Source: Nanopusillaceae archaeon (GTDB lineage: Archaea > Nanobdellota > Nanobdellia > Nanobdellales > Nanobdellaceae). From it: a stretch of 32,000 bases of DNA. Position 1 is the first letter of the stretch. The number at the start of each line of letters is the position of its first letter. Under the pieces are notes generated by a model. The model had not been told where the DNA came from. It ran no database searches and worked only from the letters and a program-made list of their open reading frames with translations. A program made the translations under genes and the position numbers. The stretch is from the NCBI GenBank assembly GCA_038833255.1, contig JAWBIX010000001.1:16681-48680 (forward strand), in the 5' to 3' direction. Below are positions 1 to 32,000 of the stretch, piece after piece.

Positions 1-327
1 TACTATATCGGCTCCTTCTAAAGCTTTCTTTATTTCTTGTTCAGATTCTTTAGCTGCTTCCTCACCCAATTTTGGATCTTTTCCAGCACCTAATCCCTTT
101 GTCAATTGCTTTCCAATTAGAATTTTTTTATTTGCTTTAACATTTAGTAAATGCTTTACATCAGTATTCAACGCAATTAACTCTACATTTTCTACCCCTA
201 ATTCATATAATCTAGATATTGTATTACTTCCAGCCCCACCACAACCAACAACTTTTACTTTTTTAAAAGTTTGTAACGCCAACTCCTCTAACTCTTTATC
301 AAAAATAACATTTTCCTCATTAACCAT
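1..327 (-). CDS. ftsZ: Cell division GTPase FtsZ, N-terminal 109 codons (gene runs off the window start)
   Basis: Own reverse translation from ATG at 327-325: MVNEENVIFDKELEELALQTFKKVKVVGCGGAGSNTISRLYELGVENVELIALNTDVKHLLNVKANKKILIGKQLTKGLGAGKDPKLGEEAAKESEQEIKKALEGADIV. It shows the FtsZ N-terminal GxGGxGxN nucleotide-binding motif, NTD, and GLGAGxxPxxGxxAA. It is absent from the ORF track because no stop lies in the window. Confidence 0.85.
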   Translation of the reverse strand, partial: MVNEENVIFDKELEELALQTFKKVKVVGCGGAGSNTISRLYELGVENVELIALNTDVKHLLNVKANKKILIGKQLTKGLGAGKDPKLGEEAAKESEQEIKKALEGADIV

Positions 328-424
328 TTAATTTTAATGTAAAAAATCTTTTTAATTTTATCTTTTTAGATAAACATCTTAGTTTATCACAAATCTTAAA
401 AATACTTTATTATGATATTTTTCA

Positions 425-1003
425 ATGAAATGGTTAAAAATTAGATATTTTGCTTATACTTTGCCAGATAACCGAATAATTGATTTTTCAAAAAATTATG
501 TAATAATTCCTATAGGAAAAAATTTGCTTCCAAAGGAAATAGAAGATACTCTAAAAGATGCTGAAGTAGGAAAAAATTATAGTATTTTATTAAAAAGACC
601 TTATGGAGAAAGAAGTGAAAGTAACATAAAAATATTGCCAAAAACAGAATTTTTAAAAAGAAATATAAATCCTGTACCAGGATTAGTTATTTTAGTTGAT
701 GGCGTTAGAGGAATAGTAAGAAGTGTAAATGGTGGGAGAATCATTGTAGATTTTAATCATCCTTTTGCTGGAAAAGATATACTTTATAGTATAGATGTCT
801 TAGGAGAAGTAAAAGATCTTCCAGATAAAATAAAAGGAATAATTAATTTTATTTTTAGGATAGATTTTGAGAAAATTGATATTACTATCTCAAATAATAA
901 TATTGAAATAAAATTAAAAGATGAAAAATTACCTAAAAATTTAACAGAAATACTAAAGAATTATATAGAAGATCTAAAGGATTATAATATAATTTTATCT
1001 TAA
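425..1003 (+). CDS. FKBP-type peptidyl-prolyl cis-trans isomerase (SlyD-like / long archaeal FKBP with insert-in-flap and C-terminal domain)
   Basis: The segment PYGERSE...VPGLVILVDGVRGIVRSVNGGRIIVDFNHPFAGKDILYSIDVLGEV matches the archaeal/SlyD FKBP signature (DFNHPLAGK). Confidence 0.75.
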   Translation: MKWLKIRYFAYTLPDNRIIDFSKNYVIIPIGKNLLPKEIEDTLKDAEVGKNYSILLKRPYGERSESNIKILPKTEFLKRNINPVPGLVILVDGVRGIVRSVNGGRIIVDFNHPFAGKDILYSIDVLGEVKDLPDKIKGIINFIFRIDFEKIDITISNNNIEIKLKDEKLPKNLTEILKNYIEDLKDYNIILS

Positions 1004-1004
1004 T

Positions 1005-1078
1005 GGGCCCGTAGCTCAGCCTGGTAGAGCGGCGGGCTCTTAACCCGTAGGTCGGGGGTTCAAATCCCCCCGGGCCCG
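1005..1078 (+). tRNA. tRNA-Lys (anticodon CUU), no intron, CCA not encoded
   Basis: Hand-folded cloverleaf: acceptor GGGCCCG/CGGGCCC, D arm GCTC..GAGC, anticodon stem GCGGG/CCCGT with loop CT-CTT-AA, T arm GGGGG-TTCAAAT-CCCCC, discriminator G. Starts 1 nt after the FKBP stop codon. Confidence 0.9.
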
Positions 1079-1111
1079 CTATTTACTAAAGTTTCCTTTA
1101 ATAGTTATATT

Positions 1112-1837
1112 ATGATAAAAGTTGGTACATGTGGTTTTCCTATATCTAGAAAAAAATATTTTATTGAATTTCCAGTTGTAGAGTTAAATAACACTTTTTA
1201 TAACATACCAGATTCTGAATGGCTTAAAAAAATAAGAAAAGAGGCACCAGAAAATTTTGAATTTACATTTAAAGCTTTTCAAGGTATTACTCATGATACA
1301 AAATCTCAAACATGGAAAAAAGCAAATATAGATTATAAAAAACTAGAAGGAAAAGTAGGATTTTTAAGACCAACCAAAGAAGTATTTGAATTTTGGGAAA
1401 AAATGATGGAAATAAAGGAGATATTAAATTCTAAAATAATTGTAATTCAACTTCCAAAGAGCTTTATTGATAATGAAGAAAATATCAAAAATGCTTTTGA
1501 ATTCTTTAGCTCAATAAAAAAAGAAATAAAAATAGCAATAGAATTAAGAGGGTGGAAAAAGGAAAATATAAAAAAAGTTTGTGAAGAATTTAATTTAATA
1601 CAAATAACAGATATAAATTTTGAATATCCGGCTCTTATTAAAGAAACAGGATATTATAGATTGCATGGAAAATATAATGAAAAAAGAATAATTTATAATT
1701 ATAAATATTCTGAAGAGGAATTAAAAAAAATTTATGAAAAAATACGAGAACTTTCTCATAAAGAATGTTATGTTATGTTTAATAATAGTTATATGTATAA
1801 TGATGCAAAAAAATTTTTAGAAATAATTAATCAATGA
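1112..1837 (+). CDS. DUF72 (UPF0759) family protein
   Basis: The N-terminal IKVGTCGF motif, the length (241 aa) and the TIM-barrel-like alternating pattern are typical of DUF72. Recognised by eye only. Confidence 0.55.
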   Translation: MIKVGTCGFPISRKKYFIEFPVVELNNTFYNIPDSEWLKKIRKEAPENFEFTFKAFQGITHDTKSQTWKKANIDYKKLEGKVGFLRPTKEVFEFWEKMMEIKEILNSKIIVIQLPKSFIDNEENIKNAFEFFSSIKKEIKIAIELRGWKKENIKKVCEEFNLIQITDINFEYPALIKETGYYRLHGKYNEKRIIYNYKYSEEELKKIYEKIRELSHKECYVMFNNSYMYNDAKKFLEIINQ

Positions 1838-2598
1838 ATAATTATTTATTAAGAATATCTTATAATGGAGAAAAGTTTCATGGCGTAGTTCCTCAAAAAA
1901 ATGTAAAAACTGTTTTAAATGAGATTATTAATTTTTATAAAATAGATAAATATAGATATTCGATTGTTTCAAGAACAGATAAAGGAGTTAGTGCAAAAGA
2001 AAACTATTTAGTTTTGCAAACAGAAAAGGAGATAGATTTTACAACATTTTTTCATAATGATATAAAAATTTTAAATGCATTTAAGTTAAAGGAATATATA
2101 AATATTAGAAAATTTTCTACTGGAAAGAGATATATATATAGATTGCCAAAATCTCTGTTTGAGAAATTTTATAGACCAAAATGGATAATTTTTGAAAATA
2201 AAAAAATTGAAATATCTTCTATTGAAGACAAATTTGATATAAAAAAATATATTGAAGCTTCAAAGTATTTTATAGGAGAAAAAAGCTTTCATAATTTTGC
2301 AAAAGGAAAAGTAAAAAATCCCATATGTAAAATAATTAAATTTGAAATATATGAAGAAGAAGATTTTTATATTAATATTATAGAAGGAAATAGATTTCTT
2401 TATGAAATGATAAGAAGAATTATTACTTTTTTAATCTCTGTTGGAAAAAATTTATATCCATTAGATAAAATTAATTTAGTATTTTTAGGAAATTTAGAAC
2501 CAAAACCTTTTCCCGCAGATTCAAAATATTTGCTATTAGAAAAAGTTTATCTTGATTGGAAAAAGCTATATAGATATATTGAAAAAATAATTATATGA
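1834..2598 (+). CDS. truA: tRNA pseudouridine synthase A (positions 38-40)
   Basis: ISYNGEKFHGVV near the N-terminus and SRTDKGVSA (catalytic Asp motif, cf. GRTDAGVHA). ATGA start/stop overlap with the upstream gene. Confidence 0.75.
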   Translation: MNNYLLRISYNGEKFHGVVPQKNVKTVLNEIINFYKIDKYRYSIVSRTDKGVSAKENYLVLQTEKEIDFTTFFHNDIKILNAFKLKEYINIRKFSTGKRYIYRLPKSLFEKFYRPKWIIFENKKIEISSIEDKFDIKKYIEASKYFIGEKSFHNFAKGKVKNPICKIIKFEIYEEEDFYINIIEGNRFLYEMIRRIITFLISVGKNLYPLDKINLVFLGNLEPKPFPADSKYLLLEKVYLDWKKLYRYIEKIII

Positions 2599-3482
2599 TG
2601 GAATATTTAAAAAAAGCTGGAAAAATAGCTAAAGATGTTTATGAATATTCGAAGAATTTTTTAAAACCAGAGGTTAGTTTATTAGAAATAGCAGAAGCTT
2701 TAGAAAACAAAATAAAGGACTTAGGTGGAGAACCCGCCTTTCCAGTTAATATATCAATAAATGAAATTGCAGCACATTATACTCCAATAGAAAATGATAA
2801 TAAAGTTTTAAAAGATGGAGATGTAGTTAAAATAGACTTTGGTGTTCATGTAGAAGGTTACATTGTCGATATTGCCTATACTGTTGAGATAAATGATAAT
2901 AAATTCAAATATTTGATTTTAGCCGCAAAAGAAGCACTTAAACGCGTTAAAAGCATTTTAAAAAAGGATATTGAGCTAGGAATTATTGGAAAATGTATTG
3001 AAGATGAGATAAAAAAATACCAATACAAACCAATATATAATTTGAGTGGTCATAAGATTGAAAGATTTTTATTACATGCTGGGATAAATATTCCAAACTA
3101 TAATAACAATTCTAAAATCAAATTAAGTGAAGGAATTTATGCAATAGAGCCTTTCGCAACCAATGGTATAGGATATGTAGAAGATTTTAAAAGTTCCGAA
3201 ATTTATTCAATAGTAGAATACAAACCGGTTAGAGAACCTTCAATAAGAAAATTTTTAGATATAATATATGAAAAATATAAAAATTTACCATTTGCTTATA
3301 GATGGTTAAAAAATGATTTTAAAAATTTTACAAACATAAAATATGCTTTAAATTATTTAATATCAAACGGAATAGTAAAAAATTACCCAATCTTAAGAGA
3401 AAGATCTGGAGGAATCGTATCTCAATTTGAAACAACTTTTTTAGTTAATAATGGAGTTCACGACCTAATAGATTTTATTTAA
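2595..3482 (+). CDS. map: Methionine aminopeptidase, type 2 (archaeal)
   Basis: AFPVNISINEIAAHYTP, DVVKIDFGVHVEGYIVDIA, LSGHKIERFLLHAG and AIEPFAT are the type-2 MetAP metal-ligand blocks. ATGATG junction with truA. Confidence 0.85.
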   Translation: MMEYLKKAGKIAKDVYEYSKNFLKPEVSLLEIAEALENKIKDLGGEPAFPVNISINEIAAHYTPIENDNKVLKDGDVVKIDFGVHVEGYIVDIAYTVEINDNKFKYLILAAKEALKRVKSILKKDIELGIIGKCIEDEIKKYQYKPIYNLSGHKIERFLLHAGINIPNYNNNSKIKLSEGIYAIEPFATNGIGYVEDFKSSEIYSIVEYKPVREPSIRKFLDIIYEKYKNLPFAYRWLKNDFKNFTNIKYALNYLISNGIVKNYPILRERSGGIVSQFETTFLVNNGVHDLIDFI

Positions 3483-3535
3483 CGTTATTGAAATGTTAAA
3501 AGTAAAATATGTTGGAAACTCCATTAAAACAAAAA

Positions 3536-3549
3536 GATTTTTATATTCA
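3536..3549 (+). promoter_or_regulatory. Candidate BRE/TATA box for the histone gene
   Basis: AACAAAAAGA-TTTTTATATT. The TTTATATT begins 27 nt upstream of the ATG at 3567, a spacing shared with other candidate promoters in this window. It implies a leaderless or near-leaderless mRNA. Confidence 0.45.
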
Positions 3550-3566
3550 AAATAGAATTATTAATT

Positions 3567-3791
3567 ATGGCGAAGAGAGTAACACCCATACCAATTGCGC
3601 CTTTGTATAGAATCTTAAGAAGGGCAGGAGCTAGCAGAGTATCTGAAGATGCAAAGAGAACTTTTGTGGACTCCATTGTTGAAATTGCAGATAAAATAGC
3701 AGCAAGAGCTGTAGAGTTTGCAAAGCATGCAGGAAGAAAAACAATACAAGAAGAGGACGTAAAAATGGCTTACAAAGAATTGAAGGGATAA
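3567..3791 (+). CDS. Archaeal histone (HMf/HMt family histone fold)
   Basis: 74 aa; IAPLYRILRRAGASRVSEDAKRTFVDSIVEIADKIAARAVEFAKHAGRKTIQEEDVKMAYKEL is a canonical archaeal histone-fold sequence. Confidence 0.9.
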   Translation: MAKRVTPIPIAPLYRILRRAGASRVSEDAKRTFVDSIVEIADKIAARAVEFAKHAGRKTIQEEDVKMAYKELKG

Positions 3792-3797
3792 ACTTTA

Positions 3798-3803
3798 TTT
3801 TTT
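3798..3803 (+). terminator. Oligo-T tract downstream of the histone gene (candidate archaeal terminator)
   Basis: T6 run 7 nt after the stop codon. Archaeal RNAP terminates at oligo-T. T runs are common in this AT-rich DNA, so specificity is low. Confidence 0.35.
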
Positions 3804-3833
3804 AATATATTTTATTTTGTTTTTTTATATTTA

Positions 3834-4295
3834 ATGAAAAATAAAGAAACTTTAGAAATTTATTTAAAAAATAAAGGGATATCTCATGAATTTTTAAAAT
3901 TTCAAGATGTATCTAAATCTAAAAATATAGATAATATGATAGATATTAATAAAGTTGTTAAAACTATTGTATTTGTTAATGATAAAAATGAACCAGTAAT
4001 TGTAGTTCTAAGATCAATTTATAGAGTTAATCAGAAAAAGTTAGCTAAAATTTTAAATGTTAAAGATATTAGATTGGCAACACCAGAAGAGGTTATTAAA
4101 TATACTGGATATAAAGTTGGAGGGGTAGCACCATTTGACATAAATTTCAAAATATATATAGATAAAGAATTGTTAAATGAAGATATAGTTTACACTGGTG
4201 GAGGTGATGAGAGACATTTATTGAAAATAAGAGTTGAAGATATAATAAAAAATAATAATTGTGAAATAATTGATATTCCAAAAAAGTCGGCGTAG
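3834..4295 (+). CDS. YbaK/ProX-type aminoacyl-tRNA trans-editing (deacylase) domain protein
   Basis: 153 aa. KTIVFVND...PVIVVLRS...VNQKKLAKIL and GYKVGGVAPF resemble the YbaK/EbsC family core (GGVSP-type loop). Confidence 0.6.
   Translation: MKNKETLEIYLKNKGISHEFLKFQDVSKSKNIDNMIDINKVVKTIVFVNDKNEPVIVVLRSIYRVNQKKLAKILNVKDIRLATPEEVIKYTGYKVGGVAPFDINFKIYIDKELLNEDIVYTGGGDERHLLKIRVEDIIKNNNCEIIDIPKKSA
4280..4285 (-). terminator. Oligo-T tract immediately 3' of the candidate sRNA (minus strand)
   Basis: A6 on the plus strand is T6 on the minus strand, directly abutting the GC-rich island end (GCCGAC-TTTTTT). It lies inside the last codons of the ybaK-like gene. Confidence 0.35.
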
Positions 4296-4394
4296 CCGTA
4301 TTCATCATCCTTCAGGGTCAAGCCAACTTCCCCATTATTGTACCCTGCCCGGAGGAACTGGTTCATCAATCCCCAGTGCATGGCAGGCAGGGTA
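4286..4394 (-). ncRNA. Candidate structured small RNA: H/ACA-like hairpin with K-loop plus a second K-turn-motif module
   Basis: A 109-nt island of about 55% G+C (hand count) in very AT-rich flanks. On the minus strand, a 9-bp stem UACCCUGCC/GGCAGGGUA encloses an internal loop (UGCCAUGC / UCCUCCG). Above it is a 5-bp upper stem ACUGG/CCAGU capped by GGAUUGAUGAA (tandem G.A potential), and ACA follows the lower stem directly. Next come CUGA-AGG-AUGAUGA closed by GUUGGC/GCCGAC, then a T6 tract (4285-4280). Confidence 0.4.
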
Positions 4395-4458
4395 TAATAA
4401 TAAAAATAATCTTAATTTTTAATATTTTTAATTTTAGAAATTCCAAATATAAATCTAT

Positions 4459-5301
4459 ATGAATAATATTTTAGAGGAATATAAAATATGGTTAGAGTTG
4501 CAAGGAAAATCTAAAAATACCATAAAAACTTATTCCATTCCTATAAGAAAATTTTTAGAATATCTTTCAAATATTTTTTCAAAGAATGATATAAATGTTG
4601 ACTTTCTTAAAGAAAATTTAAATAAAAATTTAATAATAAGATTTCTTGCAGAAATTAAAACAAAGAAAAATTTGGATCCAAATTCTATAAGACTTTATAT
4701 AAGATCTCTTTCTTCCTTTCTAAAGTTTTTAGATAGACCAGATATTATAAAAGATTTAAAAGTTCCAAGAGTTGATAAAAAATTACCAAAATATATTACT
4801 TTCGATGAATTTAACCATTTATTAAGTTTTGTTAAAAAGAAAAGAGATAAATTAATTTTATTGTTATTATTTTATACTGGAGTTAGAGTGTCTGAATTGG
4901 TAAATTTAAAAAAAGAAGATGTCTTAATAAAGGAGGGATTTATAAGAGTTTATGGAAAAGGTGGTAAAGAAAGAATGATCCCGATTCCTAAATTTTTAAT
5001 AGAAGAATTGAATAGTTATATTCAAAATCTAAAAGATGAAAAACTATTTAATATTTCCACAAGACAAGTTGAAAGAATAGTTAAAAAATATGCTAAATTA
5101 GCAAATATAAATAAAAAAGTAACCCCCCATGTACTTAGACATTCATTAGCTACAATGCTTCTATCTAATGGAGTTGATATAAGATATATTCAAGAAATTT
5201 TAGGACATTCTTCACTTTCAATAACTCAAATATATACACATGTTATCCCATCTAAATTAAAAGAAATTTATGAAAAGGTTTTTGAAAATATAAAAGTTTA
5301 A
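4459..5301 (+). CDS. xerA: Tyrosine recombinase XerA (archaeal XerC/XerD-type)
   Basis: 280 aa. Has an N-terminal SAM-like core-binding domain, then TGVRVSEL and HVLRHSLATMLLSNGVDIRYIQEILGHSSLSITQIYTHV (R...HxxR...H...Y catalytic signature). Confidence 0.85.
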   Translation: MNNILEEYKIWLELQGKSKNTIKTYSIPIRKFLEYLSNIFSKNDINVDFLKENLNKNLIIRFLAEIKTKKNLDPNSIRLYIRSLSSFLKFLDRPDIIKDLKVPRVDKKLPKYITFDEFNHLLSFVKKKRDKLILLLLFYTGVRVSELVNLKKEDVLIKEGFIRVYGKGGKERMIPIPKFLIEELNSYIQNLKDEKLFNISTRQVERIVKKYAKLANINKKVTPHVLRHSLATMLLSNGVDIRYIQEILGHSSLSITQIYTHVIPSKLKEIYEKVFENIKV

Positions 5302-5316
5302 TGCTAAATATTTTTA

Positions 5317-5574
5317 ATGGTGAAAAAAGAAAAAAATGAAGTTTCTGAAATAGAAACTATAGAATTAAACATAGCTAGAGAAGCCTTAATTGAAGAAATT
5401 GAAGCTATAATATCCTATGACGAAAAGCTTCTATATGTAGAAGACGAGGAATTAAGAAATATATTAATTCATAATAGAGACGACGAAAAGGAACATATAG
5501 CAATGTTATTAAATTGGTTATCTAAAAAGGATCCGGCTTTAGAAAAAGAATTAAAAGAAAGACTTTTTAAATAA
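5317..5574 (+). CDS. Small ferritin-like protein, EncFtn/Flp-like (encapsulated-ferritin family fold)
   Basis: 85 aa. EEIEAIISY...EDEELRNILIHNRDDEKEHIAMLLNWLSKKDP resembles the EncFtn pattern (E..EAI..Y .... ADEEKEH.....L.......DP), including the Glu/His iron ligands. Assignment is from memory of the family. Confidence 0.5.
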   Translation: MVKKEKNEVSEIETIELNIAREALIEEIEAIISYDEKLLYVEDEELRNILIHNRDDEKEHIAMLLNWLSKKDPALEKELKERLFK

Positions 5575-5580
5575 AAAAAA
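5573..5580 (-). terminator. Oligo-T (T8) tract 2 nt downstream of tRNA-Ala
   Basis: The minus strand reads ...CGGGTCCA-GA-TTTTTTTT. Oligo-T is the established archaeal termination signal. Confidence 0.5.
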
Positions 5581-5582
5581 TC

Positions 5583-5654
5583 TGGACCCGCCGGGATTTG
5601 AACCCGGGATCTCCGGCTTGCAAGGCCGGCATCCTACCGCTAGACTACGGGCCC
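5583..5654 (-). tRNA. tRNA-Ala (anticodon UGC), no intron, CCA not encoded
   Basis: The reverse complement folds as GGGCCCG-TA-GTCT-AGCGGTA-GGAT-G-CCGGC-CT-TGC-AA-GCCGG-AGATC-CCGGG-TTCAAAT-CCCGG-CGGGTCC-A. It contains the G3:U70 alanine identity pair. Confidence 0.9.
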
Positions 5655-5688
5655 ATTATAATTTTTAATGAAAAAAATAATTAAAAAA

Positions 5689-8406
5689 TTAAGATACTAT
5701 ACAAACAGACCATCCACAATCCATACACATTAAACATCCAGATTGATTTACTAATTTCTCACTATTACAATTTGGACATCTTTTAACATCATCAACTTCT
5801 TTTATATCTTTATCTAATTTTTTATCTAAAATCTTAATTTTTATGCTTTCTCCAGATTTTAGAGAATTGTACCAATTTGGTAATTCGATCTTTAACTCTT
5901 TCAAAATTTCAATAGTTTTATTTTCAATAATTCCACTCTCAACCATTTTTAAATATTCTTCTATTCTTTTCTTACTTGCTTCTGCACTTGTATAATAAAC
6001 TTGCTTTGTTTTGCAACCTTCTCTAAAAACAGTAATTCCTCTGCATTTTAGCTTATAAGCTAACATATAAGCTCCTAATACATCTTCCTTTGTCATCCAA
6101 TTTGGCATATTTATAGTTTTTGATATTGTATTTGTAATCCATATTTGTGCTGCTGCTTGAGCTCTAACGTGATCCCACCATGGAATATCTAAAGCTGTTA
6201 GAAAAACTCTTTTTAAATCAATAGGTATTTCCTCTATTCCCAATAAACTACCTCCATTTTCCGATATCTTTTTTAATATTTCTTCCTTATATAACCCTTT
6301 TATTTTTAGTTGTCTCTCCAATTCTACATCAATATAATAAAAACTTCCTGCAGTAACTCTTTTTTCATAAACCAAAGCATATTGTGGTTCAATTCCAGAT
6401 GATACGTCCAATAACATAGATATAGATCCTGTTGGAGCTATTGTAGTCACAGTAAGATTCCTAATTCCGTATTTCTGAATTTCTTTAGCTAAGTAATCCC
6501 AATCTAATGTCCAAATTTCCCTTTTATAATATCCATCTACAGGCATTTTTCCATTTTTATATTCAGAGTAAATATAAAGTGGAAATACTCCTCTTTCTTT
6601 TGCTCTTTCAACAGATTCCAGCATAGAATAATATGTTAACCATTCTGAAACTTTCATAATGAATTTAAATCCGTCTTCAGAAGAATAAGGTATTTCTAAA
6701 GCATACATAGCATCTGCTAAACCCATATATCCTAAGCCTATTCTTCTTGTAGCTTTTGTATTTTCTTCTACTTCCTTTACTGGATAGGTATTTACATCAA
6801 TTACATTATCTAAAAATCTATAAGCCCATTTTATAGTTTCTTTATATTCCTCCCAATCAAAATATGCTTTTCCATCCTTAAATTTAATCATTGCATATAA
6901 ATTAATAGAACCTAAATTACATGATTCAAAAGGATATAAGGGTTGTTCTCCACATGGATTTGTAGCTCTAATTGGTCCTTTATAATTATAAAGTAAATTA
7001 TTAGAGTTCATATGATCCATAAACAAACATCCCGGATCTCCCGTCTTCCATGCCATATAAGCTATTTCTTCTAAAAGATTTCTTGGATTGACATAACTTA
7101 CTATAGCTTCGGCCGGTATTTTATCTATATTAAAATTGCTATCTCCAGGAAATGCACAATTATATTTCCTTAATATTCTCGGATTTAATAAAGGATAATT
7201 TTTATTTTTTTCATAATATTCCCAAAAATCTGGAGTTATTAATACAGAAATATTAAAGTTTTCTAAAACTCCCTCTTTTTCTTTAGAATGAATAAATTTC
7301 ATTATATCTGGATGCCAAACTTCTAAAATACCCATATTTGCCCCTCTTCTCTTCCCTCCTTGTTTTACAACATCTGTGATAACATCTATTATTCTCATAA
7401 AAGAAACAGGTCCTGATGCAACTCCAGCAGTCGAAGCAACAACATCTCCTTCAGGTCTTAAGAAAGAAAAATTTACTCCTACACCGCCACCAGATTTAAA
7501 TATTAATGCCGCATTTGTAGCACATTCCATAATAGATTTCATATCATCATCTATTGGTAAAACAAAACAAGCAGATAATTGTCCTAATCTTGCTCCGGCA
7601 TTAAAAAGAGTTGGAGAATTTGGTAAAAATTTTTTTTGAACCATTAAATTATAATAATTTAAATAATTATCATAATACTTATCGAAATCTCCGTTCTCAA
7701 TTTTATTTAACAATTCCTTCCATGTAATTTTCATGTGTCCTCTTTCATTCAAATAATCATATAAATATTTCATTCTTTCTAAATGATATTTATTCCATTT
7801 TACCAAATATCCATTTTCTGTTTTTTTCAATCCTATTTTTCCTTCAAATTCTTCTGGATTAAAATCTTCTTTTGGTTTTATAGTTTGTTTCCCTTCTTTA
7901 TCATATACTTCTGGATCATACAATATATCTGGAATTACTATTAATGCTGCAACCCTTTCGAACATTTGTTTTGGTCCTTCTATCAATTTTCCATTTTCGT
8001 CTTTTAACAAGTATCTATCAACCATCAATCTTATAGCATTAACTGAAAATCTTTTTGCTACTTCTTCTTCATAAAATTTTCCCAAAAGTCTTATTTTTTC
8101 TTCTCTAATTTTTTCCTTTTCTTTTCTATATGTTATATATTTCTTAGCTACTTCATAAAGGTCAAATTTTATTAAAGAATATTCCACAATATCTTGTATT
8201 TCTTCTACTGTCGGTATTTTATCAATAAATTTTTCATCCAAAATCTTTAAAACAAATTCTGTTATTTTTTTTAATAATTCTTTATTATAGAATCCTGCAG
8301 CCAACATTGCCCTTTCTATTGCATATTCTATTCTATAAGGATCAAAATCTACAACTCTACCATCTCTCTTTATAACCTTTTTTACCCTTATGGGCGGATA
8401 AGACAT
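5689..8406 (-). CDS. nrdJ: Ribonucleotide reductase, class II (adenosylcobalamin-dependent), with N-terminal ATP-cone and C-terminal zinc ribbon
   Basis: 905 aa. ATP-cone VIKRDGRVVDFDPYRIEYAIERA. Catalytic blocks LPNSPTLFNAG, SACFVLP, GGGVGVNFS, TNPCGEQPL and SCNLGSINL. C-terminal CPNC...CLMCMDCG. Confidence 0.9.
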   Translation of the reverse strand: MSYPPIRVKKVIKRDGRVVDFDPYRIEYAIERAMLAAGFYNKELLKKITEFVLKILDEKFIDKIPTVEEIQDIVEYSLIKFDLYEVAKKYITYRKEKEKIREEKIRLLGKFYEEEVAKRFSVNAIRLMVDRYLLKDENGKLIEGPKQMFERVAALIVIPDILYDPEVYDKEGKQTIKPKEDFNPEEFEGKIGLKKTENGYLVKWNKYHLERMKYLYDYLNERGHMKITWKELLNKIENGDFDKYYDNYLNYYNLMVQKKFLPNSPTLFNAGARLGQLSACFVLPIDDDMKSIMECATNAALIFKSGGGVGVNFSFLRPEGDVVASTAGVASGPVSFMRIIDVITDVVKQGGKRRGANMGILEVWHPDIMKFIHSKEKEGVLENFNISVLITPDFWEYYEKNKNYPLLNPRILRKYNCAFPGDSNFNIDKIPAEAIVSYVNPRNLLEEIAYMAWKTGDPGCLFMDHMNSNNLLYNYKGPIRATNPCGEQPLYPFESCNLGSINLYAMIKFKDGKAYFDWEEYKETIKWAYRFLDNVIDVNTYPVKEVEENTKATRRIGLGYMGLADAMYALEIPYSSEDGFKFIMKVSEWLTYYSMLESVERAKERGVFPLYIYSEYKNGKMPVDGYYKREIWTLDWDYLAKEIQKYGIRNLTVTTIAPTGSISMLLDVSSGIEPQYALVYEKRVTAGSFYYIDVELERQLKIKGLYKEEILKKISENGGSLLGIEEIPIDLKRVFLTALDIPWWDHVRAQAAAQIWITNTISKTINMPNWMTKEDVLGAYMLAYKLKCRGITVFREGCKTKQVYYTSAEASKKRIEEYLKMVESGIIENKTIEILKELKIELPNWYNSLKSGESIKIKILDKKLDKDIKEVDDVKRCPNCNSEKLVNQSGCLMCMDCGWSVCIVS

Positions 8407-8445
8407 TATATTCTATGTATTTTTATGTTTATATTTTTACTTTTG

Positions 8446-9075
8446 CTATAAAAGTTTCTTAAATTCTATTTTTTCTCTGTCTATTTCAATTAAAAAAATG
8501 CTTCTAGCAACATTTAAAACTAAAGATTTATTTATAATTTCATCTAAACCTCCAGTTTCATGAATATGACCATGGATTACCATTGAAATTTTTGATTTTT
8601 TTAAAAAATCATATAAAATTTCACTTCCAGAGATATTTAAAGATGTTTTTGATCCTTTTGGTGGCAAATGTGAAAAGAGAATTATTTTTTTATCCTTAAA
8701 CTTTTCAAAAATTTCATATAAAAAATTTCTTATTTCATTTTCTGAGATTACAAAAAAAGGTATATCTGCTCCTCCAATCCCAGCAATTATTAAATCTTTA
8801 TATTCAAAAAACTTTTTATGAAAAATTTTTATATTATATTTCTTTTCTAATATTTCTAATATATCTGGAGTCTCATGATTTCCTGGAACAAAAAATATTT
8901 TATTTGAATCAAAATATTTAGTTAAAACATTTACAATACCTTTTCTTAATTCTCCAAAATCTGCCAAATCTCCTAAAATAAAAAGATAATTTGGATTTTC
9001 TTCCTTTATAAATTTTATTAACTTTCTAATTAATATTTGATCATTATGAATATCTGAAATTGCTAAAATTTTCAT
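8446..9075 (-). CDS. Metallophosphoesterase (calcineurin-like phosphoesterase family)
   Basis: ILAISDIHND, LGDLADFG, VPGNHE, SHLPP and HGHIHE form the canonical metallophosphoesterase motif series. Confidence 0.7.
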   Translation of the reverse strand: MKILAISDIHNDQILIRKLIKFIKEENPNYLFILGDLADFGELRKGIVNVLTKYFDSNKIFFVPGNHETPDILEILEKKYNIKIFHKKFFEYKDLIIAGIGGADIPFFVISENEIRNFLYEIFEKFKDKKIILFSHLPPKGSKTSLNISGSEILYDFLKKSKISMVIHGHIHETGGLDEIINKSLVLNVARSIFLIEIDREKIEFKKLL

Positions 9076-10010
9076 TATTTAAATATTTTGTTTTGTTTTA
9101 TAAAATTTATAATTTCTTCTTTAAGAGTTTCTGAGTCTTTATAATATGGAAGATTGTATTTTTTAGATATTTCTTCAAAAATCTTTCTTTCTTTTTCAGA
9201 AAATAAATCTGCTTTTGAAAAATATAAATAAGTTTTTGCTTTAAATAGCTTCAAAATTCTTCTTAAAACGTTTTCTTGTTCTTCAATTTTATAACCACAT
9301 GTTTCTGTAACATCAATTACAAAGACTATTATATTTGCTAGATATTTTAACGCTAATATTGCTCTTTTTTCTATTTCATTCATCTTAGTAATTTCTCTAT
9401 CTAAAATTCCCGGAACATCCAAAACTTGAATATCGGAATACGGAGTTTTTATGTATCCTATCATTATATCTTTGGTTGTAAATGGATAATTGCTTATTTC
9501 TGGCTCAGAACCAGTTAATTTTTTTAATAGAGTACTTTTTCCAACATTTGGTAATCCAGTAATAACAACTGTTGGCAAATCTTTTATTCTTGGCATGTTT
9601 CTATAAAATTCTTTAATTGCTTCTACAATATTGAAATATTTTTTGTTTCTTTTTAATAAACTAAATACTCTTCCGTAAAATTCTTTATTTAATTTTTTAA
9701 TGTCTTCTTTATTTTTATATACTTTTACTTTTAACTTGTAATCTCTATAAAATTCATTAATTTTTTTTCTTATGAAAATTAATCTTCTTTTTGCCTCAAA
9801 AACTTTTTCAATAGGAATATATAGATCTAAAAGCTCTAAATAAAATTTATTTGTATTTTTTTTCGGAAATAGATTAATTAACTCTAAAATTTTATAATCT
9901 AAATAATCTCTTAAAGAATCATACCTCCTTAAAGATTGAATTTTATAATTTTTATCTTTTATTTTTTTGATACGATTTATTGCTCCATTTAAGATATCAT
10001 CTATAATCAT
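9075..10010 (-). CDS. NOG1-family GTP-binding protein (OBG-HflX-like superfamily)
   Basis: A helical N-terminal domain is followed by G1 GLPNVGKST, G2 YPFTT, G3 DVPG and G4 SKAD. TAATG junction with the downstream phosphoesterase gene. Confidence 0.7.
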   Translation of the reverse strand: MIIDDILNGAINRIKKIKDKNYKIQSLRRYDSLRDYLDYKILELINLFPKKNTNKFYLELLDLYIPIEKVFEAKRRLIFIRKKINEFYRDYKLKVKVYKNKEDIKKLNKEFYGRVFSLLKRNKKYFNIVEAIKEFYRNMPRIKDLPTVVITGLPNVGKSTLLKKLTGSEPEISNYPFTTKDIMIGYIKTPYSDIQVLDVPGILDREITKMNEIEKRAILALKYLANIIVFVIDVTETCGYKIEEQENVLRRILKLFKAKTYLYFSKADLFSEKERKIFEEISKKYNLPYYKDSETLKEEIINFIKQNKIFK

Positions 10011-10026
10011 AAAAAAATAAAAAAAA

Positions 10027-10482
10027 TTAATCCAAATTTATTTTCTTTCCTCCAGACGGAATTCTTTCTATTTCAATCCTTAATATTCCGTTTTCGTACT
10101 TTGCTTTAATTTTATCTGTATCTGCATCCGGAGGAAGCGGAATTACTTTTCTAAAACCGGAATAATATCTCTTGCTAATATAAAATCCTTCTTCTTTTCT
10201 TTCTTCTTTAGCCTTTTTTCTGACAGATATTATTAAATGACTATCTCTTACTTCTATATCTATATCCTTTTTATCAACACCCGGCAATCCAATTTCTATT
10301 ATATATCTATCTTCATCTTCAATTAAATTATATTCTCCTAAAAATTCTGGATATCCCTCATACCAAAAATCTTTGAATCCTTTTCTAAATATATCAAACA
10401 TCCTAAATATTTGCATATCTATATAATCAAATATATCGTCTATATCCCATCTTCTTCTTTTTCTTCCAACAAACCAAACCAT
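10027..10482 (-). CDS. hsp20: Small heat shock protein, Hsp20/alpha-crystallin family
   Basis: Alpha-crystallin domain: YIIEIGLPGVDKKDIDIEV, F.R.I.LP and AKYENGILRIEI. Confidence 0.85.
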   Translation of the reverse strand: MVWFVGRKRRRWDIDDIFDYIDMQIFRMFDIFRKGFKDFWYEGYPEFLGEYNLIEDEDRYIIEIGLPGVDKKDIDIEVRDSHLIISVRKKAKEERKEEGFYISKRYYSGFRKVIPLPPDADTDKIKAKYENGILRIEIERIPSGGKKINLD

Positions 10483-10516
10483 ACTTTATAAATAATTTTT
10501 ACATTTAAAAAGTATG
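10480..10516. promoter_or_regulatory. Mirror-symmetric bidirectional promoter (hsp20 / AMMECR1) with crossed TATA boxes
   Basis: CATACTTTATAAAT-aatttttac-ATTTAAAAAGTATG: 14-nt inverted arms matching 13/14, each including the start codon of one gene. Each TATA-like box (TTTATAAA / TTTTTAAA) is centred about 25.5 nt upstream of the opposite-side ATG. Confidence 0.5.
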
Positions 10517-11110
10517 TATAGTTTAGAAGATGGAAAAATATTTGTTAAAACTGCTAGAAAAGTAATCGAAAATTATTTAAAAACTGGAAAAACTATATTT
10601 CCAGAAGAAATAAAAAAATATAGTGAAAAAAGAGGCATATTTACTACTATAAAAAAATATAAAAATAATGAACTGAGAGGATGTATCGGTTTCCCTTATC
10701 CTATATATCCTTTATGGAAAGCTTTAGTTTTATCTGCTATTTCTGCAGCTACAGAAGATCCAAGATTTGAACCTCTAAAATTAGAAGAATTAAAAGAAGT
10801 AATAATAGAAATTAACATTTTAAGTGAACCTGAATTAATTAAAGTAGATAATCCTGAAGATTATGTAAAAAATATAAAAATTGGAAGAGATGGATTAATA
10901 GTTAAATATGGAATATTTAGTGGATTATTATTACCGGAAGTTCCAGTTGAAGAAAAATGGAATGAAATTGAATTTCTTAATTATACTTGTATAAAAGCTG
11001 GTTTACCTCCAAATGCTTGGCTAACTATGCCAGTAAAAATATATAAATTTACTTCACAAATATTTAGGGAAAAATCTCCAGATGGAGAAATAGAAGAAGT
11101 AATATTATAG
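10514..11110 (+). CDS. AMMECR1 domain protein (AmmeMemoRadiSam system protein A-like)
   Basis: LRGCIGF, AISAATEDPRF and GLLLP are hallmark AMMECR1 motifs. Confidence 0.8.
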   Translation: MYSLEDGKIFVKTARKVIENYLKTGKTIFPEEIKKYSEKRGIFTTIKKYKNNELRGCIGFPYPIYPLWKALVLSAISAATEDPRFEPLKLEELKEVIIEINILSEPELIKVDNPEDYVKNIKIGRDGLIVKYGIFSGLLLPEVPVEEKWNEIEFLNYTCIKAGLPPNAWLTMPVKIYKFTSQIFREKSPDGEIEEVIL

Positions 11111-11977
11111 ATAAGATATTATAGATGCGTAACCAACTACAAAATCTTCTTCTCCAGTTTTTTCTCCAGAATTATAATATTTCAAAAGCTCTACTTTCCC
11201 ATTTTTAAGTCTAGTATATTCTATAAATACAAGTATTGGTGAATATCCACAAACTGTTCCTTTATTTTCATAAATCATTTTTAAAAATCCTTCAGAATCT
11301 AAAGAAATAATTTTTTCTATATATTTCATATCTAGCTTTCTAACATTTTCAGAAATATTTTCTTTAAAAATGTAGTAATCATAATATTTGCCATGATGCG
11401 TAAAATCTGAAGATACTAAAACAAATATTTTTCTATTAAGTTTTTTAGCTATATCATCCAAAATCTTAACAAATTTTCTTATTCTATCTAAATTTTCATC
11501 CCTAACAACTATTGGAACTATTTTAAAATTTTCCTTAAAAAAATATTGTAAAAAAGGTAATTGAACTTCTATAGAATGCTCATATAAATGGGCTAATTCA
11601 TCTTCAAAAATATCAAAAGTATTTATAAGTTCTTTACCAAATTCTTTATCCGTTTTAACAATTCCTAAAGGAGTTTCCCAATTCATACTAACTAAAAGTG
11701 AATATTCATTGCCATAACCAGTATGATTTGTTCCTATTATAACTATTGTATCAAAATCCCAATTTTCATATAATTCTTTATATAAAAATGCAGCCGCAGG
11801 ACCAGAATAAATATATCCTGCATGTGGTACTATTCCTGCAATTAATTTTTTTGTTTTCTTTATCTCTTTAGGAAAAATCTTTGGACCAAAAGGATCTAAA
11901 AAACAATTTTCAATTTCTTTTTCTAAAATATTTTTATTAAAAGAATAAAAACCTTTAGCAATTGCCTTTCGTATCAT
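11105..11977 (-). CDS. MEMO1-family protein (AmmeMemoRadiSam system protein B-like)
   Basis: GIVPHAGYIYSGPAAA, IGTNHTG, EHSIEVQLPFLQ and SSDFTHHG are Memo/dioxygenase-like metal-site motifs. ATGA overlap with the rps7 stop. Confidence 0.8.
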   Translation of the reverse strand: MIRKAIAKGFYSFNKNILEKEIENCFLDPFGPKIFPKEIKKTKKLIAGIVPHAGYIYSGPAAAFLYKELYENWDFDTIVIIGTNHTGYGNEYSLLVSMNWETPLGIVKTDKEFGKELINTFDIFEDELAHLYEHSIEVQLPFLQYFFKENFKIVPIVVRDENLDRIRKFVKILDDIAKKLNRKIFVLVSSDFTHHGKYYDYYIFKENISENVRKLDMKYIEKIISLDSEGFLKMIYENKGTVCGYSPILVFIEYTRLKNGKVELLKYYNSGEKTGEEDFVVGYASIISYL

Positions 11978-12576
11978 CTAGAAGAAGATGCCAATCTTTC
12001 TAATTCTAATTTTTTACTTATTGCAAAAGATTCTACTGAATTCTTATATGCTGCAATTATTTCTTTAGCTAAAGCTTCATACATTTTACCCTTATTTCTT
12101 GATCTATGATAGGCTCCCTGTACAATAAATCTTATTGCTAAATCTACTCTTCTTTTAGGAGAAATATCTACTGCTTTGGGATATCTAGCACCACCCATTT
12201 CTATGGTTGTTATTTCTTCTCTTGGAGCAGCATTTTCTATAGCTTTTACTAAAACTTTTATTGGATTTTGTTTAGTTTCTTTTTCTATAATTTCAAAAGC
12301 TTTTAAAACTATTTTTAAGCATTTATAATATTTCCCAGAAGCTCTATAAGATGTAAATTTATGCTTCTTTCCCATATGTCCTGGCGTCATTAATCTTCCT
12401 ATCAATCTTTCTATTATTGGTATATTAAAAGATCCAAATCTCTTTTTTTGATATCTCCCACATGTTTTTGGAACTATATATGGTTTTACATTTATTGCTT
12501 GCTTTAAACTTTCATCTTCAACATTTACATCATACTTCCACCTTCCAAAAAACATGATGTCTTTCAAATCTAGCAT
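11974..12576 (-). CDS. rps7: 30S ribosomal protein S7 (uS7)
   Basis: AIENAAPREEITTIEMGGARYPKAVDISPKRRVDLAIRFIVQGA is a conserved uS7 block. Confidence 0.9.
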   Translation of the reverse strand: MLDLKDIMFFGRWKYDVNVEDESLKQAINVKPYIVPKTCGRYQKKRFGSFNIPIIERLIGRLMTPGHMGKKHKFTSYRASGKYYKCLKIVLKAFEIIEKETKQNPIKVLVKAIENAAPREEITTIEMGGARYPKAVDISPKRRVDLAIRFIVQGAYHRSRNKGKMYEALAKEIIAAYKNSVESFAISKKLELERLASSSR

Positions 12577-12618
12577 CTACAAAAATTAATTTATAAAAAA
12601 TTTAAAAATTATTTTAGC

Positions 12619-13386
12619 CTATCTTGTAGCCTTAATTACTGTTGGCAATATTGCTAGTATAAATAAAGCTACAAAACCATATGCAAATATGTTCAATATA
12701 TTTTCTGGTATATATACCCTGAAAATTGCGCTAATTGCAACTATTACAAATAATGAATATAAGAAATACATCATATATGGTTTTAGATCTTCTGCTTTTC
12801 CTATCTTAGAAAATATTAAATCACTTACAATAACACCAAAGGACATTACAACAAATCCTAATAATAAATCTTGAAATACTGTATATTGAAGTCCTAAAAT
12901 TTGTAATGCAAAAGATATGACTGTCCATAACAAACCAATTCCTAAAACCATTTTTACTAAAACTGCAATATCTTCTCTATATCTTACTACAAACTTTTCT
13001 ACATATTCAATGAACCAGACAACAAACAAAAGACCAGCAGTTATAAAGGCTAAAGCTATTACTACGTTTACAACATATCCAACACCTTCAACTAGCAACT
13101 GCCACAATCCTCCAATTGTTGGTAACTTGGCTAATCCTAATTGCAAGAATAATAAAAATATTATTGCTCCTATAAACAATCCCATCAAATCTGAGAAATC
13201 TAATCCTACTGCTCTTAATTCTTTTCCTAAACCTGTTTTATCTAATGCTTTTTCTACTGTTCTATCAAAGATTAGATTTACTAACTTTCCAACTATAAAC
13301 GCTAATATTGCTCCTATTACTACTAAAAAAACAAACTGTGCAACCGGTTGCAAAAGAGATATATTAAATACTTCTACTTCTTCCAT
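12619..13386 (-). CDS. Polytopic membrane protein of unknown function (about 7-8 predicted TM helices; weak resemblance to 'conserved TM helix' repeat proteins)
   Basis: 255 aa, almost entirely hydrophobic segments separated by short charged loops. It has 75 nt of AT-rich upstream spacer of its own. No catalytic motif recognised. Confidence 0.6.
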   Translation of the reverse strand: MEEVEVFNISLLQPVAQFVFLVVIGAILAFIVGKLVNLIFDRTVEKALDKTGLGKELRAVGLDFSDLMGLFIGAIIFLLFLQLGLAKLPTIGGLWQLLVEGVGYVVNVVIALAFITAGLLFVVWFIEYVEKFVVRYREDIAVLVKMVLGIGLLWTVISFALQILGLQYTVFQDLLLGFVVMSFGVIVSDLIFSKIGKAEDLKPYMMYFLYSLFVIVAISAIFRVYIPENILNIFAYGFVALFILAILPTVIKATR

Positions 13387-13461
13387 TTAATATTAATTAA
13401 AATAAAATTTTTATTTTCTATGCAAATATTTTACTATAAATAAGTAAGTATTTAAAAAAGG

Positions 13462-13890
13462 TTATCTTCTAGCTTTTTCTATCTTACCTAATCTTAACAA
13501 TTCTAAAGGTTGACCATTAACTAAAACTACTTTATATCTTACTCCTGGTATAGAACCTATTGTTCTCCCTTTAGGACCTCCAATACCAACTATCAATACT
13601 TCATCGTGTTCATCAATATATTTAATAGCTTTATCTCCTGGAGCAAACGCTGTAACAATTTTTCCATTCTTTTTTAATTGAACTTTTACACATTTTATCA
13701 TTCCTGAATACGGTTGTCTCTTTTCTATTTGAACCTTTTCTAATACTATTCCAGATGCCATTGGGGCTCCTTCCAACGGATCATATTTTTCTTTTAATCT
13801 AAGTTTTCTTCTTTTCCATTCCTTTTTACTCCACCTAAACTGTTTTCTTTTTATTCTTAGCTTTTTTGCAGCAAACAAACCATTAGCCAT
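13462..13890 (-). CDS. rps12: 30S ribosomal protein S12 (uS12)
   Basis: [66 protein letters not shown] is the archaeal uS12 core. Confidence 0.95.
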
Positions 13891-14150
13891 TATTTTAATA
13901 TACTTACAACAGAAATTTTAAATGGCTTTTTTAATATAACTCTTAATTCTTCGTTCGTTAGATCTAACTTTTTAATTTCAATATTAGAAAGTTTAGAATA
14001 ATATTCTATATCTTCTACTATTTCTTTAGGAGTATTACTAGCTATATAAACTTTAGATATTTTGCCCAATTTTAGATATTTTAAAGTTCTCTTAGTACCT
14101 AATATTATTTTATCTTTATCATAATTTCTCAATTCATCAACTATGTTCAT
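13890..14150 (-). CDS. rpl30e: 50S ribosomal protein L30e (eL30), short form
   Basis: [44 protein letters not shown], plus the canonical position between rpoA'' and rps12. Confidence 0.8.
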
Positions 14151-14174
14151 TTATTTAAAATATTGAGATTAAAT

Positions 14175-15284
14175 TTATTTTTCTTTCTTTTTATAATATA
14201 CTTCGAATAATCCCGTACCTAATGTTATTATTTGGTTTATTAACAAATTATCTATTGCGGATGTAAAAGTATCCTCTGCCCCAAGAATTGCTGCAATTAT
14301 AAAGTTTTGTATAGGAATTTCAAAAGCTGCTTTAGATAGCGTACTTGTTTTTTCTGCAGTAATACCATATCTTGTTATTCCTAAAAATTCTCCATACCAT
14401 GTGAGAACATCTGCTACTAAAGAAAAATGTCTATAATCCACTCTAAGACCATAAGTTTCAAATATTTTAATCATTTCATCCAAAATTACTCTTCTAGCTG
14501 CCTCAATACCTAAAACTTTTGCTATTTCATGTATATCATTTGTATAAACTCTTCGATAATCTACTTCAGGAATTCTCATAATTTCTAAAAGATTAGATCC
14601 AACTGTATATATAACATACTCGTTTCCTTCTCTTTTTGTTATTGCTTCTTTTATTCCTTTAATTCCAGATATGTGTATTTTCTTTATATTTTCTTTTAGT
14701 ACATATAATTCTCTTGGTTTTAATCCAGATGCTGTAATTTCAATTCTATTTTTTTCTTTTTCTACTTTATATTTCTTTAATCTTTTCTTTAAAATATTAA
14801 AAACTGTTTGTGAGTCTAAATTGTATTCTTCAAGAGCATTTTCATCTAAATTTATAACTATTTTGCTACTTAATATATCGAATTCTAGACTCTTCATAAT
14901 GTCTTCAACTTTTATTTCAACAATTTTTCTAACTACTCTTTTTGCTACTTCTAAATTATCTTTGTATTCGTCTAGAAGATGTATTTTCATATATTTGTTC
15001 TTTATTCTCTTTCTAGCATCCATTATCTCCAATAATCTTGGTAAACCTAGGGCTATTTGAAATTCTCTCATACCTACATAGTGAAATGATCTTAAGATTA
15101 GTTGTGTTGTTGGTTCAGAAATAGATTGTGCTGCTACCAATCCTACAGGCTCTCCGACATCTACTAATTTTTTTAAATATACTTCTTTTAAATTTTCAAA
15201 AAATTTTTCCTTCAATTCTTTAGGTAAATCTTTACTTACTTCTTCTGCTTCTTCTTTTAGTTTTTTCGGAAGATCTATGTCCAT
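14175..15284 (-). CDS. rpoA2: DNA-directed RNA polymerase subunit A''
   Basis: [18 protein letters not shown], ...[13 protein letters not shown]...GITRYGI and SKAAFE are conserved Rpb1 C-terminal blocks. Confidence 0.9.
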
Positions 15285-17925
15285 CTGTATTATTATTTTT
15301 ATTTTGGCCTTTTAAATTTTCTTTTTTTATTGTCTCGTTCAATACAAATTGCAAATCAATCCTTCCAGATTCTGTCTTTTGTGAAAACATTCCATCACTA
15401 CCATATATAAATTGAATTATTCTTCCTGTAGAATCTCTAACAGTTAAATCATCCCAAACTGCTAATTCATATAAGCTATGGGCTAATCTTCTATACAAAT
15501 ATCCAGACTTTGCTGTTCTAATAGACATATCCATAAGTGCGTCTCTTCCAGGAATTGCATGGAATAGTACTTCCCATGGTTCTAAACCTTTAGAATAACT
15601 TGATATTACCCATCCCTTCACAATTGGATGATCGTAACCTCTTTCAAATATTGTAAAATTCCTTCCCCTATATCCAAACTCTATTAATTTTCCTCTAAAT
15701 GCTTGTTGACCTAAAGAACCAAGTATATTAACTATATCTGTTTCTTTTCCTCTAGCGCCAGTAGCTGCCATAAGATATGTTCCGGTATCTTTTCTGATAT
15801 ACTTTCTTAAAATAGAATTCATAAGTGTAATACTATTTGCAATTTCTTCTTGAGCTAAATCTATATAAACGTCTCTTAAATCTTTTCCAACAACTCTTTC
15901 TAATTCTCCCCTTTTATATTTTTCATATAATTCATCTATTTTTTCTTTTGTTTTTCTTATTATTGCTTGTATTTCTTCTTTTGCTTCCTTTGGAATGTCA
16001 TAATCTGAAATTCCAGAAGAAATTCCATAAAAATATTGATAATAAATTCCTAACATAAATATTTTTTCCATAACTTTTAGAGCTACCTCCTTCCCATAAT
16101 TATTATGAATATATAAAAATAGTTTTCCACTTCCGGCTTTTATTAAATCTGAAGTAATTATTCCAGATTTTAATTCTCCATCAATTATAGAAACGTCCTT
16201 TATTTTTAAGAATAAATCTTCTGGTAAGAATACAGAAAATATTTCTTTTCCAGTTAAATAATTTCTTCCTTCCTTTTTCGCTCTCTCTAAAAATTTTTCA
16301 TATCTTTTAATATCATTTTCGTCAGCTCCAGACATGTAAATAAGCTGTCCTGCAAGATTAATCGGTATTTTAGTATCATCCAAAGTTAATAAATATATAC
16401 CAGTTATTACTTCCTGAACACCTCCAACTATAAACTCTCCGTATCTTGGTGTAACAAGATGATTCGAAAGTTCTAATAATAATTCTGCTTCTGCTCTAGC
16501 TTCTTCACTTTGAGGAACAAATATATTCATTTCATCTCCATCAAAATCTGCATTATAAGGATTACAAACCCCTGGATGTAATCTAAATGTTTTACCATCC
16601 ATAACTCTTACATAATGGCCTTGCCATGAAATTCTATGTAGAGACGGATATCTTCCAAAAATAACAATATCTCCATCCAGTAAATGTCTTTCAACTATCC
16701 ATCCGGGTTCCAACATAGAAGCTAACGTTTCTTTATTTTCTTCAGTTATAGTAATTCTTTTTCCTTCAGGATTTCTTACATAATTTGCACCAGGATATTT
16801 ATCAGGTCCGTTTAAAACCAATTTTTTCAACCATTCAATATTATATTCCGTAACTTTTTCTGGTATAGTTAAAACCTTAGCGATTTCATATGGAACCCCG
16901 ACTTCATTCATTTTTATCTTTGGGTCCGGAGAAATTACGGCTCTCGCACTATAATTAATTCTCTTTCCCAACAAATTATATCTAATTATTCCATATTTTC
17001 CAATAATCCTTTCTACTATTGATTTTATTGGTTTTCCAGATCTATGCATCGCTTTTGGCAAACCAGCAACATTATTATTTATATAAGTGGCAACATGATA
17101 TTGCAATAAATTATAGTGATAGTCTATTATCATTTGCAATGCTCCAGTAGTTATTGCCTCTTTTAATCTTTGATTTATTCTAACTATATCTACTAATTTA
17201 TGTGTTAAATCGTCCTCTGCTCTTTCTCCACTTTCTAATATTATTGATGGTCTTACCGTAACTGGAGGAACAGGTAAAACCGTGAGTATCATCCATTCTG
17301 GCCTTGAATATACTGGATGGAAACCTAAAACAGGCAAATCATCATCTGGAATTTTTTCAAAAATAGATCTTACTTCTGAGGGGTACATAACCCTTTTTAT
17401 TTCTCCTTCTTCAACATAAAAGAAATAAGGTTTTCTAAATTCTATTTTTGGATTATTATATTTACAGTGTGGACAAGTTAATCTTTTTTTAGCTCTAGAA
17501 TAAACATATTTCTTTATAAATTTAAATAATTTTGTCCATCTTTTTTGTTTTCTAAGCTTCTCTATTCTTACTTTTATTTTTTCTATTTCTTCGTTAGTTA
17601 ATTTTACTCTTCCACAGTTAAAACATACTACAGATAATACTTCTTTTATCAAAGGTATAAAGATAATATTAAAGACTGGTTTAGCTAATTCTATATAACC
17701 AAAATGTCCTGGACATTTTCCAGCTGTTTTTCCACACGTTTCACATACCAATCCTGGTTCTATTACTCCCATCCTTGGATCCATTAGCCCTCCTCTTACT
17801 AAAGTTCCATCTTCATCATATAATTCAGGAACTATTATCTTAACTGTTGCAATTTTTCTTATCGTTTCTGGACTTAAAAGTGAATAGAAAATAGAATATA
17901 ATTTTTTAAGAGGAATTTCCGTCAT
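15232..17925 (-). CDS. rpoA1: DNA-directed RNA polymerase subunit A'
   Basis: Zinc motif CETCGK...[17 protein letters not shown], catalytic [10 protein letters not shown], and the bridge-helix region. 897 aa. Confidence 0.95.
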
Positions 17926-19730
17926 TTTTCAAATTTATATTTCAATTTAAATCTTGGCCATATTCCAATACTTATTAGTTGTCTAATTAACAAAAGAAAT
18001 GCGTAGGAGGTTTTAATTTTTGATATCTTTTCTGTTTCACCACATAGAGGACAATATAATCTATGTTTTATATCATCTTCTATAGCAACAGAACCACAAG
18101 TTTCACATATTGGTACAATAACGTCATCTGAAGACATTGCTTCTCTTAATAATAAAGAAGCTCCATGGGCTGCTAAAACTTCACTTTCCATTTCTCCATA
18201 TCTCAATCCTCCCTCCTTTGATCTTCCTTCCGTTGGTTGCCTTGTTAATAGTGTAACTGGTCCTAATGCTCTCGCATGTAATTTGTTTGCTGCCATAAAT
18301 TTCAATCGTAGATAATAAACAGATCCTATATATATTTTCACTTTAAACTCATCCCCTGTAAGAGGATTATACATTGTTTCTTCTCCACTTTCCATGAAAC
18401 CTAATTCTAAAAGTGTTTTTCTCAAATCTTCTTCCTTCTCTCCATACCATGGGGTTCCATCTATATATCTTCCTGTTAATGCACCAACTTTACCTGCTAA
18501 TAATTCTAACAATAGACCAATAGTCATTCTTGCAGGAATACCAAAAGGTGAGAAAATTATATCTGGTTTTAATCCTGAAGCTGTCCAAGGCATATCAGAT
18601 TCATCTACTATCATTCCAATAACCCCTTTTTGTCCATGTCTAACTGAAAATTTATCACCCAATTCTGGAATTCTTATATCTCTCAGTCTTATTTTGATTA
18701 ACATATTTCCGGAAGGAGACTCTGTTATTACTACACTGTCTACATATCCTTTTTCTTCAAATCTTACCATTAAAGAGGTATCTTTCTTAACCATTGTTGG
18801 AGCTGAAAATTCTGAAGATAAACTTAAGAATTTGGGAGGAGATACTTTACCAACCAAAACGTCGTATTCATTTGCAAAAGCCTCTACATAAACAATTCCG
18901 TCTTCTTCTAATAGTTTGTATTTGTCTCTACCTTTGTATAAGTATGTATCTGGATCTGGTATTGTAATTTCATCCTGAAGTCCACCCGGATATTTTAATC
19001 TTTCTATTTCATAAGTTCTAAAATAAGATGATCTGTATAGTCCTCTCTCTATTGATGCTCTGTTAAATATTATTGCATCATCCATATTATATCCTTCTTG
19101 AGTCATTACAGCAATTACAACATTTTGCCCAATTATATCTGCATCTTTGAATATTTCATGAGAAAAAGTTCTAACTATTGGTTGCTGTGGATAGTATGCT
19201 ACCGATATATCTGTATCATATCTTTGCCAGAAGTTATTCAAATATACGGAATGTGCCTGTTTTTGTGTTCTTATACCTCTATTTAATCTTGCGGATTGGT
19301 TATGATTTGAATATGGAGATAAGGAAGTTAATATTCCAAAAATTACTAATGGTGATATTTCGAGATGTGTATGCTTTTCCGTTACTTCCTCGGGTTTGAG
19401 TGCAACATATAAGTTTTCTTCTTCTGCAGGATCTACCCATTCTATAATTCCTTCTTTTTCTAAGTCAGACCATTTTATTTCTCCTTTCTTTAATTTTTCT
19501 ATATGCTCTTCAGTTAAAAGTGGTTTTCCATTCTTTACAACAATTAAAGGCCTTAATATTCTTCCTTTTCTAGTATTTATTTCAATTATATTTCTTACAT
19601 CATCGTAATAAATATTTGCAAATTTTGGTAGTTGTCCTTTTGCCCTTAAGTCTTTAAACTTTTTTATAAAATCTTCCGGATCTTCTACATATCCAACAAA
19701 TACGGAGTTTATATAAACTTCAACGGCCAT
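17922..19730 (-). CDS. rpoB1: DNA-directed RNA polymerase subunit B' (C-terminal half of split subunit B)
   Basis: GDKFSVRHGQKGVIG, PFGIPARMTIG, TRQPTEGRSKEGGLRYGEME and a C-terminal zinc ribbon CETCG...CPLCG. Confidence 0.95.
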   Translation of the reverse strand: MAVEVYINSVFVGYVEDPEDFIKKFKDLRAKGQLPKFANIYYDDVRNIIEINTRKGRILRPLIVVKNGKPLLTEEHIEKLKKGEIKWSDLEKEGIIEWVDPAEEENLYVALKPEEVTEKHTHLEISPLVIFGILTSLSPYSNHNQSARLNRGIRTQKQAHSVYLNNFWQRYDTDISVAYYPQQPIVRTFSHEIFKDADIIGQNVVIAVMTQEGYNMDDAIIFNRASIERGLYRSSYFRTYEIERLKYPGGLQDEITIPDPDTYLYKGRDKYKLLEEDGIVYVEAFANEYDVLVGKVSPPKFLSLSSEFSAPTMVKKDTSLMVRFEEKGYVDSVVITESPSGNMLIKIRLRDIRIPELGDKFSVRHGQKGVIGMIVDESDMPWTASGLKPDIIFSPFGIPARMTIGLLLELLAGKVGALTGRYIDGTPWYGEKEEDLRKTLLELGFMESGEETMYNPLTGDEFKVKIYIGSVYYLRLKFMAANKLHARALGPVTLLTRQPTEGRSKEGGLRYGEMESEVLAAHGASLLLREAMSSDDVIVPICETCGSVAIEDDIKHRLYCPLCGETEKISKIKTSYAFLLLIRQLISIGIWPRFKLKYKFEK

Positions 19731-19731
19731 T

Positions 19732-21222
19732 TTATATTACTGATTTTAAACCAATCTTTTTTAAAACTTCAACTAATTCATTCATATCTACTTCTTCAAA
19801 ACTTATTTTTGCTAGTATAGTTAAGTTTTTTCTTAATCCAGTTGTTTTTGACTCTGGTGTTTCAATAGGATCTAATCTTCCCCAATGTGTTCCATGGACC
19901 ATTCTAGCCTCAAGAAGCTCTGCCTCTTCTTCTATTGATGACCAAACTCTAGTTAAGTGAGATAAAACAGCCAATTTATTTGATCTATCTAAAGTCTGAG
20001 AAACTCCAACTCTTTTTCTTGTCCAAGTTCCCGTCCCCATTGCAGATTCAAATCTCTCAGTAAATATTTTTGATCTAAATATAGACACATAAGAGGGAAT
20101 TTTTCCTCTTCTAACCAATCTATCATACTGATATAATGCATCATTTATAACTGTTCTTATAACAACTCTAAATAATTCTCTCAAAAGTTCTCCCGGAGTT
20201 CTTACTATTTTATTCATAAAGTGATCTTTTACATCTTCTTCTATTTTTCCATGAACTAAAAGTAAAATTTTTCTAGCCATCTTACATAAATTATATGCCT
20301 TTAATAGATTATATGAAGGGTCTGTTCCTATATTTGGAAGTAGTTTCGTACTTAGTATTCCTTTCATTTTTTCAATTTTTATTTCATCTGACCCCGTTAG
20401 TCTTAAAATTGTTGCAAGTTTAAGCAGAGCTTCTCTAGAATCTTTAATATCGGAAAATTCTAACAAATTAATATATGTTTCCTCAAAATTGTCATCTTCA
20501 TTTATAAATTTGGCAATTTCTACATCTTTTTCTAAGCCTAAAGCTTTAATAACTAAAATAAGAGGAACTCTTTTATATCTTTCAAAATTTAAATATAACA
20601 TTCCATCTTTTGTTAATTCTATATGATGTGGATATTGTGCCGTTATAGATTCTGCAAGTAAAAATCCTTTAGCCTTTAAAGGTGATGATTCTAATTGAAC
20701 ATAAAATCTATTAGTTGATAATTCTTCAGATAAAACTAACACTCTTTCTGTTCCGTTTATTATAAAATATCCACCAAAATCTTTTGGATCTTCTCCAACT
20801 TTTATTAATTCCTCTTCAGATAAACCATAAGTATTACAATACTTTGATCTGACCATTATTGGAAGTCTACCTATGTTTACAGTGTATCTTCCTCTTAAAG
20901 ATTTGTCTTCATAAACTTCAAATTCTACATAAACGGGACCAGAATATGTTATATTTCTTATTCTTGCTTCATTTGGATATATAATTCTTGATATTCCTTC
21001 TTTTTCTACATAATCTGCTTTTCCTAACCATGCTCTCTCAAATTTAAATTTTATTTCTGTTATTCCTGGCTGTGTAATTCTTGGAGAAACCTCTCCTATT
21101 TCTCTAACAATTTTTGTCATCTCAACATCTGCAAAATAATCAAAAGATTTTATTAAAGTATCTAAAATGCTATTTTCCTCATAATACTTATATATAAGAA
21201 GATATTTATCTGACATAGACAT
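19732..21222 (-). CDS. rpoB2: DNA-directed RNA polymerase subunit B'' (N-terminal half of split subunit B)
   Basis: NEARIRNITYSGPVYV, GRLPIMVRS, GGYFIINGTERVLV and the terminal ...GLRKNL block. It ends 1 nt before the B' start. Confidence 0.95.
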   Translation of the reverse strand: MSMSDKYLLIYKYYEENSILDTLIKSFDYFADVEMTKIVREIGEVSPRITQPGITEIKFKFERAWLGKADYVEKEGISRIIYPNEARIRNITYSGPVYVEFEVYEDKSLRGRYTVNIGRLPIMVRSKYCNTYGLSEEELIKVGEDPKDFGGYFIINGTERVLVLSEELSTNRFYVQLESSPLKAKGFLLAESITAQYPHHIELTKDGMLYLNFERYKRVPLILVIKALGLEKDVEIAKFINEDDNFEETYINLLEFSDIKDSREALLKLATILRLTGSDEIKIEKMKGILSTKLLPNIGTDPSYNLLKAYNLCKMARKILLLVHGKIEEDVKDHFMNKIVRTPGELLRELFRVVIRTVINDALYQYDRLVRRGKIPSYVSIFRSKIFTERFESAMGTGTWTRKRVGVSQTLDRSNKLAVLSHLTRVWSSIEEEAELLEARMVHGTHWGRLDPIETPESKTTGLRKNLTILAKISFEEVDMNELVEVLKKIGLKSVI

Positions 21223-21252
21223 TTTCTAATATATCTAATTAATACTTAAAAG

Positions 21253-21552
21253 TTATTCTTCAACAACAACACGATAGTATATTGTTTCTCCAGCTATTGG
21301 ATCTTTACGTATTATTTTAACTATATCTCCTGGTTTTGGTTTCAATTTAATTATTGCTGGATCATTTATACGTATTCTGGGTAAATCTTCTAATTTAACT
21401 TTATATCTTTCCAAAAGTTGCTTTTTTTCCTCTTCTGATAATATTTCATGCTTAGGTACTAGTTCGTGTTGTGTTATGTCTATCTCTTCCAAACTCCTAA
21501 GTTTTTTTTCTTTAGAGACTTTTGCTTTTTTAGAAGTTTTCTTTTTAGGCAT
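21253..21552 (-). CDS. rpoH: DNA-directed RNA polymerase subunit H (Rpb5 homologue)
   Basis: HELVPKHEILSEEEKKQLLERYKVKLEDLPRIRINDPAIIKLKPKPGDIVKIIR...YYRVVV is the canonical RpoH sequence pattern. Confidence 0.9.
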   Translation of the reverse strand: MPKKKTSKKAKVSKEKKLRSLEEIDITQHELVPKHEILSEEEKKQLLERYKVKLEDLPRIRINDPAIIKLKPKPGDIVKIIRKDPIAGETIYYRVVVEE

Positions 21553-21573
21553 TTTAATTTTAATTAAACAAAA

Positions 21574-21581
21574 TTTATTAA
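21574..21581. promoter_or_regulatory. Single TATA-like element positioned to serve both rpoH (minus) and the ATP-grasp gene (plus)
   Basis: TTTATTAA reads TTAATAAA on the other strand. Its centre is 26.5 nt from the plus ATG (21604) and 25.5 nt from the minus ATG (21552) within a 51-nt spacer. Confidence 0.4.
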
Positions 21582-21603
21582 GCTTTTTAGGGATTGTTAG
21601 AGT

Positions 21604-22443
21604 ATGATAACAATACTTTATGCTGGAAATAAAAATGAATATGAAAATAAAAGATTATTTGAAGAAGCAAAAAATTTTAACAATGTTGAAATAAAAAATG
21701 CTCTAAATTTAATTTATCCACCGAAAATAGAAGATTTTAAAGATACTAAAGTTTTTTATTTTTATAGAAGCATTGGAAAATCTGGTATAGCAAATATTGA
21801 AATACTAGCAGATTTTCTAGAAAGTAATGGTGTTAGAATAGTAAATAGAGTGATAAAAAATTATAGATTGATGAGAAAAACAGTATTTTATTATCATTTA
21901 GTTAAAAATAAAATAAGAACACCGAAAATTATGAAAATTTATAGTAAAAAGCAAATTGAGGAATTAATCACACTGGGATTTCCAATAGTTGCCAAATTTG
22001 ATTTTATTCATAGGGGAGAAGGAGTATATTTGATAGAAAATAAAGAAGAATTAGAGGAATTTGTTAAAAAAAATAAAAAAAAGCTAAAATATATCGTATT
22101 TCAAGAATTTATACCATATGAAAAGGATGTAAGAGTAATAACTGTAGGAAAACCAATAGGTGGAATGGAAAGAATAAATCCTAATTCTTTTAAAGCAAAT
22201 ATTGCTATGGGCGGATATGGTGTAGAATTTAAAATAGATTCTGAAATCTTAGAAATATCTAAAAAATTGTCTAAGATATTTGACATGGAAATTTTTGCAT
22301 TCGATTTGTTAATAAAAAATAACTTTAAATATGTTATAGATATCCATGTTATTTTTAGATTCAAAGGATTTGAAAAGTATACAGGAAAAAATGTAGCTAG
22401 AGCTATTTTAGAATATTTAGATGATATTCACAGTAACTGCTAA
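21604..22443 (+). CDS. ATP-grasp ligase, RimK/LysX/MptN-like (alpha-L-glutamate ligase family)
   Basis: PIVAKFDF.HRGEGVYLIENKEE, VFQEFIPYEKDVRVITVG, NIAMGGYG and FAFDLL are ATP-grasp (RimK family) blocks. Confidence 0.7.
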   Translation: MITILYAGNKNEYENKRLFEEAKNFNNVEIKNALNLIYPPKIEDFKDTKVFYFYRSIGKSGIANIEILADFLESNGVRIVNRVIKNYRLMRKTVFYYHLVKNKIRTPKIMKIYSKKQIEELITLGFPIVAKFDFIHRGEGVYLIENKEELEEFVKKNKKKLKYIVFQEFIPYEKDVRVITVGKPIGGMERINPNSFKANIAMGGYGVEFKIDSEILEISKKLSKIFDMEIFAFDLLIKNNFKYVIDIHVIFRFKGFEKYTGKNVARAILEYLDDIHSNC

Positions 22444-22834
22444 AGGTCATAAACTAATTTCTGCAAAACACAAATCTACTTTAGAAATAACAAAAGAAAA
22501 TTATTTAACAGAAAAAGGCGACTGTATTATTGGTATCTCTTCAAATTTTTCTGCATCCGAATTTCCAGATTGGTTAAAAGAATATTTAAAAAACGAAAAT
22601 AAAATTATCATAGAAATTGAATGTGAAAATTTAAAAGATAAAATTATAGCTATGGGTTCAAAGTATTTGACCTTTAAAGATAATAAATCTTTTGTAATAA
22701 GAAAAAGCAATTATATAGATGACAGAACTGTAGCTATAAAGGCAAATAAAGCCGCAAGAGATATTGATAGAAGAATAATAGATCTTTTAAAATTGGAAAA
22801 AGAAATAAAAATTATTTTTAAAATATTTAAATAG
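22421..22834 (+). CDS. Small conserved archaeal protein, DUF371-like (tentative)
   Basis: FTVTAKGHKLISAKHKSTLEITKENYLTEKGDCIIGISS resembles my recollection of the DUF371 N-terminal pattern (GHENI.A.HKTT.E.TK...LT..GDCI.GV). Overlaps the ATP-grasp gene by 23 nt. Confidence 0.4.
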   Translation: MIFTVTAKGHKLISAKHKSTLEITKENYLTEKGDCIIGISSNFSASEFPDWLKEYLKNENKIIIEIECENLKDKIIAMGSKYLTFKDNKSFVIRKSNYIDDRTVAIKANKAARDIDRRIIDLLKLEKEIKIIFKIFK

Positions 22835-23840
22835 CTTTATCTAAAAATCTTAATCTTTTTGAGATCGGTGGATGTGTTTGAAATATTTCTAAATAATTAC
22901 TTTCCTCTAAAGATTTGATTCTTTCAATATCTTCCTCACTTACACTTATAAATGGATTCGCTAAAGCGTATATAAATAAGGTACTCATAGGATTATTCTT
23001 TACATTTAAAAGATAATCTTTATTTGACTTATAGTATAGGTATATTTTTGCCAATGCTTTTTGCATATCTATTTTTGAAGTTGCTTTAGCACCAACAAGA
23101 TCTGCATAGTATTCTCTTAATCTACTAAAAGCAAGAACTAATATTTGAACTAAGAAAGATAAAAGCACCAATAACAAACCGCCAAAGATTGTTATTAACC
23201 ATAAACCATTGCTTTTTCTATTTCTAGAAAATATTGAAGATCTCATAATTATAACACCGAGATAATATATTATTGTTGGTAAAAGACCAAATAAAATCAT
23301 TAATATAGAATCTTTATGTTTATGATGACCTATTTCATGTCCTATAACTGCCTCTAATTCTTTTTCATCTAAAAATTTAATTAAAGACTCTGTAACAGCT
23401 ACTCTTTTACCAGATATTATGTTTCCATATGCAAATGCATTCGGTGGTCCTTTTGCAACTAAGGCTGTTATTTTTCCTTTATAACCAAGTCTAGATTTCA
23501 CTCTATCAACAATACTCTGTAAATAATCATCTTTTCTTGCAAAGAAAGATAAATCTATAATCCATGGGGAAAATAGATAAATTAAAAGATTTGTAATTAT
23601 TGTAAAAATTAAAACTATTGGTAGAATATAAGTTAAATCTTCTCCAAGAAAATAAAAAGCTAAGCCTATAGATAAAGAAAAAACCATTATAACTACTATT
23701 GGAAGTATGATCATTGAGGTATACAATGAAATCTTGCCAGAAAGTTTATTTGCTACTTTAGGTCCTATAATAGAGGCTAATATAAAAAATATTATATATC
23801 CTAGACTTGCTATAAAAAGATAGGTAAAAAGAGGTATCAT
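22827..23840 (-). CDS. htpX: Zinc metalloprotease HtpX homologue (peptidase M48)
   Basis: N-terminal TM helices, PNAFAYG, HEIGHHKHKD (HExxH), further TM helices, and REYYADLVGA. Confidence 0.85.
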   Translation of the reverse strand: MIPLFTYLFIASLGYIIFFILASIIGPKVANKLSGKISLYTSMIILPIVVIMVFSLSIGLAFYFLGEDLTYILPIVLIFTIITNLLIYLFSPWIIDLSFFARKDDYLQSIVDRVKSRLGYKGKITALVAKGPPNAFAYGNIISGKRVAVTESLIKFLDEKELEAVIGHEIGHHKHKDSILMILFGLLPTIIYYLGVIIMRSSIFSRNRKSNGLWLITIFGGLLLVLLSFLVQILVLAFSRLREYYADLVGAKATSKIDMQKALAKIYLYYKSNKDYLLNVKNNPMSTLFIYALANPFISVSEEDIERIKSLEESNYLEIFQTHPPISKRLRFLDKAI

Positions 23841-23864
23841 AGAGAATAATATACCTCAATAATT

Positions 23865-24698
23865 TTATAAATTTATTTTATTATTAACTATTGAAATTGT
23901 TTCTAGAATAATTTTTGCAGATAGATTTTCACAAAATTCATTTGAATATAATTCTACAATGTCTAATCCTAAAATATCTGAATTTATGTTTTTTAATATT
24001 TTAAAATAATGATATGGTCTTATCCCAAACGGCTCAACCCAATGTCCACATCCACAATCAAATACATCTAGATCTATGGAAATGTATGTCTTTTTATTTT
24101 TTAATATTTCTGATATTTCCTCTACTACTTTAGAAATGTTATCCCACAGTTCAAATGGAGTATAATATTTTATTTTCCAATTTTTTAAAATCTCCTTTTC
24201 TTCAAAAGATAAATTAGAAATTCCCAACATTATTATATTATCTGGTTTTATATATTCCTCTTTTATTAAGTAATATATAAAACTTTGATAATTTACATAT
24301 GGATCCGGATGTATATCTGGGTGAGCATCAAAAAACAATAAATAGAAATCGTCCCAATTTTCTTTTATTAATTTCAAAATCGGATATGTTATTGAATGGT
24401 CTCCACCTAAAAATACATATTTTTTTTCTTTTGAATATATTTTATTTAATTCTTGATATATTTTTTCATATATTTCCTCCAAATTTTTTATATCCTCTAA
24501 ATTTAAATCTCCATAATCAAATATTTCTTTAGTATTTATATCTCCAAAAATTGTGGAAAAAATTCGATAAGATGCTTCTCTAATAGCTTCTGGAGCTTTT
24601 AAATAATCTTTTATAGGAGATAAACTTCCAATTTCTGAGGGAATTCCTACAATTATCCATTTGGATTTTTCAAAATTCCCTTCAGCATGAGCAAACAT
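23865..24698 (-). CDS. speB: Agmatinase / arginase-family ureohydrolase
   Basis: LGGDHSITYPILK, FDAHPDIHP and SIDLDVFD are the Mn-binding motifs of the arginase/agmatinase family. Substrate is not determinable from sequence. Confidence 0.7.
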   Translation of the reverse strand: MFAHAEGNFEKSKWIIVGIPSEIGSLSPIKDYLKAPEAIREASYRIFSTIFGDINTKEIFDYGDLNLEDIKNLEEIYEKIYQELNKIYSKEKKYVFLGGDHSITYPILKLIKENWDDFYLLFFDAHPDIHPDPYVNYQSFIYYLIKEEYIKPDNIIMLGISNLSFEEKEILKNWKIKYYTPFELWDNISKVVEEISEILKNKKTYISIDLDVFDCGCGHWVEPFGIRPYHYFKILKNINSDILGLDIVELYSNEFCENLSAKIILETISIVNNKINL

Positions 24699-24730
24699 TT
24701 AATTTATTATTAAACAATATATTTAAATGT
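24694..24730. promoter_or_regulatory. Mirror-symmetric bidirectional promoter (agmatinase / udg) with crossed TATA boxes in a 28-nt spacer
   Basis: ACATTTAATT (24695-24704) versus the reverse complement of 24721-24730, ACATTTAAAT (9/10). The CAT/ATG start codons are part of the repeat arms. Each TTTAA(T/A) begins 29 nt upstream of the opposite-side ATG. Confidence 0.5.
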
Positions 24731-25362
24731 CTATAAAAGAAAGGATTGAGGAAATAGCAAATCAAATTAAAAATTGTAAAAAATGTCAATTATATAAATC
24801 AAAAACAAACTATGTTCCTGGAGAAGGAAATCCCGAAAGTAAAATAATTTTTATTGGAGAAGCTCCGGGTTCTGAAGAAGATAAACAAGGAAGACCTTTT
24901 GTTGGAAAAGCTGGAAAATACTTAACTGAACAAATAGAGAAGATATTAAAAATAAGAAGAGAAGATATTTATATAACAAATTTAATAAAATGTAGACCAC
25001 CAAATAATAGAGATCCAAAAGAAGAAGAAATAAAAAGTTGTTCAGAATGGTTAATAAAACAAATTGAAGAAATTAAACCAGATTTAATAGTGACTTTAGG
25101 TAGATATTCAACAAAATTTATAATGGAATATTTTGGATTAAATTTTACAAATATATTAAAAGAAAGAGGGAATATATATATTGTAAAAAGGTGGAATAAG
25201 GAAATATATATTATACCAACTTTACATCCTGCAGCAGTATTGTATCATGCTAATTGGAAAGATTTATTTGAAAAAGATTTTGAAAAAATAAAAGAAATTT
25301 TAGAAAATAAAAAAATTAAAAAACAAACAATATTAGAATATTTTAATATGAAGAAAAATTAG
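24727..25362 (+). CDS. udg: Uracil-DNA glycosylase, family 4 (Fe-S, thermophile type)
   Basis: CKKCQL, VPGEGNPESKIIFIGEAPGSEEDKQGRPFVGKAGKYL, NLIKCRPPNNRDP...C, and HPAA. Confidence 0.85.
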   Translation: MSIKERIEEIANQIKNCKKCQLYKSKTNYVPGEGNPESKIIFIGEAPGSEEDKQGRPFVGKAGKYLTEQIEKILKIRREDIYITNLIKCRPPNNRDPKEEEIKSCSEWLIKQIEEIKPDLIVTLGRYSTKFIMEYFGLNFTNILKERGNIYIVKRWNKEIYIIPTLHPAAVLYHANWKDLFEKDFEKIKEILENKKIKKQTILEYFNMKKN

Positions 25363-25396
25363 GATCTGATTAATGATGAACGCACCTCCTCCCTGA
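25348..25396 (+). ncRNA. Candidate C/D-box sRNA (2'-O-methylation guide)
   Basis: AUGAAGA (C, one mismatch; 25348-54), 11 nt, CUGA (D'; 25366-69), UUA, AUGAUGA (C'; 25373-79), the 13-nt GC-rich spacer ACGCACCUCCUCC, then CUGA (D; 25393-96). At 49 nt the layout is archaeal-like. It spans the udg stop and the 3' end of the convergent gene, where codon usage on the minus strand turns abruptly GC-rich (AGG GAG GAG GTG CGT). Confidence 0.4.
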
Positions 25397-25700
25397 TTGT
25401 CTTTTCATCTAAATTTAATCCTTCAATTATATATCTAAATTTATTTTTTGGAATTATAATTCTAAAAGGTGGAACTTCTTTATAAAATTCTACTATTTCT
25501 AATTTTTCATTTAACAAAAATATATCTATTTTATTAAAACAAAAAAAAGTATGTATTATTTCTTTTATTTCTTTTCCAGCATCTAAAACATAAATTTCAT
25601 TTTCCTTTAAAAATTTAAACATTACACCAAAATATATTTTAGGTCCTTTAAGTATTATTATTTTACGTTGCTTTAAATTCCGTATATCCACAACTTCCAC
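25359..25700 (-). CDS. DUF192-like small protein (start uncertain)
   Basis: KIYFGVMFKF...IIHTFFCFNKIDIFLLNEKLEIV....PPF....P.NKFRYIIEG follows the DUF192 pattern (GLM.R / H.fwM..pLDiiF / P / yvLE.G). The start given in the ORF track is GTG at 25700, which lies 38 nt inside the S27ae gene. The next ATG is at 25622. Confidence 0.45.
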   Translation of the reverse strand: MEVVDIRNLKQRKIIILKGPKIYFGVMFKFLKENEIYVLDAGKEIKEIIHTFFCFNKIDIFLLNEKLEIVEFYKEVPPFRIIIPKNKFRYIIEGLNLDEKTIREEVRSSLIRS

Positions 25701-25830
25701 AATGATATCTATTATAGTGTTCTGCCATATAAACCCCGCATTTCGGACAAACTTTTTTAAGTCTAATTACTTTGTCTCCTTCTATTTTATAATAAGTTCT
25801 TACATATGCTTTTTCCTGCTTCTTTGCCAT
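25663..25830 (-). CDS. rps27ae: 30S ribosomal protein S27ae (eS31), zinc-ribbon; absent from supplied ORF track (55 aa)
   Basis: Own translation: MAKKQEKAYVRTYYKIEGDKVIRLKKVCPKCGVYMAEHYNRYHCGSCGYTEFKAT. It has the CxxC...CxxC ribbon and the YYK.EGDKV motif, a TAATG junction with rps24e, and the conserved S24e-S27ae gene order. Confidence 0.85.
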   Translation of the reverse strand: MAKKQEKAYVRTYYKIEGDKVIRLKKVCPKCGVYMAEHYNRYHCGSCGYTEFKAT

Positions 25831-26114
25831 TATTCAATTATTTTATTTCTTTTTAATATGTATTTAGGCTCAATTTTTAACATTGCTTCTTTATTTTTAT
25901 AAACATTTACCCAAACTCTTGATTTTTGCTGATTGTATAAACTTAATATCTTTTTTACAACTAATAAATTTTCGTCTACACCAATTATTGCTGCTATTTT
26001 CTTTTTTATATCTTCTCTTCTTGGCGTAGCTTCACCTTTATGTTCTACTATAGCATATATTTCTTCTCTATCAAGAATTTTGTTTTCATTTCTTTCAATT
26101 ATTTTTATTTCCAT
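25830..26114 (-). CDS. rps24e: 30S ribosomal protein S24e (eS24)
   Basis: MEIKIIERNENKILDREEIYAIVEHKGEATPRREDIKKKIAAIIGVDENLLVVKKI is typical archaeal eS24. Confidence 0.9.
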   Translation of the reverse strand: MEIKIIERNENKILDREEIYAIVEHKGEATPRREDIKKKIAAIIGVDENLLVVKKILSLYNQQKSRVWVNVYKNKEAMLKIEPKYILKRNKIIE

Positions 26115-26140
26115 AGATCCATTATAAATTAAAAAAGAAT

Positions 26141-26162
26141 TTTAAATGTTAACTTTATATAA
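26141..26162. promoter_or_regulatory. Back-to-back divergent BRE/TATA elements for rps24e (minus) and thrS (plus)
   Basis: TTTAAATGTT|AACTTTATATAA reads AACATTTAAA on the minus strand and AACTTTATATAA on the plus strand. The TATA elements begin 32 and 31 nt upstream of their respective ATGs. Confidence 0.45.
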
Positions 26163-26184
26163 TCTTTCTTAAGATTCTTTAATA

Positions 26185-28212
26185 ATGAGAATTCTTTTTC
26201 TTCATTCAGATTATATAAAAGTTTATATAACTAAAAAAGCAATTGAGGAAGCAGAGGAAATATCAGAAAAAGAGATAAAAGTAGAGGATTGCCTTGTTTG
26301 TTTTATCTCCATAGAGAAATACGATAATTTGGATACTTTACAAAAATCTATTGATAATATAATTGATATTTCAAAAAAGGTAAAAACAAATAGAATTGTT
26401 TTATATCCATACGTACATTTAACATCATTTCCTAAAAATCCTAAAGAAAGTTTAGAAATATTAAAACTTGCTGAAATAAAACTAAAAGAAAAAGGATATG
26501 AAGTTTATAGATTACCATTCGGATGGTATAAATCTTTTGAAATAAAAGTAAAAGGACATCCTTTATCAGAATTATCAAGACAAATCTACAAAAATATTGA
26601 CATTTCCGAATACTTAACAGATATTTTAAAGTTTTTAGAAGCATGGTATACAATTCAGAAAGAAGATAATGAAATAATAATTAGAATAAGAGAAGAAAAG
26701 AAAAAAGAAATTGAAGAGAAGAAAGCAAAAAAAAGATTTTTAATAGTTTATCCAGATGGCAAAGAATATCTTATAACAAAAGACCTCGATGATAGTTTAG
26801 AGGTTATAGAATGGTCTAAGGTAATATCTAATTTACAAAATATTAATGAAGTTTGCTTAAAAGATTTTGATGGAAATTTAAAAATAAATAAAAAAGATTT
26901 TAGCGAAGATTTTAGAATTTTAATAGAAAAAGAAGCTTTAGGAAAAGAATATACAGAATTTACAGAAAACCCTATAAGAAATGCTTTAGAAAAATTTGGA
27001 TTTGAATGGGAATCTTATTCTGATTATGGACATATGAGATATAAGCCGTATGCTGCCTTAATGATAGATTTAGTTGCAGATTATGCAATAGAGTTATCAA
27101 GAAATTTAGATATCCCAGTATATATAATTAAAGGAACAAATATGTTTGATTTAAGAGAGGGGCCTGTTTCAAAACATGCAAAATTATTTGGAGAACGTAT
27201 GTATGAAATTGAAACTGACAAATCAAAATTTGTTTTAAGATATGCTGCATGTTTTCAACAATTTTCAATAGCTAAAGATATAATATTATCACAGAAAAAT
27301 CTTCCATTTGGTATGCTAGAAATTGCAGATTCTTATAGATTTGAAAAACCAGGAGAATTGGTATTGGGGTTTAGATTAAGAAAATTTACTATGCCTGATC
27401 TTCATATATTTTGTAAAAATATTGAAGAAGCAAAAAGCATGTTTTTCTACATACATAAAAAAATAATGGAAGAAATAAAAAAGACCAATAATGATTATGA
27501 ATTATTAATTAATTTTGGTTCTCCAGAATTTTATGAAAATTATAAATGGTTAATAAAAGAAATTATTATTGACGTAAATAAACCTGTTCTTGTTTGCATT
27601 TATCCGCCAGCAGAAGAGAGGTATTGGATTGTAAATATAGAATATAACATAATTGATATTCTCAAAAGAGTTAGAGAAATTGGAACAACACAAATAGATA
27701 TTGGGAATGGAAAAAGATTTGAAATAAAATATGTAGATGATAAAAATAATGAAAATTATGTTATAATTCTTCATAATGCTATCTTAGGCTCAATCGAAAG
27801 ATATATTTATGCTGTATTTAACGGAGCTTTAAAAAAGAAAAAACCAGAATTACCACTATGGCTTTCTCCAGTACAAGTTAGAATTCTTCCAATTTCAGAA
27901 AAATATTTAGAATATGTAAAAGAAATTGCAAAGATTCTTGAAGAAAATAACATTAGGGTAGAAATAGATGATAGAGATCTTACTCTAGGTAAAAAAATCT
28001 TAGACGCAGAAAAACTTTGGATACCATATATAGTAGTTATAGGAGAGAAAGAATATAATAATAAAACAATAAATGTAAGAAAAAGAAACGGAGAAATAAA
28101 AGAAATGAAAATTGAAGAAATAATTAGAGAAATAAAAGAAAAAACAAAAGGATATCCTTATAGACCATTATATTCCACAATATATTTATCAAAAAAGCCA
28201 AATAATTTATAG
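26185..28212 (+). CDS. thrS: Threonyl-tRNA synthetase, archaeal type with N-terminal archaea-specific editing domain
   Basis: N-terminal MRILFLHSDYI... (archaeal ThrRS editing domain start). Class II core FRLRKFTMPDLHIF and HNAILGSIERYIYA. C-terminal anticodon-binding domain LPLWLSPVQVRILPIS. Confidence 0.9.
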   Translation: MRILFLHSDYIKVYITKKAIEEAEEISEKEIKVEDCLVCFISIEKYDNLDTLQKSIDNIIDISKKVKTNRIVLYPYVHLTSFPKNPKESLEILKLAEIKLKEKGYEVYRLPFGWYKSFEIKVKGHPLSELSRQIYKNIDISEYLTDILKFLEAWYTIQKEDNEIIIRIREEKKKEIEEKKAKKRFLIVYPDGKEYLITKDLDDSLEVIEWSKVISNLQNINEVCLKDFDGNLKINKKDFSEDFRILIEKEALGKEYTEFTENPIRNALEKFGFEWESYSDYGHMRYKPYAALMIDLVADYAIELSRNLDIPVYIIKGTNMFDLREGPVSKHAKLFGERMYEIETDKSKFVLRYAACFQQFSIAKDIILSQKNLPFGMLEIADSYRFEKPGELVLGFRLRKFTMPDLHIFCKNIEEAKSMFFYIHKKIMEEIKKTNNDYELLINFGSPEFYENYKWLIKEIIIDVNKPVLVCIYPPAEERYWIVNIEYNIIDILKRVREIGTTQIDIGNGKRFEIKYVDDKNNENYVIILHNAILGSIERYIYAVFNGALKKKKPELPLWLSPVQVRILPISEKYLEYVKEIAKILEENNIRVEIDDRDLTLGKKILDAEKLWIPYIVVIGEKEYNNKTINVRKRNGEIKEMKIEEIIREIKEKTKGYPYRPLYSTIYLSKKPNNL

Positions 28213-31200
28213 AAGAAATAGAATTAATAAAATTATCAATAATATTCCTATGAATGGTATTTTTTCCTCAACTATAATTTTTTCTCTATATTTTATTATT
28301 TTTTCTAAGTAGTTTTCTATATTTACGATAATTTCAGAATCTAAAGTATTTATTCCACCAACTTTTAAATTAACTATGTATTTTTCTCGTGGACAGTTTG
28401 TATCTCTCATACCTATAAAAATTCTATATGTTTTATTTTCGTATGGTTCTATATTTATAGGGTCTTCTCCACGTATAATAATACATTCGCTTGCATTATG
28501 ATTTATTAGACTCACATTTTGTGCTGTAACTAAGCCTAAATTAGTTATATTTAATAAAATCACGATAAAGCTACCATGTAAATATCCTGGTTCTATTAAA
28601 TCTACAGCAATCTTATTCCAGTTTATATTAATATAAGGATCTGCCAAATAAAATTCTCCAACTAAACCATATGTATCTGAATATTTTATATCAAATTTTA
28701 TAGAACATTCTCTTTTATAACAATTTCTAATAATAAGATCCGTAAGATTTATACCGAAAATTCTTGTTTCATTATCTTTAACAGTGATGCCTGCTCTAAA
28801 ATGACTACTATTTACGGTAATATTCACTTTTCCGTATCCGATATTTTTAAATTTTCCAATTATTACAAAATCTGCAGGTATATGATTTGAAATTGTATAG
28901 TTAATTCCTTCTTTATAATTTGATTGAGTATAATTTAAAACATAAAGATACCATTTTCCCTCTTTTTCATTAAAATATGGAATAGCATTTATTTCTTCAG
29001 TATATGTTCCAGTAACATCAGGAAATGGAACTAGTATTTTGTACTGATTAAGATTTCTCCAGCCAACATAGTATATTGGGCTATTATAAACACCAATTCT
29101 ACAAAGATTGTCTCTATCTTCTGTTGCAGGACAAACAAATACTGCCGGTGAATCACATATAGCATTTATTTGATTAATAAAAATAGTATAATATCCTTCT
29201 GATCTAAAGGTATATAAATCAAAAGATGAGGCAATATTTTGAGCACGTTTTATAATAAATCCTCTATCTCTATTGTTTTTGTATATTTCTAACATTATAT
29301 TTCCTACTTCACTACCGAAATAGTTTACTGAATTATCCTTTCCATATATAAATTTTCCTCTTGAATAATTTTCTAAAGATAGTATACCTTCGTATACAAA
29401 ACCAAAAATTCTTGCAAGCTGTTCTTCTAAAACAGCATTAGAACAAAGATAATTTATACTGTTTATATTTTTTATAGAAAATGTACTTCCATTAGCAAGA
29501 ACTAATAAATCTTCATCAATTGTATATTCTCCAATTATACTATATGAATATTGTGCACCAATCCCCTGAGCAGACCAGGCGTGTCTACATCTCCATCTAC
29601 GAAATATATAATAATCTGTTTTTATTATTTCTAGCAATCCGATTGGTTGGAAAAATCTAAATCCTTCTATTGTATAATTTGCATATATCTCATATTTTCC
29701 TTCAGAAAGTAAAGAAACATCTAAACCACATATTCTCTCTCCCCATTCAGGATCTCCACTGTATGGACAATTCCTTCTTATATTTCTAAATATTCCCGAA
29801 GTCGATATGGAAGTAAAATTAAATAAAATTTCAGTATAATTTTCTAGATTTTGACATTTACTAACATTATTAATTACAGCTGCTGTTTTAGCTCCAGTGT
29901 AAATTGTATTATATAATAATTTTATATCATATGGATATAAAGAAAACAACGTAAAGTTTCTTTCCTCATATTCATCTCCTTCAACTTCTATTAAAAGATT
30001 TAATATATATTCCTTAGGATATAAATATGGTAAATTTAGATTTATCACACATTTTTTATCTTCACATGAATAACTAAATTCGTAAACTTCTGTTTGATTA
30101 TCATAAATTTTTGCAAATACATTATAATTTCCTATTTTATTTTCTATTTCAATTTCTATGGAACCATTTATACTACAAAAAGAGGGATCTTCTAAGCTAA
30201 CTTTTAACGAATAAGAGATCCTGGATATAAACAAAAATGTCAATAGAAATATTATTACTTTTAATATTTCTTTTTTTCCTTTTAGAAGTATTCTTATCAT
30301 TATAATAATTATCAAAATTAAAAATAATATAAGTAAAGATATAAATAAAACAGAGATCGTCTCATCATCTAACAAAATAATAGTTTTTTCTTCCTTTGGA
30401 TGATAACTAATCTCCTTTTCCAAATATATTTCATCGCTAATAAATGTAATAAAATATTTTCCATGGTCTAAAGAAATTTCATTTAATCCAGGGGATATAG
30501 GACGCGTATACGTTATATTTTTATCTAAATAATCTATAATTAATAGCCCGCTGACAGTTGTTTTTATTTTTAGAATACCTTCTGAAAAATCAATATCAAA
30601 AAATGGTTTTGGTTTTATTTCAGAATAATTTATACAATATTTGTCCGTTAATTTATTTTCTACATACAAATAAGAGCATATATCAAAAGATTCTTTTATT
30701 TTATCGTCTAAAGATAAATTTACATATATAAAACCGCTTGAAAGATAATCTAATCTTCCTATATATATTTCTTTTTTATATTCTAATTCTTTAGATTCTA
30801 CAATTAATTTAACATTATCTGTTATTGGATATAAGTAATGATCTGGAGATGGACCGACTATTATTAATAAATTTCTATCTTTATCTAACAAAATTCCTCT
30901 TAGAAGTGCCGTTGATCCGCTTTTTATAAATCTAAACCTATACAGAGATTGCAGAGTCTCATTTATGTATACTTCAACTCTTATAGAATATGCATTCGGA
31001 TCTAGAAATTCTAAATAATAATCAAAATTAAAATAATTTATACCTTCATTCAAATTAACAACTTTTTCAGATAAAATAGAAACATTCCTAGATATATCAT
31101 CCCAAGGAGCATATTTAACAATTATTTTTGCTTCTGTATTTATATCTGATAATATAGTAACTTCTAGTTTTACCATATCTTTAGTAAAGGCACCAATTGT

Positions 31201-31755
31201 CGGATTTTCAGAATTTATTTTAGATTCTTTTCTATAAATTCTAACATAGGGAAAACCTACATTTTTTCCTGATTTAACATAAAATTCTTTATAATTTCCT
31301 GGTAAAAAGATAAATGGCAAACCGGATATATAAGATAGCGGAGTATATAAATAGGCAACTATATAATATTTTCCCTCAGCAATATCAGGAGGTAACTTAT
31401 AGTTAAAATTGATATTAATAATATCTCCTGGTTTTAAGTTGATATTATATATTTTTTCATAAAAAACGTTATGATCGACGATATCTGATGGATAAATACT
31501 TCCTTCTTCATGAATTCTTATTAATTGAACGACAAACAATGCATCTGGAATATAATATGGAGAATTATAAAGAATTTTTATAGTAGCATTGATATCTTCT
31601 CCACTATAATATATATCTTTAGATTGAATTTCAATGATAGAGTTTAATTGCGGTAATACATAATCATTATATATCTTATCCGCTGATACAACATTAATTA
31701 ATATATGAAAAGATGTTAAAAATAATAATAAATAACTTAATAGTCTATTATTCAT
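28207..31755 (-). CDS. Large secreted/membrane-anchored surface protein (possible S-layer or adhesion glycoprotein), two-module architecture
   Basis: 1182 aa. N-terminal signal-like MNNRLLSYLLLFLTSFHILINVVSA. Internal TM hairpin at about residues 467-516 with a KGKKE loop. C-terminal hydrophobic anchor IPFIGILLIILLILFLL. Roughly 20 N-x-S/T sequons and about 15 Cys in the second ectodomain. Beta-sandwich-like (CARDB-like) segments by eye. Confidence 0.7.
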   Translation of the reverse strand: MNNRLLSYLLLFLTSFHILINVVSADKIYNDYVLPQLNSIIEIQSKDIYYSGEDINATIKILYNSPYYIPDALFVVQLIRIHEEGSIYPSDIVDHNVFYEKIYNINLKPGDIININFNYKLPPDIAEGKYYIVAYLYTPLSYISGLPFIFLPGNYKEFYVKSGKNVGFPYVRIYRKESKINSENPTIGAFTKDMVKLEVTILSDINTEAKIIVKYAPWDDISRNVSILSEKVVNLNEGINYFNFDYYLEFLDPNAYSIRVEVYINETLQSLYRFRFIKSGSTALLRGILLDKDRNLLIIVGPSPDHYLYPITDNVKLIVESKELEYKKEIYIGRLDYLSSGFIYVNLSLDDKIKESFDICSYLYVENKLTDKYCINYSEIKPKPFFDIDFSEGILKIKTTVSGLLIIDYLDKNITYTRPISPGLNEISLDHGKYFITFISDEIYLEKEISYHPKEEKTIILLDDETISVLFISLLILFLILIIIIMIRILLKGKKEILKVIIFLLTFLFISRISYSLKVSLEDPSFCSINGSIEIEIENKIGNYNVFAKIYDNQTEVYEFSYSCEDKKCVINLNLPYLYPKEYILNLLIEVEGDEYEERNFTLFSLYPYDIKLLYNTIYTGAKTAAVINNVSKCQNLENYTEILFNFTSISTSGIFRNIRRNCPYSGDPEWGERICGLDVSLLSEGKYEIYANYTIEGFRFFQPIGLLEIIKTDYYIFRRWRCRHAWSAQGIGAQYSYSIIGEYTIDEDLLVLANGSTFSIKNINSINYLCSNAVLEEQLARIFGFVYEGILSLENYSRGKFIYGKDNSVNYFGSEVGNIMLEIYKNNRDRGFIIKRAQNIASSFDLYTFRSEGYYTIFINQINAICDSPAVFVCPATEDRDNLCRIGVYNSPIYYVGWRNLNQYKILVPFPDVTGTYTEEINAIPYFNEKEGKWYLYVLNYTQSNYKEGINYTISNHIPADFVIIGKFKNIGYGKVNITVNSSHFRAGITVKDNETRIFGINLTDLIIRNCYKRECSIKFDIKYSDTYGLVGEFYLADPYININWNKIAVDLIEPGYLHGSFIVILLNITNLGLVTAQNVSLINHNASECIIIRGEDPINIEPYENKTYRIFIGMRDTNCPREKYIVNLKVGGINTLDSEIIVNIENYLEKIIKYREKIIVEEKIPFIGILLIILLILFLL

Positions 31756-31788
31756 TATATTTCAAATATCTAACATTATTTTTAAATT

Positions 31789-32000
31789 TTAAGATATAAC
31801 AGATATCTTTATTACTTCTTCTATAGTTTTTACTGGAGATATTTTTATTTTATCTATCAAATAATCCGGCACATCTTCTTTATTTGCTTCAGGAATTATA
31901 ACTTCTTTAAGTCCAGCCTCTATTGCTGCTTCAATTTTAGCTATAATTCCCCCAACAGGCAATACTTCGCCTCTAACTGATAAAGATCCTGTCATTGCCA
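31789..32000 (-). CDS. lon: Lon protease (archaeal LonB type), C-terminal proteolytic domain end; gene continues beyond window end
   Basis: [41 protein letters not shown] is the conserved Lon protease C-terminal block. The M at 31995 in the ORF track is internal; the frame stays open to the window edge. Confidence 0.85.

Follow-up and report, generated by a model that had tools for sequence, protein, structure and literature searches.

The window, a 32,000-nucleotide stretch of a Nanopusillaceae metagenome-assembled genome (MAG), has an overall G+C content of 26%. When the whole of it was scanned with a 50-nt frame at a threshold of 50% G+C, the islands recovered comprised two tRNAs (Lys, 1005-1079; Ala, 5582-5655), three stretches within long ORFs and a segment between ybaK and xerA (4286-4394; 55% G+C), beyond which the rest of the spacer up to the xerA ATG (4395-4458) falls to 7.8%. 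Since all other islands are tRNAs or ORF-internal, this is the only non-tRNA intergenic island in the window, as had originally been predicted. We assign to it a candidate RNA gene on the minus strand (4280-4396), the extent of which is given by the block kept in 12 sequence variants and by a full-length match to the Rfam snoR9 model. The gene is divergent from xerA and convergent with ybaK, the final codons and stop of which (TAG, 4293-4295) fall within the 3′ (D) guide of the RNA, an arrangement in which the convergent genes overlap.

The 5′ end of the RNA is placed approximately at 4393-4396 and its 3′ end within a T-run, the island spanning about 4393 to 4283 on the minus strand. A putative TATA/box A element, UAUUAAAAA (4416-4424, minus strand), has its centre some 27 nt upstream of where the stem begins, a spacing close to the 26 nt that separates box A from start sites in N. 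equitans, and a similar A/T element is retained at about -25 to -30 in diverged relatives; as the spacer is extremely AT-rich, this candidate is weak evidence. At the other end, a T6 run (4280-4285) is a likely archaeal terminator, and most variants have a T-rich run after the D box. Genes for Cbf5, Nop10 and Gar1 are not encoded within the window. An 86-aa PF01248 protein (13890-14150) was considered as L7Ae and dropped; it sits in an RNA-polymerase/S12/S7 gene cluster, a position that we take to be the place of L30e rather than L7Ae.

The element lies directly upstream of xerA in all 12 sequence variants, which include those of Nanopusillus acidilobi, Nanobsidianus stetteri, NZ13-N and Nanobdella, and this adjacency holds even where the opposite neighbour switches from ybaK to other genes. 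Among relatives the RNA region is 75-95% identical, compared with just 43-72% for the adjacent spacer.

The 5′ hairpin and its predicted target

The sequence elements originally listed for the island are all present, on the minus strand and in the places given for them. Read 5′ to 3′, the first module consists of a 9-bp lower stem, a 6+5 nt pocket, a 5-bp upper stem, a K-loop and an ACA (all coordinates on the minus strand). The lower stem, H1, is formed by ACCCUGCCU (4385-4393) and GGGCAGGGU (4342-4350) and opens into an internal loop with the 5′ guide strand GCCAUG plus C4378 on one side (4378-4384) and, on the other, U4356, opposite C4378, plus the 3′ guide strand CCUCC (4351-4356). The pocket had been recognized, with limits drawn too wide, each strand being one nucleotide narrower at each end. 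Above it, the upper stem H2 (ACUGG, 4373-4377, with CCAGU, 4357-4361) is capped by the K-loop GGAUUGAUGAA (4362-4372), which aligns to GGGGAAuCGUGAACC of the snoR9 consensus and could form three stacked G.A-type pairs (G.A, G.A and A.G) around a centre of 5-6 nt. The flanks of this loop, GGA and AUGAA, are invariant and its centre is variable in both sequence and length, a motif that allows tandem G.A pairs. The ACA box (4339-4341) stands directly 3′ of the lower stem and reads ACA, AUA or AGA (ANA) among relatives.

Comparative analysis supports both stems. Over the 12 variants, the 14 stem pairs (9 + 5 bp) are 98.8% paired, compared with 59% at most in slid controls. Within the lower stem 98% of cells are paired and five of the nine pairs carry compensatory double changes (10 cells), a level reached in none of 500 shuffles, whilst the five pairs of the upper stem are always paired, with one change from G-C to G-U. 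The lower stem, internal loop, upper stem and apical loop were also recovered independently by RNAalifold. Folding of the hairpin gave z = -3.0 (3 of 200 shuffles fold equally well) and that of the whole 122 nt z = -2.0.

The geometry follows the rules of Muller 2008 for archaeal H/ACA RNAs, in which H2 measures 5-6 bp and the ANA lies 14-15 nt from the targeted U: here H2 is 5 bp, and the distance from the ANA to the top of the pocket amounts to 14 nt, made up of CCUCC and the 9-bp stem, or to 15 if U4356 is included. Measured against the model of Toffano-Nioche 2015, which needs 10 layers in the stem up to the K-loop, the 8 stacked layers present (9 with a C.U pair) are 1-2 short. At the level of sequence, the 5′ module carries all the features of an archaeal H/ACA guide hairpin, as had been proposed.

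Both pocket strands are invariant in 11 of the 12 variants, the pocket of Nanobdella differing at three positions, and no change occurs in the D′ guide core described below; the loop centre and flanks are variable. The pocket pairs (5+6 bp) with GGAGG-UG-CAUGGC in helix 34 of 16S rRNA, CCUCC with the GGAGG directly 5′ of the target U and GCCAUG with CAUGGC, around the equivalent of E. coli U1052 (position 1013-1014 in Nanopusillaceae 16S). The target predicted from the pocket is this site and not the CGGAGGA-UN-GCAUGGCA that had been drawn. With strict pocket geometry, which was picked after the helix 34 site had been seen, this is the sole zero-mismatch site in 16S and 23S rRNA, there is no one-mismatch site, and 57 of 5000 shuffles gave a zero-mismatch site. 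A scan of viral contigs for the pocket core returned three chance matches only, all in coding DNA.

The 3′ C/D-type unit

The second module begins 3 nt downstream of the ACA and has the order of a C/D RNA, namely a terminal C box AUGGGGA (4329-4335), the D′ guide AGUUGGCUUGACC (4316-4328), an invariant D′ box CUGA (4312-4315), a C′ box AUGAUGA (4302-4308; from the sequence and the variant alignment), the D guide AUACGGCUACG (4291-4301) and a terminal D box CCGA (4287-4290), followed by the T6 run. The internal boxes are separated by a short loop (CUGA-AGG-AUGAUGA). Degenerate terminal boxes had been anticipated, and set against the RUGAUGA and CUGA expected of a K-turn this is correct for the window lineage, where the C box has a G at the place at which a sheared A.G pair needs an A. 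Both boxes are canonical in N. acidilobi and N. stetteri. The C box reads AUGAUGU in these two species and Nanobdella and AUGAAGA in the NZ13-N clade, the D box correspondingly CUGA and CAGA, and C-box position 5 and D-box position 2 co-vary. The junction from ACA to C box stays at 2-5 nt in all variants. A C/D-type unit, more than a hairpin, is supported for the 3′ module, and of the two options originally put forward the composite was the right one.

Each of the two guides has a match in 16S rRNA. The D′ guide (13 nt), within which GUUGGCUUGA is invariant in 12 of 12 variants, pairs over 11 bp with GUCAAGCCAAC in the 16S of the family, placing A1408 (E. coli numbering) at N+5, and the D guide (11 nt) pairs over 9 bp with GUAGCCGUA in helix 45, placing G1508 at N+5. 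Both agree with the C/D pattern, in which guides of about 12 nt pair with rRNA over 9 bp or more and the target is the fifth nucleotide upstream of D′ or D. The match to GGUAGCCGUA has been lost from the D guide in the NZ13-N clade. The 16S gene of the MAG that carries one of the variants (L007), retrieved through a neighbouring protein and not by sequence pattern, contains GUCAAGCCAAC, GGUAGCCGUAGG and GGAGGUGCAUGGC, corresponding to E. coli A1408, position 1508 and U1052. When metagenomes were scanned for the helix 44 target, more than 120 16S genes from many lineages matched, only four of them with nanoarchaea-like AT-rich flanks; a match to GTTGGCTTG (L043) was a chance one within the LAGLIDADG ORF of a 16S intron.

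Other candidate sites for these guides were rejected. A 23S site for the D′ guide, GGUCAAGCCGGUC, offers 9 Watson-Crick and 3 G.U pairs and is about as long as the 16S site; it was discarded on the ground that N. acidilobi, N. stetteri and Nanobdella have AA where this guide has its 3′ CC. For the D guide, an 8-bp match near 16S position 545, CGUAGCCG, was passed over, since helix 45 pairs better (2-10 register) and Gm1508 has been measured in N. equitans.

Measurements in that organism found Am1408, Am1409 and Gm1508, which were attributed to sR13 and sR18 (Seistrup et al. 2017, PMC5389701), and Supplementary Figure S4 of the same study proposed a matching N. acidilobi sRNA with D′ directed at A1408 and D at G1508. 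This sRNA is the C/D unit found here. Its relatives in N. equitans are sR13, which has a homologous D′ guide (AGGUGGCUUGACU) and the C box AUGAUGU, and sR18, whose guide CAUACGGCUACC equals the D guide of the window element; there, however, the two guides reside in separate sRNAs, each with another guide (Randau 2012, PMC3491384; Seistrup 2017, PMC5389701), and sR13 has a promoter of its own, begins directly at the C box and lacks an upstream hairpin. The H/ACA hairpin is not mentioned in Seistrup et al. 2017 (PMC5389701), and a fused H/ACA hairpin appears to be undescribed in nanoarchaea. A two-hairpin H/ACA sRNA of N. equitans was considered as a counterpart of the window hairpin and rejected, as it is without the GCCAUG or CCUCC pocket.

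Relation to known composite and H/ACA guide RNAs

A composite of an H/ACA and a C/D RNA had been described as novel for archaea. It is not, because Pab21/Pf1 of Pyrococcus (Rfam snoR9, RF00065) has the same layout. At gathering thresholds the Rfam search returned just the two tRNAs and did not detect the element, whereas in a permissive search snoR9 aligned with it over its full length (33.8 bits; E 3.5e-6 in a 501-nt search), and with relatives at 40.4 and 33.6 bits, all three scores being below the gathering threshold of 90. In Pyrococcus and Thermococcus, as proposed here, one transcript holds a single 5′ H/ACA hairpin followed by a C/D unit: the Pab21/Pf1 hairpin has a K-loop GGGGA...UGAACC, a lower stem of 9-10 bp and an ACA, with C, D′, C′ and D boxes a few nucleotides on. 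Pab21, which forms the 5′ portion of the snoR9 C/D transcript as an H/ACA hairpin, is found in vivo both with and without the C/D part. The differences lie in the guides and the host. The snoR9 consensus pocket is CCCGCCCUCU plus GGGUUCC, compared with UGCCAUGC plus UCCUCCG here; Pab21 guides pseudouridylation of 16S U891 and not a helix 34 site; both C/D guides are distinct in sequence; and the host belongs to another phylum.

The predicted helix 34 target has its own precedents. In P. abyssi, Pab19 directs pseudouridylation of 16S U1017, which lies in a UGC context (Muller 2008), and U1009 of S. islandicus 16S, guided by sR136, is stated to be the equivalent site. Very probably these two RNAs share their target U with the window hairpin (GGAGG-UGC-AUGG, helix 34), the equivalence being drawn from numbering and the UGC context and not from an alignment. 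Neither is fused to a C/D unit.

Eukaryotes also possess composite C/D-H/ACA scaRNAs such as U85, which resemble the window element in joining methylation and pseudouridylation guides for nearby sites of one target RNA within a single molecule. These are RNAs of Cajal bodies with snRNA targets and a two-hairpin H/ACA nested in the C/D ends, and they are not known to be related in sequence to the element described here.

Proposed function and alternative readings

Taken together, the sequence data make it probable that the island is a single Nanopusillaceae small-RNA gene, on the minus strand, with tandem H/ACA and C/D guides for rRNA modification. Under this reading L7Ae would recognize the K-loop of the hairpin, Cbf5/Nop10/Gar1 would bind to the ACA and stems, and the pocket would present the U equivalent to E. 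coli U1052 in helix 34 for conversion to pseudouridine. The C/D unit would be bound by L7Ae/Nop5/fibrillarin, its D′ guide would direct 2′-O-methylation of A1408 at the start of helix 44 and its D guide that of G1508 in helix 45, both of which are modifications measured in N. equitans. We infer the first of these functions from the H/ACA RNPs of Pyrococcus and Sulfolobus, and the methylations from the homologous N. equitans guides. By position, U1052 in helix 34 adjoins G1053/C1054 of the A site, and A1408 marks the start of helix 44.

A two-gene transcription unit, departing from the preferred explanation just in its final step, is possible, although we would not call it probable: the precursor would be cut between the ACA and the C box into separate, ordinary H/ACA and C/D particles, and the tandem would reflect a shared promoter and terminator. 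The in vivo occurrence of Pab21 without its C/D part fits this reading, as do the dicistronic precursors from which N. equitans C/D sRNAs are made, the start of sR13 at its C box under its own promoter, and the gap of only 3 nt between ACA and C box in the window element, where room for both protein sets at once may be lacking. Against it, the full-length Pab21 form accumulates too and the junction remains short in every variant.

In the opposite direction, the RNA could act as one particle that binds the helix 34, helix 44-start and helix 45 strands of nascent 16S rRNA, at once or sequentially, with Cbf5 and fibrillarin modules, as an RNA-based assembly chaperone or checkpoint of the decoding centre in a lineage without the universal RsmA/Dim1 checkpoint. 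We regard this as speculative and rather unlikely; if true, fusion would have been selected for beyond the sharing of a promoter, and the proposal of Seistrup et al. would extend from methylation alone to combined pseudouridylation and methylation.

It is also doubtful, at much the same level, that only the C/D unit guides and that the hairpin serves structure or biogenesis, perhaps as a 5′ cap that binds L7Ae and stabilizes or helps to assemble the C/D sRNA, in which case its resemblance to an H/ACA guide would be catalytically without effect. For a hyperthermophile, the target duplexes of the pocket are short (5 and 6 bp, with -7.0 and -7.9 kcal/mol at 37 °C), and a loosely defined scan for H/ACA targets, in which offsets and extensions were free, did not reach significance, an equal score being obtained in 41 of 500 shuffles. 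A structural role would also suit the upper stem, shorter than one published model, the drifted pocket of Nanobdella and the ability of N. equitans to manage with the C/D unit alone. However, in 11 of 12 variants the unpaired strands do not vary, in contrast to the stems, which change by compensation; this points to pairing in trans. The ANA is fixed at 14-15 nt from the pocket top whichever of its three forms it takes, and 11 of 11 pocket nucleotides match one rRNA site, itself very probably a known archaeal pseudouridine site.

The remaining readings fare far worse. A plain hairpin with GUUGGC/GCCGAC closure in place of a C/D unit is very improbable for the second module: the minimum-free-energy fold of the window sequence does pair this region and 80% of cells are paired overall in the alignment, but pairs 75-111 and 77-109, two of the six, fail to form in 5-6 of 11 sequences, and the positions at which pairing never fails belong to boxes or guides. 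In addition, the guides match 16S sites methylated in N. equitans, and the boxes of N. acidilobi and N. stetteri are canonical. The closure originally proposed is not conserved. We see even less reason to expect a DNA-level recombinase element, a dif/att-like site or the remnant of an integrated element, as had been suggested from the location by xerA. Constant in all genomes examined, this adjacency is what speaks for such an element; yet there is no flanking repeat or mobile-element gene, and compensatory stem changes, invariant unpaired guides, 1-nt loop indels and strand-specific box motifs form the pattern of an RNA. Both guides, moreover, match rRNA, and 55% G+C in a genome of 26% is a structured-RNA signature of AT-rich hyperthermophiles, comparable to that of the two tRNAs. 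Least credible of all is a protein-coding origin, as a piece of a gene from a GC-rich source. Short ORFs do overlap the island, one of 63 aa (minus strand) and one of 50 aa (plus strand), but indels of 1 and 2 nt distinguish the homologues in loop and linker and would shift any frame, and substitutions track base pairing and not codons.

With the tandem-guide reading preferred, the rare H/ACA plus C/D layout, documented so far in Thermococcales (Pab21/Pf1), would also occur in Nanoarchaeota, where it is kept across cultured genera (Nanopusillus, Nanobsidianus, the NZ13-N lineage and Nanobdella), N. equitans having the C/D part only. A probable pseudouridylation guide would thereby be added to a C/D sRNA for which a role as substitute for the missing RsmA/Dim1 checkpoint in small-subunit maturation of nanoarchaea has been proposed, and the aim of all three guide elements at the decoding region of 16S rRNA provides a testable model in co-culturable organisms. 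The finding is incremental, in that each component and the layout have precedents, with a hot-spring nanoarchaeon as the host. Standard annotation overlooks the gene, since Rfam at gathering thresholds yields nothing at this locus, and in AT-rich genomes of this type it is detectable by G+C alone.

Locus and conservation of the composite element

The element, a predicted composite H/ACA and C/D sRNA gene, occupies window positions ~4280-4396 (-) between ybaK and xerA and reads UAUACCCUGCCUGCCAUGCACUGGGGAUUGAUGAACCAGUUCCUCCGGGCAGGGUACAAUAAUGGGGAAGUUGGCUUGACCCUGAAGGAUGAUGAAUACGGCUACGCCGACUUUUUU on the minus strand, where all of the sequence elements listed in the original prediction were found. 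Its G+C content (55% in 4286-4394) stands against 7.8% in the remaining spacer to the xerA start codon and 26% window-wide. Scanning the window for G+C islands (50-nt window, >=50% G+C) otherwise returned only tRNA-Lys, tRNA-Ala and three stretches within long ORFs, so the claim that this is the sole non-tRNA island in an intergenic position stands. The ybaK ORF (3834-4295) reaches its stop codon (TAG, 4293-4295) within the D guide of the element on the opposite strand, thus the protein and RNA genes overlap convergently (overlap region 4287-4301). A putative A/T element, UAUUAAAAA, is maintained in relatives ~27 nt upstream, although its presence is weak evidence given the high A+T content of the spacer.

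The XerA and YbaK proteins of the window were also detected on hot-spring MAG contigs named Nanopusillaceae archaeon (e.g. GCA_038891875.1), and the loci of relatives were obtained by searching for proteins identical to homologues of YbaK and XerA. In every relative locus obtained, the element lay on the strand opposite to xerA and directly upstream of that gene, yielding 12 distinct sequence variants, including those of Nanopusillus acidilobi (CP010514), Nanobsidianus stetteri, Nanoarchaeota archaeon NZ13-N and Nanobdella aerobiophila (AP019769). Within the last few genomes added, ybaK was replaced as the other neighbour, and the linkage of the element is therefore to xerA. Identity to the window copy was 75-95% across the RNA block compared to 43-72% in the adjacent 62-nt spacer, and a reading of the island as a coding fragment was ruled out because the variants differ by 1-2 nt indels.

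Neighbouring protein genes also varied. YbaK of the NZ13-N-like clade was 142-158 aa, against 153 aa in the window, with a different C-terminus. The class II ribonucleotide reductase of the window (5689-8406, -) comprised 905 aa, whilst that of NZ13-N-like contigs (L012 3724-7626; L148/L149 3942 onward) reached ~1290-1300 aa with an intein and LAGLIDADG domain, and in one MAG the gene was split into 414-aa and 490-aa ORFs.

Anatomy of the H/ACA and C/D modules

The H/ACA module consists of a 9-bp lower stem (ACCCUGCCU / GGGCAGGGU; top pair U.G, replaced by U-A in two species), a 5' pocket strand (GCCAUG plus one C), a 5-bp upper stem (ACUGG / CCAGU), an apical loop (GGAUUGAUGAA) and a 3' pocket strand (one U, then CCUCC), with ACA, which relatives replace by AUA or AGA, immediately 3' of the stem. 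Three stacked G.A-type pairs are possible in the apical loop, which aligned with the K-loop of snoR9, GGGGAAuCGUGAACC. Across the 12-sequence alignment, 98.8% of cells in the 9 + 5 stem pairs were paired, and five lower-stem pairs carried changes on both sides, in 10 cells altogether. Column shuffling, repeated 500 times, never reached these pairing and double-change values, and when the 3' partners were displaced by 1-3 columns, pairing fell to 23-59% and double changes numbered one at most. RNAalifold, applied to nine hairpins, returned an identical lower stem, internal loop, upper stem and apical loop, and single-sequence folding of the hairpin gave z = -3.0. The strands left unpaired in this fold, GCCAUGC and UCCUCC, were invariant in 11 of the 12 variants, and the centre of the apical loop was variable in sequence and differed by 1 nt in length. 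As judged from the alignment, such invariant single strands beside covarying stems are a guide-RNA pattern.

By two rules drawn from active Pyrococcus particles, H2 should span 5 or 6 bp and ANA should lie 14 or 15 nt from the target U (Muller et al. 2008); the element, at 5 bp and 14-15 nt, agrees with both. A stricter model (Toffano-Nioche et al. 2015) requires 10 stacked layers in the stem leading to the K-loop; the element has eight, or nine when a C.U pair is counted, which falls below this value, as does the original Pab19 model, given the same layer count by those authors.

The C box of the second module follows the ACA after just 3 nt; in order, this module comprises AUGGGGA (C), a 13-nt guide, CUGA (D'), a 3-nt AGG spacer, AUGAUGA (C'), an 11-nt guide, CCGA (D) and a T6 run. 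In the window lineage both terminal boxes are degenerate; N. acidilobi, N. stetteri and Nanobdella have AUGAUGU/CUGA, and the NZ13-N clade has AUGAAGA/CAGA, with C-box position 5 and D-box position 2 varying together. The proposed closing helix GUUGGC/GCCGAC did not hold up, being unconserved, with two of its six pairs broken in 5-6 of 11 sequences. In NZ13-N-like copies (L012, L013, L148, L149; columns 96-108 of the element alignment A4) the D guide reads (A/U)UACGG(CA/UA/CG)CCU before a CAGA D box; it is 1 nt shorter than AUACGGCUACG and has no continuous complementarity to helix 45, GGUAGCCGUA.

Guide complementarities in 16S rRNA

The two C/D guides of the element match guides of Nanoarchaeum equitans, namely the D' guide of sRNA13, AGGTGGCTTGACT, with the predicted 16S site CGTCAmAGCCACCC, and the guide of sRNA18, CATACGGCTACC (Randau 2012, PMC3491384, supplement). 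Target 16S genes were recovered by scanning metagenome sequence with the predicted helix 44 target as the pattern, and the matches included four GC-rich 16S genes with 22-24% G+C flanks. One of these pattern-found contigs also carried 23S and an adjoining TgtA that shares 96% identity with a MAG protein of Candidatus Nanopusillus. Further 16S genes were reached without pattern selection, via TgtA homologues of Nanopusillaceae MAGs, one of them from GCA_038894595.1, a MAG also bearing the variant of the element on contig L007. In these 16S genes, the D' guide pairs over 11 bp with CCCGUCAAGCCAACC and the D guide over 9 bp with AAGGUAGCCGUAGG. Taking the fifth nucleotide upstream of each box as the target, numbered by alignment to annotated E. 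coli 16S, the predicted methylated nucleotides are E. coli A1408 (D') and 1508 (D).

All 11 pocket nucleotides of the hairpin can pair with 16S helix 34 (5'-GGAGG-[U G]-CAUGGC-3'), with the target U at nanoarchaeal 16S position 1013-1014, or E. coli U1052. The two nanoarchaeal 16S types differ once here (GGCU versus GGCC), just beyond the pocket-paired stretch. Under strict pocket geometry, helix 34 was the only zero-mismatch site in 16S and 23S, no one-mismatch sites were found in either, and 57 of 5000 shuffles gave a zero-mismatch site, this geometry having been chosen after the fact. Helix 34 also ranked top in a looser scan. Since 41 of 500 shuffles equalled that score and the strict geometry was post hoc, the pocket-target statistics taken alone are moderate. 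Both pocket-target duplexes are short, with energies at 37 C of -7.0 and -7.9 kcal/mol.

Other archaea lend this target independent support. In P. abyssi, 16S U1017 lies in a 5'-UGC-3' context and is pseudouridylated under the guidance of Pab19, which shows strong in vitro activity. Its reported equivalent in S. islandicus is U1009, the site served by sR136; deletion of sR136 was not achieved. As the proposed UGC is the only one within 10 nt of 16S position 1014, we take the U1052-type site to be equivalent to both, from numbering and UGC context rather than rRNA alignment. Pab19 and sR136 are parallel to the element in H/ACA target. The Nanobdella copy (L150 2827-2951, -) carries three pocket substitutions (strands UGGCAUGC and UCCUCAC), leaving 4+4 bp provided its 16S resembles the others. 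Its D guide is AGACGACUGCU, and the D' guide and all boxes are retained. These pocket changes reflect either an altered target or a decaying H/ACA function.

An GTTGGCTTG match to the D' guide on contig L043 was rejected as chance, lying inside an intron ORF; this contig (100-720) carries a GC-rich 16S of another thermophile with an AT-rich intron after helix 44 and a LAGLIDADG-type ORF. On L070 (9038-10245, -), the tgtA beside 16S occupies 222-aa and 184-aa ORFs and is intact on L113 (402 aa), indicating either a frameshift or an assembly error.

Known counterparts, proposed mechanism and further observations

Rfam at curated thresholds reported two tRNAs only. A permissive search of 4100-4600 gave one notable match, the snoR9 model (RF00065) aligned end to end (1-128) on 4273-4394 (-). 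It scored 33.8 bits, where the gathering threshold is 90, with E 3.5e-6 in a search of this small size. By score and by guide specificity, the element falls outside this family. The snoR9 RNA of Pyrococcus, also named Pab21 or Pf1, is nearest in layout. Pab21 is an H/ACA hairpin at the 5' end of a transcript originally annotated as a C/D sRNA; it targets 16S U891 for pseudouridylation, and Northern blots detected forms with and without the C/D part. The suggestion that a composite layout would be new to archaea is therefore superseded, this arrangement being known in Thermococcales.

The C/D half is likewise already published for a sister species, as Seistrup et al. 2017 (PMC5389701) described a "matching sRNA" in N. 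acidilobi directed to A1408 (D') and G1508 (D), the orthologue of the C/D unit. In N. equitans, the same study used mass spectrometry and RiboMeth-seq to measure Am1408, Am1409 and Gm1508, attributing these to sR13 and sR18. The C/D unit is also orthologous to half of each of these two sRNAs. Such sRNAs were proposed to substitute for the RsmA/Dim1 checkpoint, absent from all known nanoarchaea. N. equitans lacks the hairpin: its sR13 has a promoter of its own and starts with the C box. Seistrup et al. make no mention of an H/ACA hairpin, and no other paper in the collection searched brings these subjects together. What appears new is the fusion of an H/ACA hairpin to a known C/D sRNA in Nanopusillaceae and relatives, together with the apparent convergence of all three guide elements on the 16S decoding region.

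The anatomy, conservation and complementarities of the element are direct observations. Most likely, a single promoter would produce a ~110-nt transcript ending in the T-run, from which the hairpin, with L7Ae, Cbf5, Nop10 and Gar1, would isomerise U1052, and the C/D unit, with L7Ae, Nop5 and fibrillarin, would methylate A1408 and G1508. The two halves may stay joined or be separated, both forms being known for Pab21. This chemistry is extrapolated from N. equitans, Pyrococcus and Sulfolobus.

Another well-formed candidate for a C/D sRNA was detected at window 25348-25396 (+), comprising AUGAAGA, AAAAUUAGGAU, CUGA, UUAA, UGAUGA, ACGCACCUCCUCC, CUGA and a T-rich run, with its C box overlapping the final codons and stop of a uracil-DNA-glycosylase-family ORF (24727-25362). 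Its D guide forms 10 bp (-21.7 kcal/mol) with 16S GAGGAGGUGC, on the helix 34 strand shared with the H/ACA target, at a site 4 nt upstream of U1052 that places N+5 at ~E. coli G1048; a match of equal length arose in 112 of 1000 shuffles, and this candidate was considered in the window copy only.

The 3' tail of Nanopusillaceae 16S (L139 3920-3975, L140-L143; L070, L113) reads GCGGCUGGAUC-UAGUUAAAUCCAGGAUA-ACCUCC, in which CUGGAU/AUCCAG is a 6-bp inverted repeat and would therefore form an extra small hairpin between GGAUC and the anti-Shine-Dalgarno CCUCC. Nanopusillus sp. contigs have no CCUCC after this hairpin. The N. equitans tail is canonical, GGAUCACCUCC, and its A1534 is methylated via the sR13 D guide, a position occupied by the G1508 guide in Nanopusillaceae.
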